From: an uncultured Candidatus Pelagibacter sp.
GTDB lineage: Bacteria > Pseudomonadota > Alphaproteobacteria > Pelagibacterales > Pelagibacteraceae
DNA length: 64,000 nt
Assembly (NCBI GenBank): GCA_905616465.1
Contig: CAJQSX010000005.1
Location: forward strand, 14,994 to 78,993
Direction: 5' to 3'
How positions within the stretch are numbered: position 1 is the stretch's first letter; every line of letters starts with the position of its first letter. The notes under the pieces were generated by a model. The model saw only the letters and a list, made by a program, of their open reading frames with translations, had not been told where the DNA came from and made no database searches. The translations under genes were made by a program, and so were the position numbers. Positions 1 to 64,000 of the stretch are shown here, piece by piece.

Positions 1-2
1 GT

Positions 3-1655
3 AATTATCCTGAACTAGTAAGAGCAGATTCATTAATCAAAGAAACTTTAAGAATGGAAGAGGAAAAATTTTTAGTTCTTTTAGATAGAGGTATAAAAAT
101 TTTAGATGATGAAATTACCAAGGTAGATAAAGTTTTATCTGGTGAAGTTGCTTTTAAATTATATGATACTTATGGTTTTCCATTAGACTTAACTGAGGAT
201 ATTTTAAGAAATAAATCTTTATCGATTGATAATAATAAATTTCAATCTCTAATGAAGGAAAGTAGGGAGCTTGCTAAGAAAAATTGGAAAGGGTCTGGGG
301 ATGCTGCAATTGAAGATATTTGGTTTGGAATTAAAGACAAGTTAGGGGCAACCGAATTCTTAGGCTATGAAACAAATCAAACTGAAGGTTTAGTGTTATC
401 TCTCTTAAAAAATAATAAAGAGATTAATGAACTTAAAAAAAATGATGAAGGAATAATCATAGTAAATCAAACTCCATTTTATGCGGAGTCTGGCGGTCAG
501 GTAGGTGATATAGGTGAAATTATAGCAAATGATTTTAAATTTGAAGTAACAGACGTCCAAAAAAAACTAGGAGATTTATTTGTTCATTATGGAAAGGTTA
601 TTAGCGGATCAATTAAATTAAATCAAAATGTTGAATTAAAAATTAATTCTAAAAGAAGAGATAATACACGTGCATATCACTCAGCAACACATCTACTGCA
701 TGAGTCCTTAAGAAGAGTATTGGGCACTCATGTAACTCAAAAAGGTTCTTTAGTTGAGCCCAGTAGACTGAGATTTGATTTTAGTCACATGCAACCAATT
801 TTAAGTGAAGAAATTGATAAGGTGGAAAAACTTGTAAACACCATGATCTCAATAAAATCTGATGTTAAAACACGATTGATGACACCTGATGAGGCTGTTG
901 AAAATGGTGCACTAGCACTGTTTGGAGAAAAATATGGTGATGAGGTAAGGGTTCTTTCAATGGGTAGTGAGGATGGAAATTACTTTTCTACAGAGCTTTG
1001 TGGTGGAACTCATGTTAAAAATACTGGTGATATTGGAAGATTTAAGATTATTAGTCAGTCTTCAATTGCCTCGGGTGTTAGAAGGGTAGAAGCTTTAAGA
1101 GATAAACAGTTAGAAGATTATCTACAAAATAAAAAAAAATTATCCAATATTTCTTTAGAGAAAAATGATGAAATTATCAAAAATTTAAGTCAACAAATAA
1201 CACAGTTAGGTGAAGAACCATCCATAGAGGAAACAGATCAAAAAACTATAATTAAAAATTTAACAAGACAATTAGAAAAAATATTAGTTAATTCAATCTT
1301 ACAAGATAAATCCAAAAATATAATCAACAACGAAGAAATTAATGGAGTTAAATTGAGACTTCAAAAAGTTGAAGGCTTACCTCCTAAAGAATTAAGAAAA
1401 CTTGTGGATGAGGGTAAAAAAGAATTAAAAGAAGGTATTGTGATTGTTTTTGCATATAAAGATGAAAAAGTTGGTATAGCTGTAGGTGTAACCGAAAAGT
1501 TAACTGATAAATTTGATGCAGTTCAATTTGTTAAAGTTGGTTCTGAAATTATTGGTGGAAAAGGTGGTGGAGGTAGAAAAGACTTTGCTCAAGCTGGGGG
1601 CCAAGACCATTCTAAAATAAAAGAAGCTTTTGAAAAGCTTAAAAAATTAATTTAA
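3..1655 (+). CDS. alaS: Alanine--tRNA ligase, 5'-truncated by the window edge
   Basis: Frame is open from position 3 ([23 protein letters not shown]). Motifs [38 protein letters not shown] and C-terminal GGKGGG...AQAGG (DHHA1). Confidence 0.97.
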
Positions 1656-2861
1656 TTTTTTTTTAAGATTACCATCAATTTCATCTAAAAATTGATTAGT
1701 AGTAAGATATCTACTTGAAGGTCCCACAAGAATAGCTAAATCTTTTGTCATAGCCCCACCTTCTACACACTCAATACAAACTTTCTCAACTGTTAGTGAA
1801 AAATTAATTAATTCATCATTACCATCTAATTTTCCTCTATGTGCTAATCCTCTAGTCCAAGCAAATATCGAAGCAATTGGGTTTGTTGAAGTTTCTTTAC
1901 CCTGTTGGTGCATTCTATAGTGTCTTGTTACTGTCCCGTGTGCAGCTTCAGCTTCCATTATTTTCCCATCAGGTGTAAGTAGTGTGCTTGTCATTAAACC
2001 TAAAGAACCATAACCTTGTGCCATAGTATCAGACTGGACATCCCCATCATAATTTTTACAAGCCCAAATATATTTTCCACTCCACTTCATTGCACAGGCA
2101 ACCATGTCATCAATTAACCTGTGTTCGTAAGTTAGGCTATATTTCTTAAAATCTTCTTGATATTCTTTCTCAAAAATTTCTTGAAATATATCTTTAAATC
2201 TTCCATCATATTTTTTTAAGATTGTATTTTTAGTTGAAAGATAAACTGGCCACTTTTTCATCAAGCCGTAGCTAAAACAAGATCTTGCAAAATCTTCAAT
2301 TGACTTATCTAAATTGTACATTGAAAGTGCAACTCCAGGACCAGTAAAATTGAATACCTCATGTTTAATTTCATTTTTGCCGTCTTCTGATGTCCACTTA
2401 ATTTCCAATTTACCTTTACCAGGAACTTTAAAATCTGTTGCTCTATATTGATCTCCAAAAGCATGTCTTCCAATAACCACAGGGTCTGTCCATGAAGGAA
2501 CAAGTTTGGGAATATTTTGGCATATTATTGGTTCTCTAAATACAGTTCCCCCAATGATATTTCTTATGGTTCCATTTGGAGATCTCCACATTTTTTTTAA
2601 ATTAAACTCTGTTACACGATCTTCATCTGGAGTAATTGTTGCACACTTAATACCAACTCCTATTTTTTGGATTGCATTAGCTGCATCAATTGTAATTTGG
2701 TCTTCAGTATTATCCCGACTTTTCATCCCAAGATCGTAGTATTCGATGCCAAGATCAAGATAAGGTAAAATTAATTTATTTTTTATGAAATCCCAAATTA
2801 TTCTAGTCATTTCATCACCATCTAACTCTACAATGGGTTTTTTTACTGTGATTTTGCTCAT
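1647..2861 (-). CDS. icd: NADP-dependent isocitrate dehydrogenase
   Basis: [51 protein letters not shown]. Confidence 0.97.
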
Positions 2862-2938
2862 TTGTATGAAATAAATCTTATTAATTGAATTTCGTCATTT
2901 TATATACATATTAATCAAAAATTACCAATTAGAAGAAC

Positions 2939-3586
2939 ATGTTTAGTAAAATTTTTCCAAAAATTCACTCCGAAGGTTACAAATTTATTGTAATAGTGGT
3001 CATATTAACAATCATTTTTTATAAGCTCAGTAACTCTTTAGGATTAGTCGGGCTAGTTTTAACTGTTTGGGTTTATTATTTTTTCAGAGATCCAGAAAGA
3101 GTTATTATTGAAGATAATAATTATCTAGTAAGTCCAGCTGATGGTGAGGTAATTAAAGTTGAAGTTGTTGATGGCCCAAAAGAATTAGGACTAGAAAATA
3201 AAAAATTTAATAAAGTTAGTATTTTTATGAATATCTTTGACTGCCATGTAAATAGAACACCATGTGCGGGGCAAGTAGATGAAATATTATACAAACCAGG
3301 AAAATTTTTAAATGCTTCATTAGATAAAGCCAGTGAAGACAATGAAAGAAATTACTATAAGATCAAAGACGTTCATGGAAATGAGATTATAGTTGTTCAA
3401 ATAGCGGGTCTTATTGCTAGAAGAATTGTTTGTGAAACAAATAAAAATCAAGAGTTAAGACAAGGAGATAGAATTGGCATGATAAGATTTGGAAGTAGAG
3501 CAGATGTTTATTATGAAAATTATGAGCCTTTAGTTAAAATTGGTCAAATAGCTATTTCTGGTGAAACTTTATTAGCTAAAAGATAG
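2939..3586 (+). CDS. psd: Phosphatidylserine decarboxylase proenzyme
   Basis: FFRDPER, SPADG, HVNR, QIAGLIARRI and the RFGS self-cleavage motif; adjacent to pssA. Confidence 0.95.
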   Translation: MFSKIFPKIHSEGYKFIVIVVILTIIFYKLSNSLGLVGLVLTVWVYYFFRDPERVIIEDNNYLVSPADGEVIKVEVVDGPKELGLENKKFNKVSIFMNIFDCHVNRTPCAGQVDEILYKPGKFLNASLDKASEDNERNYYKIKDVHGNEIIVVQIAGLIARRIVCETNKNQELRQGDRIGMIRFGSRADVYYENYEPLVKIGQIAISGETLLAKR

Positions 3587-3589
3587 TTT

Positions 3590-4393
3590 ATGGATCAGCC
3601 AAAAAATAACTTTAAAATTGTTTCCGATAAAAAAACAAGAATGATTCTACCAAATGCCATTACTTTAATAGGTGTTTGCATTGGTTTAACCTCAATCAAG
3701 TTTGCAATAGATGGAAAATTTGCAATAGCAGTTATTGCAGTAATGTTCGCGGGTTTGATGGATGCATTGGATGGTCGAATAGCTAGATTAATTAAAGGAA
3801 CATCTAAAATGGGTAAAGAATTAGATTCTTTAGGGGATGTAATTAGCTTTGGAGTTGCGCCAGCACTTATAATGTATTTTTGGAATTTACAATATTTAGA
3901 TAAATTAGGATGGTTTGTTTGTTTAACGTATGTGGTTTGTGTTGCCTTAAGACTGGCAAGATTTAATATAAATTCCGAAGAAGAGCCATCATGGAAAGAC
4001 AATTTTTTTGAAGGAATGCCCTCACCTGCAGGAGGGATAATTGTTCTAATGCCTTTAATCATAAGTTTTAGTGAACTAGAAGAACTTCTTTTTAAAATTA
4101 ATTACGATTTATTAGTGCCAATATTTTTTATTATAGTTTCAGTACTATTAATAAGCACACTTCCAACATATTCATTTAAAAGAATAGTCATACCAAGAGC
4201 AATGACAAAATTTTTACTATTTGGAATAGTCTTATTTCTTGGCGCGTTATTAGTTTATACATTTAAAATTTTAGCTGTAAGCTCTTTGGTGTATCTTTTT
4301 TTAATACCGGTAAGTTATTTCCATTATAAAAAGATTAAAAAAGAAAAAAATATAACTTCAGATACAGATGAAGGATTAGAAGACATACTGTAG
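3590..4393 (+). CDS. pssA: CDP-diacylglycerol--serine O-phosphatidyltransferase
   Basis: CDP-alcohol phosphotransferase motif DALDGRIAR...GKELDSLGD; LRLARFN; FFEGMPSP. Confidence 0.95.
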   Translation: MDQPKNNFKIVSDKKTRMILPNAITLIGVCIGLTSIKFAIDGKFAIAVIAVMFAGLMDALDGRIARLIKGTSKMGKELDSLGDVISFGVAPALIMYFWNLQYLDKLGWFVCLTYVVCVALRLARFNINSEEEPSWKDNFFEGMPSPAGGIIVLMPLIISFSELEELLFKINYDLLVPIFFIIVSVLLISTLPTYSFKRIVIPRAMTKFLLFGIVLFLGALLVYTFKILAVSSLVYLFLIPVSYFHYKKIKKEKNITSDTDEGLEDIL

Positions 4394-5305
4394 ATGAAAA
4401 AAAATGTAATTGTTTCATTAGCAGATGCAAATTATTTTCCATTACTAGAAGAGTTAGTAGAATCTATTAAAAGATTTAAAGAGAGTGACAATATTGCAAT
4501 TTGCATTTTAGATGCAGGGTTAACGCAAGAGCAAAAAAATAAATTATTAAATAAAGTAGATGAAATAAAATCAGCTGAATGGGATATAGAAGTACCGGAC
4601 CATAAAGTAAAAGGTAAGGAATGGTTAAAAAGTCAGGTCTCAAGAGCATTTTTGCCAAAATACTTTCCTAATTATGAAAAATACTTATGGATAGATTGTG
4701 ATGCATGGGTAAATGATTGGCATTGTGTAGAATTATATTTTAAAGCCTGTGATAATGGAAAACTAGGTATCACGCAAACGATTGGTCCAGGATACAAAAT
4801 AACTTCAAAAGTTAATTGGTTAGTTGGAAAATTAGCAATTGTTAAATCTCAAAACTTTAAGCATGCCGTAAAGTCAAAAATTGGATATGATAAAGCCAGA
4901 AAATTAGCTTTTGCACCACATATAAATATTGGAGTGTTCTCACTAGAAAAAAACTCTAAAGGATGGAGTTCTTGGCAAAATAATTTATCAAAGACTTTAA
5001 AAGCTGGAAATATTTTTGGATCAGAGGGATTGGCAATTAATATATCAGTATATATTGATGATTTAGAAACAGAATTTTTACCTTTAAACTGCAATTGGAT
5101 TACTAGTAATTTACTTCCAAAATATGACGAACAACAAAAAACATTTGTTGAACCTTATTTACCTAATTATAAAATAGGTATAATGCATCTTGCGGCTGGA
5201 ATTTGGAAAGATGGTAAAGACATGAGGGTAGACAAAGATGTGAAAATTAAAATTGAAAACTTAAATAAAATAACAACACTTAAAAGTCTTAGATATAATA
5301 ATTAA
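4394..5305 (+). CDS. Putative GT-A fold glycosyltransferase (GT8-like)
   Basis: N-terminal ADANYF, YLWIDCD (DxD motif), INIGVF, CNW and C-terminal IMHLAAG resemble GT8-type enzymes. ATG directly abuts the pssA stop. Confidence 0.6.
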   Translation: MKKNVIVSLADANYFPLLEELVESIKRFKESDNIAICILDAGLTQEQKNKLLNKVDEIKSAEWDIEVPDHKVKGKEWLKSQVSRAFLPKYFPNYEKYLWIDCDAWVNDWHCVELYFKACDNGKLGITQTIGPGYKITSKVNWLVGKLAIVKSQNFKHAVKSKIGYDKARKLAFAPHINIGVFSLEKNSKGWSSWQNNLSKTLKAGNIFGSEGLAINISVYIDDLETEFLPLNCNWITSNLLPKYDEQQKTFVEPYLPNYKIGIMHLAAGIWKDGKDMRVDKDVKIKIENLNKITTLKSLRYNN

Positions 5306-5917
5306 TTGAAAAAAAATAGAATTTCAAAAAATTGGATCAATAAACAAAAAAGAGATATTTATGTTAGACAGTCTCAAGTGGATGGCTATAGAGCAAGATC
5401 AGCTTATAAATTAATAGAAATAGATGAAAAATTTAAGATACTAAAAAATGGAATATCTGTAATTGATTTGGGAGCATCACCTGGTAGTTGGTCTCAATAT
5501 ATTGCAAGGACAGTAAAGAGCGGAAGAATAGTTTCGATTGACATAAAAGATATGGAAAAAATTGAGAATATAATTCAAATTAAGGGCGATTTTACTATGC
5601 AAGATTCTCAAAAAAAGATTAAGAGATTTTTTAAATCAAAAGTTGATGTTGTTGTGTCCGACATGGCAGTTAATACAACAGGTATAAAGGATATTGACGC
5701 GATTTATACTGGTGAATTAGCAATGGAGGCAATGAACTTTTCTAAAGAGATGCTAGTGAAAGAAGGCCGTTTTGTTTCTAAAATTTTTTTAGGTTCGTCA
5801 TTTAATGAAATTGTAGCACTAGGAAAAAAGATATTCAAAGAAGTGAAGGTATTTAAACCTAAAGCTAGCAGGAAAGAGTCCAAAGAAAGCTTTATAATTT
5901 GTAAAAATACAAGATAG
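5306..5917 (+). CDS. rlmE: 23S rRNA Um2552 2'-O-methyltransferase (FtsJ/RlmE)
   Basis: GYRARSAYKLIEIDEKF, DLGASPGSWSQ, VSDMA, KPKASRKESKE; TTG start. Confidence 0.95.
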   Translation: MKKNRISKNWINKQKRDIYVRQSQVDGYRARSAYKLIEIDEKFKILKNGISVIDLGASPGSWSQYIARTVKSGRIVSIDIKDMEKIENIIQIKGDFTMQDSQKKIKRFFKSKVDVVVSDMAVNTTGIKDIDAIYTGELAMEAMNFSKEMLVKEGRFVSKIFLGSSFNEIVALGKKIFKEVKVFKPKASRKESKESFIICKNTR

Positions 5918-5954
5918 TCTCTTTAATAATAAAAGGAATCATATATAAATTATT

Positions 5955-7031
5955 ATGGTTCCTATAAAAGAAGCACTCACCTTTGACGATGTAACATTAG
6001 CCCCCAAATACTCAAATATATTACCATCCGAGGTAGACACGAGTATAAAACTAACAAAAGATTTAAAGCTTAGAATACCCCTGTTATCATCAGCCATGGA
6101 TACCGTAACAGAAAGCAGAATGGCAATTGCAGTTGCAAATGCTGGTGGCATAGGAGTTATTCACAGAAATTTAGAAATAACGAAACAAATTGAAGAAATT
6201 AAAAAAGTCAAAAAACAAAAATTATTTGTTGGGGCAGCCGTTGGTGCTGGTCCAAAAGAATTACAAAGAGCTAAAGAAATTTTAAAAGAGGGTGTAAACT
6301 TGATTGTAGTAGATACTGCGCACGGTCATACTAAAAAAGTTTCTGAAATTATTAAATATATAAAAAAAATTAAAGATAAAAAAACAGCTTTATGTGCGGG
6401 AAATATTGCTACTCCAGAAGCAGCTAAATTCTTACTTAAATTAGGTGTAGACATCATTAAAGTTGGTATTGGCCCTGGATCAATTTGTACTACACGATTG
6501 GTAGCTGGTATTGGGGTACCTCAATTAAGCGCAATTCTTTCAGTTAGAAAAGGAATTAAAAAAAAAAATGTAAAAATTATTGCTGATGGTGGAATTAAAT
6601 ACTCAGGTGATTTGGCAAAAGCATTTGCAGCTGGCGCTGACGCTGTAATGATTGGTTCTTTGTTTGCTGGAACAGACGAAGCACCAGGAAAAATAGTAAA
6701 AAAAAATGGAAAATTTTTTAAAAGTTTTAGGGGCATGGGGTCTGTAGGTGCAATGAATAAAGGATCTGCTGATAGATATTTTCAAATAAAACAAAAAGAT
6801 ACGTCAAAATATGTTCCTGAAGGAGTAGAGGGTTTTTCAAAATATAAAGGTGATGTTGGAAACGTTATATTTAAATTAATAGGAGGACTTAGGTCATCTA
6901 TGGGTTATTTAGGTTCTAAACAAATAAAGTATTTAAGAAATAAACCACAATTTGTAAAAATTACAAAAGCTGGATTTTATGAAAGCATGGTTCATAATGT
7001 GGATATAGTAAAAAGTGATAAAAAGTATTAA
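5955..7031 (+). CDS. guaB: IMP dehydrogenase, short form lacking the CBS pair
   Basis: [51 protein letters not shown]; next to guaA; only 358 aa. Confidence 0.93.
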
Positions 7032-7468
7032 TGAATAAATTTTTAAAAACATCTATTTTAATAATTTGTATTATAAATTTCTTAAATATTTCTTTTAGTA
7101 AGGAGAATTTTTACGACGAAGGTGTAAAATTATTTAAGAATAAAAAGTACGAAGATGCCAAATTTTTATTTGAAAGAAGTATTGTATTAAATCCAAAGCA
7201 TTCAAGCTCATATCTGTACTTGGCAAAAATTTATAAAGAAGAAGAAAATCAGAAAAAAGAGGAAAAAAATTTAGAAACCACACTTTTAATTAACCCAACT
7301 AATGAAGAGGCAATTTTGATGTTAATGGAAATTGGTTTAGAACAAACTAATTACTCCAAGGTAAAAGAGTTATCTGAAAGATTTACAAAAGTTTGTAAAA
7401 ATTTATGTAACAAAAATAAAAAAATATTAAAAGATCTGGAAAACTTAGAACCACAAAATGAGTCTTGA
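7031..7468 (+). CDS. Exported TPR-repeat protein
   Basis: Signal-peptide-like N-terminus; TPR-like helices ([29 protein letters not shown]). Confidence 0.65.
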
Positions 7469-9020
7469 TTCAGATTTAGAAAAAATTTTAATAATTGATT
7501 TTGGATCACAATTTACACAATTAATTGTTAGAAGAATTAGAGAACTTGGTGTCTTTTCAGAAATAGTCAGTCATAAAAAAATAATAAGTTCACAAATTAA
7601 AACTAATATTAAAGGAATTATTTTATCTGGAGGGCCTTTAAATGTTTATCAATTAAAAAAAAATTTATTTGATAAAAAGATTTTAAAACTTCAAATACCA
7701 ATTTTAGGGATTTGTTTTGGTCATCAAATTTTATCAAAATTTAACGGGGGTCAAGTTAAACAATCAAACCATAGAGAGTTTGGTTTAGCTAATATTTTTA
7801 AAAAAAGAGATAGCCTTATAACTAAAAATTTTTTTAAAAAAAAAGAACCGACTAAGGTATGGATGAGTCATGCGGATCAAGTATCTAAATTACCAAAAAC
7901 TTTTAGGGTTATAGCCTCAAGTGACAATTCAAAGTTTGCTATTGTGGAGAGTAAATTGGAAAAGTTTTTTGGTGTTCAATTTCATCCTGAGGTAACGCAT
8001 ACACAAAACGGAAAAAAAATAATTAGTAATTTTGTTTTTTTAATTTGTAAGGTTAAAAAAAACTGGTCTTCTAAAAATCAAAAAATACAATTAATTAAAG
8101 AATTAAAAGAACAAGTTGGACCCAACAAGGTTATCTGTGGACTTTCTGGTGGGGTAGATAGCAGTGTAGTTGCTCAACTTTTAAATAAGGCAATTGGAAA
8201 AAAACTTTATTGCATTTTTGTGAATACGGGTTTGCTGAGAAAAAATGAAGAAATACAAGTAGTGAAAACTTTCAAAAAAAAACTTAAAATTAATTTGATT
8301 TATGTAAACGCTGAAAAAGAATTTTTAAAAAAATTACAAAATGTTTCTGACCCAGAAAAAAAAAGAAAAATTATTGGAAAATTGTTTATTAAAATTTTTG
8401 AAAGATATGCAAAAAAAATTAAGAATGTTAAATTTTTAGCACAAGGAACACTTTATCCCGATTTAATTGAGAGCCGCTCTGTTACAGGCAGCCAAACATC
8501 AAAGATTAAATCACACCATAATGTTGGAGGTTTACCAAAAAGAATGAAACTTAAGTTGGTCGAACCACTCAAATTTTTGTTTAAAGACGAAGTTAGAAAA
8601 TTAGGATTAGAATTGAATTTAAGTAAAGATATTATTTCGCGACATCCTTTTCCTGGTCCAGGTTTAGCAATTAGAATGCCAGGCTTAATTACAAAAGAAA
8701 AAATCAATATTTTAAAAGAAGCAGATCATTGTTTTATTCAAGCTTTAAAAGAACATGGCCTTTATCATAAAATTTGGCAAGCTTATGCAGCCTTACTTCC
8801 TGTAAAAACTGTTGGGGTGATGGGTGACAATCGAACTTATGAATATCTATGCTTATTAAGAGCTATTACCTCAGAGGATGGCATGACAGCAGATTTTTTT
8901 GAATTTAAAAAATCATTCTCTCAAATGATTTCAAACAAAATTGTGAATAGTATTAAAGGAATTAATAGAGTAGTTTATGATATTACCTCAAAACCTCCTA
9001 GTACTATTGAATTAGAATAA
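7458..9020 (+). CDS. guaA: GMP synthase (glutamine-hydrolysing)
   Basis: [65 protein letters not shown]. Confidence 0.97.
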
Positions 9021-9021
9021 G

Positions 9022-9801
9022 ATGAATATAAAAGTAAAAAAATTTCTCAATAAAAAAAATAAATCTAAAATCATTTGTCTTACTGCATATTCAAAAAATG
9101 TTGCATTAATTTTAGATAAACATTGTGACCTTGTTTTAGTGGGAGATTCATTGGGCTCTGTACTTTATAATTATAAGTCTACAAAAGAAGTAACTTTAGA
9201 TACAATGATTAGACACTCTAAAAGTGTAAGACTTGGTGTGAATAAATCTTTGATGGTAGTTGATATGCCATACAACACCTATCGTAACCCCAATGAAGCC
9301 TTAAAGAATGCAAAACTAATAATGAAACAAACTAAATGTGATGCAATTAAATTGGAGGGTGGAAAAAAAATTATTTCTATAGTTAAGAACCTGGTTAAGA
9401 ATAAAATACCTGTTATGGGTCACCTAGGCATTTTACCTCAAACAGAAAAAAAATTTACTTTTAAAGGTAAAAAACTACCTGAAAGAAACAGAATTTTAAA
9501 AGAAGCCAAGCTACTAGAAGAAGCAGGAATTTTTTCAGTTGTACTGGAATGTATTGAAACCAAACTATCAAAAAAAATTACTGAACAATTAAAAATACCG
9601 ACTATTGGGATAGGATCTTCTGTAAATTGTGATGGTCAAGTATTGGTAATTGATGATTTGATTGGTTTGAGTGAGGGTAAATTTAGATTTGTTAAGAAGT
9701 TTGCCAATACAAGTCAAATTATTGATAATGCAGTTAAAAGATATAAATCTGAAGTATTAAAAAAACAATTTCCTAAAGCAAAACACTCATTTAAAAATTA
9801 G
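9022..9801 (+). CDS. panB: 3-methyl-2-oxobutanoate hydroxymethyltransferase
   Basis: LTAY, LVGDSLG, VVDMPY, KLEGG, PVMGHLG, PTIGIG..CDGQVLV. Confidence 0.95.
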   Translation: MNIKVKKFLNKKNKSKIICLTAYSKNVALILDKHCDLVLVGDSLGSVLYNYKSTKEVTLDTMIRHSKSVRLGVNKSLMVVDMPYNTYRNPNEALKNAKLIMKQTKCDAIKLEGGKKIISIVKNLVKNKIPVMGHLGILPQTEKKFTFKGKKLPERNRILKEAKLLEEAGIFSVVLECIETKLSKKITEQLKIPTIGIGSSVNCDGQVLVIDDLIGLSEGKFRFVKKFANTSQIIDNAVKRYKSEVLKKQFPKAKHSFKN

Positions 9802-9806
9802 ATTAA

Positions 9807-11288
9807 TTAACCCATAGTAAAAGGATCTGATATTGGCTTATCAGAAGAGTTGTACCATGTTGTTTTTATTCTTGTGTATTCTTTAATAGACTCAATTCCT
9901 GCTTCTTTACCATAACCGCTGTCTTTTATTCCTCCAAATGGTGCCATAGGAGAAATTAATCTATATGTGTTTACAAAAACTATTCCTGCTCTAACTGCTT
10001 TAGATACCCTCATACCTCTTCCAAGGTTGGAAGAATAAACTCCAGAAGATAGCCCATATTTATTGTCATTCATTAGTTTTATTGCCTGGTCTTCTGTATC
10101 AAATTTCATTACAGACAATACTGGACCAAATAATTCATTTTCAGCCGTAGGTAAGTTGTGATTTTTACATTCAATTATTGTTGCTGGAAAATAATAACCC
10201 TTATTAGATATATTAGATCTTTTGCCTCCACATCTAATTTCTCCGCCCTGTTCAACAGTAGCTTTAATATTCTTTTCTATATTTTCTAATTGTTTAAAAC
10301 TATTTAAAGGACCCATTTGAGTATCTTTATCCATTGGTGCGCCCAATTTTATCTTTTCTGCCTTTGCTACTAATTTGTCTAAAAATTCATTGTAAATTTC
10401 AGACTGTATATAAAGCCTTGATCCGGCAATGCAACTTTGGCCACTTGCACCAAATATACCAGCTGTAATTCCATTAAGTGCATTTTCTTGTTCTGCATCG
10501 TTAAATACAACAACAGGACTTTTACCACCAAGCTCCAAACTAACTTGGGATAAATTTTCAGCAGAGTTTTTTATAATATGTTTTGCTGTCTCAGGTCCAC
10601 CAGTGAATGCAATTCTTTCTACAAGATTATGTGTAGTCAGAGCCTTTCCACAAGGTTCACCTAAGCCTGTTATTATATTAACTACTCCTTTTGGTATTCC
10701 TGATTTTTCAACTAATTTTGCAAATTCCAACAAAGTTACGGGTGCAAGCTCAGAAGCTTTTATTACCACTGTATTTCCCATCGCTAATGCGGGCGCGAGT
10801 TTTACAGCAGTCAATAACATTTGAGAATTCCATGGAATAATTGCAGCCACTACACCGATGGGTATTCTAGTTGTTGTTACTTGCATGTCTGGTTTATCTA
10901 TTGGAACTACAGTGCCTTCAATTTTATCTGCAAGGCCTGCAAAGTAATCATAGTATTCTGCAATATAGATAGCCTGTGATTTAGTTTCTCTAAAAATTTT
11001 TCCTGTATCGATAGTTTCAATAGTACCGAGATGTTCAGCATTTTCTCTTAATTGATCTGCTAGAGATCTTAAATATTTAGCTCTATCTCTTGGATGTAAA
11101 TTGGCCCATGAATGTTCAAAAGCTTTTTGTGCAGCCTTAACTGCTTTATCAACATCTTTTGTACTTGCCTCAGGTACAGTTGCCCAAACCTCATTATTTT
11201 CTGGATTTAAAGTTTTAATTGTTTTACCAGATTCAGAGTCAACCCACTGACCATCTATGAACATTTTAAAGTTTTGAATTTTTGTCAT
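9807..11288 (-). CDS. Aldehyde dehydrogenase family protein, TgnC-like
   Basis: ALDH motifs PWN, FTGG, LELGGKSP, GQSCIAG, ELFGP. Segments DTGKIFRET, ADKIEG..VPIDKPDMQ and C-terminal SDKPISDPF match my recollection of TgnC-type enzymes. Confidence 0.85.
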   Translation of the reverse strand: MTKIQNFKMFIDGQWVDSESGKTIKTLNPENNEVWATVPEASTKDVDKAVKAAQKAFEHSWANLHPRDRAKYLRSLADQLRENAEHLGTIETIDTGKIFRETKSQAIYIAEYYDYFAGLADKIEGTVVPIDKPDMQVTTTRIPIGVVAAIIPWNSQMLLTAVKLAPALAMGNTVVIKASELAPVTLLEFAKLVEKSGIPKGVVNIITGLGEPCGKALTTHNLVERIAFTGGPETAKHIIKNSAENLSQVSLELGGKSPVVVFNDAEQENALNGITAGIFGASGQSCIAGSRLYIQSEIYNEFLDKLVAKAEKIKLGAPMDKDTQMGPLNSFKQLENIEKNIKATVEQGGEIRCGGKRSNISNKGYYFPATIIECKNHNLPTAENELFGPVLSVMKFDTEDQAIKLMNDNKYGLSSGVYSSNLGRGMRVSKAVRAGIVFVNTYRLISPMAPFGGIKDSGYGKEAGIESIKEYTRIKTTWYNSSDKPISDPFTMG

Positions 11289-12071
11289 TTAATTATTAAT
11301 AAAATTTTTAAGATTAATATTAACATCATCTGCACACTCTATACTACAAAGATGTTTTCCGTTATTTATCTCAACAAAATTTGAATTTATTAAATCATTA
11401 GATAAAGATTTTGACATTTGAGTTGTGGAACTCGTATCACCTGACCCTGTCATGATAAGAGTTTTAGTTTTAATATTTTTAATCATATCAATATTATCTT
11501 GGTGATAAGTAAACAATTTGTATGCTTTTAAAAAATTTAAATGATCGTCATCATCTTTTGTCAAAATTTTGATAAATTGATCATAAATTTTTGGATGGTT
11601 ATTTAAGTATTCATCTGTGAACCATCTCTTGAGTGCCTGTTTTGAAATAGGTTTGTTCAATTTAGCCTGCTCAAATCTCTCTATAACTAAAGCTCTTTGT
11701 TCTACAGTTCTTTTATATGTTGTTCCGATTACTGTAAGACTTTTTAACTTATGTTGAAATTTTGAAGCAAAGTCTAATGCAATTAATGACCCTAAAGAAA
11801 AACCTATAAGGTTAATTTTATCAATTTTTAAAAACTTCAATAAATAGTCTAGTTGATCTGAAAAATCATTTAATGTGACCTCTTTTTTATTGTAAGGAGT
11901 TTTTCCATGCCCCAATAAATCGTAGGTAATTGTTGAGTAGTTATTTAAAGAGTTAACTTGAGAGTCCCACATTTTGTGATCTAGACCAACACCATGAACG
12001 AACACTAATGGCTCAGTGTTATTATCAATGAACGAATGATAATTTTGATTAGGATCAAAATTGTGTGGCAT
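11289..12071 (-). CDS. Alpha/beta hydrolase (TgnD/PcaD-like)
   Basis: HGVG oxyanion motif, YDLLGHG, nucleophile elbow GFSLG, C-terminal His (GKHL). Confidence 0.8.
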   Translation of the reverse strand: MPHNFDPNQNYHSFIDNNTEPLVFVHGVGLDHKMWDSQVNSLNNYSTITYDLLGHGKTPYNKKEVTLNDFSDQLDYLLKFLKIDKINLIGFSLGSLIALDFASKFQHKLKSLTVIGTTYKRTVEQRALVIERFEQAKLNKPISKQALKRWFTDEYLNNHPKIYDQFIKILTKDDDDHLNFLKAYKLFTYHQDNIDMIKNIKTKTLIMTGSGDTSSTTQMSKSLSNDLINSNFVEINNGKHLCSIECADDVNINLKNFINN

Positions 12072-12075
12072 TAAT

Positions 12076-12663
12076 TTATTTGGGATCCAGTCCCATTTCC
12101 TTCATATCTTGATATCTATCACCAGTTCTAGCATGAGCTCTACCACTTGATGCACCACCAATTGCTATAACAATTTCATCACTAAATGGAGCGTCATGAA
12201 TGGTAAATTCATGAGTTAAATAATATGGTCTCAATCCCGAGTCTGTTTTATGCATCATTGGAATTGACATTTTAGATCCTGCGGGACCTCTAGTATTCGT
12301 AAAACTTAAATAAGATGTTCCACCAACAGCATCTCTGAATTTATTTCCAAACCTTAAAGTATGAATAAATGCTGATGCGTGTTCTATTTCACCATCAAGT
12401 CCAACAATACCAGCCTTACCATATGCTAAAATTTTTTCCGGAGAGCCCATTTCTTTTATTAATTCTGACACTAGAATAGTACCTAGTTTGGGGGCTAAAT
12501 CTAAAATGATTGGCTTTAAATCATCAACAAAACCTTTTCCATGCCATGGATTTTTAAATACAGCAGCAACTGAAACTAGTAAAACAGGTTCTTTAGCTTC
12601 TTTACCACCTTCAATAAAAGTTTTATCAACAAATTTTGTAAATTTTCTTAATTCAAGTTTCAT
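12076..12663 (-). CDS. DUF1185 / 'amino acid synthesis' family protein (TgnF-like)
   Basis: AAVFKNPWHGKGF, YGKAGIVGLDGEIEHASA, IPMMHK, DAPFSDEIVIAIG are typical of DUF1185. Confidence 0.8.
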   Translation of the reverse strand: MKLELRKFTKFVDKTFIEGGKEAKEPVLLVSVAAVFKNPWHGKGFVDDLKPIILDLAPKLGTILVSELIKEMGSPEKILAYGKAGIVGLDGEIEHASAFIHTLRFGNKFRDAVGGTSYLSFTNTRGPAGSKMSIPMMHKTDSGLRPYYLTHEFTIHDAPFSDEIVIAIGGASSGRAHARTGDRYQDMKEMGLDPK

Positions 12664-13829
12664 TAACTAGCCTTTTCCATATTTGAATTATCTAAATTAA
12701 TTTTTGGTATCACTTCATCATTAAACAGTTTTATACTTTTCATACAAGCGTCATGCTCTATGCCGGGAAAGTTAGACCATACTTGTAAGTTTTGTAAATT
12801 TAATTCAGATTTTAATTCATTAATTTTATTAACCACATACTCCGGTGTACCAAATAATAAATTTCTTTTATGTAAGAAATCATAATTAAGTAAATCTAAT
12901 TTATGTTTTGTTTCTGGTAGTTCTTCACCTGGATCCATATGATTACCCAAACCTCTCCAATGACAAACCCATTTCATATAATTAATAATATGTTCTCCAG
13001 CTAATTTTTCTGCTTCTTCCATAGTTTCCGCCACAAACATATCCCTAACTAAAGACACACCTTCTCCCAATGGCACATCTCTGTTTTCAGCTTTCGATTT
13101 TGCATCCCTATAAATCTCAAATCTTGACTTCAAAGCTTTTACAGTTGGAATCCACATTATAGTGTTTAATCCATTTTGTGCAGCCCATTCTATCGATCTT
13201 GCTCCATCAACAACTTGCCATATAGGAGGGTGTGGTCGTTGCATTGGTTTTGGAACAACGCTAATTTTTTTTATTTCATTTGTTTTTGTATCTAAAAATT
13301 CCTCACTAGGCGGACTCATATCGTGCTGCCAAGTAAAACCAGGAGTAGGGTAATTATAAAATTCACCTTGGTGACTAAAAAATTTTTCAGTCCATGCTTT
13401 TTTCATCACTGTTAAAGTTTCATCAAATAATCTAAAATTTTTTGCCTGATCTTTTAAGTCAGCTTCTTTATTCATGTTGATAGCTTCTCTGCCATATATT
13501 CCTCTACCAATACCAATATCAACTCTTCCATTTGATAATTGATCCAATAAAGCTATGTCTTCTGCAAGACGTATTGGGTTATGAAAAGTAATTACATTAC
13601 AGGCTTGTCCAATTCTAATTTGTTTTGTTCTTGCAGCAGCATCTACACCCATCATTAAAGGGTTCGTACACGATTCCATTCCTTCATGATTAAAGTGATG
13701 CTCTGTATACCAGATAGAGTCCCAATTATTTTCATCACAGTATGTGGTGATTTCTTTAGTCTCGTTTAATAATTGATTGTATGGTTTTTGATTCCAGTTA
13801 GTGGTGTTACAAAAATATCCAAATTTCAT
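12663..13829 (-). CDS. Luciferase-like (LLM class) flavin-dependent monooxygenase
   Basis: WYTEHHF, NPIRLAEDIALLDQLSNGRVDIGIGRG, PKPMQRPHPPIW, GTPEYV; strong SD (AAGGAGG) upstream. Confidence 0.88.
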   Translation of the reverse strand: MKFGYFCNTTNWNQKPYNQLLNETKEITTYCDENNWDSIWYTEHHFNHEGMESCTNPLMMGVDAAARTKQIRIGQACNVITFHNPIRLAEDIALLDQLSNGRVDIGIGRGIYGREAINMNKEADLKDQAKNFRLFDETLTVMKKAWTEKFFSHQGEFYNYPTPGFTWQHDMSPPSEEFLDTKTNEIKKISVVPKPMQRPHPPIWQVVDGARSIEWAAQNGLNTIMWIPTVKALKSRFEIYRDAKSKAENRDVPLGEGVSLVRDMFVAETMEEAEKLAGEHIINYMKWVCHWRGLGNHMDPGEELPETKHKLDLLNYDFLHKRNLLFGTPEYVVNKINELKSELNLQNLQVWSNFPGIEHDACMKSIKLFNDEVIPKINLDNSNMEKAS

Positions 13830-13996
13830 TCAAACCTCCTTAAATAATTAAATTTAAAGACGACTGATCCCACTTTCGTATTCTTTAGTACCGTTTAAAC
13901 TTTAAGTAACGACGAGTTATGTGCGCTTTTTACCAAACCTTATTTTAACTAGACTCCTTATTCAATATATATTTAATCCAATATTATAGGTAATTT

Positions 13997-14740
13997 ATGA
14001 AATTAAATAAAATTGAGCCAAAATTTATCTTTAAATCGAACCCAAGAATTGGCTTAATTACATTAGGTAGCGATTTCAGAATTGAAAAAGATTTTAATAA
14101 TCTAATATATGGAAGAGACATTGATCTCTATGTAAATAGAATTCATTGCTACAATCCACTTACCAACGACACCTTAGCTAAAATGGCCGAAGATATTACC
14201 GAAGTTACCAAAGATATTCTTCCTGACCAAAAAATAGATTGCATTGCTTATGGCTGCACCTCAGGAACAGTAGCTGCAGGATACGATGTGATAAAAGAAA
14301 AAGTAAATTTAGCCAAACCAGAGGCAAAAGTAACAACTCCTATAACTTCTGCAATTAAAGCCTTAAAAGTTTTGGGAATAAATAAAATATCTATCTTTAC
14401 ACCTTACACAAAAACAATAAACGATTCTGTAGCTAGTTATTTTAAAAAAAGAAATATCACTATTAATTCTTTGAGCTATTTTGATATTGATTCAGATCTG
14501 GATATTGGAAAAGTTGATGAACAATATTTATTTGAAGTTCTGTCTAAAACAGATTTAGTAGATAGCGATGCATTATTTGTTTCCTGTACAGCTTTACCTG
14601 TTTTATCAATAATAGATAAACTGGAGAAAAAACTTAATAAAGTAATTCTATCAAGCAACCAAACTTTAATCTGGGACTCACTTAATGAAATAAATTATAA
14701 AGAAAAAATTGAAGGTTTTGGAAAATTATTTAATCACTAA
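13997..14740 (+). CDS. Asp/Glu racemase / maleate isomerase family protein (EutA-like)
   Basis: Two catalytic-type Cys motifs YGCTSG and FVSCTAL, plus TPY and SSNQ; directly upstream of a doeA/eutD-like gene. Confidence 0.75.
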   Translation: MKLNKIEPKFIFKSNPRIGLITLGSDFRIEKDFNNLIYGRDIDLYVNRIHCYNPLTNDTLAKMAEDITEVTKDILPDQKIDCIAYGCTSGTVAAGYDVIKEKVNLAKPEAKVTTPITSAIKALKVLGINKISIFTPYTKTINDSVASYFKKRNITINSLSYFDIDSDLDIGKVDEQYLFEVLSKTDLVDSDALFVSCTALPVLSIIDKLEKKLNKVILSSNQTLIWDSLNEINYKEKIEGFGKLFNH

Positions 14741-14745
14741 TAAAT

Positions 14746-15915
14746 ATGAATTTTACTAAAGAAGAATATAAAACTAGGTTAAAGAAAGTTCAAAGCTTAA
14801 TGCAAGAAAAAGGCATAGAGCTATTGATATCTAGCGATACAGCCAATATGAATTATTTAACCGGTTATGATGCTTGGTCATTTTATTATGCACAAGCAGT
14901 AGTGGTCCATGTAAATGCTGAAGAGCCATTATGCTGGGTAAGAAAACAAGATTCAGGTGGCGCTTATATAAAAACATATTTAAAAAATGAGAATGTTTTA
15001 ATTTATGATGAAAAATATATTCACACATGGCCACTTCATCCTTATGATAACCTTGTAAACATCATAAAGGAGAGAAATTGGGATAAGCTTACAATTGGCC
15101 TAGAAATGGATAGTCATTATTTCACAGCTTATTGTTATGAAAAAATGAAACAAGGTTTGCCTAATGCTAAGTTAAAAGACTCTAAAAGGTTAGTTAACTG
15201 GGTAAGAGTAGTTAAATCTAATGCTGAGATTGAGTTTATGAAATCAGCAGCAATAATCTCTCAAAAAGGAATGCAAGTAGCAATTGACGTAATAAATCCT
15301 GGTGTAAGACAGTGTGATGCCGTCGGTGAAATTCAAAAAGCATTATTTTATGGTACGCCAGAGTTTGGAGGTGAGTATTCGAGTATTGCAACTTTATTGC
15401 CAACAGGAAAAGGAACTTCTGCTTCACATTTAACAGCAACCCAAGACAAATTTATTAAAGGAGAGGCGACAATTATTGAACTTTCTGGTGTCTATCAACG
15501 ATACCACGTTCCAATGGCTCGTACAGTTTTACTCGGTAAGCCTGACCAAAAAAAGATTGATACTATGAAAAAAACAAATGAGGCACTCCAGGCGGGTATT
15601 GATTTAGCTAAATCTGGAAATACAGCAGATGACGTTGCTCAAGCATTTTGGAAAATATTAGATAAATATGGAATAGAAAAAACTTCAAGAACTGGATATT
15701 CAATTGGCATAGGTTATCCGCCTGATTGGGGTGAGCATACATTAAATATTTCAAAAGGTGATATGACTGTTTTACAACCAAACGTTACTTTTCACATGAT
15801 TGCAGTGATGCAATTTGGAAATTGGGGAGTAGAAGCATCTGAGGCAATAAGAGTCACAGATAATGGCGCAGAACTGTTTTGTAATTTTTCTAAAGAACTT
15901 CATGTTAAAAGTTAG
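14746..15915 (+). CDS. doeA: Ectoine hydrolase-like M24 family protein (DoeA/EutD)
   Basis: NMNYLTGYDAWSFY, LVNWVRVVKS, YHVPMART and RTGYSIGIGYPPDWGE match EutD/DoeA signatures. Confidence 0.75.
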   Translation: MNFTKEEYKTRLKKVQSLMQEKGIELLISSDTANMNYLTGYDAWSFYYAQAVVVHVNAEEPLCWVRKQDSGGAYIKTYLKNENVLIYDEKYIHTWPLHPYDNLVNIIKERNWDKLTIGLEMDSHYFTAYCYEKMKQGLPNAKLKDSKRLVNWVRVVKSNAEIEFMKSAAIISQKGMQVAIDVINPGVRQCDAVGEIQKALFYGTPEFGGEYSSIATLLPTGKGTSASHLTATQDKFIKGEATIIELSGVYQRYHVPMARTVLLGKPDQKKIDTMKKTNEALQAGIDLAKSGNTADDVAQAFWKILDKYGIEKTSRTGYSIGIGYPPDWGEHTLNISKGDMTVLQPNVTFHMIAVMQFGNWGVEASEAIRVTDNGAELFCNFSKELHVKS

Positions 15916-15971
15916 TTATTAGGGGTTGATATTTATTCCTACAAATGTTTTAAATTCACTAAATTATTTCA

Positions 15972-17051
15972 ATGAATAAAGAATTCGTCAAATTTGATAA
16001 AGTAGATAAAAGTTATGACGGTAAAATACTGGTCGTAAAAGATCTTCAGTTAGATATTGAAGAGGGTGAATTTGTTACAATGTTAGGCCCCTCAGGTTCT
16101 GGTAAAACTACTTGTCTAATGATGTTAGCTGGTTTTGAAACACCAACACACGGTGAAATTTATTTAAATGGAAAAGCAATATCAAGTATTCCTCCTCACA
16201 AAAGAGGAATTGGAATGGTATTCCAAAACTATGCATTGTTTCCTCATATGACTGTATATGAAAATTTAGCATTTCCATTAAGAGTTAGAAAAATTCCAAA
16301 AGATGAAGCAGATAAAAAAATTGATAAAGCATTATCAATGGTATCACTCCAAGGTTTTGCCGAAAGAATGCCTGGACAATTATCGGGTGGTCAACAGCAA
16401 AGAGTGGCGGTAGCAAGATCACTAGTATTTGATCCACAACTAGTATTAATGGATGAGCCTCTAGGAGCATTAGATAAAAATTTAAGAGAGAGTATGCAAT
16501 ATGAAATTAAACATATTCATGAAAGTATTGGAGTAACAGTCGTTTATGTTACACATGATCAAAGTGAAGCTTTAACAATGTCAAACCGAATTGCAGTTTT
16601 CAATGATGGTAAAGTTCAGCAACTTTCAAGTCCAGATGAATTATATGAAAAACCAGTTAACTCTTTTGTTGCAGAGTTTATTGGAGAGAACAATACATTT
16701 GCAGGTGAAGTTTCGGATATTTCAGGTGGAAAATGCAAAGTTAAATTAGCTAATGCAGAAATATTAGCAAATCCAATTTCGGTTAAAAGAAAAGGGGAAA
16801 AAACAAAAATTTCTTTAAGACCTGAAAGAGCCTTGATAAATCCCAGTGATAAAATGGACAACATACATTCAGGTAAAGTTGAAGAAGTGATATATCACGG
16901 AGATCATACAAGAGTACGAATGAATGTATTAGGTAATAATCAATTTATTCTAAAAGTTCCAAACAGCTCAGCCAACCTGGATATTAAGCTTGGCAAAGAG
17001 ATTAAAATTGGATGGAACAGTGAAGACGCTAGAGCTCTAGACCCTAAGTAA
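15972..17051 (+). CDS. potA: ABC transporter ATP-binding subunit, PotA family
   Basis: GPSGSGKTT, VFQNYALFPHM, LSGGQQQR, LMDEP; C-terminal TOBE-like domain. Confidence 0.9.
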   Translation: MNKEFVKFDKVDKSYDGKILVVKDLQLDIEEGEFVTMLGPSGSGKTTCLMMLAGFETPTHGEIYLNGKAISSIPPHKRGIGMVFQNYALFPHMTVYENLAFPLRVRKIPKDEADKKIDKALSMVSLQGFAERMPGQLSGGQQQRVAVARSLVFDPQLVLMDEPLGALDKNLRESMQYEIKHIHESIGVTVVYVTHDQSEALTMSNRIAVFNDGKVQQLSSPDELYEKPVNSFVAEFIGENNTFAGEVSDISGGKCKVKLANAEILANPISVKRKGEKTKISLRPERALINPSDKMDNIHSGKVEEVIYHGDHTRVRMNVLGNNQFILKVPNSSANLDIKLGKEIKIGWNSEDARALDPK

Positions 17052-17090
17052 TAATCAGTAAATACATTGTTAATTAAGTAAAATGGGCTG

Positions 17091-17121
17091 TTGACTCTGA
17101 TTATCGACTTTGTTGTACTCT
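17091..17121 (+). promoter_or_regulatory. Possible internal sigma70 promoter for the SBP gene
   Basis: TTGACT at 17091-17096. The -10 is weak (TGTACT at 17 bp spacing or TACTCT at 19 bp). Same CTGTTGACT context as the tmoX promoter. Confidence 0.35.
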
Positions 17122-17155
17122 CTTTTTTAAAAAATAACGTTTAAACGGAGGAAAT

Positions 17156-18274
17156 ATGAAAACTATTAGTAAATTATTACTAGCTATCACTTTTGCTATC
17201 TCTGTAACTACTTCAGCATTTGCAGTAACTGTAGTGTCTTGGGGTGGGTCTTACACAGAGTCTCAAAAGTTAGGTTATGGTGATCCTACTGCTAAAGCAA
17301 CCGGTATAGAAATTAACTGGGTTGATTATTCAGGTGGATTATCTGAGATTAAAGCACAAAAAGAAGCTGGCGCAATTACATGGGATATTATCGATGTATA
17401 TGCAATGGATACTATCACTGGATGTGACGAAGGATTATTTGTTGAATTTGATTTTGACAAAGACTTTCCAGCTGCACCAGATGGAACAGTTGCGAGTAAA
17501 GATTTCTTTGCTCCAATGCCGAGTAAATGTGCTGTAGGAAATATTTTATATTCTTGGACTTACGCTTATAATACTGAAACTATTAAAGGCACTCCAAAAA
17601 CTATCAAAGATTTCTTTAACACTAAAAAGTTCCCTGGAAAAAGAGGTATCTACAAAGGTGCTTTAACTAATCTAGAGATCGCTTTAGCTGCAGATGGAAT
17701 TAAACCAGGTAAAGGTGGAGAAAAAATCTATAAAGCTTTAGACACAGAAAAAGGTGTTACTAGAGCTATGGATAAGATCAAAGAATTATGTACAGATCCT
17801 AATGGTGGATGTGTATTTTGGTCTGCAGGTGCTCAACCGCCAGAATTATTAGTTTCAGGTGAAGTCGTTATGGCTACAGGTTGGAATGGTAGATTCTTTA
17901 ATGCAATAGTGGAAGGTGCTCCATTAAAACAAGTATGGGATGGACAAGGTCTTGACTACGAATACTTCGTACAAGTTAAGGGTGGACCAAACGATGCTAA
18001 TGGAAAAGCTTTAAAAGCTTTAGCTATGATGACAAGTACGGAGATGTTAGCGGGTAGTGCAAAACATATTGCATACGCTCCATACAGAATATCTTCTATT
18101 GATATCATGCAAGCAGGAGAACCTTGGTTTAAAGATGGTAAAACTAATATGGTACCACAAATGCCAACTGCTCCCGCAAACACTAAAAACTACTTCTTAG
18201 TAGATCCAATTTACTGGGCTGATAATGGTACAGAGCTTGGTGAAAAATGGGAAGCTATGAAAGCTGGTTTTTAA
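17156..18274 (+). CDS. potD: ABC transporter substrate-binding protein, PotD/PotF family (substrate uncertain)
   Basis: Signal peptide ending AFA; VVSWGGSY, WDIID, DFFNTKKFPGKR, GWNGR; strong SD GGAGG. Confidence 0.85.
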   Translation: MKTISKLLLAITFAISVTTSAFAVTVVSWGGSYTESQKLGYGDPTAKATGIEINWVDYSGGLSEIKAQKEAGAITWDIIDVYAMDTITGCDEGLFVEFDFDKDFPAAPDGTVASKDFFAPMPSKCAVGNILYSWTYAYNTETIKGTPKTIKDFFNTKKFPGKRGIYKGALTNLEIALAADGIKPGKGGEKIYKALDTEKGVTRAMDKIKELCTDPNGGCVFWSAGAQPPELLVSGEVVMATGWNGRFFNAIVEGAPLKQVWDGQGLDYEYFVQVKGGPNDANGKALKALAMMTSTEMLAGSAKHIAYAPYRISSIDIMQAGEPWFKDGKTNMVPQMPTAPANTKNYFLVDPIYWADNGTELGEKWEAMKAGF

Positions 18275-18311
18275 TTTAAGTTTTAAACAACTAAATTATA
18301 TACTATAATTT

Positions 18312-18341
18312 AAGGGCGGTTATTTTATAACCGCCCTTTTT
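18312..18341 (+). terminator. Intrinsic terminator or mRNA-stabilising hairpin after the SBP gene
   Basis: AAGGGCGGTTAT-ttt-ATAACCGCCCTT, a 12-bp perfect stem ending in a T run. Confidence 0.85.
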
Positions 18342-18345
18342 ATTT

Positions 18346-19599
18346 ATGAACTCAGAAACACAAAAAATTTTAACAACAGATGGAATACCTTTAGAGGTAA
18401 GTCTAAAAAAAGCTGAACGTAAAAATAAGATTAAAGCTTTCTTACTTGTTGCTCCTTTATTATTATTTATAATTATTACTTACGTAATTCCAATTGGTAG
18501 TATGCTTACGAGAAGTATTGATGACAAAATGGTTACCGAGATGCTTCCTAAAACATTTAAATCAATGGAGACATGGGATGGACAAGAGTTACCACCAGAA
18601 GAAGTTTTTGAAGCTTTTTACTTAGATTTTCAAAATTTAGTTGATGAAAGACGTGAGGGTAAACTATCTACACAATTAAATTATACAAAAAATGGCTTTA
18701 AAAGTATTATTAAAAAATTAAGAAGAAAATCAAAATCCTTTGTTGAAGGTAATTATAAAGAACAAATAATGTCAGTCCACAAAAGGTGGGCAGATGTCGA
18801 ATACTGGCAAGCAATAAAAAGAAGAGCCCCAGCATATACTGTTCAAAAATATTTAAAAGGCATAGACATGTATAAAAATGATAAAGGAGAAATAGTTAAT
18901 GTATCCGAAGATAGAAGAATTCACAGACTATTATGGTTAAGAACAATAGAAGTTGCATTATTTGTAACAATTTTTTGTTTTTTAATGGCGTATCCAATAG
19001 CTCATTTGTTAGCTACTTTGCCTATGAAGTATAGCAACTTGCTAATGATCTGCGTACTACTTCCGTTTTGGACCTCATTACTTGTGAGGACTGCCAGTTG
19101 GATGATATTGTTACAACAGCAGGGTATAGTAAATGATTTCTTTGTCTTCATTGGTTTGGTTGCTAATGATGCGAGACCTGAGATGATGTACAATAAAACT
19201 GGAACATACGTTGCAATGACACAAATTTTGTTACCATTTATGGTTTTGCCACTTTATAGTGTTATGAAAACTATTTCACCTAGCTTAATGAGGGCAGGAA
19301 AATCATTAGGCGGAACACCATTTACAACCTTTTGGAAAATTTATTTTCCTTTAACAATACCGGGTATTGGTGCCGGTTGTTTGTTAGTTTTCATTTTAGC
19401 AATAGGTTATTACATTACTCCGGCCTTAGTTGGAGGTGCATCTGGTACTCTTATAAGTAACCAAATAGCTTTTCACATGAAAGCTACACTTGATTGGAGC
19501 TTCGCTTCAGCAATGGGATTAATGCTTTTGACTGGAGTTTTAGCAATCTATTGGGTTTACAATAAAATAGTAGGAATTGATAATATCAAATTAGGATAA
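18346..19599 (+). CDS. potB: ABC transporter permease, PotB family, with large periplasmic insert
   Basis: LLPFWTSLLVRT, LPFMVLPLY, EAA-like loop LMRAGKSLGG, YITPALVGG. Confidence 0.88.
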   Translation: MNSETQKILTTDGIPLEVSLKKAERKNKIKAFLLVAPLLLFIIITYVIPIGSMLTRSIDDKMVTEMLPKTFKSMETWDGQELPPEEVFEAFYLDFQNLVDERREGKLSTQLNYTKNGFKSIIKKLRRKSKSFVEGNYKEQIMSVHKRWADVEYWQAIKRRAPAYTVQKYLKGIDMYKNDKGEIVNVSEDRRIHRLLWLRTIEVALFVTIFCFLMAYPIAHLLATLPMKYSNLLMICVLLPFWTSLLVRTASWMILLQQQGIVNDFFVFIGLVANDARPEMMYNKTGTYVAMTQILLPFMVLPLYSVMKTISPSLMRAGKSLGGTPFTTFWKIYFPLTIPGIGAGCLLVFILAIGYYITPALVGGASGTLISNQIAFHMKATLDWSFASAMGLMLLTGVLAIYWVYNKIVGIDNIKLG

Positions 19600-19608
19600 T
19601 TAAAAAGA

Positions 19609-20466
19609 ATGGCTTTACCAAGATATACAGAACCACATTACAGAGCTTGGCACTATCTATATTTAACTATTTGTACAGCTGTTTTCTTTTTTTTAATTGC
19701 ACCTCTGTTTGTAATATTCCCTTTATCTTTCAATTCAGAGGAATTTTTAGTTTTTACAGATGGCATGATGAGACTTGATCCAGATGCTTTTTCTACCAGG
19801 TGGTACAAGGATATGGTTTATGGAACTAAAAATCCATGGGGCTTAGCTGCAAGAAATAGTTTTATAATCGCATTTTTTGCAACAATTGGTTCAGTTTTAC
19901 TAGGAACTGTTGCCGCATTGGGATTGAGTAGTAGACATATGCCTTACAAGGGTTTGATCATGGCTATATTAATTTCTCCAATGATTGTTCCATTAATTAT
20001 TTCAGGTGTAGCGATCTTTTTCTTTATGGCTAAAGCTGGTTTAGCAGCAACGCATACAGGAATTATTCTTGCACATATAATTTTAGGTACACCATTTGTT
20101 GTAATCACAGTTACAGCTACTTTATCTGGCTTTGATCACAGTGTAACAAGAGCAGCAGCCAGTCTTGGAAGCAATCCAGTAAATACTTTTATGAAAATTA
20201 CTTTACCGTTAATCTTACCAGGTGTAATATCGGGTGGTTTGTTTGCTTTTGTAACTTCATTCGATGAAGTTGTGGTTGTCCTATTTTTAGCTGGTCTTGA
20301 AAGTACAACTATTCCAATTCAAATGTGGACTGGTCTAAGAGAACAATTAAGCCCAACTATTCTCGCAGTAGCAACTTGCTTAATTGTTTTGTCAACTTTA
20401 ATACTTGTAACCGCTGAACTCTTGAGAAGAAGATCTGAGAGACTCAGGGGCATAAATCGACATTAA
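19609..20466 (+). CDS. potC: ABC transporter permease, PotC family
   Basis: SPMIVPLII, RAAASLGSNP, FVTSFDEVV, TIPIQMW. Confidence 0.88.
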   Translation: MALPRYTEPHYRAWHYLYLTICTAVFFFLIAPLFVIFPLSFNSEEFLVFTDGMMRLDPDAFSTRWYKDMVYGTKNPWGLAARNSFIIAFFATIGSVLLGTVAALGLSSRHMPYKGLIMAILISPMIVPLIISGVAIFFFMAKAGLAATHTGIILAHIILGTPFVVITVTATLSGFDHSVTRAAASLGSNPVNTFMKITLPLILPGVISGGLFAFVTSFDEVVVVLFLAGLESTTIPIQMWTGLREQLSPTILAVATCLIVLSTLILVTAELLRRRSERLRGINRH

Positions 20467-20475
20467 AATCATTTC

Positions 20476-22698
20476 ATGAAGATTAAGAATGTAGTTGTAA
20501 TTGGTTCAGGAACCATGGGAAGCGGTATTGCTGCTCACTTGTGCAATGCAAATGTACCTGTAACTTTATTAGATTTGAAAACAGAGATTAGTGAAAAAGC
20601 GAGAGAACAAATTTACAAATCTAAACCTCCATTATTAATTGATAAGTCAAAAATTAATAATATTAATGTAGGAAATATTTCTGATGACTTTGATGTGGTT
20701 AAAGAAGCCGATTGGGTTGTTGAAGCAGTCGTTGAAAGAATAGATATTAAACATCAAATATATGAAAAGATATTTAAAGCAAGAAAAGATGGAGCGATAG
20801 TTTCATCTAACACCTCATCAATTCCAATTAAAGTTTTATCAGAGCATTTAACGAGTGATGAAAAGAAAGATTTTTGTATTACTCACTTTTTTAACCCAGT
20901 TAGATATATGGGTCTTTTAGAAATAGTTAAAAATGAAAATAATGATCTTAATAAAATTAATCAGCTTAAAGAATTTTGTGAAGTTGAGTTAGGCAAAGGT
21001 GCAATTATTTGCAATGATACGCCAGGTTTTTTAGGAAATAGAGTTGGTGTTTATGCAATGCAGATTGCAATGACAGAAGCTTTTAAAATGAAACTTACGA
21101 TCGAAGAAGCAGATGCAATTTTTGGAAGACCTATGGGAATTCCTAAGACAGGTGTATTTGGTTTATACGATCTAATTGGTATTGATTTAATGGCAGATGT
21201 TCTAAAAAGTTTTATTAAAGAATTACCAAAGTCAGATGAATTCCATGAAGTTGCAAAAGAAATTCCGTTGGTAAAAAAATTAATTGAAACAGGTTATACT
21301 GGAAGAAAAGGCAAAGGTGGTTTTTATAGAATGAATAAAACTGGAGCCACCAAAGTTATGGAAGCTATCAATCTTGAAACAGGAGATTATTCAGTTAGCA
21401 AAAAGATTAATATTAGATCTGATAAAGTTGATCTAAAGGGTTTGATTAATCGAAAAGATAAATATGGTACTTACGCCTGGTCTGTTTTATCTAAAATAAT
21501 TAAATATGCCTCTTCATTGGTTCCAAGTATTACAAAAGAATTTAATGATATAGATGAAGCAATGAGGCTTGGTTTTAATTGGGCCAAAGGTCCATTTGAA
21601 ATGCTTGAAGAAATAGGAGTAAACAATTTTTTTGATAAAGTTGATGATTTTAAAGGTAATAATTTTTTAGAAAATCTATCTAAAAAAAAAAATGAAAATT
21701 TTTATGGAGAAAGACAAAAGTATACTAGCATTGAAACTTTGGGCAAAGTTAAGAAAACAGCCTCAAATACAGATGGAAACGACTCTGCAAAAATTTATAG
21801 ATTTAATGATTATAATATTGTTGAGTTCACTACTAAAGCTAATGCTCTAGATTATGATTCAATGGATGCGCTTAAAAAAGCAACCGACAAACCATTGATA
21901 ATAATCAACGAGAGTATGCAATTTTCTGCTGGAGTAAACTTAACTTACACAATGGAATTTGCTGATAAAAATGACTTTAAATCAATTGAAAAATTTATAA
22001 AATATTTCCAAGAAACATGTAAACATTTAAAATACTCAAAACATCCCGTTATCTCAGCTCCTTCAGGACTAACTTTAGGTGGCGGATTTGAGGTAATGGT
22101 ACAAAGTAACTTTGTTGCATCGCATACAAATATTGTAGTGGGATTAGTTGAGACAATGGTTGGATTAATACCAGCAGGGGGCGGGTGCAAAGAAATGTTG
22201 GCGAGATGGTTGGATACTAAAGAGGCAAAAGCAGATCCTAATTTCGCACCATTAAAAGTTTTTGATATCATAGGATTTGGTAGAACAGCTACTTCACCTG
22301 TTGAGGCGGAACCAATGAAATATTTAAAACCTGAAGATAAAAAAATAATGAATAGAAACAGTTTATTAGAAGTATGTAAAAAAGTTTTAAATGAAAACAA
22401 GAATTTTAAAGCACCTAATGAGTTTAAATTTAAGCTTCCAGGAAAAACCGTAAGGGTAGAAATGGATAAAATTTTAGATAAACTATACAACGATAAAGTT
22501 ATTTTAGATCATGGTGTAACTGTTGCAAAAGAATTAGCACATGTATTAAGTGGAGGAGACACCACAATAGATAAAACACTAACTGAAGATGATTTATATA
22601 AATTAGAATTAAATGCTTTTATGAAATTAATAGAGACAAAAGAAACTCAAGATAGAATTAAACATACCCTAAAAACAGGCAAGCCTTTAATTAATTAA
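20476..22698 (+). CDS. 3-hydroxyacyl-CoA dehydrogenase/enoyl-CoA hydratase fusion (FadN-like)
   Basis: GSGTMGSGIA, EAVVER, SSNTS, HFFNPVRYM, DTPGFLGNR; C-terminal crotonase motifs FSAGVNL and LGGGFE. Confidence 0.88.
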   Translation: MKIKNVVVIGSGTMGSGIAAHLCNANVPVTLLDLKTEISEKAREQIYKSKPPLLIDKSKINNINVGNISDDFDVVKEADWVVEAVVERIDIKHQIYEKIFKARKDGAIVSSNTSSIPIKVLSEHLTSDEKKDFCITHFFNPVRYMGLLEIVKNENNDLNKINQLKEFCEVELGKGAIICNDTPGFLGNRVGVYAMQIAMTEAFKMKLTIEEADAIFGRPMGIPKTGVFGLYDLIGIDLMADVLKSFIKELPKSDEFHEVAKEIPLVKKLIETGYTGRKGKGGFYRMNKTGATKVMEAINLETGDYSVSKKINIRSDKVDLKGLINRKDKYGTYAWSVLSKIIKYASSLVPSITKEFNDIDEAMRLGFNWAKGPFEMLEEIGVNNFFDKVDDFKGNNFLENLSKKKNENFYGERQKYTSIETLGKVKKTASNTDGNDSAKIYRFNDYNIVEFTTKANALDYDSMDALKKATDKPLIIINESMQFSAGVNLTYTMEFADKNDFKSIEKFIKYFQETCKHLKYSKHPVISAPSGLTLGGGFEVMVQSNFVASHTNIVVGLVETMVGLIPAGGGCKEMLARWLDTKEAKADPNFAPLKVFDIIGFGRTATSPVEAEPMKYLKPEDKKIMNRNSLLEVCKKVLNENKNFKAPNEFKFKLPGKTVRVEMDKILDKLYNDKVILDHGVTVAKELAHVLSGGDTTIDKTLTEDDLYKLELNAFMKLIETKETQDRIKHTLKTGKPLIN

Positions 22699-23334
22699 CA
22701 TTCTAAGAGAATTTATAAAGTCTGGCCTCAACACATATTGAGATTTATTTAAATATTTAATTTTTTCTAAAGCTTTCAAGCCGTAAATTACTTTTCCTAT
22801 TGGAGTAAATTCAGTCTCATATAACGGTTCATTTTTTAATAATATAAAGAATTGACTATCTTCTGTGTTATATTTTTGTTTTCTAGCCAAACCAACACTT
22901 CCTTTATCAAAATCAAATGGAGCATCTACCTCTGAATTGACAGTTCCTAGTCCAGATTTACCAGTCCCTATTTTTCCGTAATTCAGATTATTTTTTTTTC
23001 CAAATTCCAAATCACCAGCTTGAACAAGTGCACCTTCAATAACCCTATGAAAAGCAACATCATCATACGCTTTAGAAGAAACTAATGTTATAAATCTTTT
23101 CACTGCATTGGGAGAAATATCGGGGTAAAGTTCAATTATGACATTTCCACAAGGCACATTTAGAATTGCAATATTTTGTGGATTATCAAAACTAATATTT
23201 TGTGGATCATGATTTTTTACAAACAAACATTTATCCTTGATTAAAAAGTAAGAACCAAAAAAAATTATCGCTAAAGAAATCAAAAAACCAAAGATTATTT
23301 TCTCAGATTTAGTTGCTTTAATTTTATTAATCAT
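22687..23334 (-). CDS. Membrane-anchored cyclophilin-type peptidyl-prolyl isomerase
   Basis: N-terminal TM helix; FHRVI, VQAGD, SQFFI, GKVIYG. Confidence 0.8.
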   Translation of the reverse strand: MINKIKATKSEKIIFGFLISLAIIFFGSYFLIKDKCLFVKNHDPQNISFDNPQNIAILNVPCGNVIIELYPDISPNAVKRFITLVSSKAYDDVAFHRVIEGALVQAGDLEFGKKNNLNYGKIGTGKSGLGTVNSEVDAPFDFDKGSVGLARKQKYNTEDSQFFILLKNEPLYETEFTPIGKVIYGLKALEKIKYLNKSQYVLRPDFINSLRMLIN

Positions 23335-24053
23335 AAAATAAAATTTTTATCAATTTTTTGTAAATTCCTTATTATAAATTGTATTTTTTTTTCTAAAATT
23401 GGATCATTATTTTCTAAATTTGATCCAACCATCAAGTGAGAGAATACTTCAGCCATATCTTCAGATGCCGTTGATCTTGAATATTCGGTAAAAAATCCCA
23501 TAGTATTTGTATACGTGTCTAAACCCAATTTATCTGTGCAGGTAGAACACTTTGCATATTTGAATTCTTTATCATTAAAATCAGACCAAACTTTTTCATC
23601 AAACAAATTTTTATAACTATCATTAATAACGTGAAATACTTCGTGATGGATTACTCTTTCAAAATAGTTTTGATTAAAATTGATGTCCAAAATTAAAGTT
23701 TTCATTATATGATCAGGTATTCCAGCAGTGTTAATTTTTGATATAGATAAATCTTCACAAAGAACAATGTATTTTAGATTTATCTTTTTTAGGAATTTAT
23801 GATTATATCTATCTAAGTTCTTTTTAACTATTTTGTACTTATCATCTAAGTTTTTTTTGTTTGAGTTATAGCAATTGATATTATTATTAACCCCGATAGT
23901 AAAAGGCTGTTTTGCATATAAATATCTCAGTTTATTTTGAGTTTTAGTTTCATAGATGGCTAAGTTTGGAATTTTTATAAGGTTGTAAATTGTATTAGCC
24001 TGAACTTGAGTGGTTAATAAGAAAAGTAATAAAAATGATCTAATTATGTTCAT
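23331..24053 (-). CDS. Exported putative zinc metallopeptidase
   Basis: Signal peptide; HHEVFH (HExxH) with downstream YS...EDMAEVF, a gluzincin-like third-ligand motif. Confidence 0.6.
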   Translation of the reverse strand: MNIIRSFLLLFLLTTQVQANTIYNLIKIPNLAIYETKTQNKLRYLYAKQPFTIGVNNNINCYNSNKKNLDDKYKIVKKNLDRYNHKFLKKINLKYIVLCEDLSISKINTAGIPDHIMKTLILDINFNQNYFERVIHHEVFHVINDSYKNLFDEKVWSDFNDKEFKYAKCSTCTDKLGLDTYTNTMGFFTEYSRSTASEDMAEVFSHLMVGSNLENNDPILEKKIQFIIRNLQKIDKNFIL

Positions 24054-24110
24054 AAATTTTGATATAGAAGATATTCCAATTCTAAAGAATGTGGTACATT
24101 TTATCTATAG

Positions 24111-25070
24111 ATGAAAAAAAATAGAAATAAAGATCCAATACAACCAGTAAGCGGAACAAAAGTTCCAAGATTTGCTGGACCCTCTACATTTGCAAGACTG
24201 CCAGAATTAAGAGACGTTGAAAGTTGTGATGTTGCAATAGTCGGCATACCTTTTGATGCTGGAACAAGCTACAGACCAGGAGCTAGATTTGGACCAATGA
24301 GCATTAGACAAGCATCAAGACACTTAAGAACAAATTATCACCCAAGTTATGATGTTGAGCCATTTAAAGTACAGCAAGTAGCTGATGCTGGGGATATTAC
24401 CTGCAATCCATTTAGCATAGATGAGTCGATAAAACAGATCGAAGCAGGCGCAACAGATTTATTAAACAAAGTTGGTGGTATAATTAGTTTGGGTGGAGAC
24501 CATACAATTGCTGTACCTTTATTAAGAGCAATTAATAAAAAATGTAATGGGCCAGTTGCATTAGTGCATTTTGATGCGCATTTAGATACTTGGGATACTT
24601 ATTTTGGAGCGCCATACACACACGGAACTCCCTTTAGAAGAGCGAGGGAGGAAGGTTTATTTTTAGATGATGCATCAATGCATGTGGGTATTAGAGGTCC
24701 ACTTTATAGTAGAGATGATATTAAAAATGACGAAAGTTTTGGATTTAAGATAATTCATTGCGACGAATTTCAAACAGAGGGCACCGAAAAAATAGCAGAA
24801 AGAATTCGAAAAAGAGTAGGTGATAATCCTCTGTATCTATCAATAGATATTGATGTGTTAGATCCTGCTTTTGCTCCAGGGACGGGAACTCCAGAAATTG
24901 CTGGCATGACTACAAGAGAGATGGTGAATGTTTTAAGAGGACTATCAGGTTTAAATCTTGTTTCTGCAGATGTGGTAGAAGTTTCACCTGCTTACGATCA
25001 TGCTGAAATCACATCTTTAGCTGCAGCAACAATTGTCTATGAATTAACTAATTTATTTGCAAAATCATAA
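24111..25070 (+). CDS. speB: Agmatinase/guanidinobutyrase (ureohydrolase family)
   Basis: PFDAGTSYRPGARFGP, GGDHT, DAHLD, HGTPF, SIDIDVLDPAFAPGTGTPE, DVVEVSPAYD. Confidence 0.88.
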   Translation: MKKNRNKDPIQPVSGTKVPRFAGPSTFARLPELRDVESCDVAIVGIPFDAGTSYRPGARFGPMSIRQASRHLRTNYHPSYDVEPFKVQQVADAGDITCNPFSIDESIKQIEAGATDLLNKVGGIISLGGDHTIAVPLLRAINKKCNGPVALVHFDAHLDTWDTYFGAPYTHGTPFRRAREEGLFLDDASMHVGIRGPLYSRDDIKNDESFGFKIIHCDEFQTEGTEKIAERIRKRVGDNPLYLSIDIDVLDPAFAPGTGTPEIAGMTTREMVNVLRGLSGLNLVSADVVEVSPAYDHAEITSLAAATIVYELTNLFAKS

Positions 25071-25090
25071 GGAAAAGATAGTTTCTCAAA

Positions 25091-26527
25091 ATGTTAGACA
25101 AGAAAAAATTCTATATCAATGGTGAATGGGTTTCACCAAAAAAACCAAATGATTTCAAGGTAACAGATCCTTCAACAGAAGAAGAGTGTGCTGTTATATC
25201 TTTAGGTGGAGCAGAAGATATAAATGATGCGGTAAGTGCAGCATCTAAAGCTTTTGAAACTTGGGCATTCTCAACAAAAGAAGAAAGATTAAAATATTTA
25301 GAAGCTTTATATATTGTTTATAAAAAAAGATGGGCTGATATGGCTAAAGCTATAACTCTTGAAATGGGAGCGCCAATTGACTTTTCAACACAATTGCAAG
25401 CAGGAACAGGAGCTAGTCATATAAAATCTTATATAAAAGTTTTAAAAGAATACACCTTTGAAGCAAAACTGGGAGAGCATGCTCTTAACAATAATATTTT
25501 ACATGAGCCAAAAGGAGTTTGTGCGTTAATTACTCCATGGAATTGGCCAATGAATCAAACTTGCTTAAAAGTAATACCAGCCATCGCCGCAGGTTGTACA
25601 ATGGTTCTTAAGCCATCTGAGATAGCTCCACTATCATCGATGATTTTAGCAGAGATGATTGATGAAATTAAATTACCAAAGGGTGTATTCAACTTAGTAA
25701 ATGGAGATGGTGCAGTTACTGGAAATGCATTAACAAGCCATCCTGATGTAAACATGATTTCATTCACAGGATCAACTAGAGCAGGTGCTTTAATTTCCCA
25801 AAATGCAGCAAGCGATTTTAAGAGAGTTAGCCTTGAGCTTGGTGGAAAAGGTGCAAATATTATCTTTAAAGATGCTGATGCTGAAGCTGTTGAAAGAGGT
25901 GCTCTAAGATGTTTTAGAAATTCAGGACAATCCTGCAATGCACCAACAAGAATGTTAGTTGAAAAATCAATCTATGATGAAACTGTGGAAAGAGTTAAAA
26001 ATTTTGCTAACTCAATGAAGGTAGATGTTGCCACAAAAGAGGGTGATCATATTGGTCCCGTTGTTTCAAAAGCTCAATTTGACAAAATCCAAACACTGAT
26101 TCAAGTTGGTATTGATGAAGGTGCTAAATTAGTTGCTGGTGGAACGGGTAAACCAGAAGGGCTAGACAAAGGTTATTTTGTTAAACCTACTGCATTTGCT
26201 GACGTTAATAACCAGATGCAAATTGCAAGAACAGAAATATTTGGACCTGTATTATCAATTATACCCTTTGAAACAGAAGAAGAGGCAATAGCGATTGCTA
26301 ACGATACCCCTTATGGACTTCTAAACTTTATTCAAACTCAAGATCAAGAAAAAGCTAATAGAGTTGCTAGAAAATTAAGATCAGGAATGGTTGATATTAA
26401 CGGTGCAGGTTTAGCACCAGATGCACCTTTTGGGGGTTATAAACATTCTGGAATCGGTCGTGAAGCTGGAAAACTTGGCCTTGAAGAATATTTAGAAGTT
26501 AAGGTTGTAAGCGGTTGGAATGATTAA
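25091..26527 (+). CDS. Aldehyde dehydrogenase family protein
   Basis: TPWNWP, KPSE, FTGS, LELGGK, NSGQSCNAP, EIFGP, PFGGYKHSG. Confidence 0.9.
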   Translation: MLDKKKFYINGEWVSPKKPNDFKVTDPSTEEECAVISLGGAEDINDAVSAASKAFETWAFSTKEERLKYLEALYIVYKKRWADMAKAITLEMGAPIDFSTQLQAGTGASHIKSYIKVLKEYTFEAKLGEHALNNNILHEPKGVCALITPWNWPMNQTCLKVIPAIAAGCTMVLKPSEIAPLSSMILAEMIDEIKLPKGVFNLVNGDGAVTGNALTSHPDVNMISFTGSTRAGALISQNAASDFKRVSLELGGKGANIIFKDADAEAVERGALRCFRNSGQSCNAPTRMLVEKSIYDETVERVKNFANSMKVDVATKEGDHIGPVVSKAQFDKIQTLIQVGIDEGAKLVAGGTGKPEGLDKGYFVKPTAFADVNNQMQIARTEIFGPVLSIIPFETEEEAIAIANDTPYGLLNFIQTQDQEKANRVARKLRSGMVDINGAGLAPDAPFGGYKHSGIGREAGKLGLEEYLEVKVVSGWND

Positions 26528-27714
26528 TTAGTAATAGAATTATTTTTAATCCCATCTAATAAATTTAAACATTTTTTAAGTTCATCTAAAAAAATAAACT
26601 CATTAATTTTATGTGCCTGCTCAATAGATCCTGGGCCACATACGACGGTACTAATTCCTATTTCTTGAAATAAACCAGCTTCAGTTCCAAAAGAAACAAC
26701 TTCTCTTGTGTTATCACCAGTTAGACTTGAAACCAACTCACAAGCGTTTGATTTTTTATCTCTATCAAACCCTATAACTTCACCAATAATTTTTTTTGTA
26801 ATAGAAGAGCTTGGAAAAACTTTTTTCATACTAGGCAAAAGTATTTCATTTGCAAATTTATCCAATTCTGCGTTTAAGAACACACCATCTTCTTTAACGA
26901 CCGGTCTTGTTTCCCAGTTAACATGACACTTATCAGCAATTACATTGTGAGCTATTCCACCAAAAATTCCACCTATTGAAAGTGTTGAGTACGGAGGATC
27001 AAAAATTGAGTCTTTAGGGGACCTTTTTTTTAGCTCTTCTCTTAATTCAATTAATTTATTTACATATCTAGAAGCATATTCAACAGCACTGACACCTTTG
27101 TGCGGAGCAGAACTGTGTCCAGCTAATCCTTCAAAGTAGGTTGTGTATTCATAACAACCTTTATGAGCATCTATGATTCTCATATTAGTTGGCTCTCCTA
27201 TAATGCAAATTCCATCTTTAACCCCTCTTTTTTTCAATTCTTCAATTAAAATTGGAGCTCCTATGCATGCAGTTTCTTCATCAAAAGTGTAAGAAAAATG
27301 AATGTCTCTATCTAAATTTGCTTTTGCGTAAACCGGTGCAAATGCCAATGTACAAGCAATAAAACCTTTCATATCACAAGAACCTCTACCAAAAAGTTTA
27401 TTATTTTTTACTGTTGCTATAAATGGATCTGTATCCCATCCTTTTGAAACAGGAACCACATCTGTGTGACCAGACAGAATTATTGGTTTTTTATTACTTG
27501 GTTTTTTCGCTTTTAGTGTTGCAAACAGATTAACTCTTTTTTTTTCATCATCAAAAGTTTTAAATGATGTTGCACCTAGTTTTTTTAGAATTTTATCACA
27601 ATAGTTAATCAAAGAGCTATTATCTTCTCCTGAAATGGTTTTAAAACCTATCAAGTCTGTTAAAATTTTAACAGAATTATTAAACAAAAGTTCTGAATTA
27701 TTTTCTGTACTCAT
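26524..27714 (-). CDS. argE: Acetylornithine deacetylase (M20A family)
   Basis: LSGHTDVVP, GRGSCDMKG, DEE, GEPT, GHSS, GTEAG, GPGSIEQAH. Confidence 0.85.
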   Translation of the reverse strand: MSTENNSELLFNNSVKILTDLIGFKTISGEDNSSLINYCDKILKKLGATSFKTFDDEKKRVNLFATLKAKKPSNKKPIILSGHTDVVPVSKGWDTDPFIATVKNNKLFGRGSCDMKGFIACTLAFAPVYAKANLDRDIHFSYTFDEETACIGAPILIEELKKRGVKDGICIIGEPTNMRIIDAHKGCYEYTTYFEGLAGHSSAPHKGVSAVEYASRYVNKLIELREELKKRSPKDSIFDPPYSTLSIGGIFGGIAHNVIADKCHVNWETRPVVKEDGVFLNAELDKFANEILLPSMKKVFPSSSITKKIIGEVIGFDRDKKSNACELVSSLTGDNTREVVSFGTEAGLFQEIGISTVVCGPGSIEQAHKINEFIFLDELKKCLNLLDGIKNNSITN

Positions 27715-27741
27715 ATTTAACTTCCATTATATATTAATTAT

Positions 27742-28083
27742 ATGAAAGAACAAATTACCTTTGATACCTTTGATAAAGTAGATATTCGAGTTGGCACAGT
27801 AATCTCAGTTAATAAAAATGAAAAAGCTAGAAAACCTTCATTGGTAGTTGAAGTTGACTTTGGAGAAGAAATAGGGATTAAAAGATCATCAGCTCAAATT
27901 ACCCATTATTATAATGAAGAAAATCTCAAAGGAAAACAGGTAATAGGTGTGTGTAATTTTGCTGAAAAAAATATTGCAGGTGTTGTTTCGCAAGTTTTAA
28001 TTTTAGGATCTATAAATAAAGAAGGGAAAGTAATTTTAGTTCATCCATCTCAAAAATCAGAAAATGGGCTACCAATAGCTTAA
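27742..28083 (+). CDS. csaA: tRNA-binding/chaperone protein CsaA
   Basis: FDKVDIRVGTV, DFGEEIGIKRSSAQIT..Y, NF..KNIAG..SQVLILG. Confidence 0.88.
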   Translation: MKEQITFDTFDKVDIRVGTVISVNKNEKARKPSLVVEVDFGEEIGIKRSSAQITHYYNEENLKGKQVIGVCNFAEKNIAGVVSQVLILGSINKEGKVILVHPSQKSENGLPIA

Positions 28084-28090
28084 TTCTTAT

Positions 28091-28678
28091 ATGCATCCTG
28101 AGTTATTTTTGTTAATTGGAATTTCATTATCTTTAGGTTTTACACCGGGGCCAAATAATGCTGTAGCATCCTTTTCAGGTTTTAATTTCGGAATAAAAAA
28201 AACAATACCTTTAATATTAGGTGTTTGGTTAGGATATACAGCCTTTGTTATTTTGACTAACTTTGCTCTGATATCAACTTTTATTAAATATCCAATTATA
28301 CAGGAAATAATTAGAATTTTAGGAACTTTTTTTTTAATTTACTTGGCTTATAAGATATCTTTTTCATCACTATCTAGAGATGATGAAAAGGTTAATCAAG
28401 TAAAATTTATAGACACTTTTATATTTCAGTTTTTAAACCCTAAGGGAGTGATGGCAGGAATCACTTTGATTTCAAAATTTGTACTAGAAGATGATTATTT
28501 TAATAGCTCTTTAACAGTTATAGTGGTTTGTTCTATTACAGCTTTGACAAGTATTACCACCTGGGCTTTTTTTGGTAAATTTTTAAGGAAATTTGCTACA
28601 AATAATAATTTTATTAAACGATTTAATTATGCTATGTCATTGCTACTTGTCGTTTGTATAATAGGGTTCTACATCTAA
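28091..28678 (+). CDS. LysE/RhtB family amino-acid exporter
   Basis: TPGPNN, LIYLAYKI, FQFLNPKG; several TM helices. Confidence 0.88.
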   Translation: MHPELFLLIGISLSLGFTPGPNNAVASFSGFNFGIKKTIPLILGVWLGYTAFVILTNFALISTFIKYPIIQEIIRILGTFFLIYLAYKISFSSLSRDDEKVNQVKFIDTFIFQFLNPKGVMAGITLISKFVLEDDYFNSSLTVIVVCSITALTSITTWAFFGKFLRKFATNNNFIKRFNYAMSLLLVVCIIGFYI

Positions 28679-28684
28679 AAATAA

Positions 28685-31354
28685 ATGAAACCAGGAAATA
28701 AAGATTCTTATAATTCTTTAAAATCTATTAATATTAATAATAGAGATTACAAATATTACTCTCTATCTGAAGCTGAAAAAAATGGTTTAGATGGAATTTC
28801 AAAACTTCCTAAATCACTCAAAGTTTTATTAGAAAATTTATTAAGATACGAAGATGATTTGTCTGTTACTAAAAGTCAAATAGAAGCTATTAAAGAATGG
28901 TTAAAGACAAAAAAATCTACGACTGAAATAGCTTATAGACCAGCAAGAGTTTTATTGCAGGATTACACTGGAATTCCAGCGGTTGCTGACCTTGCGGCTA
29001 TGAGGGAGGCTGTTAAAGAAAAAAATAAAGACCCAAATACTATTAATCCATTATCGGCAGTCGATCTTGTCATCGATCATTCAGTACAAGTTGATATGTC
29101 AGCAAGTAAAAATTCATTTGAAAAAAATGTAGACATTGAATTTAAAAGAAATGGTGAAAGGTACTCATTTTTAAAATGGGGCCAACAAGCATTTAATAAC
29201 TTTAGAATAGTTCCTCCAGGAACGGGAATTTGTCATCAAGTTAATTTAGAATATTTATCAAAAGTAGTTTGGTCAGAAAAATTTAAGAATGAAGATTATT
29301 TATTTCCAGATACATTGGTTGGTACTGACAGTCATACCACTATGGTTAATGGATTATCTGTTCTTGGTTGGGGTGTAGGTGGAATTGAGGCGGAAGCTGG
29401 AATGTTAGGTCAACCAATTTCAATGTTAATTCCTGAAGTAATTGGATTTCAAGTAACAAGTAAAATGCCAGAAGGTACAACGGCAACTGATTTAGTTTTA
29501 ACTGTAGTAAAAATGTTAAGAGACCATGGTGTCGTTGGAAAATTTGTTGAATTTTATGGTGATGGTTTAAAAAATTTAACTCTGGCTGATAGAGCAACTA
29601 TTGCAAATATGGCTCCAGAATATGGAGCTACATGTGGTTTCTTTCCAATTGATGATGAGACTTTAAAGTATTTAAGATTTTCTGGAAGAGATGAAAATAC
29701 AGTTAACATAGTAGAAAAATACGCTAAAGAACAAGGATTATGGGCCAGTGATGGAATTGAATTCACCGATACGTTATCACTAGATATGTCAACAATCGTA
29801 CCAACAATTTCAGGACCTAAAAGACCTCAAGACAAAGTTTTATTAACAGATGCTTCAAAAGGTTTTAAAAAAGTTTTTGAAAATGCAACTGAAAGAAAAG
29901 AAAAAAAAATTTCAAAAGTTTCTGGAACAGATTATGAAATTAAAGATGGATCAATATTAATTGCTGCAATTACTTCATGTACAAATACTTCTAATCCAAA
30001 TGTTTTAATTGGTGCGGGCTTATTAGCTAAAAAAGCCGTAGAGCTTGGGTTGGAAACCAAACCATGGGTAAAAACATCCTTAGCACCAGGGTCACAAGTG
30101 GTAACTGATTATTTGGCAAAAGCTGGATTAAATGTATTCTTAGATAAACTAGGTTTTAACTTAGTAGGATATGGCTGCACAACTTGTATAGGAAATTCAG
30201 GACCATTACCAAAGGAAATCGTTAATGCTATTGAAAAAGAGAATATATACACTGTATCAGTATTGTCTGGTAATCGAAATTTCGAAGGAAGAATATCCCC
30301 TCATATTAAAGCAAACTACTTAGCATCACCTCCACTTGTTGTTGCTTACGCCCTTGCGGGACACATGGAATTTGATTTATATAAAGAGCCATTAGGAAAA
30401 AGCAAAGAAGGTAAAGATATTTTCTTAAAGGATATTTGGCCAACGAATAAAGAGATAGAAGATACACTAAGAGACGCTCTAAATGCAGAAATGTTTATTA
30501 AGAGATATTCAAATGTTTCAGAAGGACCTAAGCAATGGCAAGAAATTAAAACTGAAAACACAAGTATTTATAACTGGGAACCGGAATCAACTTATGTAAA
30601 AAAACCACCTTTCTTTGAAAATTTACCAGAAAAACCTGAAGGCTTTAAGCCAATTAAAGATGCTAGACCTCTTTTAATTTTAGGAGACATGGTGACAACA
30701 GATCACATTTCACCAGCCGGTAATATCCAAAAAGAAAGTCCTACTGGGGAATATTTTATGGAACATCAAATACAGCCAAAAGACTATAATTCTTATGGCT
30801 CTAGAAGAGGAAACCATGAAGTTATGATGAGAGGAACGTTTGCAAACATTAGAATAAAAAATGAAATGGCACCTGGCACGGAAGGTGGTTTTACAAAATT
30901 ATACCCAGAAGAAAAAGTGATGCCAGTTTATAATGCTGTAGAGGAATATAAAAAAAGGGGAACTGATTTAGTGGTAATTGGTGGAAAAGAATATGGCACC
31001 GGTTCATCTAGAGATTGGGCTGCGAAAGGTACAAAGTTATTGGGTGTAAAAGTTGTTATAGCCGAAAGCTTCGAAAGAATTCATAGATCTAATTTGATTG
31101 GTATGGGTATTTTACCACTTCAATTTACTGAAGGAAATAATAGAACAAACTTAAATTTAATTGGGTCAGAATTGATCACGGTACTTGAAATTCAAGAGGG
31201 TGTTAGGCCCTCAGACAATCTCCAAGTTGAGATTAAATATGCGTCTGGAGATATTAGAAAGATTAAAACTCTTTGCAGAATAGATACAAAGAATGAATTA
31301 GAATATTATAAAAATGGTGGTATTCTGCAGTATGTTTTAAGGAATATGATTTAA
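28685..31354 (+). CDS. acnA: Aconitate hydratase A
   Basis: QDYTG, DHSVQVD, GICHQVNLE, DSHTTM, AITSCTNTSNP, GCTTCIGNSG, TTDHISPAG, GSSRDWAAKG. Confidence 0.97.
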   Translation: MKPGNKDSYNSLKSININNRDYKYYSLSEAEKNGLDGISKLPKSLKVLLENLLRYEDDLSVTKSQIEAIKEWLKTKKSTTEIAYRPARVLLQDYTGIPAVADLAAMREAVKEKNKDPNTINPLSAVDLVIDHSVQVDMSASKNSFEKNVDIEFKRNGERYSFLKWGQQAFNNFRIVPPGTGICHQVNLEYLSKVVWSEKFKNEDYLFPDTLVGTDSHTTMVNGLSVLGWGVGGIEAEAGMLGQPISMLIPEVIGFQVTSKMPEGTTATDLVLTVVKMLRDHGVVGKFVEFYGDGLKNLTLADRATIANMAPEYGATCGFFPIDDETLKYLRFSGRDENTVNIVEKYAKEQGLWASDGIEFTDTLSLDMSTIVPTISGPKRPQDKVLLTDASKGFKKVFENATERKEKKISKVSGTDYEIKDGSILIAAITSCTNTSNPNVLIGAGLLAKKAVELGLETKPWVKTSLAPGSQVVTDYLAKAGLNVFLDKLGFNLVGYGCTTCIGNSGPLPKEIVNAIEKENIYTVSVLSGNRNFEGRISPHIKANYLASPPLVVAYALAGHMEFDLYKEPLGKSKEGKDIFLKDIWPTNKEIEDTLRDALNAEMFIKRYSNVSEGPKQWQEIKTENTSIYNWEPESTYVKKPPFFENLPEKPEGFKPIKDARPLLILGDMVTTDHISPAGNIQKESPTGEYFMEHQIQPKDYNSYGSRRGNHEVMMRGTFANIRIKNEMAPGTEGGFTKLYPEEKVMPVYNAVEEYKKRGTDLVVIGGKEYGTGSSRDWAAKGTKLLGVKVVIAESFERIHRSNLIGMGILPLQFTEGNNRTNLNLIGSELITVLEIQEGVRPSDNLQVEIKYASGDIRKIKTLCRIDTKNELEYYKNGGILQYVLRNMI

Positions 31355-31356
31355 TT

Positions 31357-32001
31357 ATGGATGAGGATACAGCTATTATAAATAGTAATGCACGAAATGA
31401 AAAAATAAAAAATTTTTTTGTAAATAATAAAAAAATATTAATATCAACTATATCAACTCTAATTTTTGTATTGATAGGATACTTTGTTTTTGCAGAATAT
31501 AAAGAAAGAAAAAAAATAAAAAATTCAGATCAGTATAACTCAATTATTCTTGAGTATTCAAAAAATAATAAAGAAATTACGAAAAAAGCTTTGATAGAAT
31601 TAGTTAATAAAAAAGACACAACATATTCACCTTTATCTTTATTTTTTATAATTGATAACGCATTGGTTTCCGACCGATTAAAAATTAATGAGCTATTTGA
31701 TATAATAATCAAAGATGTATCACTAGAAAAAGAAATCAAAAATTTGGTTATCTATAAAAAAGCCCTTTATAATGCAGATAATAGCGATGAAAATCAACTC
31801 CTGGAAATTTTAAGACCTATTATAAATTCAAAAAGTGTTTGGAAGGCACATGGACTATATTTAATGGCAGAATATTTTTATTCTAAAAATGAAAAGCAAA
31901 AAGCAAAGGAATTTTTTAACCAAATAATTTTATTAGAAAATGCCAATCAAGAATTAAAAATAGAGTCACGAAAAAGGTTAAATAGAGATTTAAGTGAGTA
32001 A
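31357..32001 (+). CDS. YfgM-like membrane-anchored TPR protein
   Basis: Single N-terminal TM helix then a helical domain; sits upstream of a bamB-like gene. Confidence 0.6.
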   Translation: MDEDTAIINSNARNEKIKNFFVNNKKILISTISTLIFVLIGYFVFAEYKERKKIKNSDQYNSIILEYSKNNKEITKKALIELVNKKDTTYSPLSLFFIIDNALVSDRLKINELFDIIIKDVSLEKEIKNLVIYKKALYNADNSDENQLLEILRPIINSKSVWKAHGLYLMAEYFYSKNEKQKAKEFFNQIILLENANQELKIESRKRLNRDLSE

Positions 32002-33298
32002 AATAGCATTATTTTTTTTATTTATTTTATTTTTAAATGGATGTTCATTTAACAAAAACTCTAAATTTTGGACAGCCACACAAAATATTTTGGAAGAAAA
32101 TAATCCAAATTATAAAGAAATTTTTGTTGAAGATGAAGCTTTAAGTAAAGAATTAAATCCCAATTTAAAAATAAAGTTAGATGGAAAAACTAATAATAGT
32201 TTAAAAACTAGAAATTATTTTAATAACGATGGTAAATTAAATTATGATGGCCTTTTAAAAAAATCATCACGATATAAATTTTCAAAAATTAAAAACTTTT
32301 ATCAATTTGAACCTACAATTTCTTTCAACAAAAAAAATATAATATTTTTTGATAACAAAGGATCAATTTTACAGTTCAATGATTTATCAAAATTGATTTG
32401 GAAAAAAAATTATTACTCTAAATCAGAAAAAAAACTTAAACCCATTTTACAGTTTGCAAATAATGAAAAATCTTTAATAGTTGCAGATAATATAACCAAA
32501 TATTATGCATTAGATTTAATTAGTGGAAATTTACTTTGGTCTAAGAATAACTTAGCACCGTTTAACTCACAAATTAAAATATATAAAAATAAATTTTTTA
32601 TAATCGATTTTTCAAATACCTTAAGATGTTTCTCAATAAGCAGTGGTGAAGAGTTATGGAATATAAAAACAGAAAAATCGTTAATAAAATCTCAAAAAAA
32701 ACTGTCCATGGTTATAGTTAATGGTTTATTATATTTTAATAATTCTATTGGTGATATAAGTGCTGTTGATATTAGTGAGGGTGAATTACTTTGGCAACTC
32801 CCAACCCAAAGTAGTTTGATTTATGAATCCGCTTTTTCTTTAGAAACTTCAGATATTATTGCAGACCGTAATACTTTATTCTTTTCAAATAATAAAAATC
32901 AAATTTTTTCTATAGATCTCGAAACAGGAAGTTTTAACTGGAAAAGTAAAGTTAATTCAAATCTAAGACCTAGTTTAGTTGGTAATTTCTTATTTACAGT
33001 TTCAATTGAAGGATATTTAATCATAGTAGAAAAAAAAAGTGGAAATATAATTAGAGTTACAGATGTTTTTACAAATTTTAAAAAAAAAAAGAGAGATAAG
33101 ATTAAACCAGTTGGATTTATTATTGGTTTAAACAAAATTTATTTATCCACAGATAATGGTAGACTGCTAGTTATAGATACCATGACAGGAAAAATAATTT
33201 CAACCCTAAAAATAGACAATGAAAAAATATCTAGACCCTTTGTTTTAGATGATAACTTATTTGTCATAAAGGATAATGCTATTATTAAATTAAACTAA
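31994..33298 (+). CDS. bamB: PQQ-like beta-propeller lipoprotein (BamB-like)
   Basis: Lipobox LNGC; repeated A.D..SG.LLW propeller motifs; GTG start. Confidence 0.65.
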   Translation: MSKIALFFLFILFLNGCSFNKNSKFWTATQNILEENNPNYKEIFVEDEALSKELNPNLKIKLDGKTNNSLKTRNYFNNDGKLNYDGLLKKSSRYKFSKIKNFYQFEPTISFNKKNIIFFDNKGSILQFNDLSKLIWKKNYYSKSEKKLKPILQFANNEKSLIVADNITKYYALDLISGNLLWSKNNLAPFNSQIKIYKNKFFIIDFSNTLRCFSISSGEELWNIKTEKSLIKSQKKLSMVIVNGLLYFNNSIGDISAVDISEGELLWQLPTQSSLIYESAFSLETSDIIADRNTLFFSNNKNQIFSIDLETGSFNWKSKVNSNLRPSLVGNFLFTVSIEGYLIIVEKKSGNIIRVTDVFTNFKKKKRDKIKPVGFIIGLNKIYLSTDNGRLLVIDTMTGKIISTLKIDNEKISRPFVLDDNLFVIKDNAIIKLN

Positions 33299-33723
33299 TG
33301 TTTCTCAAATTATTGGAAAAATTAGGTAGAAAAAAAGTTGTTTTGGACAGAGGCACCTCTCATCCAATGTTTAATGATGCAAAACCTTGGATGAATAGAT
33401 ATTATATTCTTTTTAGGCACCGACCCAAATGGTTCCCCTTTAATATCTTAATTCATGAAATGTTAGCAGATGATCATGGTGACGGTATTCATAACCACAC
33501 ATTCCCTTACATAACAATCATTTTAAGGGGTGGATATTGGGAAACTTTAATCACGGGTAAATATTGGAGACCAGCAGGATATATTGGTTTTAGATCAGCA
33601 AATAATTTACATAGAGTTGATCTTGAGCCAAACACAAAACCTTTAACATTATTTATATCTGGACCTTTTGGTTTAAGAAAAGGCCCCAGATCAGAATATG
33701 GTATAAATTTTAAAAAAAAATAA
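33298..33723 (+). CDS. Small cupin-like hypothetical protein
   Basis: IHEML.DD.GDGIHNHTFPYITIILRGGYWE...LHRV resembles a cupin motif pair; TAATG overlap at both ends. Confidence 0.6.
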   Translation: MFLKLLEKLGRKKVVLDRGTSHPMFNDAKPWMNRYYILFRHRPKWFPFNILIHEMLADDHGDGIHNHTFPYITIILRGGYWETLITGKYWRPAGYIGFRSANNLHRVDLEPNTKPLTLFISGPFGLRKGPRSEYGINFKKK

Positions 33724-34769
33724 TGAATTTAAAAAAATTGTTTTTAAAACTATGTAAAGAAAAAAATTTTGAAATTAATCAAAATCAATTATTTATAATT
33801 GATAGTCTTAAAAGTTATTATAAAGACAATTTTAAAAATTCTTATTTTGCTAAAATTTTTAAAAAAAAAGACATCAAAACAGGCTTCTATCTTGTTGGTG
33901 ATGTTGGGGTTGGCAAAACAATGATTTTGAATTTTTTTTTTAAGGAACTAAAAGAAAAAAAGGTAAGACTTCATTTTAATGAGTTCATGATAAAGTTTCA
34001 TGATTTTATTTTTAAGTGTAAAAATAAAGAAAATGGGATTGATTATTTTGTTAATGATTTAAATAATAAAGCTCAGATGATTTATTTTGATGAATTCCAA
34101 GTAACTAACATTGTTGATGCAATGATTCTTGGTAAGTTATTTAAAAGAATATTTGAAAAAAAAATTAAAGTTATTTTTTCTTCAAACACCAATATTGTAG
34201 ATCTTTATAAAGGTGGTTTACAAAGAGAGCAATTTGCTCCATTTATAAAAATTCTTGAAAATAACTGTTATCAAAAAGAATTATTAATTGATGAGGATTA
34301 TAGATTAAGTAAAAATATAAATTTAGATAGGTTTTTATCCCCAATCAACAAATCAACCAACTTTACATTTAACAAATTTTTTAGAAGAATTACTAAAAAT
34401 AAAAATAAAACATTAAAAATTTTAGAGATAAAAGGGCGCACGATAAAAATAGAAAATTTTTATGATAGAGTTGTCAAGTTTAGCTTCAATGAATTATGTG
34501 ACCAAAATTTAGGATCAGAAGATTATATAAGTATCGCCAATAACTGTGACTTTATTTTTATAGAAAATTTACCTGATTTTAATGAAAATAACTCAAATCA
34601 ACAACAAAGATTCATAACTTTAATTGATATTATTTATGAAAAAAAAATTCCATTAATGCTTACATCACAAGTGAATTTAGGTTTAATAAAATCTTCGAAA
34701 AATATGCTGCAACCTTTTAAGCGAACTATCAGTCGTTTATATGAACTAACTTCAATAATTTATAATTAA
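33723..34769 (+). CDS. zapE: Cell division ATPase ZapE (AFG1 family)
   Basis: GFYLVGDVGVGKT, RLHFNEFM, FDEFQVTNIVDAMIL, LYKGGLQRE.F, RFITLID, FKRTISRLYE. Confidence 0.9.
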   Translation: MNLKKLFLKLCKEKNFEINQNQLFIIDSLKSYYKDNFKNSYFAKIFKKKDIKTGFYLVGDVGVGKTMILNFFFKELKEKKVRLHFNEFMIKFHDFIFKCKNKENGIDYFVNDLNNKAQMIYFDEFQVTNIVDAMILGKLFKRIFEKKIKVIFSSNTNIVDLYKGGLQREQFAPFIKILENNCYQKELLIDEDYRLSKNINLDRFLSPINKSTNFTFNKFFRRITKNKNKTLKILEIKGRTIKIENFYDRVVKFSFNELCDQNLGSEDYISIANNCDFIFIENLPDFNENNSNQQQRFITLIDIIYEKKIPLMLTSQVNLGLIKSSKNMLQPFKRTISRLYELTSIIYN

Positions 34770-34772
34770 ATT

Positions 34773-35192
34773 ATGAAACAAGAATTTTTCAACCTACTTA
34801 TTAATACTAAAGGGCAAAAACTTTATGAGTTTACTGATAAAATAACAGATTGGATAAAAAAAAATAATTTGATGAATGGTATTTTAAATTTAAGTATTCT
34901 GCATACCAGCGCATCATTAATTGTTCAGGAAAATGCAGATCCTGATGTGCAAACTGATTTAATTAATTATTTTGATAAGTTGGCTCCTATGGATAGTTCT
35001 CTCTATATTCATACAGCGGAAGGTAAAGATGATATGCCTGCTCACATCAAGTCTTCTTTAACAAATAATCAAATATCACTTAGTGTTAAAGATGGAGTGC
35101 TCTTGCTTGGAGCTTGGCAAGGTTTATATCTTTTTGAGCATAGACTGAACCCTCAAAGTAGAAAAATAATATTTCACTTTTTAGGTACCTAA
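34773..35192 (+). CDS. yjbQ: YjbQ family protein (UPF0047)
   Basis: HTSASL..QENADPDV, EGKDDMPAHIKSSL, LGAWQGLYLFEHR. Confidence 0.92.
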   Translation: MKQEFFNLLINTKGQKLYEFTDKITDWIKKNNLMNGILNLSILHTSASLIVQENADPDVQTDLINYFDKLAPMDSSLYIHTAEGKDDMPAHIKSSLTNNQISLSVKDGVLLLGAWQGLYLFEHRLNPQSRKIIFHFLGT

Positions 35193-35195
35193 ATT

Positions 35196-35660
35196 TTATC
35201 TAATATAAGGATTGTAAGCCCATTGTAGTATTGCTTGCCTTTGTCTTTTTCTACAACCAAGGTCACCTTTTTCACAGTTTTTTTCTATAGCTGATACATG
35301 TCTTCTAAAATTCTTCCACCTCTTAATTTGAATTTCATCCATTTCAGGTGCTCTTCTTCCATTAGTAAATCTGCAATACCACTGAAACCAACCCAAAGGA
35401 TCTTCTTTAAAAATCCACCCTTTTTCAATCCAATGCTCTCTTGATAAACCTGAAACAACATTAAATCTATTTAAACTTACATCAAAAGTTTTACTAATTT
35501 TTGCATTTTTAAACCAAGATTTTGGATATTCTTTTATATCTAACCCAAAGTAAGATCCTCCAAAAACACCTAGTTCCATCATTCTTTTAGGTGCTAATTC
35601 AGGCTTAAACATTTTATAAAAATCTTGATTAGTAACCTTTTTTATCAAAATTTTTTTCAT
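35196..35660 (-). CDS. Conserved hypothetical protein (GWFQWYCRF family)
   Basis: GVFGGSYF, WI..EDPLGWFQWYCRF..GRR, QIKRW, RQAILQWAY; function unknown. Confidence 0.7.
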   Translation of the reverse strand: MKKILIKKVTNQDFYKMFKPELAPKRMMELGVFGGSYFGLDIKEYPKSWFKNAKISKTFDVSLNRFNVVSGLSREHWIEKGWIFKEDPLGWFQWYCRFTNGRRAPEMDEIQIKRWKNFRRHVSAIEKNCEKGDLGCRKRQRQAILQWAYNPYIR

Positions 35661-35673
35661 TTATGTATTTGTA

Positions 35674-36801
35674 TTATTGAATTATTAGTTTTTGATACAT
35701 TTCTTTGTCTGTATCACCTTCACATCCAATAACTAATACATTGGACCTTGAGTTTAACTTTAATCTTTCTTTAATTTTATCATCAACACAACTTGTTATT
35801 AAACTAATTACACCAGGTGCCGAGTTTTCTCCCGCTATAATTTTTTCTTCACTAAAACTAGAATTTCCAAGTAACTTCATAGTTCTTGCAATATCATCAT
35901 CAGGTAAACTTATACAAAACTTAACAGAATTTTTTAATATTTCCCACGGGACTAAAGATACCTCTCCACACGACATACCTCCCATTAAACTTTCTCTTTT
36001 TATATTAATTTTTTCAATTTTTCCTGTTTTGATACTTTCCATTACACATGCGGCACTATCAGGTTCGACAACTATAGTTTCAGGTATATTTCTTAAATAT
36101 CTTGCTATACCTGCAACCATAGCACCAGCCATACCACCGACCCCCGCCTGTAATATTATATGAGTGATTTGTTGATTATTTATTTGATCAGCTATTTCTT
36201 TCATCATAACGGTATAACCAGCCATTGTGTACTTTGGAACAGTCATATAATCTTTCCAAGCAACATCTTGAACAATTTGCCAATTATTTTCAGTAGATTG
36301 TTTAATACATTCAATTAAAGATTTTTCATAATTACCTTTAACTTTAATTACATCTGCACCAAGATCAGACATGGCTTGACCACGTGCTTTACTTACAAAC
36401 TCGCTAATAAAAATTTTACATTTTAAACCTAGTCGTTTTGCTCCCCAAGCAACAGATCTACCATGATTTCCTGCTGTTGCTGTTGCAACAGTAATGTTCT
36501 TATTCCCATTAGTTATTTTTTCTACAGCGTAAGCACCACCTAGAGCTTTAAAAGATTTAAGATCAAATCTTTTACTTTCATCTTTATAAAAAATTTTATT
36601 TAAATTTAATTCTTTTGAAAGTTTATTTAATTCAATAAGGGGTGTGGGCGTATAATTTTCCCAATTAGAAATACTTAAATATGCTTCATCAATATCCTTT
36701 TTGGATAATAAGTTTAAAATTTTATTTTGATTAAAAGAATAATTTTCATTTTCAATAAACTTTGAGTATTTCCATAAGTGTCCGTTAGATAAAATTGTCA
36801 T
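35674..36801 (-). CDS. Diaminopropionate ammonia-lyase family PLP enzyme
   Basis: YTPTPL, KDESKRFDLKSFKALGG (PLP Lys), ATAGNHGRSVAWGA, QAGVGG, MGGMSCGE. Confidence 0.85.
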   Translation of the reverse strand: MTILSNGHLWKYSKFIENENYSFNQNKILNLLSKKDIDEAYLSISNWENYTPTPLIELNKLSKELNLNKIFYKDESKRFDLKSFKALGGAYAVEKITNGNKNITVATATAGNHGRSVAWGAKRLGLKCKIFISEFVSKARGQAMSDLGADVIKVKGNYEKSLIECIKQSTENNWQIVQDVAWKDYMTVPKYTMAGYTVMMKEIADQINNQQITHIILQAGVGGMAGAMVAGIARYLRNIPETIVVEPDSAACVMESIKTGKIEKINIKRESLMGGMSCGEVSLVPWEILKNSVKFCISLPDDDIARTMKLLGNSSFSEEKIIAGENSAPGVISLITSCVDDKIKERLKLNSRSNVLVIGCEGDTDKEMYQKLIIQ

Positions 36802-36804
36802 AAT

Positions 36805-38130
36805 CTAACAGTCTAAAGTATTATCTTTTTCCCAATATGTTACTGAACCTTTTTTATCAAATCTCTCATTTTTATTAAAATCTCTAATTTCCATATTCTT
36901 TAACTTTATATAGCTTGTAATGACATCCTCTCCAAAAGCCTCTTTAAGTTCTTTACTACTTTTAAGAAAATCTAGTGCATCTTGTATTTCATTTGGTAAT
37001 TTTTTCAAGTGAGGGTAATTCTTGTAATCCGTATACATATTACATGACAAATGTTCACCAGGATGAACCTTGTTATTTAAACCGTGAAGGCCAGCTGCAA
37101 TAACACCTGCTTGCAGCAAATATGGGTTTGAAGAACCATCCATTAATCTTAACTCAAATCTCCCAGCATCTGGAACTCTAATCATGTGAGTTCTATTATT
37201 CCCGGTATAGGAAATGCTGCTTGGTGACCAAGAGGCACCAGATTTAGTTGGAGGTGCATTTATTCTTCTATAACTATTAACTGTAGGATTGAAAAATGCC
37301 GAAAGTGGCTGGGCTAAATGCATTACTCCTCCTAAGAAATTATAAGCAAGTTTACTTATTCCTAGTTTATCATTGCCATCTAAAAATTTATTTACCTTAT
37401 TACTCCATAGAGAAATATGAGCATGACAACCATTACCTGTTAAATTGCTAAAAGGTTTTGGCATAAATGTTGCTCTTAGCCCATGATTTTCTGCTAGAGA
37501 TTTTACCATATATTTAAAAAAGACATGTCTATCTGCTGTGATTAAACAGTTATCAAAATCCCAGTTCATCTCAAATTGTCCATTAGCATCTTCGTGATCA
37601 TTTTGGTACGGACGCCAACCCATTTTAATCATGCTGTCACAAATTTCTTTGATTAAATCATATCTACGCATCAATGACGATTGATCATAACAAGGTTTAG
37701 ATTGTGTATCTCTCGGATCAGCAATACTTGAGCCGTCTTGAGAAATTAAAAAATATTCACATTCTACGCCTGATTTCATTTCTAAATTTTTTTTATTGAG
37801 TTTATTTATTTGATCTTTTAGCATAACTCTTGGGGAGGCTTTTACAGGCTTACCACCCATCCATAGGTCAGATGCCAGCCAACCCACTTCTTTATTCCAT
37901 GGTAATTGAATTAAACTATCAGGGTCTGGTAAAGCAAACATATCAGTATCAGCCGGCGACATATCTAACCAAGTTGCAAACCCAGCAAATCCAGCTCCAT
38001 TTTTTTGCATTTCAGCAATTGCTTCTGCTGGAACCAGTTTTGATCTTAGGACACCAAATAAATCTACAAAGCTAATTAGAAAATATTTAATTTTTTTTGC
38101 TTTAGCAATTTTAGATAAATTTTTTACCAT
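36805..38130 (-). CDS. gmaS: Gamma-glutamylmethylamide synthetase (GlnT-type GS family)
   Basis: KYFLISFVDLFG..RSKLVP, GAGFAGFATWLD, GVECEYFL, KPCYDQ, YQNDHEDANGQFEMNW, GNNRTHMIR; methylamine gene context. Confidence 0.88.
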   Translation of the reverse strand: MVKNLSKIAKAKKIKYFLISFVDLFGVLRSKLVPAEAIAEMQKNGAGFAGFATWLDMSPADTDMFALPDPDSLIQLPWNKEVGWLASDLWMGGKPVKASPRVMLKDQINKLNKKNLEMKSGVECEYFLISQDGSSIADPRDTQSKPCYDQSSLMRRYDLIKEICDSMIKMGWRPYQNDHEDANGQFEMNWDFDNCLITADRHVFFKYMVKSLAENHGLRATFMPKPFSNLTGNGCHAHISLWSNKVNKFLDGNDKLGISKLAYNFLGGVMHLAQPLSAFFNPTVNSYRRINAPPTKSGASWSPSSISYTGNNRTHMIRVPDAGRFELRLMDGSSNPYLLQAGVIAAGLHGLNNKVHPGEHLSCNMYTDYKNYPHLKKLPNEIQDALDFLKSSKELKEAFGEDVITSYIKLKNMEIRDFNKNERFDKKGSVTYWEKDNTLDC

Positions 38131-38282
38131 TATTTAAAAAATGAAAAAACTGTTTCTTTATAATAAATTAAATTTACACCAATAATTATTATTATAGCTG
38201 CAATAACTCCATATTTAGCTTTTGGGAATAATACCCCAATCATTTTACTTGGTCTTTGATTTTCGTTTTTATTTTCAGTCAT
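38130..38282 (-). CDS. Small 50-aa membrane protein, absent from the supplied ORF track
   Basis: Manual translation MTENKNENQRPSKMIGVLFPKAKYGVIAAIIIIIGVNLIYYKETVFSFFK*; one hydrophobic helix; its TAA overlaps the gmaS ATG (TAATG). Confidence 0.7.
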   Translation of the reverse strand: MTENKNENQRPSKMIGVLFPKAKYGVIAAIIIIIGVNLIYYKETVFSFFK

Positions 38283-38295
38283 ATAAAAGTTTCAT

Positions 38296-38325
38296 AAAAA
38301 AGGGCGCCACAATTAGGTAGCGCCC
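38296..38325 (-). terminator. Intrinsic terminator after amt and the 74-aa gene
   Basis: Minus strand GGGCGCTAC-ctaatt-GTGGCGCCC followed by TTTTTT. Confidence 0.85.
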
Positions 38326-38340
38326 AAATTTTAATTGATA

Positions 38341-38565
38341 TTACCAGTCGGTAATATTGTTTTTGTGATCATTAGCACTATGTCTTTTCCTAGCTAATCG
38401 TGAGAGTTTTTCACTCTCAGATTTGTTAGTAAGGACGTGCCAGCCAATCCAGAAAACCACACCTAGAATAACCAGTAAAGTTTCACTAGATCCAGCTCCC
38501 GGATAAACTGCTCCGACAACTTCTTTAGCACTTAAATGATCTATCCAGTTTGTTACTGTAGTCAT
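38341..38565 (-). CDS. Small single-TM protein downstream of amt
   Basis: SD AAGGAG; hydrophobic LLVILGVVFWIGWHV; 11 bp after the amt stop. Confidence 0.75.
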   Translation of the reverse strand: MTTVTNWIDHLSAKEVVGAVYPGAGSSETLLVILGVVFWIGWHVLTNKSESEKLSRLARKRHSANDHKNNITDW

Positions 38566-38576
38566 ATTTTTCTCCT

Positions 38577-39977
38577 TTACCTAGTTGAAGAGGCGACCGC
38601 TTTTTCAGCATCTCTATCGTCCTCCATCATTTCATAGTCTAGTCCAGCTATTTCAACTTCACGTGGGATTCTCAATTTGCCCATTCCATTTAGTATTTTA
38701 GCAATGACGTAACCGGGTAGCATTCCAAGAACTCCAAACATTATAATTGCTCCGAGGAATTGTCCCAGTGGATTGATTGTTGCGTAAGTTGACCCATCCC
38801 ACATAGCTCCAACACTGTATCCAGATGAAGGATAGCCATTTAAAACAAACCCACAGATTATAAGACCAACAACGCCCGCATAACCATGTACTGCTACCGC
38901 ACCAACTGCATCATCGATTTTGAACTTGCGTTCAACCCAGTAATGCATTTTATAAGCAACAACAACACCAATCGCACCAATAAGCATTGCTTGTATCGGG
39001 TGATACAAATCATTACCTGCAGATGCACATATGATACCAGCCAGTCCACTTGAGTAAGTCCAGAAAGGATCACCTTTAGCGACCACATATCCAGCCAATA
39101 ATCCACCTGATAATGACATCAAGAAGTTAAAGGTTATTCCACTCAGTGTCGTTGGGGTTACATAAATGTTTGTTGCTGTCCAGTATGTGACGCCTTCCAT
39201 TCCATATTCTGGCCCAAGATCAAATATCGGTATATTACATGCCGCATAAAATCCCCAGAAACCTGTATAGATTAGAAATAATCCAACTGTTACTAGCCAT
39301 GGGTTTCTTGGTCCTATATTTCTTGGCTCACCACTCGATGAGAATTTTCCAATTCTAGGCCCTAAAACGATTAGAACACCTAAAGCAAATCCACCCGCAA
39401 TTGCGTGAATTACTCCTGATGCATAAGCATCATGATATCCTAAAATTTTAAGCATCCATCCATCAAAGTGCCATCCCCAAGCAGCATCAATTACCCAGAA
39501 AAACGAACCTATTGCAATTGCTAAAATACCAAATGCAAAAGTTGTAATTCTTTCGATGATTGCTCCAGAAACAATTGAAGCAGCTGTCCATGAAAATAGT
39601 AAGAACGCAGCCCAGAATACTCCACTTATACGGTCACCTAAGTTGATCGCCATGAATTCTGAGTTTGCCAGATACCATTTAGAACTAAAAGTACTTTCGT
39701 CTGTAATTAACGCTGTACTCTCAGTCATTATTGAGGGTGCTATTCCCGGTCCTGTTGGGAATGCCCAGTAAATCCACCAACCAAAGAAAAACCATGTTAC
39801 CGTTACCAACGGTATTACCATAGTATTTTTCATAAGAGTGTGTTGGTGATGTTTATAACGCGACGCTCCAACTTCATACATACAGAAACCGACGTGAATT
39901 AAAAACATCAGTACTACTGTTACCCAGTAATAAAATTCTGTAAATATAGTTGTAAGAGCACCTAACTGATCAGTCAT
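38577..39977 (-). CDS. amt: Ammonium/methylammonium transporter (Amt family)
   Basis: SIVSGAIIER, both pore His residues (SGVIH, DDAVGAVAVHG), LGPRIGKF, LRI..EVEIAGLD. Confidence 0.9.
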   Translation of the reverse strand: MTDQLGALTTIFTEFYYWVTVVLMFLIHVGFCMYEVGASRYKHHQHTLMKNTMVIPLVTVTWFFFGWWIYWAFPTGPGIAPSIMTESTALITDESTFSSKWYLANSEFMAINLGDRISGVFWAAFLLFSWTAASIVSGAIIERITTFAFGILAIAIGSFFWVIDAAWGWHFDGWMLKILGYHDAYASGVIHAIAGGFALGVLIVLGPRIGKFSSSGEPRNIGPRNPWLVTVGLFLIYTGFWGFYAACNIPIFDLGPEYGMEGVTYWTATNIYVTPTTLSGITFNFLMSLSGGLLAGYVVAKGDPFWTYSSGLAGIICASAGNDLYHPIQAMLIGAIGVVVAYKMHYWVERKFKIDDAVGAVAVHGYAGVVGLIICGFVLNGYPSSGYSVGAMWDGSTYATINPLGQFLGAIIMFGVLGMLPGYVIAKILNGMGKLRIPREVEIAGLDYEMMEDDRDAEKAVASSTR

Positions 39978-40108
39978 ATTCTCTCTCCTATATTAGTTTT
40001 AAGAAAGCTTATGAAATTTACTTAGGTGTGACAATCTATACATTACTTAAATAAACAAGGAAGGACGTCAAAAATTAACAAATAAACAACCCTTGATTGA
40101 CAGACTCT

Positions 40109-40522
40109 TTAAAACTTAAGGTAAGCTTTCTTTAAATCTACAAGAGGATGTTTGGGAGACATTTGGAATTTAACTAAAAGTTCTCTAGCAATCATGTCTC
40201 TATCTTGTTGGTTGTCAGGTAACTTGATAGACTTTGGAATTGTAACCCAACCATTAGCATTTCTACAAAATACAGCAGGTCTATCTTCTTCATAGCCCAT
40301 GTGAATATCTTCCAACCAATTAAGATCATCCCAGCCCATAGCTTCTATATATTTTTTCAAGAATGGAGTAATCTTTTTATAGTCAGGCAATAAGTTAACA
40401 TCATATCTATATCCGATATGTTGACCAATTAGTTTCTCTCTTGCTGTTTCTTTAAAAGTACCAAGTTTTAGTTTTTTTTCTTTTTTAACTTTGCTTTTAG
40501 CTTTTGTTTTTTTCTTAGCCAT
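40109..40522 (-). CDS. Hypothetical protein, last gene of the mgs cluster
   Basis: 137-aa ORF 8 bp after mgsC; Lys-rich N-terminus followed by a globular-looking domain. Confidence 0.7.
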   Translation of the reverse strand: MAKKKTKAKSKVKKEKKLKLGTFKETAREKLIGQHIGYRYDVNLLPDYKKITPFLKKYIEAMGWDDLNWLEDIHMGYEEDRPAVFCRNANGWVTIPKSIKLPDNQQDRDMIARELLVKFQMSPKHPLVDLKKAYLKF

Positions 40523-40530
40523 AGTTACCC

Positions 40531-41955
40531 TTATATTTTATGATAATTATCAACACCAACAGTGTAGTTAGTTCCCGCTAAAGGAACTTTTGCTAAAGCT
40601 GAAGATTCTGTAGTTAATGCAGCTAAATCTTCAGGCTCTAAAGAATGAATATTAGTTTTACCACATGCTCTTGCTAAAAGTTGAGCCTCTAATGTCATTG
40701 CATGTAGATAGTTATAAACTCTTAATGCAGCATCATCGGGATTTAATCTAGCTCTTAATTTAGGATCTTGTGTTGCAACACCAACTGGACAACGACCAGT
40801 ATGACAGTGATAACACTCACCAGCTTTTACACCCATTTCTTTTTCAAAATTAGCTTCTGGTATATCTTTGTTGCAGTTTAAAGCCATTAAAGCACCAGTT
40901 CCAATTGCTATTGCATCGGCACCAAGCGCTAAAGCTTTTGCCATATCCGCACCATCCCTAACACCACCTGCATAAATTAAAGTTACTTGTCCAGTTTTAC
41001 CAACATCATCTATAGCTCTTCTTGCTTCTCTGATTGCGGCTATTCCAGGAATTCCAGTATTTGCAGCAGCTATATGAGGACCAGCTCCAGTCGATCCTTC
41101 CATTCCATCTAAAAAGATTGAATCAGGATTACATTTTGCAGCCATTCGAACATCATCATAAACTTTTGACGCACCTAGTTTTAATTGAATTGGTACTTTG
41201 TTTTTTGTTAACTGTCTTAACTCTTCAACTTTTAGAGCTAAATCATCTGGACCTAACCAGTCAGGATGTCTTGCTGGAGATCTTTGATCAATACCAGATG
41301 GTAGAGATCTCATTTCTGCAACTTGATCTGTAACTTTTTGACCCATTAAATGTCCACCCATTCCAACTTTTTGTCCTTGACCAATAAATACTTCAATTGC
41401 ATCAGCAAGTTGAGCGTGATGAGGGTTAAAACCATATCTTGATTGAATACATTGGTAATACCATTTTTCAGAATATCTTCTCTCATCAGGAATCATTCCA
41501 CCTTCACCAGAACATGTAGCACTTCCAGCCATTGTTGCTCCTCTTGCTAAAGCAGTTTTTGCTTCATAAGAAAGTGCACCAAAACTCATACCTGTAATAT
41601 AGACTGGTATATCTAACTCAATTGGGTTCTCACAATTTGGTCCGATTACAGTTTTAGTTTCACATTTCTCTCTATAGCCTTCAATTACAAACCTAGTAAG
41701 TGTACCTGGTAAAAAAACCAGATCATCAAATGTCGGAATTTTTTTCATTAATGCCATTCCACGCATTCTGTATCTTCCAAGCTGAGCTTTAATATGAATG
41801 TCGTCTATGACTTCAGGAGTAAAAATAGCATTGTGGCCTAGTAAACTTTTATTTCTTTTTCCTTCTTCATGCACATGAACATCAGCTTTTCCACCTACAT
41901 TACCGTTTGTTTTTTTTAATTTTTTTTCATTTTTTTTTGTTTTCTTTTTAGCCAT
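40531..41955 (-). CDS. mgsC: N-methylglutamate synthase FMN subunit (GlxD)
   Basis: MSFGALS, SGEGG, GQGQKVGMGGHL, RSPARHPDW.GPDDL, CYHCHTGRCPVGVATQDP. Confidence 0.88.
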   Translation of the reverse strand: MAKKKTKKNEKKLKKTNGNVGGKADVHVHEEGKRNKSLLGHNAIFTPEVIDDIHIKAQLGRYRMRGMALMKKIPTFDDLVFLPGTLTRFVIEGYREKCETKTVIGPNCENPIELDIPVYITGMSFGALSYEAKTALARGATMAGSATCSGEGGMIPDERRYSEKWYYQCIQSRYGFNPHHAQLADAIEVFIGQGQKVGMGGHLMGQKVTDQVAEMRSLPSGIDQRSPARHPDWLGPDDLALKVEELRQLTKNKVPIQLKLGASKVYDDVRMAAKCNPDSIFLDGMEGSTGAGPHIAAANTGIPGIAAIREARRAIDDVGKTGQVTLIYAGGVRDGADMAKALALGADAIAIGTGALMALNCNKDIPEANFEKEMGVKAGECYHCHTGRCPVGVATQDPKLRARLNPDDAALRVYNYLHAMTLEAQLLARACGKTNIHSLEPEDLAALTTESSALAKVPLAGTNYTVGVDNYHKI

Positions 41956-42809
41956 TATATAGCTCCTTTCTTTTCATGAGGTTCTAAATTATCATAATTC
42001 CAAAGTTTTTTCCCTGCGACTATTTTCTTCATTTTACTAACATCAAAATTTTCGCCAATTTCTGCAACTTTTAATTTTCGTTTTAACCAATCTTGATCAT
42101 TTTTTGTCAGTTCAGCGTCAACCGCATCACTTCCATATGAACCAATTTTACCACCAATAAATATTGTGCCATCATACATTGAGTCTCCTAAATTTATTCC
42201 AACGTCACCTAGAATAATTATTCTTCCTCTTTGCATCATAAAACCTGTAAAAGCTCCAGCGTCACCGCCAACAATAATAGTTCCACCCTTCATATCGATA
42301 CCTGTTCTAGCACCAACACTTCCTTTGCAAATTAAATCTCCACCTCTAACAGCGGCTCCGAAACATGAGCCTGCATTTTTCCCAATGACAACTTTACCTG
42401 CCATTAAGTTTTCAGCACAAGACCAACCAACTCTGCCGTTTATTCTTACCGTAGGTCCATCACATGAACCCATACCAAAATAACCTAAACTACCTTCAAA
42501 AATTAAGTTTAACTTGTTAAGAATTCCAACACCTAAACTATGTTTTCCTTGTGGGTTTTTAATTACAATTGTGCCATAGCCTTGGCTCATTAAATTATCA
42601 ATTTCTTTATTAGCCTCAGGAGCAGTCATATCTTTTACATCCAGATCTGTTCTTTTATTAAAATCAACATCGTATGTACCAAAGTAGTAAAAGTTTTCTG
42701 CTTCATCGGGATTAAAAAACTTCTGCTGAGTTCTTCCTGTTAAAACTTCTGTGTGCATACCCATTGACTGGGCTTTTGTTTTTGTTTCTGGGTTTTTTAT
42801 ATTTGCCAT
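41955..42809 (-). CDS. mgsB: N-methylglutamate synthase GXGXG subunit (GlxC)
   Basis: GXGXG beta-helix repeats (GSLGYFG, GWSCAENLMAG, GARTGIDMKGG, GDSMYDG); WNYD near the C-terminus. Confidence 0.88.
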   Translation of the reverse strand: MANIKNPETKTKAQSMGMHTEVLTGRTQQKFFNPDEAENFYYFGTYDVDFNKRTDLDVKDMTAPEANKEIDNLMSQGYGTIVIKNPQGKHSLGVGILNKLNLIFEGSLGYFGMGSCDGPTVRINGRVGWSCAENLMAGKVVIGKNAGSCFGAAVRGGDLICKGSVGARTGIDMKGGTIIVGGDAGAFTGFMMQRGRIIILGDVGINLGDSMYDGTIFIGGKIGSYGSDAVDAELTKNDQDWLKRKLKVAEIGENFDVSKMKKIVAGKKLWNYDNLEPHEKKGAI

Positions 42810-43741
42810 ACTTTTACCTCTCCATCATATGGATCATATGTATCTATCTCTTGTGGTAGAACTGATCTGATTGCTATTTCTTCTGATCCCATTGCAACTA
42901 AATCATCTGACTCATAAAGAACCAAAGGTTTTGCTGCCATAGTATCTTTTGCCATACCTAAAGAATCTTTTGTTGCTACAAAATAAGTAAATACCCCGTC
43001 AAGACCTGTTAAAGAAGCTTTCATCCCTTCTTCAAGTGAAGCTCCTTCTCTCATTTTTTGAGCAATGTATACTGCAATTAATTCTGAATCACATTCAGAC
43101 ATAAATCTCATACCTTTATTTTCAAGCAACCTTCTGTTGTTCCAATAGTTGGTTAATTGTCCATTATGAACCACTGATACATCACTAAAAGGGTAGCCCC
43201 AAAAAGGGTGGGCAGATTTAATATCAACACCAGATTCTGTCGCCATTCTAGCATGGCCTATTGCGTGTGTTCCAACAACCTTATCTAAACCATATCTGTC
43301 ACAAACCATTTTAGCATTTCCTAAATCTTTAATTACTTCGAGTGATTTTCCCATAGAAAGAATTTCAACTTCTGGAATACTTTCTATCTTTTGAGAAAAC
43401 TCTAAAAGGTCCTTTTTGTCATATGAAATTTCATATCTCAATGAGTAGGGAAGTACTCTTTCTTCTTTAATTATTTTAGCACCCAACTCAGATAAGTATT
43501 GATCAACAACTTTTTTTCTCTCATCATAAACTGAAACATCTTCCATTATGGATGAGCTTCCTTCACCAACATTTTCTCCAACTTTAAAACGCATGATGAA
43601 GTTTTTACCATCTGTGTCTCCGTATAAAGCATAACCAGTAGAATCTTCTCCCCTGTGTTTTAATGCTTGTAACATCCCCTGTAGTTCACTTCCCACATTT
43701 GATGATTTTCCTCTATGAATTAAGCCTGCGATTCCACACAT
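42797..43741 (-). CDS. mgsA: N-methylglutamate synthase amidotransferase subunit (GlxB)
   Basis: Ntn-type start MCGIAG, HRG.DSTG, GHARMATES, AHPF, HNGQLTNY, DSE. Confidence 0.88.
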   Translation of the reverse strand: MCGIAGLIHRGKSSNVGSELQGMLQALKHRGEDSTGYALYGDTDGKNFIMRFKVGENVGEGSSSIMEDVSVYDERKKVVDQYLSELGAKIIKEERVLPYSLRYEISYDKKDLLEFSQKIESIPEVEILSMGKSLEVIKDLGNAKMVCDRYGLDKVVGTHAIGHARMATESGVDIKSAHPFWGYPFSDVSVVHNGQLTNYWNNRRLLENKGMRFMSECDSELIAVYIAQKMREGASLEEGMKASLTGLDGVFTYFVATKDSLGMAKDTMAAKPLVLYESDDLVAMGSEEIAIRSVLPQEIDTYDPYDGEVKVWQI

Positions 43742-43768
43742 ATTTTACCCTTTTATTATTGTTAAAGA

Positions 43769-45238
43769 TTACGGTAGACAATCTAGATAAGTATCAAGAT
43801 CCCACTGAGTTGTTGCACCTAAAAATTTTTCCCATTCATCATTTTTATACCAATGAAAAACTTTATACATTTCATCTGGCATAGCTGATTTAATAACCTC
43901 ATCATCTGCTAAACGATTTAAAGCCTCACCAAGACTCATTGGTAATTTTTTAACTATTTTTCCAGCAGCTTGAGCCTCATACATACTTCTAGACTCTGGT
44001 TTTCCTGGATCAATATCATTTGTTATTCCGTCATCAAAACATTTTAATAATCCAGAACCCATTAAATAAGGATTATGCATTGAATCAACAGATCTATACT
44101 CAAATCTTCCTGGAGCAGATACTCTTAATCCGCAAGTTCTATTTTGAAATCCCCAGTCAGCATAAACAGGTGCCCAAAACCCTGTATCCCATAATCTTCT
44201 ATATGAGTTTACAGTAGAAGAGCCAATTGCAGTTAAGGCGCCCAAATGTTTCATTACTCCACCAATAGCTTTTAAACCAATTTTACCTGGTAATTGAATA
44301 TCATTAGTATCCGGCATAAAGGTATTTGTTCCACCCTCAACATAAGTAAATACTTCATCCATACCTGGAAGAGATTTATGAGATAGTTTATTAACTACGT
44401 CTTTTCCACCTGTCCATAAAGACATATTGGTGTGGCAACCACTTGCAGAAACACCCATAAAAGGTTTTGTCATAAAACAAGCTATCAAATTAAATTCTCT
44501 TGCAACTTGTGCGCAAATTTGTCTGTAAGTAGAAAGCCTGTCTGCATTTCTTAAAACATCATCATACATCCAGTTTAGTTCTAATTGTCCTGGTGCATCT
44601 TCATGATCACCTTGAATCATGTCAAAACCCATTGCTCTAGCGTATTTAAATACTTGCATGAAAACTGGTCTTAGGGATTCAAATTGATCTATATGATAGC
44701 AATAAGGTTTAGAATAACCTTTACCTGTAGGTGTGCCATCTTCATTTTTAGTTAGCCACATCATTTCTGGCTCTGTTCCAACTCTTAATTGGTAGCCATG
44801 TTTCTTTTTAAATTCTTGAGCGTGTATTCTTAAATTTCCACGACAATCTGAAGTTAAATGTGCACCTGGATTATCTCTTTCTTCTCTATTTCTAAAGCAA
44901 GTAACAAACACTCTTGCTACTTTTTTGTCCCAAGGAAGCTGACAAAAAGTTTCAGGATCAGGTATACCAACCAGCTCTTTTGCTTCTGGCCCGTATCCAA
45001 TATAATTTCCATGACGATCAGTAAACAAGTTTGCTGTTGCCCCATAAACTAATTGGAAGCCTTTTTCACAGGTTCTTTCCCAATGATCAGTTGGAATGCC
45101 TTTTCCAACAACTCTTCCGGTTACAGAAATAAATTGAAAATAAATATACTCAATTCCTAGTTCATTAATTTTAGCTCTGACCTGTTTTACTAACTTATCT
45201 CTACCAGGTTGAGCAACGTGTTTGTCTAAATCAGTCAT
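43769..45238 (-). CDS. Second glutamine synthetase-family ligase (substrate unknown)
   Basis: GTEPEM, KPYCY, GDHEDAPGQLELNW, FM.KPF, SGCHTN, WGFQNRT, RFEYR, NPYL. Confidence 0.85.
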   Translation of the reverse strand: MTDLDKHVAQPGRDKLVKQVRAKINELGIEYIYFQFISVTGRVVGKGIPTDHWERTCEKGFQLVYGATANLFTDRHGNYIGYGPEAKELVGIPDPETFCQLPWDKKVARVFVTCFRNREERDNPGAHLTSDCRGNLRIHAQEFKKKHGYQLRVGTEPEMMWLTKNEDGTPTGKGYSKPYCYHIDQFESLRPVFMQVFKYARAMGFDMIQGDHEDAPGQLELNWMYDDVLRNADRLSTYRQICAQVAREFNLIACFMTKPFMGVSASGCHTNMSLWTGGKDVVNKLSHKSLPGMDEVFTYVEGGTNTFMPDTNDIQLPGKIGLKAIGGVMKHLGALTAIGSSTVNSYRRLWDTGFWAPVYADWGFQNRTCGLRVSAPGRFEYRSVDSMHNPYLMGSGLLKCFDDGITNDIDPGKPESRSMYEAQAAGKIVKKLPMSLGEALNRLADDEVIKSAMPDEMYKVFHWYKNDEWEKFLGATTQWDLDTYLDCLP

Positions 45239-45291
45239 TATCTCTCCCTCTAATGAATTTTTTATTTAGCAAAGCGTAACTGAAAAAATTA

Positions 45292-45309
45292 TTTGTGTCT
45301 AGACACGAA
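45292..45309. promoter_or_regulatory. Candidate operator palindrome upstream of the GS2-mgsABC genes
   Basis: TTtGTGTCTAGACACgAA, with a perfect 12-bp core GTGTCTAGACAC (45295-45306) in a 73-bp intergenic gap. Confidence 0.45.
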
Positions 45310-45311
45310 GT

Positions 45312-46637
45312 TTAACTCCAGGGGAAAGGACTGTTCGAAGTAGGGTGAAGCTCACCTTTCTCGTAACGGTTGAATCTGAATGGTTTTAATAACTCACTTT
45401 CAGTTCCAAGAATTTCTTTTGCAACAAGTTCTCCAACACCAATCATTTTGTATCCATGGTTAGCGTCAGCTATCATATAAACATTTTCTAAAAATCTATC
45501 GAAGATAGGAAAGTTATCTGGCGTCATGCATCCAAGACCACCAGAGGGCCCTTTTCTATATAAGCCTGACTTACCCTCAAATCTTTTATGACAATGGGCT
45601 AAAGCTGAACACCACATGTCGTTAAATGATTCGGTTGTTTGAAATTCAGGAGAATCGATTCCATAAGGATCAATGTCTATTTTGTCAAAATGCTTATCAA
45701 CTATATAAGGTGATGTTCCACCCTGAACACCAAGACCCTCAATATCTGGCTTATAATAAATTCCCCAAAGCTCATCTGTAATTAATTTTTTAGTTGTGTC
45801 AGAATATAATGGAGCAGTAGAGTCGACATGCATTACAGGAGGTTGACCACCATCATTCATTTTTAAAAAATCTTTATCCACACCAATTACACCTTCTTGT
45901 AACATCCAATATTTCCACATATCTTCTTTATGAAATTTTCCATCTTGTCCTCTAATATTTGCAACTTTTGGAAGCTCCAACATATTCCAAAAATCTCTAA
46001 CCCAAGGACCAGCGCCAATAACTATTTGTTCACACTCAATAATTCCTTTATCAGTTTCAACTCCTGTAACTGCTTTACTAGTATTGCCCTTTTTGAAGCC
46101 TGTAACAGTTACACCTTTAATAACCTGAACACCGTTTGTAGTGGATTTTTCTTCTAGAGCTTTTATAGAAGCTTTGTTGAATGCATAACCACCTTTTTTT
46201 TCATGCAATACAGATGTGATGCCTGTTGCTTGCCAGTCATCAAACATACCCTTCATATACTTGGTACATTCTTTTTCACCCTCTATAAATTCTGATTCAT
46301 ATCCAATGGCTTTTTGTTGTTCATAAATAGTAGCAACATCTTCGTGCATAACTTCTGGAGATATCTGCAGGTATCCCACAGCATTATATTTCCACGCTTT
46401 GGGATCACTTTCCCAAACAGAAACTGAATGAGCCATTAGTTCTCTCATAGCTGGCTGAAAATAATTGTTTCTTATAACACCGCAAGCTATTCCACTTGCA
46501 CCTGCTGCAGTATCTTTTTTTTCTAAGATTACTATATCGCCTGGATTTTTATAAGTTTCTGAAAGCTTCCAAGCAGTACTTAATCCATGGATTCCTCCAC
46601 CAATTATTACTACTTTTGCTTTTGTCGGTAATGACAT
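45312..46637 (-). CDS. FAD-dependent oxidoreductase (DAO/sarcosine oxidase beta-like)
   Basis: GGGIHG dinucleotide motif, GASGIACGVIRNNY, GAGPW, TPDNFP, HGYKM. Confidence 0.85.
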   Translation of the reverse strand: MSLPTKAKVVIIGGGIHGLSTAWKLSETYKNPGDIVILEKKDTAAGASGIACGVIRNNYFQPAMRELMAHSVSVWESDPKAWKYNAVGYLQISPEVMHEDVATIYEQQKAIGYESEFIEGEKECTKYMKGMFDDWQATGITSVLHEKKGGYAFNKASIKALEEKSTTNGVQVIKGVTVTGFKKGNTSKAVTGVETDKGIIECEQIVIGAGPWVRDFWNMLELPKVANIRGQDGKFHKEDMWKYWMLQEGVIGVDKDFLKMNDGGQPPVMHVDSTAPLYSDTTKKLITDELWGIYYKPDIEGLGVQGGTSPYIVDKHFDKIDIDPYGIDSPEFQTTESFNDMWCSALAHCHKRFEGKSGLYRKGPSGGLGCMTPDNFPIFDRFLENVYMIADANHGYKMIGVGELVAKEILGTESELLKPFRFNRYEKGELHPTSNSPFPWS

Positions 46638-46727
46638 AATAGAACTTTATTTCTAGTGATAATTAAATATATGATTATTTATATATATATAAAATATAAG
46701 TAATAATTATATCTGTAAGAATTTCCT

Positions 46728-47078
46728 TTAGAAGCTTAGATTTTTTAGGGTTTGAAGGTATAAACTAAACTCATCAATAAAAGATTTGCTTGGTTTTATA
46801 AATTTTTTTCTTTGATCTTTAGAAGTCTTTTCTAAAAAAAAAAATCCTTTTTCACATGCCTCATTAATCATTAAAGCTGATTTAGGCCTAGATGTTTTAA
46901 ATAATTTTGTTTTTAGTTCTTCAACAGTTAAATGTTCTTCATATTTAAAAGCATGCATAACTAACAACATCATATGATAATGTGATGGTGATTTTCTAAA
47001 AAAATAATTACTAGACATATGAGAGAGCTTCATTTGATCTTCCCAAAATTCTAATAAGTCTTTTGTAGTATTACCCAT
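46728..47078 (-). CDS. Putative winged-helix (MarR-like) DNA-binding protein
   Basis: LTVEELK...TSRPKSALMINEACEKGFF...DQRKKFI resembles HTH plus wing (DxR); TAATG-coupled to tdm. Confidence 0.5.
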   Translation of the reverse strand: MGNTTKDLLEFWEDQMKLSHMSSNYFFRKSPSHYHMMLLVMHAFKYEEHLTVEELKTKLFKTSRPKSALMINEACEKGFFFLEKTSKDQRKKFIKPSKSFIDEFSLYLQTLKNLSF

Positions 47079-49417
47079 TAAGCTCTGACACGAGTTTTTT
47101 GAGGGTCGAAGTGAGGAAACCCAACAACTTTTGCTGGTATTCTTTTTTGATGACCATCAATTTTCCCGACCTCAACATCTGTACCGATTTCTGATTGACC
47201 AACATCAATTCTACATAAAGCAATGTTCTTACTCAAAGTTGGTGATAGACACCCACTTGTTACAATACCAATTTGAGCTCTTCCAATGTGAACACAATCT
47301 CCATGATTAGCTTTTTCTTTTCCAATTAGCTCAAGCCCAACTAATTTTTTTTGTGGATTTTCTTTTCTTTTAATCAAATTCTCTTTACCAATAAAGTCGT
47401 CAGTTTTTGTTTTAAGTGGCACGGCAAATCCAATACCTGCTTCAAAAGGATCTTGTTGACCATCAAACTCATTACCAAATAAAACTAACCCTGCTTCAAT
47501 TCTTAATAAATCTAGAGCACCAAAACCTGCTGGTATCAAACCTTCATTTTTACCTGCCTCCATTATCTTATCCCAAACTTGAGGAGCATGATCAGGATGA
47601 CACCAAACTTCATACCCAAGTTCTCCTGTATAACCAGTTCTTGATACGATTAATGGAATTCCATTTAACTCTTCAAGTCTACAAATTGTGAATCTAAACC
47701 ACTGTAGTTCTGAAATTGTTGGTTGAGTAGGGGGTGTAAAAATTATTTTTTCTAAGATTTTTCTACTGTTTGGTCCTTGCACAGAAATATTGTTAATTTG
47801 ATCTGTCGAATTCTTGATTATGACTTTAAAGTTTTTCTTTTTTGCTTGTTCTTTTAACCATTCTCCAGCATATTCATCTCCACAAACCCATCTAAAACCT
47901 GTTTCACTTAGTCTTAACAAAGTACCATCATCAAACATTGTACCATTTTCATAACACATTGCTGAATAAACTATTTGGCCAACAGATAGTTTTTTAATGT
48001 TTCTTGTTAAAGTGTAATTCATTAATTCCTCAGCATCAGGCCCTAAAATTTCAAATTTTCTTAAAGAAGATAAATCAATTACAACTGCCTTTTCTCTACA
48101 GGCGGTATACTCATTAATAATACCGTGTTTAGTATAGTCATTTGGTAACCAAAAACCTCGAGCGTCAATAAAGTTTCTAGTTAGTTTTGAGGTTCTTTCA
48201 TAAAAGCCTGTATTTCTAGTAAGTTTTTTTTCAGAGTCTGTTTTCATTCTAAAAGCAAAAGATTTTGTAAATTCTTTTTTCTTGTCATAAGTTCTAACAA
48301 AAATATCAGTTGGATTCCAACCATTACAGCTATCAATATCACTAGGACAAGCAGTTGTGCCGCAAGTCAAGTCTTTAAGGGCTCTAAAGATAATATAATC
48401 GCCAGGTCTTGCAAAAGATTCATCTGATAGCACAGAGTTTTGACCTCCTGCAGAGGTGTTAAAGAACAAGTTAATCGCATGCCAACCTCTTTGTTTTTGA
48501 AGACCATATTTTTCCATTACTTCATTTAAATTGTCAGAACAATTTGCATGACCAAAATATCCCGCATCTTCATAATATTTCGAGGTACATGCTAAGTTAA
48601 ATGTATCATGAATACCCACTGTGTCTCTCACTACCTCGACAAGTGGTTCATGGTCTACGTCATAAAACTTTGAAAATAAGCCTGGTCCGGGAAAAGTTTG
48701 CCCCATAAAAGTTCTAGTTGTTTGCCAGTCTAATCCATTTTCTTTTCCTTTATCTAATTTAGCAGTATCGTATGCTACAAAGTCTGAACATTGTCTCCCT
48801 GTAGGAGTAATTATTTGAATATAATCACCTTCTTTAACTTGGTAAGAATTTGCAGTAGTTCTTTCAATATTGATTTCATTAGAAGGATCATAAACAGGGT
48901 CTGGAATTATAGAAAATTCCTTATCATCTTTAATAATAGATTTCTTTACCATTACAGTAAGTTCAGTTGCTGGATTCTGTTCATGAACCATCATTCCATT
49001 TCCTGGTGCCGCAAAGATACAATAACATTTATCTTTTGATCTTATTTTAATACTGTCACCAGCATTTGTTTCTTTATTAAAAATTATAGATGATTTTGAT
49101 TTTTCAATATTTAAGTTTCGTTTTTTTAATTGCAGTAAAGCCTGCAAAGAAGTTTCATCTTTTTTAAAAAGTATTTTTTTAATCTCAGATATATCTTTAA
49201 TTTTTTTTAAACCTAAAATATCAAGATCAGATTTTCCATCTTTATTAAAAACTGAAATTTCACAAATTTGATTACCTTCATTATTGATGATTTCTATTTC
49301 ATCATCTGGTAAAATTTGAATTCCAGTCAATCCACCACCTTCAACAATATATCTTTCAACTCCAGGTGGTAGCGAATTTAATCCTGGTTCATTAATATCT
49401 AAAGTAGTTAGCGACAT
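47078..49417 (-). CDS. tdm: Trimethylamine N-oxide demethylase (DUF1989 + GcvT fusion)
   Basis: GRQCSDF, HDTFNLAC..KYYED.GYFGH.NCSDN, ACPSDID; C-terminal GcvT domain (DLSSLRKFEILGPDAE, RTGYTGELGYE, LRIEAG); divergent from tmoX. Confidence 0.9.
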   Translation of the reverse strand: MSLTTLDINEPGLNSLPPGVERYIVEGGGLTGIQILPDDEIEIINNEGNQICEISVFNKDGKSDLDILGLKKIKDISEIKKILFKKDETSLQALLQLKKRNLNIEKSKSSIIFNKETNAGDSIKIRSKDKCYCIFAAPGNGMMVHEQNPATELTVMVKKSIIKDDKEFSIIPDPVYDPSNEINIERTTANSYQVKEGDYIQIITPTGRQCSDFVAYDTAKLDKGKENGLDWQTTRTFMGQTFPGPGLFSKFYDVDHEPLVEVVRDTVGIHDTFNLACTSKYYEDAGYFGHANCSDNLNEVMEKYGLQKQRGWHAINLFFNTSAGGQNSVLSDESFARPGDYIIFRALKDLTCGTTACPSDIDSCNGWNPTDIFVRTYDKKKEFTKSFAFRMKTDSEKKLTRNTGFYERTSKLTRNFIDARGFWLPNDYTKHGIINEYTACREKAVVIDLSSLRKFEILGPDAEELMNYTLTRNIKKLSVGQIVYSAMCYENGTMFDDGTLLRLSETGFRWVCGDEYAGEWLKEQAKKKNFKVIIKNSTDQINNISVQGPNSRKILEKIIFTPPTQPTISELQWFRFTICRLEELNGIPLIVSRTGYTGELGYEVWCHPDHAPQVWDKIMEAGKNEGLIPAGFGALDLLRIEAGLVLFGNEFDGQQDPFEAGIGFAVPLKTKTDDFIGKENLIKRKENPQKKLVGLELIGKEKANHGDCVHIGRAQIGIVTSGCLSPTLSKNIALCRIDVGQSEIGTDVEVGKIDGHQKRIPAKVVGFPHFDPQKTRVRA

Positions 49418-49457
49418 TTTTAATTCTTTTGAATTATCTTATATAAATATCTTACTG

Positions 49458-49486
49458 TTGACTATCATTTTACTTAAGCACATAAT
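49458..49486 (+). promoter_or_regulatory. Sigma70-type promoter of tmoX
   Basis: TTGACT (49458-49463), 17-bp spacer, CATAAT (49481-49486); 30 bp before the ATG. Confidence 0.6.
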
Positions 49487-49516
49487 GTTTGAACTAATAT
49501 TACGAAAGGGAATAAA

Positions 49517-50485
49517 ATGAAAAATAAAACATTACCGATAATTCTTGGTGTTGTTGTTATCGCTGTTGCCGTTTTCTTCATGAGTGGAGGAGATAAAAGT
49601 GCTAAAAAAGGTGGTGATAGCTCTCAACCTATAATTATTGCCACACATAACTGGTCAAGCCAAATTGTAATGGCTCACGTTATTGGTGGAATTTTTGAAA
49701 GCATGGGAAATAACGTAAGCTATGTAAACACTGACTCACAAGCTGTATATGAATCAATTCGTATTGGTGACGTATCACTAGCTCATGAAGTTTGGGAATC
49801 TGCTTTTGGTAAATCATTCACTACAGCACTTGATAAAGGTGGCATAGTTGATTGGGGTGATCATGAAGCAAGAACTCTTGAGGATATGGGTTATCCTAAC
49901 TGGGTTGCTGATAAGGGACTATGTCCTGGTCTTCCAGATTGGACCGCACTAAAAAATCCAGATTGTGCTGCAAACTTTACAACACCTGATTCAGATGGAA
50001 AAGGAAGAATGTTAGAAGGTCCACAATCTTGGCACGGAGATTTAATACCTCAGAGAGTTGATGCTCTTGGGTTAGGAGATCTTTGGACAGTTAAATTTGC
50101 TGGAAGTGCAGATGCACTTTGGGCAGAACTTAAAGCTGCTGAGAAAGAAGGAAGAGGAACTATAATATTCAACTGGACTCCAAACTTTACGGATGGAAAA
50201 GGTTTTACATTTATAGACTTCCCTCCATACTCTGCTGGTTGTAGACCAGAAGATGGCGGTGATGGAAAATGTGGATCTCCAGATGGTTATTTGAAAAAAG
50301 CTGTTAACGCAGACTTTCCAACAACTCATCCAGCTGCAGCAGCAGTGTTTAAAAAGATGTCATTCTCAACAAGTCATATTGGAGCAATGGCTGCTTTAGT
50401 AGACGAAGATAAGATGACTCATGAAGATGCTGCGAAAAAATGGTTAGCAGACAATAAGAGTGTTTGGCAACCTTTTACCAAGTAA
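49517..50485 (+). CDS. tmoX: TMAO ABC transporter substrate-binding protein (OpuAC family)
   Basis: HNWSSQIVM, DSQAVYESIR.GDV..HEVW, CPGLPDW, FNWTPNF; divergent from tdm. Confidence 0.85.
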   Translation: MKNKTLPIILGVVVIAVAVFFMSGGDKSAKKGGDSSQPIIIATHNWSSQIVMAHVIGGIFESMGNNVSYVNTDSQAVYESIRIGDVSLAHEVWESAFGKSFTTALDKGGIVDWGDHEARTLEDMGYPNWVADKGLCPGLPDWTALKNPDCAANFTTPDSDGKGRMLEGPQSWHGDLIPQRVDALGLGDLWTVKFAGSADALWAELKAAEKEGRGTIIFNWTPNFTDGKGFTFIDFPPYSAGCRPEDGGDGKCGSPDGYLKKAVNADFPTTHPAAAAVFKKMSFSTSHIGAMAALVDEDKMTHEDAAKKWLADNKSVWQPFTK

Positions 50486-50503
50486 GGGTAAAGAATAAAT
50501 TAT

Positions 50504-50538
50504 AATCTCTCCCAACAAAATTGGGGGAGATTTTTTTT
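50504..50538 (+). terminator. Intrinsic terminator after tmoX
   Basis: AATCTCTCCCAA-caaaa-TTGGGGGAGATT followed by a T tract. Confidence 0.85.
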
Positions 50539-50585
50539 AATTATACTGTCTTATAAAGAATTCAAACTACGGATTTATTATTTAA

Positions 50586-51029
50586 ATGATTAAGTATTTT
50601 TTATATCTCTCTCTTAGCTTGCTAACTTTAAAAGCATCTTTTGCACAAAATATAGACATACAAGAAGATATTAAAATTGACTTTGTATGCGAATTAGAAA
50701 AAAAAATTCTTAAGAATTCAGAATATAATTATCAAACTTTTTTTGCTAATGATTTAAATGAAAAAAATTTAGACAAATTTGAAATTGATGCACAACAGCC
50801 AGAAAAACTTTTGATTAATGGATTATCAATGTTCCTTTCAAAAAATATAGAACTAGATGTAAAAGTTGTAAACAAAGATATAGTTTTATTTAAAGCTTTT
50901 GATAAGGAAAAGAATTATTCAGAATCTGGAATAATTAATAGAAAATCAGGTGAATTAGTTCATGAAATTACAAAAAACATAAAAAGTGATAATTTTGAAA
51001 AAGACATTTCCTTTTATAAATGTAGTTAA
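50586..51029 (+). CDS. Exported hypothetical protein
   Basis: Signal peptide (..ASFA); two Cys; INRKSG motif near the C-terminus. Confidence 0.65.
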   Translation: MIKYFLYLSLSLLTLKASFAQNIDIQEDIKIDFVCELEKKILKNSEYNYQTFFANDLNEKNLDKFEIDAQQPEKLLINGLSMFLSKNIELDVKVVNKDIVLFKAFDKEKNYSESGIINRKSGELVHEITKNIKSDNFEKDISFYKCS

Positions 51030-51038
51030 AATAAAAAC

Positions 51039-51413
51039 ATGAAAAAATATATTTTTTATATAATTCTAAGTTTTTTAATTACAACTTCAGTGTCAGCTAG
51101 AAAAACGGGTTGTGAGGGAAACTGTGAAAATGGTTTTGGTAAATGGACTTATACAGACAAAACTACTTATGAGGGTAATTGGGTTGGTACACAGAAACAT
51201 GGGCAAGGAATTGAAACTTGGCCTAATGGATACATTTACAAAGGTGAATTTAAAAAGAGTGAGTGGAGTGGGCAGGGAATTTTAACCTTTCCTGATGGGT
51301 CTATTTATGAAGGTGAATGGGCCAATGGTTTTATGAATGGAAAAGGCAAATTTATTTGGTCTGATGGAAAAGAAAAAATAGGAATTTGGAAAAATGGCAA
51401 ATTAAAAGAATAA
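51039..51413 (+). CDS. Exported MORN-repeat protein
   Basis: Signal peptide; C.GNCENG.G; repeats YEGNW..G..HGQG, YKGEF..G.G, YEGEW.NG.MNGKG. Confidence 0.85.
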   Translation: MKKYIFYIILSFLITTSVSARKTGCEGNCENGFGKWTYTDKTTYEGNWVGTQKHGQGIETWPNGYIYKGEFKKSEWSGQGILTFPDGSIYEGEWANGFMNGKGKFIWSDGKEKIGIWKNGKLKE

Positions 51414-51415
51414 TT

Positions 51416-51970
51416 ATGAATATAAGATATTTTAGCAAGTTAAGAGAATTATTGCCTGAGCCAGTTAGACAGTTGGGTGGCCTTGTTTCCTTAATATTTG
51501 TTGTGATTTTTTCTTTTGCTATTTTAAATGTTTTTTTTGGTGAAGGTGATGAATTGGTTGAAAAAATGAAAAAAGAAGAAACAAGAATTGCAGAAGCCAA
51601 TAAACTAAGTAAAATTATTTCCACACTTCCGTCTGGTATTTTAACTTTTTATGAAGGAAGTGGAAATTACAAATTATCTAAAGAACAATATGAAACAGTC
51701 TGCAAAATAACAAAAATTATTCCTCAACGTGCTGTTATGGGCGCTAATTTAATAAATTTTAAAGCTACACAAATATATAATACTAATGGAAATCAAATAG
51801 CCGAAACATTTGTTAATTGGGATAAAAAAGAAAAAAAATGTATTGCTGGTTTTGTTTTAATAGGAAGTGTTAATGGTGGAGAAAAAGACAAAATTACTGT
51901 CAGTGGGGAAGTTTTAAATTTTTTAAGCACAGGAATCGATACAAGAGTTTATTTTATTAAAAATTTTTAA
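51416..51970 (+). CDS. Hypothetical membrane-anchored protein
   Basis: ORF track starts at TTG 51386; the ATG at 51416, 2 bp after the MORN gene stop, is the likelier start. One TM helix. Confidence 0.65.
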   Translation: MNIRYFSKLRELLPEPVRQLGGLVSLIFVVIFSFAILNVFFGEGDELVEKMKKEETRIAEANKLSKIISTLPSGILTFYEGSGNYKLSKEQYETVCKITKIIPQRAVMGANLINFKATQIYNTNGNQIAETFVNWDKKEKKCIAGFVLIGSVNGGEKDKITVSGEVLNFLSTGIDTRVYFIKNF

Positions 51971-52043
51971 GGAGGAAAATAATAATTACAGAAAATTTAA
52001 AAAGTGTATTTTGTTTTTATATCGTGTAACTTATTAATTTATT

Positions 52044-53075
52044 ATGACTAATGCTGTAATTAAGTGTGATTCAGTTTACAAAATTTTCGGGGTAAACGCA
52101 AAAAAGATGCTCCAAGATGCCAACGGAAATGTGGATGCAAAAAAATTTCAAGATAATGGGTGTATAGTAGGTGTAAACAATGCTTCTTTCGAAGTTTTAA
52201 AAGGAGAAATGCTAGTTGTGATGGGTTTATCTGGATCAGGAAAATCAACATTATTAAGATGCATTTCCAGATTAACAGATGCTACTAGTGGAAAAATTTT
52301 TATAGAAGGTCAAGACTTACTTTTATTAAACAATAAAGAGTTAATTGATCTTAGAAGAAATAAAATGGGAATGGTGTTTCAAAGTTTTGCTCTACTTCCA
52401 CATAAAACAGTTTTAGAAAATATTGCTTTTCCACTTCAAATTAAAGGCATTGAAGATCAAGAGAGCATCAATAAGGCTATGGACATGGTTAAACTTGTTG
52501 GCCTTGATGGAAGGGAAAATTATTTTCCAAGAGAGCTTTCTGGGGGACAACAGCAAAGAGTAGGTATTGCTCGCTCATTAGCAGTTGAACCTGATATTTG
52601 GTTTTTAGATGAACCTTTTTCTGCATTAGATCCTTTAATTAGAAAAGAAATGCAGGATGAATTTTTGCGACTTCAAGAAAAATTACAAAAAACAATTATG
52701 TTTATTACACATGATTTTGACGAAGCATTAAAGCTTGCTGATCGTATTGCAATTATGAAAGATGGAATAATTGAACAATTAGATACCCCAGCTAATATTG
52801 TATTAAACCCTGCAACGGAATATGTCAGGAAATTTACTCAAGAGGTACCTAGAGAAAAAGTATTGAAAATAGAAGATATTATGGAAAAACCACATAATGA
52901 AAATTTAAGTGATTTAAAAGTTTTGAAAAATGAAACAATCGAAAATGTAGCTGAAAAGATTTTAACTCAAGAAAAATCTGTAGGAGTAATTGATGAAAAT
53001 AATCAAATTGTTGGAACTGTTCACCCTTCAAAAATAATTAATACTGTTTTTGGTGGAAAAAAAAATAGCGATTAA
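52044..53075 (+). CDS. tmoW: TMAO/betaine ABC transporter ATP-binding subunit (ProV/OpuAA family)
   Basis: MGLSGSGKST, VFQSFALLPH, LSGGQQQRVG, DEPFSALDPLIR. Confidence 0.85.
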   Translation: MTNAVIKCDSVYKIFGVNAKKMLQDANGNVDAKKFQDNGCIVGVNNASFEVLKGEMLVVMGLSGSGKSTLLRCISRLTDATSGKIFIEGQDLLLLNNKELIDLRRNKMGMVFQSFALLPHKTVLENIAFPLQIKGIEDQESINKAMDMVKLVGLDGRENYFPRELSGGQQQRVGIARSLAVEPDIWFLDEPFSALDPLIRKEMQDEFLRLQEKLQKTIMFITHDFDEALKLADRIAIMKDGIIEQLDTPANIVLNPATEYVRKFTQEVPREKVLKIEDIMEKPHNENLSDLKVLKNETIENVAEKILTQEKSVGVIDENNQIVGTVHPSKIINTVFGGKKNSD

Positions 53076-53078
53076 AAT

Positions 53079-55232
53079 ATGGAGCTAATAAAAAAAAATC
53101 CAAAATTATTTCAATGGTTATTTTTATTAATTGTATTTTTCTTTTTATGCTTTGCAATTGAAGTTCCTGAAACCTACAAATTTATAAGAGGTCAGGCCGA
53201 ATTCATTAAAGACCCAAATCAAAGCACTTACACACTCTTTGGAGCAGAGGTAAGATATTACGCATTTGATGTTTTTTGGAGGTTGCCTCCTCTACTTGGG
53301 TGGCTGCCTATTTGGATAAATGATTCCTTATTTTTTTTAATGAACGAGTGGATGCCAATGGAGTTTTGGAATGAAAGTACTCAATCATACAAAACTCGAC
53401 CCCTAATTTTGCAATTAACAAGAAACATGACTGCGTTTATGACATTTCTTATCGAACTAATTAGAGAAATTATGTTAGGGGGTGTTCAAACTGTCGTTGC
53501 ATTTACTAGCTGGGACTGGATAGATGCAAATCCATGGGCAAAGCTGCCAGGGTTACCTTGGACAATTGTTGCAGCGGGTGCTGTAATACTTGGATACAAC
53601 TTAAGTGGTAAAGGTCTAGCGTTATTCGCTGGTATAGTTATGATTTATATTTCTATTTTTGGTCAATGGAAACCTTCAATGCAAACACTATCCTTTATAT
53701 TAGTTGCAGCACCACTTTCTTTTATTTTTGGTTTGGGCCTGGGTATTGCAGCGTTCAAAAGTAAACGTGTTGAGAAATTCTTATCCCCAATCCTTTTAGT
53801 TATGCAAACTATGCCTCAATACGCGGTATTAGTTCCCGCAATCGTGCTTTTTGGTGTTGGTGACCATGCGGCTGTTATTATAACAATGGTTGTTGCCGTT
53901 CCTCCAATGATATTATTAACTCTATTAGGTCTTAGAGGAATACCTCCTGAAATTGCTGAAGCTGGTAGAATGAGTGGATGTAATAATTGGCAACTAATGT
54001 TCAAAGTATTAATTCCAACTGCAAGAAGAGACATTTTAATTGGAGTGAATCAAGTTATTATGGTGTGTTTTTCTATGGCAGTTATTTCAGCTTTTATAGG
54101 TGCGAAAGGATTAGGATTTAATTTGTTGTTAGCTTTAAATCAATTGAACATTGGATTAGCATTAGAGGCAGGTTTATGTATTAGTTTAATTGCAATACTT
54201 TTAGATAAAATGTCTTTAGCTTGGGCAAATAAACAAATTGATTACTTTGGTAACTTGACTTTTTTTGAGCAACATAAAAATGGATTGTTTTTTGCTGGTG
54301 CAGTATTAATTGGAATTATACTTGCCTACGCTGGATCATTTTATTTTAAAGAAGGCTTCAATTATTTTTTTGAAGTTCCACACAATAAAGGAATATCTAC
54401 AGCAGATTTTTGGAATAGAGGTGTTGATTGGATTTGGGACACTTTCTTTCATACTTTAAAAATTTTTAACACATGGTTGATAGTAGATGTATTACAGCCC
54501 ATGCGTGCTGCCTATCTACGGATGCCTATTGTTGCAACATTCGTTTTAGTCATGGGTGCTGGATATATAATTGGAGGAATACGTTCTGCTTTTGTAGTGG
54601 GTGCATTAACATTATTTATAGCGCTAAGTCCATGGTGGGATAGAGCTTTAGTTACTACTTACATGGCAACATTTGGAGTTATTATATCTTGTACAATTGG
54701 ATTTACTGTTGGAACATTATGTTTTCAGAATAAATATACTACAAATTTTATGTTGGGCGTTTGTGATATATTTCAAACATTCCCTTCATTTGTATACTTG
54801 ATACCAGTGATGATGCTTTTTGGTGTTACGGATACATCTGTGTTAATTGCAGTAGTTGTTTATGCCACCATTCCTGCCACAAGGTATACTATTGAAGGAT
54901 TGAGAAGTGTACCAGCCGCTTTACATGATGCGGCTTCAATGTCAGGTGTAACAAAAATACAAAGATTAATGAAAATAGAATTTCCTTTAGCCTTTCCTCA
55001 CATGATGCTTGGTTTAAATCAAACCATTGTATTTGCTTTATTTATGGTAATTATTGGAGCGTTTATTGGAACAGAAGATTTGGGACAGTACATTCTAAAA
55101 GCTTTATCTGACAAAAAAGGTGCAGGTATAGGATTAACGCTAGGTCTTTGCGTTGCTTTCATAGGCTTGGTATTTGATCATCTAATTCGAACTTGGGTAG
55201 GGCAAAGAAAAAAACATCTTGGTATTGATTAG
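53079..55232 (+). CDS. tmoV: TMAO/betaine ABC transporter permease, two fused ProW-like domains
   Basis: Duplicated motifs MQTMP.Y / FQTFPSFVY, EAGRMSG / DAASMSG, GVNQ / GLNQ. Confidence 0.85.
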   Translation: MELIKKNPKLFQWLFLLIVFFFLCFAIEVPETYKFIRGQAEFIKDPNQSTYTLFGAEVRYYAFDVFWRLPPLLGWLPIWINDSLFFLMNEWMPMEFWNESTQSYKTRPLILQLTRNMTAFMTFLIELIREIMLGGVQTVVAFTSWDWIDANPWAKLPGLPWTIVAAGAVILGYNLSGKGLALFAGIVMIYISIFGQWKPSMQTLSFILVAAPLSFIFGLGLGIAAFKSKRVEKFLSPILLVMQTMPQYAVLVPAIVLFGVGDHAAVIITMVVAVPPMILLTLLGLRGIPPEIAEAGRMSGCNNWQLMFKVLIPTARRDILIGVNQVIMVCFSMAVISAFIGAKGLGFNLLLALNQLNIGLALEAGLCISLIAILLDKMSLAWANKQIDYFGNLTFFEQHKNGLFFAGAVLIGIILAYAGSFYFKEGFNYFFEVPHNKGISTADFWNRGVDWIWDTFFHTLKIFNTWLIVDVLQPMRAAYLRMPIVATFVLVMGAGYIIGGIRSAFVVGALTLFIALSPWWDRALVTTYMATFGVIISCTIGFTVGTLCFQNKYTTNFMLGVCDIFQTFPSFVYLIPVMMLFGVTDTSVLIAVVVYATIPATRYTIEGLRSVPAALHDAASMSGVTKIQRLMKIEFPLAFPHMMLGLNQTIVFALFMVIIGAFIGTEDLGQYILKALSDKKGAGIGLTLGLCVAFIGLVFDHLIRTWVGQRKKHLGID

Positions 55233-55603
55233 TTAAAATACTCAACTTCAGAAAAAGTATTTGTTGGAAAAATCCAATAAAATTCCAATGTTTCTTTTCC
55301 AATATTTTTTAAAGCATGTTTTGCATTTCCCGCAATATAAACTACATCACCTTTTTTAATTTCTTCTAGCTCACCAGATTTATTTAATATTCCTTTTCCA
55401 TTAGTAACCACGTATATTTCTGCAGGCGAATGATAATGGAGTGTCAAGTCACCACCTGGAGCAATTTCAGCAAAACCAAGTGAAAGTCCAGAGCTACCAA
55501 TAAAATCTGCATCAATTAAGAATTTCCACCTAACACCAGGATATTTATCAGTTGTCGACCATTTTTGGTCAGAGACAGATTTAAGATTTTTTACAAATAT
55601 CAT
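55229..55603 (-). CDS. dddK: Cupin DMSP lyase DddK
   Basis: YPGVRWKFLIDAD, GLSLGFAEIAPGGDLTLHYHSPAEIYVVTNG, LEFYWIFP, FSEVEY closely match recalled Pelagibacter DddK; H56, H58, E62, Y64, H96, W110 and Y122 are all present. Confidence 0.9.
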   Translation of the reverse strand: MIFVKNLKSVSDQKWSTTDKYPGVRWKFLIDADFIGSSGLSLGFAEIAPGGDLTLHYHSPAEIYVVTNGKGILNKSGELEEIKKGDVVYIAGNAKHALKNIGKETLEFYWIFPTNTFSEVEYFN

Positions 55604-55622
55604 GTAAAATCAAGCTTATGGA

Positions 55623-56963
55623 TTATTTTTTAGGTTGATCTAAAAATGTTTTTAAAGAATCGTCCATTGCAACTTCCCAGGCTGTATGATGCTTTGGACC
55701 AATTGATCCAGTTACAGGTGAAGAAAAAGACTTATTTCTATAGGTCATAATATTTTCTACTTTATGGTGTTCCCATTCTTTAAAAGTTTTTCTAATCAAT
55801 TCAAAATCAATTTTTGGATAATCAGATAAAGTATGAAGCTCTTTTGTATACTCAGTCTGAAAATCTATCATTTGATCAGCACTTTCTAATTTTTCTTCCA
55901 TCGATACCCATTTATTTATATCTTTTTCTATTTCTGAACTATCTGGAAGTTTAATCTTTCCCATTATAACATCTCTTGCAAACCAAGCCTGACAATCAAA
56001 CATATTAAAAGTATGAAATTGATCTTGCATACCTAGATATATTAATTTGTGATTATTTTGCCAAACAACACCTTTATACAACCTTGGTGGATACAGTCTA
56101 TTTCCTGTTTTTAATTTTAAGTCTTCAGATAAAAAAGGAAAATGATGAAGGTACCCTGTACATAGAATTACAGCATCTGCTTCCTGAACATGACCATCCT
56201 TAAAAATTGCTTTATTGCCTTCAAGCCTATCAAGGTGAAAAACTTCTTTCATTCCTTTTGGCCAATTAAATCCCATTGGATTATGTCTATAAGCTATTGT
56301 TACACTTTTTGCTCCATACTTATGACACTGAAGAGCGACGTCTTCTGCGGAATAACTACTTCCTAAAACAACTACATTTTTATCTCTAAATTCTTCTGCA
56401 TCTCTAAAATCATGAGAGTGCATTATTCTTCCAGGAAAAGCTTTCATTCCAGGATATTCTGGAATGAACGGAACTGAGAAATGACCATTAGCTATAATAA
56501 CATAATCAAAGACATCCATTGAGGAAGTTGCGTTTTTTTTATCACGATAAGTAACTTCAAAATTATTAGCATTATAGATAACATTAGTAACTGTAGTGCT
56601 AAACTTTATTTTGTTTTTTAAATTCCCTTTTTTTACTCTACCCAAAATATAATCATATAAAACTTCTCTAGGTGGAAATGATGGAATGGGTTTTCCAAAG
56701 TGTTCATCAAATGAATAGTCAGCAAACTCTAAACATTCTTTAGGGCCGTTTGACCAAAGATATCTATACATACTATTAGGTACAGGGTCACCATATTGAT
56801 CAGATCCTGTTCTCCAACTGTAATTCCATAAACCGCCCCAATCTTCTTGTTTATCAAAACAAACTATTTCAGGTATTTTTTCGCCTTTTTTCTCAGCTTG
56901 TTCAAAAGATCTTAAAGCTGACAAACCACAAGGCCCAGCACCGATAATTGCCACTTTAGTCAT
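55623..56963 (-). CDS. tmm: Trimethylamine monooxygenase (bacterial FMO)
   Basis: GAGPCG, WGGLWNYSWRTG, SMYRYLWSNGPKECLEF, FPGRIMHSHDFR, GSSYSAED, GMQDQFHTFNMFD. Confidence 0.92.
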   Translation of the reverse strand: MTKVAIIGAGPCGLSALRSFEQAEKKGEKIPEIVCFDKQEDWGGLWNYSWRTGSDQYGDPVPNSMYRYLWSNGPKECLEFADYSFDEHFGKPIPSFPPREVLYDYILGRVKKGNLKNKIKFSTTVTNVIYNANNFEVTYRDKKNATSSMDVFDYVIIANGHFSVPFIPEYPGMKAFPGRIMHSHDFRDAEEFRDKNVVVLGSSYSAEDVALQCHKYGAKSVTIAYRHNPMGFNWPKGMKEVFHLDRLEGNKAIFKDGHVQEADAVILCTGYLHHFPFLSEDLKLKTGNRLYPPRLYKGVVWQNNHKLIYLGMQDQFHTFNMFDCQAWFARDVIMGKIKLPDSSEIEKDINKWVSMEEKLESADQMIDFQTEYTKELHTLSDYPKIDFELIRKTFKEWEHHKVENIMTYRNKSFSSPVTGSIGPKHHTAWEVAMDDSLKTFLDQPKK

Positions 56964-57043
56964 AAATTAATCTCCATAAAATAAATTTATAACTACATTT
57001 TGCTCACAAAATGCTAAAAAAAGATATAAAAAAATTATCCAAT

Positions 57044-58006
57044 ATGAAAAAAATTATTATTATTGGTGGTGGTGCTATGGGGTCAGCTTTTACAATCCCA
57101 TGTTTAGAGAATAATAATAACGTTACTATCACAGAACCTTATAGCAAGAGATTTATTAAAGATCTATCATCAAAAAATAAATTTCATTCAGCCTTAAACA
57201 TTAAGCTTCCAAAAAGATTAAAATTTAAAAAATTTTCTAAAGATTTATTTAAAGAAAAATTTGACCTAATCGTAATTGCTTTAAGCCTCTCAGGTATTGA
57301 TTTTATTGGTAAAGAACTAAAAAATTTAAAGATTAAAACTCCAATCTTAGTTCTTACAAAAGGATTAAAGTATGAAAAAAAAAGTAATAGAATTTTAACA
57401 ATTTCAGAGCAATTAAAAAAAAATTACAGTGGAATGAATATATCTGTTTTGAAAGGCCCTTGTTTAGCCAAGGAACTTGCTGAAAAAAATCATACAAGCG
57501 TAGTTATTGCTAATAAAAATATCAATGTTGCTAAATCGATTGGAAGAATAATTTCTACAAAATATTATATTACTGAATATTCTAAAGATATTATTGGTGT
57601 GGAGGTGTGTTCAGCTATAAAGAATATATATTCAATGATAATTGGAGCTGGCCAAAGTTTAAATGCATCATCCAATTTATTTCAAAAATCAATAATTGAG
57701 ATGAAATATTTAACTAAATATTTTAAAGGAAAAGATGAAACAACTTTGGGACTTGCTGGGATTGGGGATTTATATGTGAGCGCTGCTGGAGGAAGAAATA
57801 GTAAAATGGGCAGTTATTTAGGTAAAGGCTTTACATTTAAAGTAGCAAAAAAAAGATTTATGCCAAAAGATACTGTTGAAGGTGAGCAGCTTGCACGAGA
57901 AATTGCCCCGTTCATTCTTAAAAAAATTGATAAAAAAAAGATTCCTTTAATGAATAATTTATTAAGAACGATAATAAATAATAAAAAACTTAAAATTAAA
58001 GTTTAA
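57044..58006 (+). CDS. gpsA: NAD(P)H-dependent glycerol-3-phosphate dehydrogenase family protein (divergent)
   Basis: [44 protein letters not shown]. Likely start ATG 57044; ORF track gives 57011. Confidence 0.65.
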
Positions 58007-59688
58007 AATAAGCCCTCTATTTCACCTTTTTTATTAAGCTTAATAGAGTCTGCTGCTGGAACCCTTGGAAGACCTGGCATAGTCATCACGGCACCACACA
58101 CAACTACAATAAATTCTGCACCTGAAGAAAGTCTAATTTCTCTAATTGGTAGAGCGTGACCTGTTGGAGCTCCTTTGAGACTTGGGTCAGTAGAAAAACT
58201 ATATTGAGTTTTTGCAATACATATAGGTAATTCCCCAAAACCAGCATCTTCAAAGTTTTTTAATTGATCTCTAATTTTAGTGTCTGCAATAACCTCATCT
58301 GCTCTGTAAATCTCTTTTGCAATCGTTTCAATTTTTTTAAATAATGGAGTTTTGCTTTCATATAAAAATTTAAATTTAGACTCATTTTTTTCACATAAAT
58401 CAACAACATGAGTTGCTAGTTCTTTTGTTCCTTCACCGCCGTTTGCCCAGTGAGTACAAAGACTTGCCTTCACTCCCAATCCATCACAAAAATCTATTAA
58501 AGCTTTTACTTCTTTGTCGGTATCTTTAATGAAATGATTAACGGCTATTGCCAAAGGTAAGCCAAATTTTTTAATATTTTCTATATGTCTTTGGAGGTTA
58601 ACTAGTCCTTTTTTTAGCGCTTCAACATTTTCTTTTTTTAAATCATCCTTTGCTACACCACCGTGCATCTTGAGTGCTCTAACTGTTGCAACAATAACTA
58701 CACAACTTGGTTTTAAATTTGATTTTCTACATTTAATATTTAAAAATTTTTCTGCTCCTAGATCAGCACCAAAACCTGCCTCTGTTACAACATAATCAGC
58801 AAGCTTTAATCCAGCTTTAGTCGCAATTACAGAATTACATCCATGAGCAATATTAGCAAATGGTCCACCATGTATTATTGCAGGATTATTTTCTAATGTT
58901 TGAGTAATATTTGGTCTTATGGCATCTTTGAGCAAAACAGTCATTGGACCTTGCGCTTTTAAATCTTTTGCATAAATTGGTTTTTTCTCTCTTGTATAGG
59001 CAATTGTAATGTTACTAATTCTTTTTTCTAAATCTTCAAGATTATTTGCAAGACAGAAGATAGCCATAATTTCTGACGCAACTGTTATATCAAAACCGTC
59101 TTCTCTTGGAAAACCGTTAGCGACACCACCTAGATTAATATTTATTGACCTAAGAGCTCTATCATTCATGTCCAAAACTCTTTTCCAAACAATTCTTCTT
59201 ACATCTATGTTAAGTTTATTTCCCCAGTAAATATGGTTATCAATAAGAGCAGATAATAAATTGTGAGCAGAAGTTATTGCGTGAAAGTCTCCAGTAAAGT
59301 GTAAATTAATTTGTTCCATTGGAACAACTTGTGCATAACCACCTCCAGCAGCACCACCTTTCATTCCAAAAGAAGGACCCAAACTTGGTTCTCTTAAACA
59401 AACAATTGACTTTTTTCCTATTTTATTCAAACCATCATTCAGACCCACTGATGTTGTAGTCTTTCCCTCTCCTGCTGGAGTAGGTGTGATGGCGGTAACT
59501 AAGATCAGTTTTCCATCAGGCTTATCTTTCAAAGTATCTAAATATTCTAAGTTTACTTTAGCAATATGCCTGCCCATTGGACTAAAAGCGGTACTTTCAT
59601 TAGGCACATTGGCCTTAGCCAGTATATCGTTGATAGGTAGCATTTTTGCTTCCCTTGCTATTTGAATATCTGATTTTACCTCGCTCAT
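58003..59688 (-). CDS. fhs: Formate--tetrahydrofolate ligase
   Basis: [66 protein letters not shown]. Confidence 0.97.
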
Positions 59689-59814
59689 TAAAGATCCTTT
59701 ATAAAAATATTAAAATTGATGGATTAGTATCTCTTTTTGAAGACTTTGGAAATATCTAAAAATTATATATAAAAATAATATGAACTAATTATATTCATTA
59801 TTATAAAACTAATT

Positions 59815-61071
59815 ATGCAAAAATATTCAATATTTAATCTAATTAAAAATGCTTTTTCTAACCATGAAAATTGGGATTTAGCTTGGAAAGATCCAACTCC
59901 AAAAAAAGAATATGATGTCGTCATTATTGGTGGTGGAGGCCATGGTTTGGCTACTGCATATTATTTAGCAAAAGAGCACAATATTACTAATGTTGCCATC
60001 ATAGAAAAAGGTTGGATTGGTGGAGGTAATATTGGTCGTAACACAACAATTATTAGATCAAATTATATGCATGATGACAATGCATTGTTTAGTGAGTTTG
60101 GAATGGATCTGTGGAGAAGAATGAGTCAGGATTTGAATTACAATGTTATGTTTTCTCCTAGGGGAATTATTAACCTTGCGCATTCTGATGCGCAAATGAA
60201 TACTTATGCTAGACGGGGAAACTCAATGAGGTTGAATGGTATCGATGCAGAATTACTTAGTAGAGAACAGGTTAAAGAAATTATTCCAATGGCAGATTTT
60301 TCTGAAAATGTAAGATTTCCAATTTTTGGCGGACTTATGCAACCGAGTGCAGGAACAGCCAGACATGATGCTGTTGCGTGGGGTTATGCCAGACAAGCAG
60401 ATTCAATGGGAGTTGATATAATTCAAAATTGTGAGGTAACTGGCTTTGATATTTCTGGAGGCAAAGTAGAAGGTGTTCGAACCTCCCGAGGAAATATAAA
60501 AGTTAAAAAGATTGGTTTATGTGTGGCCGGTAGTACAAATATTTTAGCAGATAAACTTAATATCAATTTACCTGTTGAAACCCATCTGCTTCAAGCATGT
60601 GTTTCTGAACCAGTAAAACCAGTTCTTGATAGAGTGGTTACTTTTGGTGCAGGGCATTTTTATATAAGCCAGTCTGATAAAGGTGAAATGGTAATGGGTG
60701 GAGACCTAGATGGATATAATAGTTATGCTCAAAGAGGAAACCTACCAACACTGCAACATGTTTTGACAGAAGGAATAGCAATGATGCCTTTTTTAAGTAA
60801 ATTAAAAATGCTTAGAACATGGGGTGGTATAATGGACATGTCAATGGACGGTTCACCAATTATTGATAAAACTCATATTGAGGGATTATATTTAAACTGT
60901 GGATGGTGCTACGGTGGTTTTAAAGCAACTCCAGCATCAGGTTGGACTTTTGCTCATACTATTGCTCAAAACAGAGTTCATGAATTAAATGCAGGATATA
61001 GTTTAAATAGATTTCATACAGGTCACTTACTAGACGAAAAAGGACTTGGTACAAAAACTTGGATTTCATAA
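59815..61071 (+). CDS. soxB: Heterotetrameric sarcosine oxidase / N-methylglutamate dehydrogenase beta subunit (SoxB/MgdA)
   Basis: GGGGHGLATAYYLA, GGGN.GRNTTIIRSNY, GTARHDAVAWGYAR, GWCYGGFKATP. Confidence 0.92.
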   Translation: MQKYSIFNLIKNAFSNHENWDLAWKDPTPKKEYDVVIIGGGGHGLATAYYLAKEHNITNVAIIEKGWIGGGNIGRNTTIIRSNYMHDDNALFSEFGMDLWRRMSQDLNYNVMFSPRGIINLAHSDAQMNTYARRGNSMRLNGIDAELLSREQVKEIIPMADFSENVRFPIFGGLMQPSAGTARHDAVAWGYARQADSMGVDIIQNCEVTGFDISGGKVEGVRTSRGNIKVKKIGLCVAGSTNILADKLNINLPVETHLLQACVSEPVKPVLDRVVTFGAGHFYISQSDKGEMVMGGDLDGYNSYAQRGNLPTLQHVLTEGIAMMPFLSKLKMLRTWGGIMDMSMDGSPIIDKTHIEGLYLNCGWCYGGFKATPASGWTFAHTIAQNRVHELNAGYSLNRFHTGHLLDEKGLGTKTWIS

Positions 61072-61341
61072 ATGCTTCATATTAAATGTCCACACTGTGG
61101 AATGAGATCGCAAAATGAATTTTCTTATGGTGGTGATGCTAGTGTTAAAAGACCTGAGCTTAATAAAGAAATATCAGATCAAGATTGGGATAATTTTGTT
61201 TATTATAGAAAAAGTTTAAGAGGAAAACATTGGGAGCTATGGCAACATTTATCAGGTTGTCGACAATGGATAAAAGTTGAAAGAGATACAGCAACTCATG
61301 AAATTTTTAAAACACATAAAGCCAGTGAGGATATTTCTTAA
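61072..61341 (+). CDS. soxD: Sarcosine oxidase delta subunit (SoxD/MgdB)
   Basis: CPHCG.R..EF.YGG, E.WQH..GCRQW..V.RDT.THEI. Confidence 0.92.
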   Translation: MLHIKCPHCGMRSQNEFSYGGDASVKRPELNKEISDQDWDNFVYYRKSLRGKHWELWQHLSGCRQWIKVERDTATHEIFKTHKASEDIS

Positions 61342-64000
61342 TGACTCAAAGCTTTAGGTTAGAAAATGTTGGACTGATTAATAGAGATAAAAAGCTTTCA
61401 TTTAAATTTAATGGAAAAATATACTATGGCTATGAAGGGGATACACTTGCTTCTGCATTAATAGCTAATGGAATTCATCTAATTGGTAGAAGTTTTAAAT
61501 ACCATAGACCTAGAGGTTTTTTTGGTGCTGGAGTAGATGAACCATATGCAATCGTTCAATTATATAGAAATGGTGAAACTGAACCGAATACTAAAGCTAC
61601 AGAGCAAGAGCTTTTTGAAGGACTAGAAGCTACAAGTATAAATTGCTGGCCAAGTGTTAACTTTGATGTTGGTGCAATAAATAATTTTTTAAAAATATTT
61701 CTTCCAGCTGGATTTTATTACAAGACTTTTATGTGGCCTAAAAGTTTTTGGTACAAGGTTTATGAACCACTTATTAGAAAAGCAGCGGGACTTGGGGTTG
61801 CTTCTACAAAACATGATAAAGAAAGATATGAACACAAATATGAGTATTGTGATTTATTGATTGCTGGGTCTGGGCCATCTGGATTAGCAAGTGCATATGC
61901 GGCAGCAAAAAATGGAGCACGAGTTATTTTAGCTGAAGATAAAGCTAGATTTGGTGGAACACTTATTACTAGTGAAGTAAATATTGGAAATCAATCAGGC
62001 AAGGAATGGGCAGAAGGAATTATTGCTGAACTTAAAGAAATGCCTAATGTAACCATTAAAAATAGATCACAGGTTTTTGGTTACTATGATCATAATATGC
62101 TGGTGATGTCTGAAAGAATTAGTGATCATTTACCAAAAACGAAAAAGTTTCATCCAAAACAAAGACTTTGGTATATCAGGGCAAAAGAAGTTTTGATTTC
62201 CACAGGATCAATAGAAAGACCAATAGTTTTTGGTAACAATGATACACCAGGCGTAATGCTTTCATCAGCAGCAAAAGAATATCTTAAAGTTTATGGAGTA
62301 TTAGTTGGAAGAAATCCTTTAATATTTACTAACAATGATAGTGGTTATGAAACTGCAATTGAATTTAAAAAAAATGGTGTTGATTCAATTATTTTAGACA
62401 CAAGAAAAGATCCTCAATCTGAAATAGTTAATGAAGCCAAAAATTTGGGAATTGATATTAAATTTTCTTATGTAGTGGTAGCTGCTCAAGGTTATAAAAA
62501 AGTAAAATCAGCTGATATCGCAAAAATTTCAGATGATAAAGAGCAACTTGGAGCAATAAAAAATATTAAGTGTGACTGTATATGCGTTTCTGGTTTTTGG
62601 ACACCAACAATTCACCTAGCATCACAATCTGGAAATAAAATAAAATTTAATGAAGATATTGATGCATTTGTTCCAGGAAGGTCAAAACAAAATGAAAAAA
62701 CATTGGGTGCTGCAAATGGAATTTACACTTTAGAAGAAACATTGGAAAATTCTTTTGAAACTGGTCATGAATTATCAAAAAAAATTACAAATAATGATAA
62801 TAAAATTTCTCTTCCAAAAGTTATAGAAAAAAAATCAACAACACATGATAAATTTTGGTGTGTACCATTACCTCGGGGAAAAAATTATAAAAGATTTTTA
62901 GACTTTCAAAATGATGTTGCAGTTTCTGATGTGGAGATAGCACTTAAAGAAGGTTATCGATCGATTGAACATGTAAAAAGATACACTACTCTTGGTATGG
63001 CAACTGACCAAGGTAAAACAAGTAATCTTAATGGTTTACAGCTTGTTTCAAGTATAGAAAACAAAATTGTACCAGAAGTGGGACATACTACTTTTAGACC
63101 TCCATATACACCAGTTACAATAGGTGCAATTGTGGGAAGAGAAGTAGGAAAACATTCGAGACCAACAAGAAAATCACCAATACATTCTTGGCATGAAAAA
63201 AATAATGCAGTATTTGTTGATGCAGGAGTCTGGTTGAGACCAAGATATTACAAAAGAGGCAATGAAACATTATTTGAAGGCTCTAAACGAGAAGCAAGAA
63301 ATGTGAGAAAAAACGTCGGTGTCTGTGATGTTACCACTTTAGGTAAAATAGACATTAAAGGACCAGATGCAGCAGAGTTATTAAATAGAGTTTATACTAA
63401 TGCATGGTTAAAATTACCCGTTGGCAAAGCTAGGTATGGAGTCATGTTGAGAGAAGATGGAATTGTTATGGACGATGGAACAACCACGAGAATTTCTGAA
63501 AACCACTATCATATGACCACCACAACTGCCCAAGCAGCAAATGTACTTTCTCATTTAGAGTATTATCTACAATTAGTTTGGTCGGAATTAAATGTTAATG
63601 TAGTTTCAACAACAGAACAATGGGCTGGTGCCGCTATAGCAGGACCGAGATCTAGAGATTTGTTAAAAGAATTATTTCCAAAATGCGATGTATCTAATGA
63701 GGGGCTACCTTTTATGGGTTATATGGAAGGAGATTTATTTGGAGTAAAAGCAAGAATTTTTAGAATTTCATTTTCAGGTGAGCTAGCATACGAAATAAAT
63801 GTAGAATCTGATAACGCAAACTTTATGTGGAAAAAAATAATTGAAGTTGGTGAAAAATTTAAAATTCAACCTTATGGAACGGAAGCTTTATCAACTCTTA
63901 GAATTGAAATGGGACACGTAGCAGGTTCAGAGCTTGACGGTAGAACAATACCTTACGACAATTCTTTAGAAGGACTAGTAAGTAATAAAAAAGATTTTAT
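61341..64000 (+). CDS. soxA: Sarcosine oxidase alpha subunit (SoxA/MgdC), 3'-truncated by the window edge and absent from the ORF track
   Basis: ATG overlaps the soxD stop (TAATG). Reads MTQSFRL...GDTLASALIANG...GRSFKYHRPRG; later GFYYKTFMWP, GSGPSG, DFQNDV, KRYTTLGMATDQGK, RISFSGELAYE. Confidence 0.93.
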   Translation, partial: MTQSFRLENVGLINRDKKLSFKFNGKIYYGYEGDTLASALIANGIHLIGRSFKYHRPRGFFGAGVDEPYAIVQLYRNGETEPNTKATEQELFEGLEATSINCWPSVNFDVGAINNFLKIFLPAGFYYKTFMWPKSFWYKVYEPLIRKAAGLGVASTKHDKERYEHKYEYCDLLIAGSGPSGLASAYAAAKNGARVILAEDKARFGGTLITSEVNIGNQSGKEWAEGIIAELKEMPNVTIKNRSQVFGYYDHNMLVMSERISDHLPKTKKFHPKQRLWYIRAKEVLISTGSIERPIVFGNNDTPGVMLSSAAKEYLKVYGVLVGRNPLIFTNNDSGYETAIEFKKNGVDSIILDTRKDPQSEIVNEAKNLGIDIKFSYVVVAAQGYKKVKSADIAKISDDKEQLGAIKNIKCDCICVSGFWTPTIHLASQSGNKIKFNEDIDAFVPGRSKQNEKTLGAANGIYTLEETLENSFETGHELSKKITNNDNKISLPKVIEKKSTTHDKFWCVPLPRGKNYKRFLDFQNDVAVSDVEIALKEGYRSIEHVKRYTTLGMATDQGKTSNLNGLQLVSSIENKIVPEVGHTTFRPPYTPVTIGAIVGREVGKHSRPTRKSPIHSWHEKNNAVFVDAGVWLRPRYYKRGNETLFEGSKREARNVRKNVGVCDVTTLGKIDIKGPDAAELLNRVYTNAWLKLPVGKARYGVMLREDGIVMDDGTTTRISENHYHMTTTTAQAANVLSHLEYYLQLVWSELNVNVVSTTEQWAGAAIAGPRSRDLLKELFPKCDVSNEGLPFMGYMEGDLFGVKARIFRISFSGELAYEINVESDNANFMWKKIIEVGEKFKIQPYGTEALSTLRIEMGHVAGSELDGRTIPYDNSLEGLVSNKKDF

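Follow-up and report, generated by a model that had tools for sequence, protein, structure and literature searches.

A Pelagibacter operon joining TgnC-, TgnD- and TgnF-like proteins to a luciferase-like oxygenase of a separate clade: a candidate variant pathway for trigonelline

A tightly packed operon in the 64,000-nucleotide stretch of uncultured Candidatus Pelagibacter DNA analyzed here (the window) raises the question of which compound a set of trigonelline-type enzymes might degrade in SAR11 when the oxygenase beside them is of another kind. The tgnABCDEF genes of Acinetobacter baylyi ADP1, as reportedly described by Perchat and colleagues in 2018, constitute a trigonelline degradation cluster. 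In the tgn pathway, trigonelline is broken down into methylamine, formate, CO2, and succinate. This chemistry is backed in part by PMC8269262, PMC7913881, and PMC13236597 and by NCBI enzyme names. Open reading frame calls in the window identified four tightly coupled genes at 9807-13829, listed in gene order:

12663..13829, minus strand: luciferase-like flavin monooxygenase (LLM), 388 aa, PF00296
12076..12663, minus strand: DUF1185 protein, TgnF-like, 195 aa, PF06684
11289..12071, minus strand: alpha/beta hydrolase, TgnD-like, 260 aa, PF00561
9807..11288, minus strand: aldehyde dehydrogenase (ALDH), TgnC family, 493 aa, PF00171

Read 5′ to 3′, the first two genes overlap by 1 bp (TAATG), a 4-bp gap precedes the hydrolase gene, and the ALDH gene follows with a 0-bp gap, exactly the packing and spacing that the first-pass annotation had given. 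All four genes recur in identical order in each of the 71 GTDB loci, among the 80 closest, that extend at least 2.9 kb downstream, and the arrangement is therefore not due to chance. The closest of these loci are 90-96% identical and carry Pelagibacter or Pelagibacteraceae titles, with one exception titled Flavobacteriaceae, and sampling of 124 genomes from the window's genus recovered the LLM gene in 78. Literature searches, which took in few subscription journals and not the supplementary tables of the homarine paper, turned up no account of the operon in SAR11. Metatranscriptome contigs from four studies covered relatives of all four genes (24-30 of 30 bins); this coverage is not counted as evidence, since contigs reveal neither transcription nor strand nor start.

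Comparison with the Tgn families relied on NCBI-named A. baumannii proteins (Acinetobacter tgn cluster) as references, not on the assayed ADP1 enzymes. The ALDH, earlier described as strongly TgnC-like, deserves that description: it is 51% identical to the named TgnC (TgnC orthologues are 66-71% alike), has intact catalytic motifs, and shares a 99/100 clade with canonical TgnC, to which it lies nearer in the tree than do the ALDHs of two clusters with TgnB-type LLMs. It is predicted to oxidize a ring-opened aldehyde/lactol. The suggested likeness of the DUF1185 protein to TgnF likewise held, with 53% identity to the DUF1185 protein of the NCBI-named tgn cluster, 51-60% to cluster members, weaker matches to solved DUF1185 structures, and a position inside a TgnF-like, cluster-associated clade (support 95/91). 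An enamine/imine-processing or accessory role may be supposed; in one locus (L110), a PF01042 (RidA-family) gene stands in its place. The hydrolase is 27% identical to TgnD, and its score with the TgnD profile (175 bits) falls below the 188 and 192 bits reached by two SAR11 hydrolases unrelated to it. It possesses a Ser92-Asp212-His240 triad together with Arg121, Arg132, Arg149-Trp150, and Tyr184, and a nine-residue signature was found in 10/10 TgnB-type clusters, 7/7 SAR11-type clusters, and 0/7 controls. It is described here as TgnD-like, with N-formyl amide hydrolysis as its predicted activity.

The oxygenase differs. The LLM is 26% identical to NCBI-named TgnB and 24-30% across the TgnB-type comparison, a range that tells against a trigonelline reading given that the oxygenase sets specificity; TgnB orthologues resemble one another at 62-76%. 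Phylogenetic trees (65 rows by quick search only, with a careful repeat on 24 rows) placed it in a clade apart from TgnB, and a single-clade topology was rejected (p-AU 0.0013). The LLM is not a TgnB orthologue but a member of another clade, rather than a divergent TgnB, which confirms the distance that the first-pass annotation had sensed from the strings EHHFNHEGMESC and TWQHDMSPP, both of which are present. Relative to TgnB, it carries an insert of approximately 30 residues and many lineage-specific conserved residues, while its Tyr112 and Asn323 are common to TgnB-type LLMs and occur in only 2% and 9%, respectively, of 43 other LLMs. An AlphaFold model (pLDDT 94) displays a luciferase TIM barrel, with luciferases and tailoring monooxygenases as the nearest solved folds. 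The LLM belongs to a long-insert clade and is predicted to be a ring-opening oxygenase. A search of 121 Pelagibacteraceae genomes recovered no canonical TgnB, the best matches reaching 28-35%.

Examination of related loci suggests how the two oxygenase types are connected: on at least two occasions they appear to have replaced one another beside the same downstream genes. Two Arthrobacter loci, one with a TgnB-type LLM (L092) and the other with the SAR11-type (L103), encode ALDHs that are 66% identical and DUF1185 proteins at 59/73%, yet their LLMs share only 28%. In a further locus (L170), a SAR11-type LLM lies beside an ALDH, partial in sequence, that is sister to canonical TgnC (99/97). Of the 13 high-GC loci outside SAR11 with this LLM (47-69%), 11 have one or more tgn-type neighbors, and five of these 11 include a TgnA-like reductase; among more distant LLM relatives (38-44%), DUF1185, ALDH, or reductase neighbors were seen in 0 of 4. 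Exchange of oxygenases on near-identical downstream sets is most easily accounted for if both yield the same product.

Divergent from the operon lie further genes that bear on the substrate:

13997-14740, plus strand: EutA-like racemase/isomerase (NCBIfam TIGR02990, below cut-off)
14746-15915, plus strand: DoeA-like M24 hydrolase (NCBIfam TIGR02993, below cut-off)
15972..20466, plus strand: PotABCD-type ABC transporter
17156-18274, plus strand: binding protein of this transporter (E 8e-176 to PDB 8JV1-8JV4)

An EutA-like gene was found in 57 of the 62 loci with 8 kb of upstream sequence, and an ABC transporter within 8 kb of the operon in 52 of the 62. The EutA-/DoeA-like pair probably represents a separate osmolyte pathway. 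The binding protein is likely the orthologue of SAR11_1336, which the available text of PMC11485210 describes as a broad osmolyte binder (glycine betaine, DMSP, ectoine, and trigonelline); according to the authors' text in its supplement, trigonelline, glycine betaine, and DMSP are bound with similar affinity by DSF. That text, as far as available, draws no link to this operon, and given the breadth of the transporter (glycine betaine, DMSP, ectoine), its proximity is not substrate-specific.

The combination of TgnC/D/F-type downstream enzymes with a different oxygenase makes it likely that the operon serves the use of trigonelline or a close relative. Trigonelline is the best guess, because a likely SAR11_1336 orthologue adjoins the operon and the search of family genomes recovered no canonical TgnB. 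We put at slightly better than even the reading that the operon specifies a variant route for the catabolism of trigonelline (N-methylnicotinate), in which the ring would be opened by a luciferase-like oxygenase other than TgnB. Of the ring-opening route proposed in the first-pass annotation for trigonelline or a related N-methyl heterocycle, the trigonelline part thus gains support from the adjoining transporter, while homarine, its marine candidate, is unlikely. Like A. baylyi tgnABCDEF, the SAR11 operon unites an LLM oxygenase, a TgnC-family ALDH, a TgnD-signature hydrolase, and a TgnF-like DUF1185 protein; it differs in the clade of its oxygenase (26%; AU p=0.0013), in lacking the TgnA reductase, TgnE, permease, and GntR regulator, in gene order, in the candidate riboswitch in front, and in the ThDP enzyme found in some lineages.

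Which ring would be opened is the point on which the most serious alternative turns. The same chemistry could act on another N-heteroaromatic (e.g., N1-methylnicotinamide, nicotinate, or another pyridinium betaine), with the TgnC/D/F-like enzymes handling an analogous N-formyl product, an account we regard as possible but doubtful. The separate LLM clade has its own conserved pocket-region residues, and the downstream enzymes show greater divergence than genuine Tgn orthologues do. In addition, other SAR11 lineages carry an inserted ThDP enzyme, at times accompanied by a methyltransferase (31 of the 79 other low-GC loci have the ThDP gene after the LLM), and some loci are reduced to LLM, ThDP enzyme, and hydrolase; the tgn pathway has no need of such an enzyme, an observation that counts against trigonelline. 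None of the 80 closest loci contains the ThDP gene, however, and a search of five genomes did not recover it; the hydrolase keeps all three TgnD cap arginines, and the oxygenase exchange is easiest with a shared product.

A second route for homarine (N-methylpicolinate), in which equivalent cleavage would yield an N-formyl dehydro-glutamate, followed by 2-oxoglutarate and methylamine, appears improbable. Homarine is abundant and particulate trigonelline far scarcer according to PMC8269262, a difference that counts against the trigonelline reading; the RidA-family gene of L110 and a ThDP decarboxylase, which would suit a 2-oxo-acid product, could also fit. The homarine catabolic operon homABCDER, described in PMC13236597, likewise opens an N-methylpyridinium betaine in SAR11 with an ALDH and an amide hydrolase, and its pathway accumulates C7H9NO5, by formula count an isomer of the TgnC product. 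The hom families are nevertheless different (DUF3726, a protein of ~560 aa, and a membrane dipeptidase), and that pathway ends in N-methylglutamate. The operon proteins have no significant similarity to HomA/B/C-type proteins, and the ALDH is only 31% identical to HomD-type. A homC-homB-homA-type locus, assigned from gene order and size rather than published sequences, lies elsewhere in 4/4 complete genomes that also carry the operon; it is 59/46/28% identical (homC-homB-homA) to a Ruegeria TM1040 cluster with the published operon's order, and the ~7 kb around the SAR11 loci showed no HomD orthologue. Homarine is unlikely because its operon comprises different enzyme families at another locus of the same genomes, and a streamlined genome is unlikely to maintain two routes. 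Marginally less probable still is a function without aromatic ring opening, the LLM acting on an aliphatic betaine (carnitine/butyrobetaine/ectoine neighborhood) as a Baeyer-Villiger or N-dealkylating oxygenase and the downstream enzymes being generic. Elsewhere in SAR11 the operon lies amid butyrobetaine-hydroxylase-like, carnitine-dehydrogenase-like, BKACE, and choline-dehydrogenase-like genes, in the window it faces the EutA- and DoeA-like genes, and the solved folds nearest the LLM are those of luciferases and tailoring monooxygenases. Against this, flanking genes vary between loci, and three of the operon's genes derive specifically from tgn families and travel together in low- and high-GC genomes.

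If trigonelline is the substrate, a pathway can be proposed; its chemistry, like the substrate, is inferred, the direct results being gene content, homology, oxygenase swap, co-location, and TgnA absence. The betaine would enter through the divergent osmolyte ABC transporter, and the LLM, drawing on reduced FMN and O2, would cleave the pyridinium ring and so yield an N-methylformamide aldehyde/lactol. The TgnC-like ALDH would then form the dicarboxylate and the TgnD-like hydrolase remove formate, after which the DUF1185 protein may aid methylamine release from the enamine, with CO2 loss giving succinate semialdehyde. Reduced flavin would come from an unlinked gene. No TgnA-type reductase was found near the operon in any of the 80 GTDB loci or in any of 79 additional low-GC loci; the first-pass annotation mentioned neither this absence nor the conserved RNA leader described below. 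PF01613 reductases occurred in 0 of 5 complete genomes (profile control 13/14), and PF00881 and PF00175 reductases in none of five each; the PF03358 family is present in 5/5, and an AzoR-like FMN reductase on contig C23 is a candidate. TgnE, the SSADH, is also not within the operon, and the final dehydrogenase would be unlinked. A candidate is an SSADH-like ALDH on the same contig (of G000), which groups with the SSADH of L006 (100/99, long branches) and scores below the NCBIfam cut-off; the SSADH-AzoR adjacency was not seen in five other loci, all short.

Methylamine could pass to gmaS/mgs and formate to fhs. Genes of these kinds had been noted in the window and were recovered: type III glutamate-ammonia ligase, fhs, soxB-family, tmm, and tdm genes score above NCBIfam cut-offs, and mgsABC-type domains match Pfam, all 23-50 kb from the operon. 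The suggested feeding of products into gmaS/mgs/fhs is chemically plausible; a specific link does not follow, because these genes also serve TMA/TMAO catabolism. Should the LLM open trigonelline, methylamine could be drawn from a ring compound, and a marine osmolyte present at nanomolar levels would gain its missing sink in the most abundant bacterial group of the ocean. TgnB homology searches would overlook that sink, and the LLM gene would offer a marker for metatranscriptomes.

Control of the operon may reside in its leader, which would act on translation:

13853..13930, minus strand: conserved leader motif with a variable-length inner stem; candidate riboswitch
13835..13861, minus strand: Shine-Dalgarno AGGAGG within a predicted A/U-rich hairpin (MFE fold), just 5′ of the LLM start

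Of the 153 low-GC loci, 150 contain the motif, which in the window copy has a degenerate outer helix; it was found in none of the 13 high-GC loci. In a structure built from the same sequences, 93.5% of cells are paired compared with 33-44% in slid registers, four pairs display two-sided change compared with 0 of 500 shuffles, and the covariation score was equalled in 19 of 500; the whole-leader fold (z-score -0.91) is not significant alone. Promoter and terminator scans stayed at chance level, and Rfam covariance models gave 0 matches at E<=1 for the window region and two other copies. We consider the leader a candidate for an undescribed riboswitch, testable as an orphan with few candidate ligands. 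More speculatively, and with considerable doubt, most Pelagibacter might possess an undescribed system for trigonelline or an unrecognized N-heteroaromatic marine metabolite, built around a luciferase-like, ring-opening oxygenase of a new class, repeatedly exchanged with TgnB and lacking a dedicated reductase, under a new riboswitch class sensing the substrate or a ring-opened intermediate. The P. ubique RNA motif bablM was rejected as an identity for the leader, as it precedes SAR11_0109, not a luciferase-like gene. It is one of the candidate motifs of Meyer et al. 2009 (PMC2704228); the leader is absent from those named in the available part of that paper and resembles them as a conserved SAR11 intergenic RNA candidate.

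The operon is real and widespread. Its four minus-strand genes have the lengths and junctions claimed in the first-pass annotation, and the products carry the Pfam domains PF00296, PF06684, PF00561, and PF00171, with 0/4 passing a specific NCBIfam cut-off.

12663-13829, minus strand, luciferase-like flavin monooxygenase (LLM)
12076-12663, minus strand, DUF1185 protein
11289-12071, minus strand, alpha/beta hydrolase
9807-11288, minus strand, aldehyde dehydrogenase (ALDH)

Scanning GTDB yielded 310 confirmed related stretches, from which 80 were kept; the LLM-DUF1185-hydrolase-ALDH order held in all 71 of those with enough downstream DNA. Within a 201-genome family sample, LLM matches occurred in 78 of 124 same-genus genomes (among them G129, flagged unpublished) and in 3 of the 76 others, one being a 28-residue fragment only. 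The window's own assembly is an incomplete Pelagibacter genome (67%, 0.8 Mb). Literature searches found no description of the operon. On a contig titled as a Flavobacteriaceae MAG (L012), the Pelagibacter operon occurs at 95% identity and is flanked by SAR11 genes, so the title probably reflects a binning error.

The operon was compared with an Acinetobacter baumannii trigonelline (tgn) cluster (L006), supplemented by similar clusters from eight further plasmid records. NCBI names, taken for the proteins or 90% cluster members, include trigonelline monooxygenase oxygenase component, (Z)-2-((N-methylformamido)methylene)-5-hydroxybutyrolactone dehydrogenase, and (E)-2-((N-methylformamido)methylene)succinate hydrolase. 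As proposed earlier, the ALDH resembles TgnC (51% identity; 99/100 clade with canonical TgnC) and falls within a cluster-associated family (support 100/99), while the DUF1185 protein (53%) was placed by its tree in the TgnF-like group. The hydrolase is 27% identical; canonical orthologues show 66-71% (ALDH), 64-75% (DUF1185), 39-55% (hydrolase), and 62-76% (LLM). The LLM, at 26% and outside the TgnB group, is indeed as distant as the first-pass annotation held. Its own clade, marked by a long insert, includes proteins labeled Dehalococcoidia and Actinobacteria. On 24 rows picked after the first tree was seen, a constrained topology uniting TgnB-type with SAR11-type LLMs was rejected (delta lnL 53, p-AU 0.0013). 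The trees omit near-duplicate SAR11 rows and a fused ORF. The LLM is predicted to fold as a luciferase-type barrel (pLDDT 94); its top Foldseek matches are luciferases and RslO1 (20-24% identity); no closely related solved structure was found.

Judged by TgnB and TgnA, the operon falls outside the tgn pathway proper: its oxygenase is not TgnB, and TgnA was not found at any SAR11 locus examined. PF01613 was absent from the 5 complete genomes searched, and all 5 encode PF03358 FMN reductases. A PF03358 reductase follows the ALDH at locus L106. In the window's own genome (G000), an AzoR-like FMN reductase lies two genes after an ALDH resembling succinate-semialdehyde dehydrogenase (SSADH), and the pair are candidate stand-ins for TgnA and TgnE.

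G000:C23:23636-26409 (L095:15637-18409), SSADH-like ALDH and AzoR-like FMN reductase

According to a passage of PMC7913881, TgnF is homologous to DUF1185 and is said to have a stimulating effect on TgnE. A tgn-pathway-like working is likely, and it is improbable that the operon opens no ring at all.

Beyond SAR11, the SAR11-type LLM was found at 13 high-GC metagenome loci (47-69% identity), 11 with a tgn-type neighbor and 5 with a TgnA-like reductase. No DUF1185, ALDH, or reductase neighbor lay within about 6 kb of four distant alphaproteobacterial LLM relatives (38-44%). In Arthrobacter, L092 carries a TgnB-type LLM and L103 a SAR11-type one; their ALDHs are sisters (66%) and their DUF1185 proteins pair at 59% and 73%, whereas the LLMs share only 28%. 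At L170, a partial ALDH sister to canonical TgnC accompanies a SAR11-type LLM; these pairings therefore require at least two LLM exchanges. A nine-residue signature, including three cap arginines, is common to hydrolases of TgnB- and SAR11-type clusters (17/17 versus 0/7 controls); by profile score, the window hydrolase was not separated from two controls. At L110, a RidA-family gene replaces DUF1185 and adjoins a BCCT betaine transporter. RidA presumably has a chorismate-mutase-like fold, as in DUF1185, and by this likeness the two may perhaps share enamine hydrolysis. Parts of PMC2954203 report that fold for DUF1185, with YjgF unmentioned in them.

For the substrate, we lean slightly toward trigonelline, partly since no canonical TgnB was found in 121 family genomes and partly from a divergently encoded binding protein found within 8 kb of the operon in 52/62 loci.

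17156-18274, divergent binding protein (match to a PotD-named structure, E 8e-176)

It is taken as the orthologue of SAR11_1336, a Pelagibacter osmolyte-transporter binding protein, from annotation, context, and a by-eye view of the gene end as printed in the PMC11485210 supplement. Portions of that supplement, apparently the authors' reply to reviewers, state that trigonelline binds SAR11_1336 by DSF about as tightly as glycine betaine and DMSP do, and give trigonelline at 0.2-1 nM. Three points weaken a plain trigonelline reading: the specificity-setting enzyme differs from TgnB, the transporter has a broad substrate range, and in 31/79 other low-GC loci the LLM is followed by a ThDP enzyme. 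Another N-heteroaromatic compound is a possible, if rather doubtful, substrate. Homarine, a candidate of the first-pass annotation, is improbable: hom-type genes lie at a separate locus in 4/4 complete operon-bearing genomes, and hom-type proteins are unrelated to the window LLM, DUF1185, and hydrolase (hom-type ALDH, 31% identical). A membrane dipeptidase gene, taken as a hom-operon member, sits with 550-aa and 203-aa genes in all four genomes, a group not found in the window's own incomplete assembly. In PMC13236597 the hom operon comprises homA (~700 nt), homB (~1,700 nt), and genes for a peptidase and an ALDH; the published Cobetia order is mirrored by the Ruegeria TM1040 homologues of the SAR11 genes (regulator, ALDH, dipeptidase, BCCT, 567-aa protein, DUF3726, Ldh-family gene). 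"Homarine" is unmentioned in six searched files of PMC11485210. No ALDH lies within about 7 kb of the SAR11 homC-homB-homA-type locus in four genomes (L216-L219), so that locus offers no nearby gene for the homD step.

A putative RNA leader precedes the LLM.

13853-13930, minus strand, leader motif 5' of the LLM

The motif occurs at 150/153 low-GC loci (one-base mismatch in the remaining three), at 0/13 high-GC loci, and once in the window's own genome. The inner stem ranges between 8 and 36 nt in length, a variability that suits an RNA better than a protein-binding site. A three-helix model, built from the same 46 distinct short-loop copies used to score it, paired 93.5% of cells, compared with 33-44% in slid registers. 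Two-sided changes numbered four (0 of 500 shuffles), and the covariation score was modest, matched by 19 of 500 shuffles. In the window's copy the outer helix is degenerate, the folding z-score (-0.91) is unremarkable, and the Shine-Dalgarno lies within a predicted hairpin. Rfam gave no match, and passages of PMC2704228 ruled out bablM. At L225 (G004:C1:1005000-1024000), the interval from an EutA-like gene to the LLM holds extra copies next to inserted TPR-protein genes, which suggests an insertion hotspot duplicating the leader.

In other SAR11 genomes, the ThDP gene (e.g., L178:15627-17327, 566 aa; best NCBIfam match sulfoacetaldehyde acetyltransferase, below cut-off) is translationally coupled between LLM and DUF1185, sometimes accompanied by a SAM methyltransferase (L192:12056-12685). 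Four loci (L143, L149, L153, L167) are reduced to LLM, ThDP, and hydrolase. Some Pelagibacter genomes carry, among carnitine/butyrobetaine-type genes, an unrelated second LLM (344 aa) paired with an alpha/beta hydrolase (L178:4215-6026, L185:7914-9728). In the window, the osmolyte transporter operon begins with EutA-like and DoeA-like genes (13997-15915), neither of which reaches its ectoine cut-off, and a methylated-amine cluster (36805-63999) holds type III glutamate-ammonia ligase, Amt-family transporter, mgsABC-type, second GS-like, tdm, betaine-type ABC transporter, tmm, fhs, and sox-type genes.

Follow-up and report, generated by a model that had tools for sequence, protein, structure and literature searches.

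A decayed promoter-like remnant behind tmm suggests promoter capture of dddK, a gene for DMSP lyase, in a Pelagibacter methylamine island

In an uncultured Candidatus Pelagibacter sp., the DMSP lyase gene dddK lies directly behind the trimethylamine monooxygenase gene tmm and is, on balance, probably the downstream member of a two-gene tmm operon that arose by promoter capture, the link between the two genes being likely regulatory and predicted not to act as a channel for DMS. The window analysed here is a 64,000-nucleotide stretch of one contig, and the features under discussion are collected in Table 1.

Judged by its sequence, the window dddK is a true, intact DMSP lyase gene. Its product matches the solved DddK structures 6A53 (E 5.8e-72) and 5TFZ (E 7.9e-72), with 110 of 123 aligned residues identical (89%, counted on the alignment), and the next family follows in the same search only at E 3.4e-10. 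The metal ligands H56, H58, E62 and H96 and the tyrosines Y64 and Y122, already picked out in an earlier sequence-only reading that had named the gene dddK, are all present, as they are in 43 of 43 tmm-linked DddK copies. The aromatic pocket (Y21, W26, F108, W110, F117) is complete as well, giving 11 of 11 residues on the list of metal, catalytic and pocket positions in PMC10686828, and dN/dS among the 43 tmm-linked copies is 0.11. The same reading had described the C-terminus as slightly shorter than that of the reference protein, and such a length is ordinary: 70 of 77 distinct DddK copies are 124-127 aa long, and the 130-aa form occurs in seven, all at the fabI site. The identity of the upstream gene as tmm is likewise borne out, by a score of 743.8 bits to NCBIfam NF058570 (cut-off 675) and by a match to Tmm7211 (PDB 7D4K) at E 2.6e-265; 19 of 20 FAD/NADP-binding residues of Tmm7211 are kept, the exception being E37D. 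At its other end, dddK shares its stop codon region with the convergent permease gene, the two stops overlapping at 55229-55232 by the 4 bp noted earlier. This permease is the putative tmoV of the sequence-only reading, its substrate likewise putative. No Rfam family was found at 36000-64000.

Table 1. Features of the tmm-dddK locus and its surroundings, in window coordinates.
Feature	Position	Strand	Basis and remarks
tdm, TMAO demethylase, island marker	47078..49417	-	NF053776 1119.6 bits (cut-off 1100)
Other components of the permease's transporter: binding protein (49517-50485), three small ORFs, ATPase (52044-53075)	49517..53075	+	Profile and sequence comparison
ABC permease, 717 aa, putative; convergent, stop overlaps dddK stop	53079..55232	+	ProW/ChoW-like, below cut-offs
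dddK, cupin DMSP/DMSOP lyase, 124 aa; predicted function	55229..55603	-	Structure-database match, residues, dN/dS
Gap, 19 bp, decayed promoter-like element	55604..55622	-	No -10-like hexamer, Shine-Dalgarno-like site or hairpin
tmm, trimethylamine monooxygenase, 446 aa; predicted function	55623..56963	-	Family model and residues
Putative tmm expression signals: GGAG (56972-56975), TATAAA -10-like hexamer (56986-56991)	56972..56991	-	Sequence and 73 distinct tmm upstream regions
Candidate operator, a palindrome-like box of 16 bp roughly 50 nt ahead of the tmm start	56997..57012		Conserved

The case for promoter capture is carried by the gap between the two genes. Its length is 19-20 bp in 35 of the 43 distinct linked copies, and in the window, where dddK follows tmm on the same strand as first described, it holds no terminator-like hairpin (fold z = 0.09). 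The sequence-only reading had also argued that so short a gap leaves no room for a promoter. That argument is invalid, because in stand-alone dddK copies no more than 5 nt lie between a -10-like hexamer and the ATG, and the gap shares homology with this element; its conclusion stands, because the hexamer is degenerate in the window. All 15 stand-alone copies belonging to this dddK lineage show TAAGAT, TATGAT or TATTAT at positions -11 to -6, and a TTTAAA consensus lies 17 nt upstream of the hexamer. Against this stand-alone consensus, 22 tmm-linked gaps match at 64% (33% when shuffled), an excess that is absent from the stretch farther upstream (31%, shuffled 36%). In the alignment the tmm stop codon falls on the spacer of the former element, and the former -35 position is taken up by tmm codons in the window and in the comparable linked copies. 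The A at the second hexamer position is gone in 21 of 22 comparable linked copies, and the -10 is broken in the window also. Taken over all copies, the -10-like hexamer is enriched before stand-alone genes (24 of 32, against 11.9 ± 2.6 in shuffled sequence) and not before tmm-linked ones (12 of 43, against 15.6 ± 3.1); in one genome (G489), where a 16-kb cassette separates tmm from dddK, dddK has such a hexamer. These alignments mark the gap behind tmm as what is left, in decayed form, of the promoter-like element that stand-alone dddK copies carry.

With the -35 position overwritten and the -10 broken, dddK is likely to be transcribed from the tmm promoter, so that both genes would be switched on together; the co-transcription proposed from the sequence alone thus gains a likely basis in promoter decay. 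Contigs from RNA libraries of relatives bridge the gap by at least 31 nt on each side in 3 of 4 runs; they fit read-through, but carry no strand information, may derive from DNA and cannot show a single transcript. That dddK is instead served by a weak promoter of its own, spread over the gap and the 3' end of tmm and inducible by DMSP as in the reference strain, is very unlikely. The gap does derive from a promoter-like element, a minority of linked copies keep the hexamer, the lack of a Shine-Dalgarno-like site is what a leaderless message would lead one to expect, and DMSP and DMSOP both induce dddK in HTCC1062 (PMC10686828); these points are set against the broken -10, the conversion of the -35 position to tmm coding sequence and the absence of a terminator between the genes. 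As an RNA control, the divergent gpsA-tmm gap of one relative (L061) shows no contig at 4578-4631 in any of 4 runs, both flanks being covered in three of them, and one contig ends 7 nt before the tmm start. This control is given no weight, since the scan passed over repeats at 4557-4587, the comparison comprised RNA runs only, and missing contigs are no proof.

The region before tmm also contains a palindrome-like box, which recurs in 72 of the 73 distinct upstream regions compared and has a palindromicity of 0.61 (shuffled 0.36 ± 0.02). Its conservation hints at some regulator acting there, without naming the signal. No high-scoring match to the box lay before other island genes among the best 40 of 154 genome matches. 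The box did not mark out a regulon: 7 of the 11 next-best genome matches checked fall inside ORFs. The methylamine-responsive control proposed in the sequence-only reading is hypothetical. Methylamine dependence is reported for roseobacters (cited in PMC8498191).

The tmm-linked layout is neither recent nor peculiar to this genome. The survey of dddK neighbourhoods that the sequence-only reading had called for covered 401 genomes, 36 of them dddK-bearing Pelagibacter. Six distant cupins (L127-L132) that come from other phyla enter none of the counts, and the partial copies L122 and L124 are omitted from the tree. The gene stands directly behind tmm in 20 of the 36, the link not being seen in the other 16, which makes the tmm end the commonest of four main dddK sites, beside several rarer ones. 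Linked copies account for 43 of 77 distinct dddK copies and for 69 of the 80 metagenome contigs nearest the query (of 297 found), a set biased towards the query; because linked copies are kin, such counts overstate independence. The link is found in only 20 of 256 tmm-bearing genomes, and dddK itself was found in none of the 214 genomes from 18 further genera in the family and in 1 of 60 genomes of a second family. Median dS is 0.66 among tmm-linked copies against 0.29 among fabI copies, and the linked layout is spread across an rpoB clade in which the fabI site is limited to one narrow subclade. Of the two, the tmm site seems to predate the fabI-pnp site. The earlier suggestion of a relocation into the island is contradicted in so far as it implied a recent or genome-specific event. 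In the dddK gene tree, which does not by itself give the direction of movement, the tmm-linked copies sit in an open fork, a single clade being neither rejected (p-AU 0.54) nor shown. The assembly of this genome, at 67% completeness and without the fabI-pnp region, yielded no second dddK or remnant.

Persistence of the link has to be weighed against signs of mobility. Among 22 tmm loci without dddK, 6 bear a dddK scar. Two genomes that have both sites carry a broken copy at fabI, whereas in five others it is the tmm-linked copy that has gone and the fabI copy that survives. Either site can thus lose its duplicate, and the link is dispensable. Losses of this kind would also be expected if dddK were a neutral passenger, retained for its own activity and content with any promoter, at a tmm end that is merely a recombination-prone site in a mobile block. 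The variety of dddK sites agrees with that account, as do the other occupants of the same junction (the 16-kb cassette, gpsA and a methyltransferase-like ORF) and the entry into this lineage, as one piece, of the whole block that runs from the binding-protein gene through dddK to tmm. Yet the link is old, is the majority state and is kept when either neighbour changes: the downstream neighbour differs in 8 of the 43 linked copies, and a second Tmm type, only 58% identical, partners dddK in 6 of the 43. Since decay of the dddK promoter makes breaking the link costly, persistence alone cannot separate a passenger from promoter capture, and the passenger account is considered unlikely.

A metabolic reason for the pairing, in which the genes are kept together because Tmm oxidises the DMS made by DddK, cutting DMS release and perhaps retaining sulfur as DMSO, is distinctly unlikely. 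In its favour, PMC8498191 reports oxidation of DMS by Tmm7211 in vitro, the window Tmm keeps nearly all of the cofactor residues of that enzyme, and DMSO served HTCC1062 as a sulfur source (PMC10686828). The occurrence of the link with both Tmm types and the breakage of the fabI copy in the two-site genomes point the same way, as does the presence of tmm in 35 of 36 dddK genomes against 221 of 365 others, although among genomes at least 90% complete the difference shrinks to 14 of 14 against 44 of 59 (p = 0.059). The kinetics argue otherwise. According to the same source, Tmm7211 acts on DMS with a kcat of 4.5 per min and a KM of 250 uM, 9 times less efficiently than on TMA. In a first-order estimate that uses published constants of relatives and assumes cell size and permeability, the predicted share of self-made DMS caught is at most 1.8e-3 at permeabilities of at least 1e-3 cm/s, even at 1 mM Tmm, and DddK is predicted to outrun Tmm per copy at DMSP concentrations of at least 1 mM. 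Under this model, freely diffusing DMS would escape before Tmm could capture a meaningful share, contrary to the lowered net release that the sequence-only reading had proposed. DddK moreover converts DMSOP directly to DMSO, more efficiently than it cleaves DMSP (PMC10686828), and the five genomes that lost the linked copy retain dddK at fabI. A complex prediction for two DddK copies with Tmm gave a median of 0.31 against a mark of 0.32 (runs 0.31, 0.00 and 0.42; three controls 0.00) and is no evidence either way.

Promoter capture accommodates these observations in a short series of steps. A dddK ancestor carrying a compact promoter of its own would have inserted between tmm and the convergent permease gene, the 3' end of tmm would then have extended into the spacer of that promoter, and the dddK -10 would have decayed afterwards, leaving dddK dependent on tmm transcripts. 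A single promoter would now serve two enzymes of methylated compounds, with DddK supplying acrylate together with DMS (DMSOP would yield DMSO instead) and with Tmm feeding TMA into the Tdm route, while most of the DMS produced would still exit the cell. A bolder extension seems rather unlikely: that most dddK-bearing Pelagibacter have been rewired, with DMSP cleavage placed on the tmm promoter and its box, DMS output tracking a methylamine or nitrogen signal and not DMSP, and Tmm, beside or bound to DddK, turning part of the DMS to DMSO as a sulfur source.

Knowledge of DddK expression rests on a strain in which dddK lies outside the island. If dddK is under the tmm promoter in the commoner layout, nitrogen or methylamine signals would govern how an abundant ocean lineage releases DMS, a climate-active gas, and findings made in the reference strain would not transfer to tmm-linked strains. 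In the promoter relic and the scars, a streamlined genome also offers a clear example of how an operon is born and how genes are lost reciprocally. Named strains with complete genomes cover linked, unlinked, split and two-copy layouts, so the question of regulation is directly testable.

The surprise is limited, since the two enzymes have been described before and so has the idea of a route from DMS to DMSO. No description of tmm-dddK adjacency was found in the literature searched, a coverage outside which several key papers fall. The window DddK has the identical residues counted above, including all 11 active-site positions, in common with DddK of Candidatus Pelagibacter ubique HTCC1062 (5TFZ, 6A53-6A55, 8HLF), from which it differs in being six residues shorter than the 130-aa type. 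The HTCC1062 gene is SAR11_0394 (PMC5395565) and the methylamine island of that strain comprises SAR11_1304-1317 (PMC3870248), so the reference dddK lies outside the island, in line with the statement of the sequence-only reading that it is not next to tmm, whereas the window gene stands within it behind tmm and, unlike stand-alone copies, is without their promoter-like element. Tmm7211 of Pelagibacter sp. HTCC7211 belongs to the class B flavin monooxygenases and takes TMA, DMA and DMS as substrates; the window Tmm, whose activity is predicted, has the same numbering and keeps N72 and D314, and differs in the D at E37 and in having dddK behind its gene. Co-occurrence of Tmm with DMSP lyases, described by Wang et al. 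2021 (PMC8498191) and Teng et al. 2021 (PMC8520302), involves the same two activities and the same route from DMS to DMSO; in the portions available, both papers report presence in the same genome and not adjacency, an operon or promoter loss. Shared control of DMSP genes is known from the DmdR-controlled DMSP catabolism of Roseobacters (PMC12992908), a study that notes the lack of DmdR in SAR11 and leaves the control of SAR11 DMSP catabolism open; in the window, the link would instead be to the tmm promoter.

In the window, dddK (DMSP lyase) lies 19 bp behind tmm (trimethylamine monooxygenase), and its ORF shares 4 bp with the stop of an ABC permease (717 aa) that runs convergently, both as the sequence-only reading had described. 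The lyase matches the solved DddK with E 5.8e-72 and 110 of 123 aligned residues identical (counted on the alignment), and it keeps 11 of the 11 metal, catalytic and pocket residues listed in PMC10686828. Its neighbor carries 19 of the 20 cofactor residues of Tmm7211, the characterized enzyme of Pelagibacter sp. HTCC7211, and is, judged by sequence, Tmm. Neither protein stands out from the known family it belongs to. Because a TMAO demethylase gene (tdm) scores above its family cut-off, the region is a methylamine island. The transporter genes, putatively tmoX, tmoW and tmoV, return ProX/ProV/ProW-like families and nothing more specific in family searches. Two further island ORFs gave no Pfam or NCBIfam match; the one just behind tdm could, by position, be a regulator. 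Since dmdA is present besides dddK, the genome encodes both DMSP routes.

Coordinates of features (window numbering unless a genome or locus handle is given)
Feature	Location	Strand	Remark
dddK ORF	55229-55603	-	124 aa
tmm ORF	55623-56963	-	446 aa
TMAO demethylase (tdm)	47078-49417		above family cut-off
ORF just behind tdm	46728-47078		116 aa
Second island ORF	40109-40522		137 aa
Block from binding protein to tmm	49517-56963		
Palindrome-like box	56997-57012		about 50 bases before tmm
gpsA-like gene	57011-58006		beside tmm
Stretch where metatranscriptome contigs carry the dddK-scar allele	55255-55625		
dmdA	G000:C2:72445-73548		above cut-off; elsewhere in the window's genome
Stand-alone dddK	L094:6001-6381		intact
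Second Tmm type	L080:4637-5974; L089:4640-5977; L239		
16-kb cassette	L156:1622-17609; L159:760-16232		

The layout is recurrent. A genus-wide survey of 401 genomes found tmm in 256 and dddK in 36, with dddK directly behind tmm in 20 of the latter. The other sites are between fabI and pnp (4 genomes), beside a yajQ-like (3) or egtD-like gene (8), and ahead of the permease where a contig ends (1), these neighbor names having been assigned by reading sequences, not by family searches. The genes are linked in 8 of 14 dddK genomes at least 90% complete, in 30 of 55 genomes pooled from three overlapping searches (excluding the unpublished genome G606), in 43 of 77 distinct full-length dddK copies, and in 69 of 80 metagenome contigs, a biased sample comprising the best 80 of 297, nearest to the query. 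The presence of tmm does not depend on dddK, the link occurring in only 20 of 256 tmm genomes. The tmm-dddK link is real and widespread within one genus. One contig titled Flavobacteriaceae carries a Pelagibacter tmm-dddK-transporter block at 87-95% identity and is likely misbinned; an intact stand-alone dddK comes from a record whose title gives deep Lake Baikal as the source. Two contigs, L322 among them, have the mixed layouts fabI-dddK-permease and tmm-dddK-pnp, reflecting either recombination between two dddK copies or assembly chimeras.

When 73 genomes are placed on an rpoB tree, the fabI site is restricted to one 13-genome subclade that also contains linked genomes. The surrounding clade has 10 genomes outside this subclade; in 9 of them dddK follows tmm (G030 inferred from a contig end), and in the tenth a cassette separates the two. 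Median dS is 0.66 among linked copies vs 0.29 among fabI copies. The last 40-50 bases of dddK persist as scars at 6 of 22 dddK-free tmm loci (scoring above all 200 shuffles), and five of the six scar-bearing genomes have a fabI copy. Conversely, two stop codons interrupt the fabI copy of G562, and residues 18-81 are missing from that of the genome to which L071 and L124 belong, the linked copy being intact in both; G739 has open reading frames in both copies. The dddK gene tree by itself does not give the order of events. Because of the rpoB distribution, dS, scars and broken fabI copies, dddK in that clade probably occupied the site behind tmm before the fabI one, with duplicates lost either way, and the relocation into the island suggested earlier is, as a recent or genome-specific event, not supported.

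At the DNA level, the block that runs from the binding protein to tmm shares 84-96% identity with five loci of another Pelagibacter lineage and 78-85% with six loci having this genome's gpsA type. For gpsA the affinities are reversed, and none of 72 other rpoB genes exceeds 84% identity to the one in this genome. The block was likely acquired as one piece, with one transfer edge likely between tmm and gpsA. At the gpsA-like site, two types occur that are ~45% identical.

In a hand-chosen set of 15 stand-alone copies that share the dddK lineage of the linked ones (9 genomic, 6 taken from metagenome contigs), every copy has TAAGAT, TATGAT or TATTAT 5 bases ahead of its ATG, and a TTTAAA consensus lies 17 bases upstream of this -10-like hexamer. 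The element is taken to be a promoter because it resembles the sigma-70 consensus. The gaps of 22 linked copies that carry a stop codon in the corresponding position align to it without indels (64% match vs 33% shuffled). In these copies, the tmm stop codon coincides with the spacer TAA, the -35 position falls within tmm codons (31% match vs 36% shuffled), and the A at -10 position 2 is lost in 21 of 22. The window gap is one base shorter and has no -10 either. From these alignments, we infer that the gap is probably a promoter relic of dddK. When all copies are taken together, a -10-like hexamer is enriched before stand-alone copies (24/32; shuffled 11.9 +- 2.6) and not before linked ones (12/43; shuffled 15.6 +- 3.1). 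The 12 linked copies that retain it contradict promoter loss as a clean rule, and in G489, where the cassette separates the genes, dddK has a -10-like hexamer. Co-transcription, as proposed by the sequence-only reading, is likely: neither terminator nor stable fold was found in the gap, as that reading had noted, and the -10 is gone in the window, but the hexamers retained elsewhere weigh against it. Transcription of dddK from an independent promoter is judged very unlikely.

Contigs of four marine metatranscriptomes (four studies) were mapped on the tmm-dddK region. Among the 32 of 1463 pieces listed, contigs bridge the gap by at least 31 bases on each side in three of the four runs and extend 30 and 29 bases into dddK in the fourth. 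Only 85-95% alike to the window, they stem from relatives, and they are compatible with read-through, contigs by nature falling short of single-transcript proof. The scar allele appears alongside the intact one in contigs of two runs, so both occur in the same communities. We lean towards tmm-dddK being an operon that arose by promoter capture.

Linked dddK copies are under purifying selection (dN/dS 0.11). The link is retained in 8 of 43 copies where a 16-kb cassette takes the place of the downstream neighbor, and in 6 of 43 it involves a second type of Tmm that shares 58% identity with the usual one and is nearer the Methylophaga-type enzyme; that dddK is a neutral passenger behind tmm appears unlikely. 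The second type occupies the usual site in six genomes, and in G176 the two types are found together, at separate loci. The cassette, located between tmm and dddK in G489 and between dddK and permease in G562, encodes several oxidoreductases along with another ABC transporter of the betaine type and looks, by sequence, like carnitine or betaine catabolism.

Channelling of DMS to DMSO in bacteria having both enzymes has been proposed (PMC8498191). A functional tie is favored by the presence of tmm in 35 of 36 dddK genomes vs 221 of 365 others, although the contrast among near-complete genomes is only 14/14 vs 44/59 (p = 0.059, kin not being independent), and by the use of DMSO as a sulfur source by the reference strain HTCC1062 (PMC10686828). 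For DMS, PMC8498191 gives Tmm7211 a kcat of 4.5 per minute and a KM of 250 uM, an efficiency nine times below that for TMA. DddK acts on DMSP at 2.1 per second with a Km of 13.6 mM and prefers DMSOP by efficiency, releasing DMSO directly (PMC10686828, Table S1). With these constants of relatives, a cell volume taken as 0.025 cubic micrometres and an assumed DMS permeability of at least 1e-3 cm/s (small neutral molecule), predicted capture of self-made DMS by Tmm is at most 1.8e-3, even with 1 mM enzyme; 10% capture with 100 uM Tmm requires a permeability near 1.6e-6 cm/s. To be a real sink for self-made DMS, Tmm would therefore have to receive it directly from DddK or turn over far faster. The earlier proposal that co-transcription lowers net DMS release is not borne out by this estimate, and a selected DMS-to-DMSO module seems improbable.

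As far as searches reach, the arrangement is new. No published description of the adjacency was found, although Sun 2016, Lidbury 2016, Peng 2019, Chen 2011 and Schnicker 2017 could still depict the neighborhood. It is likewise absent from the consulted portions of PMC8498191, PMC8520302, PMC10686828, PMC5395565, PMC3870248, PMC9240709, PMC12992908, PMC13280387 and PMC13310141, and a term search of the main text of PMC12421898 and bioRxiv 10.64898/2026.10.07.757358 returned neither dddK nor tmm.

Of 73 distinct regions upstream of tmm, 72 contain the palindrome-like box, whether dddK is present or not, and it may by its sequence be an operator. DMSP and DMSOP both induce dddK of HTCC1062 (PMC10686828); a linked copy, by comparison, may not be inducible by either compound.
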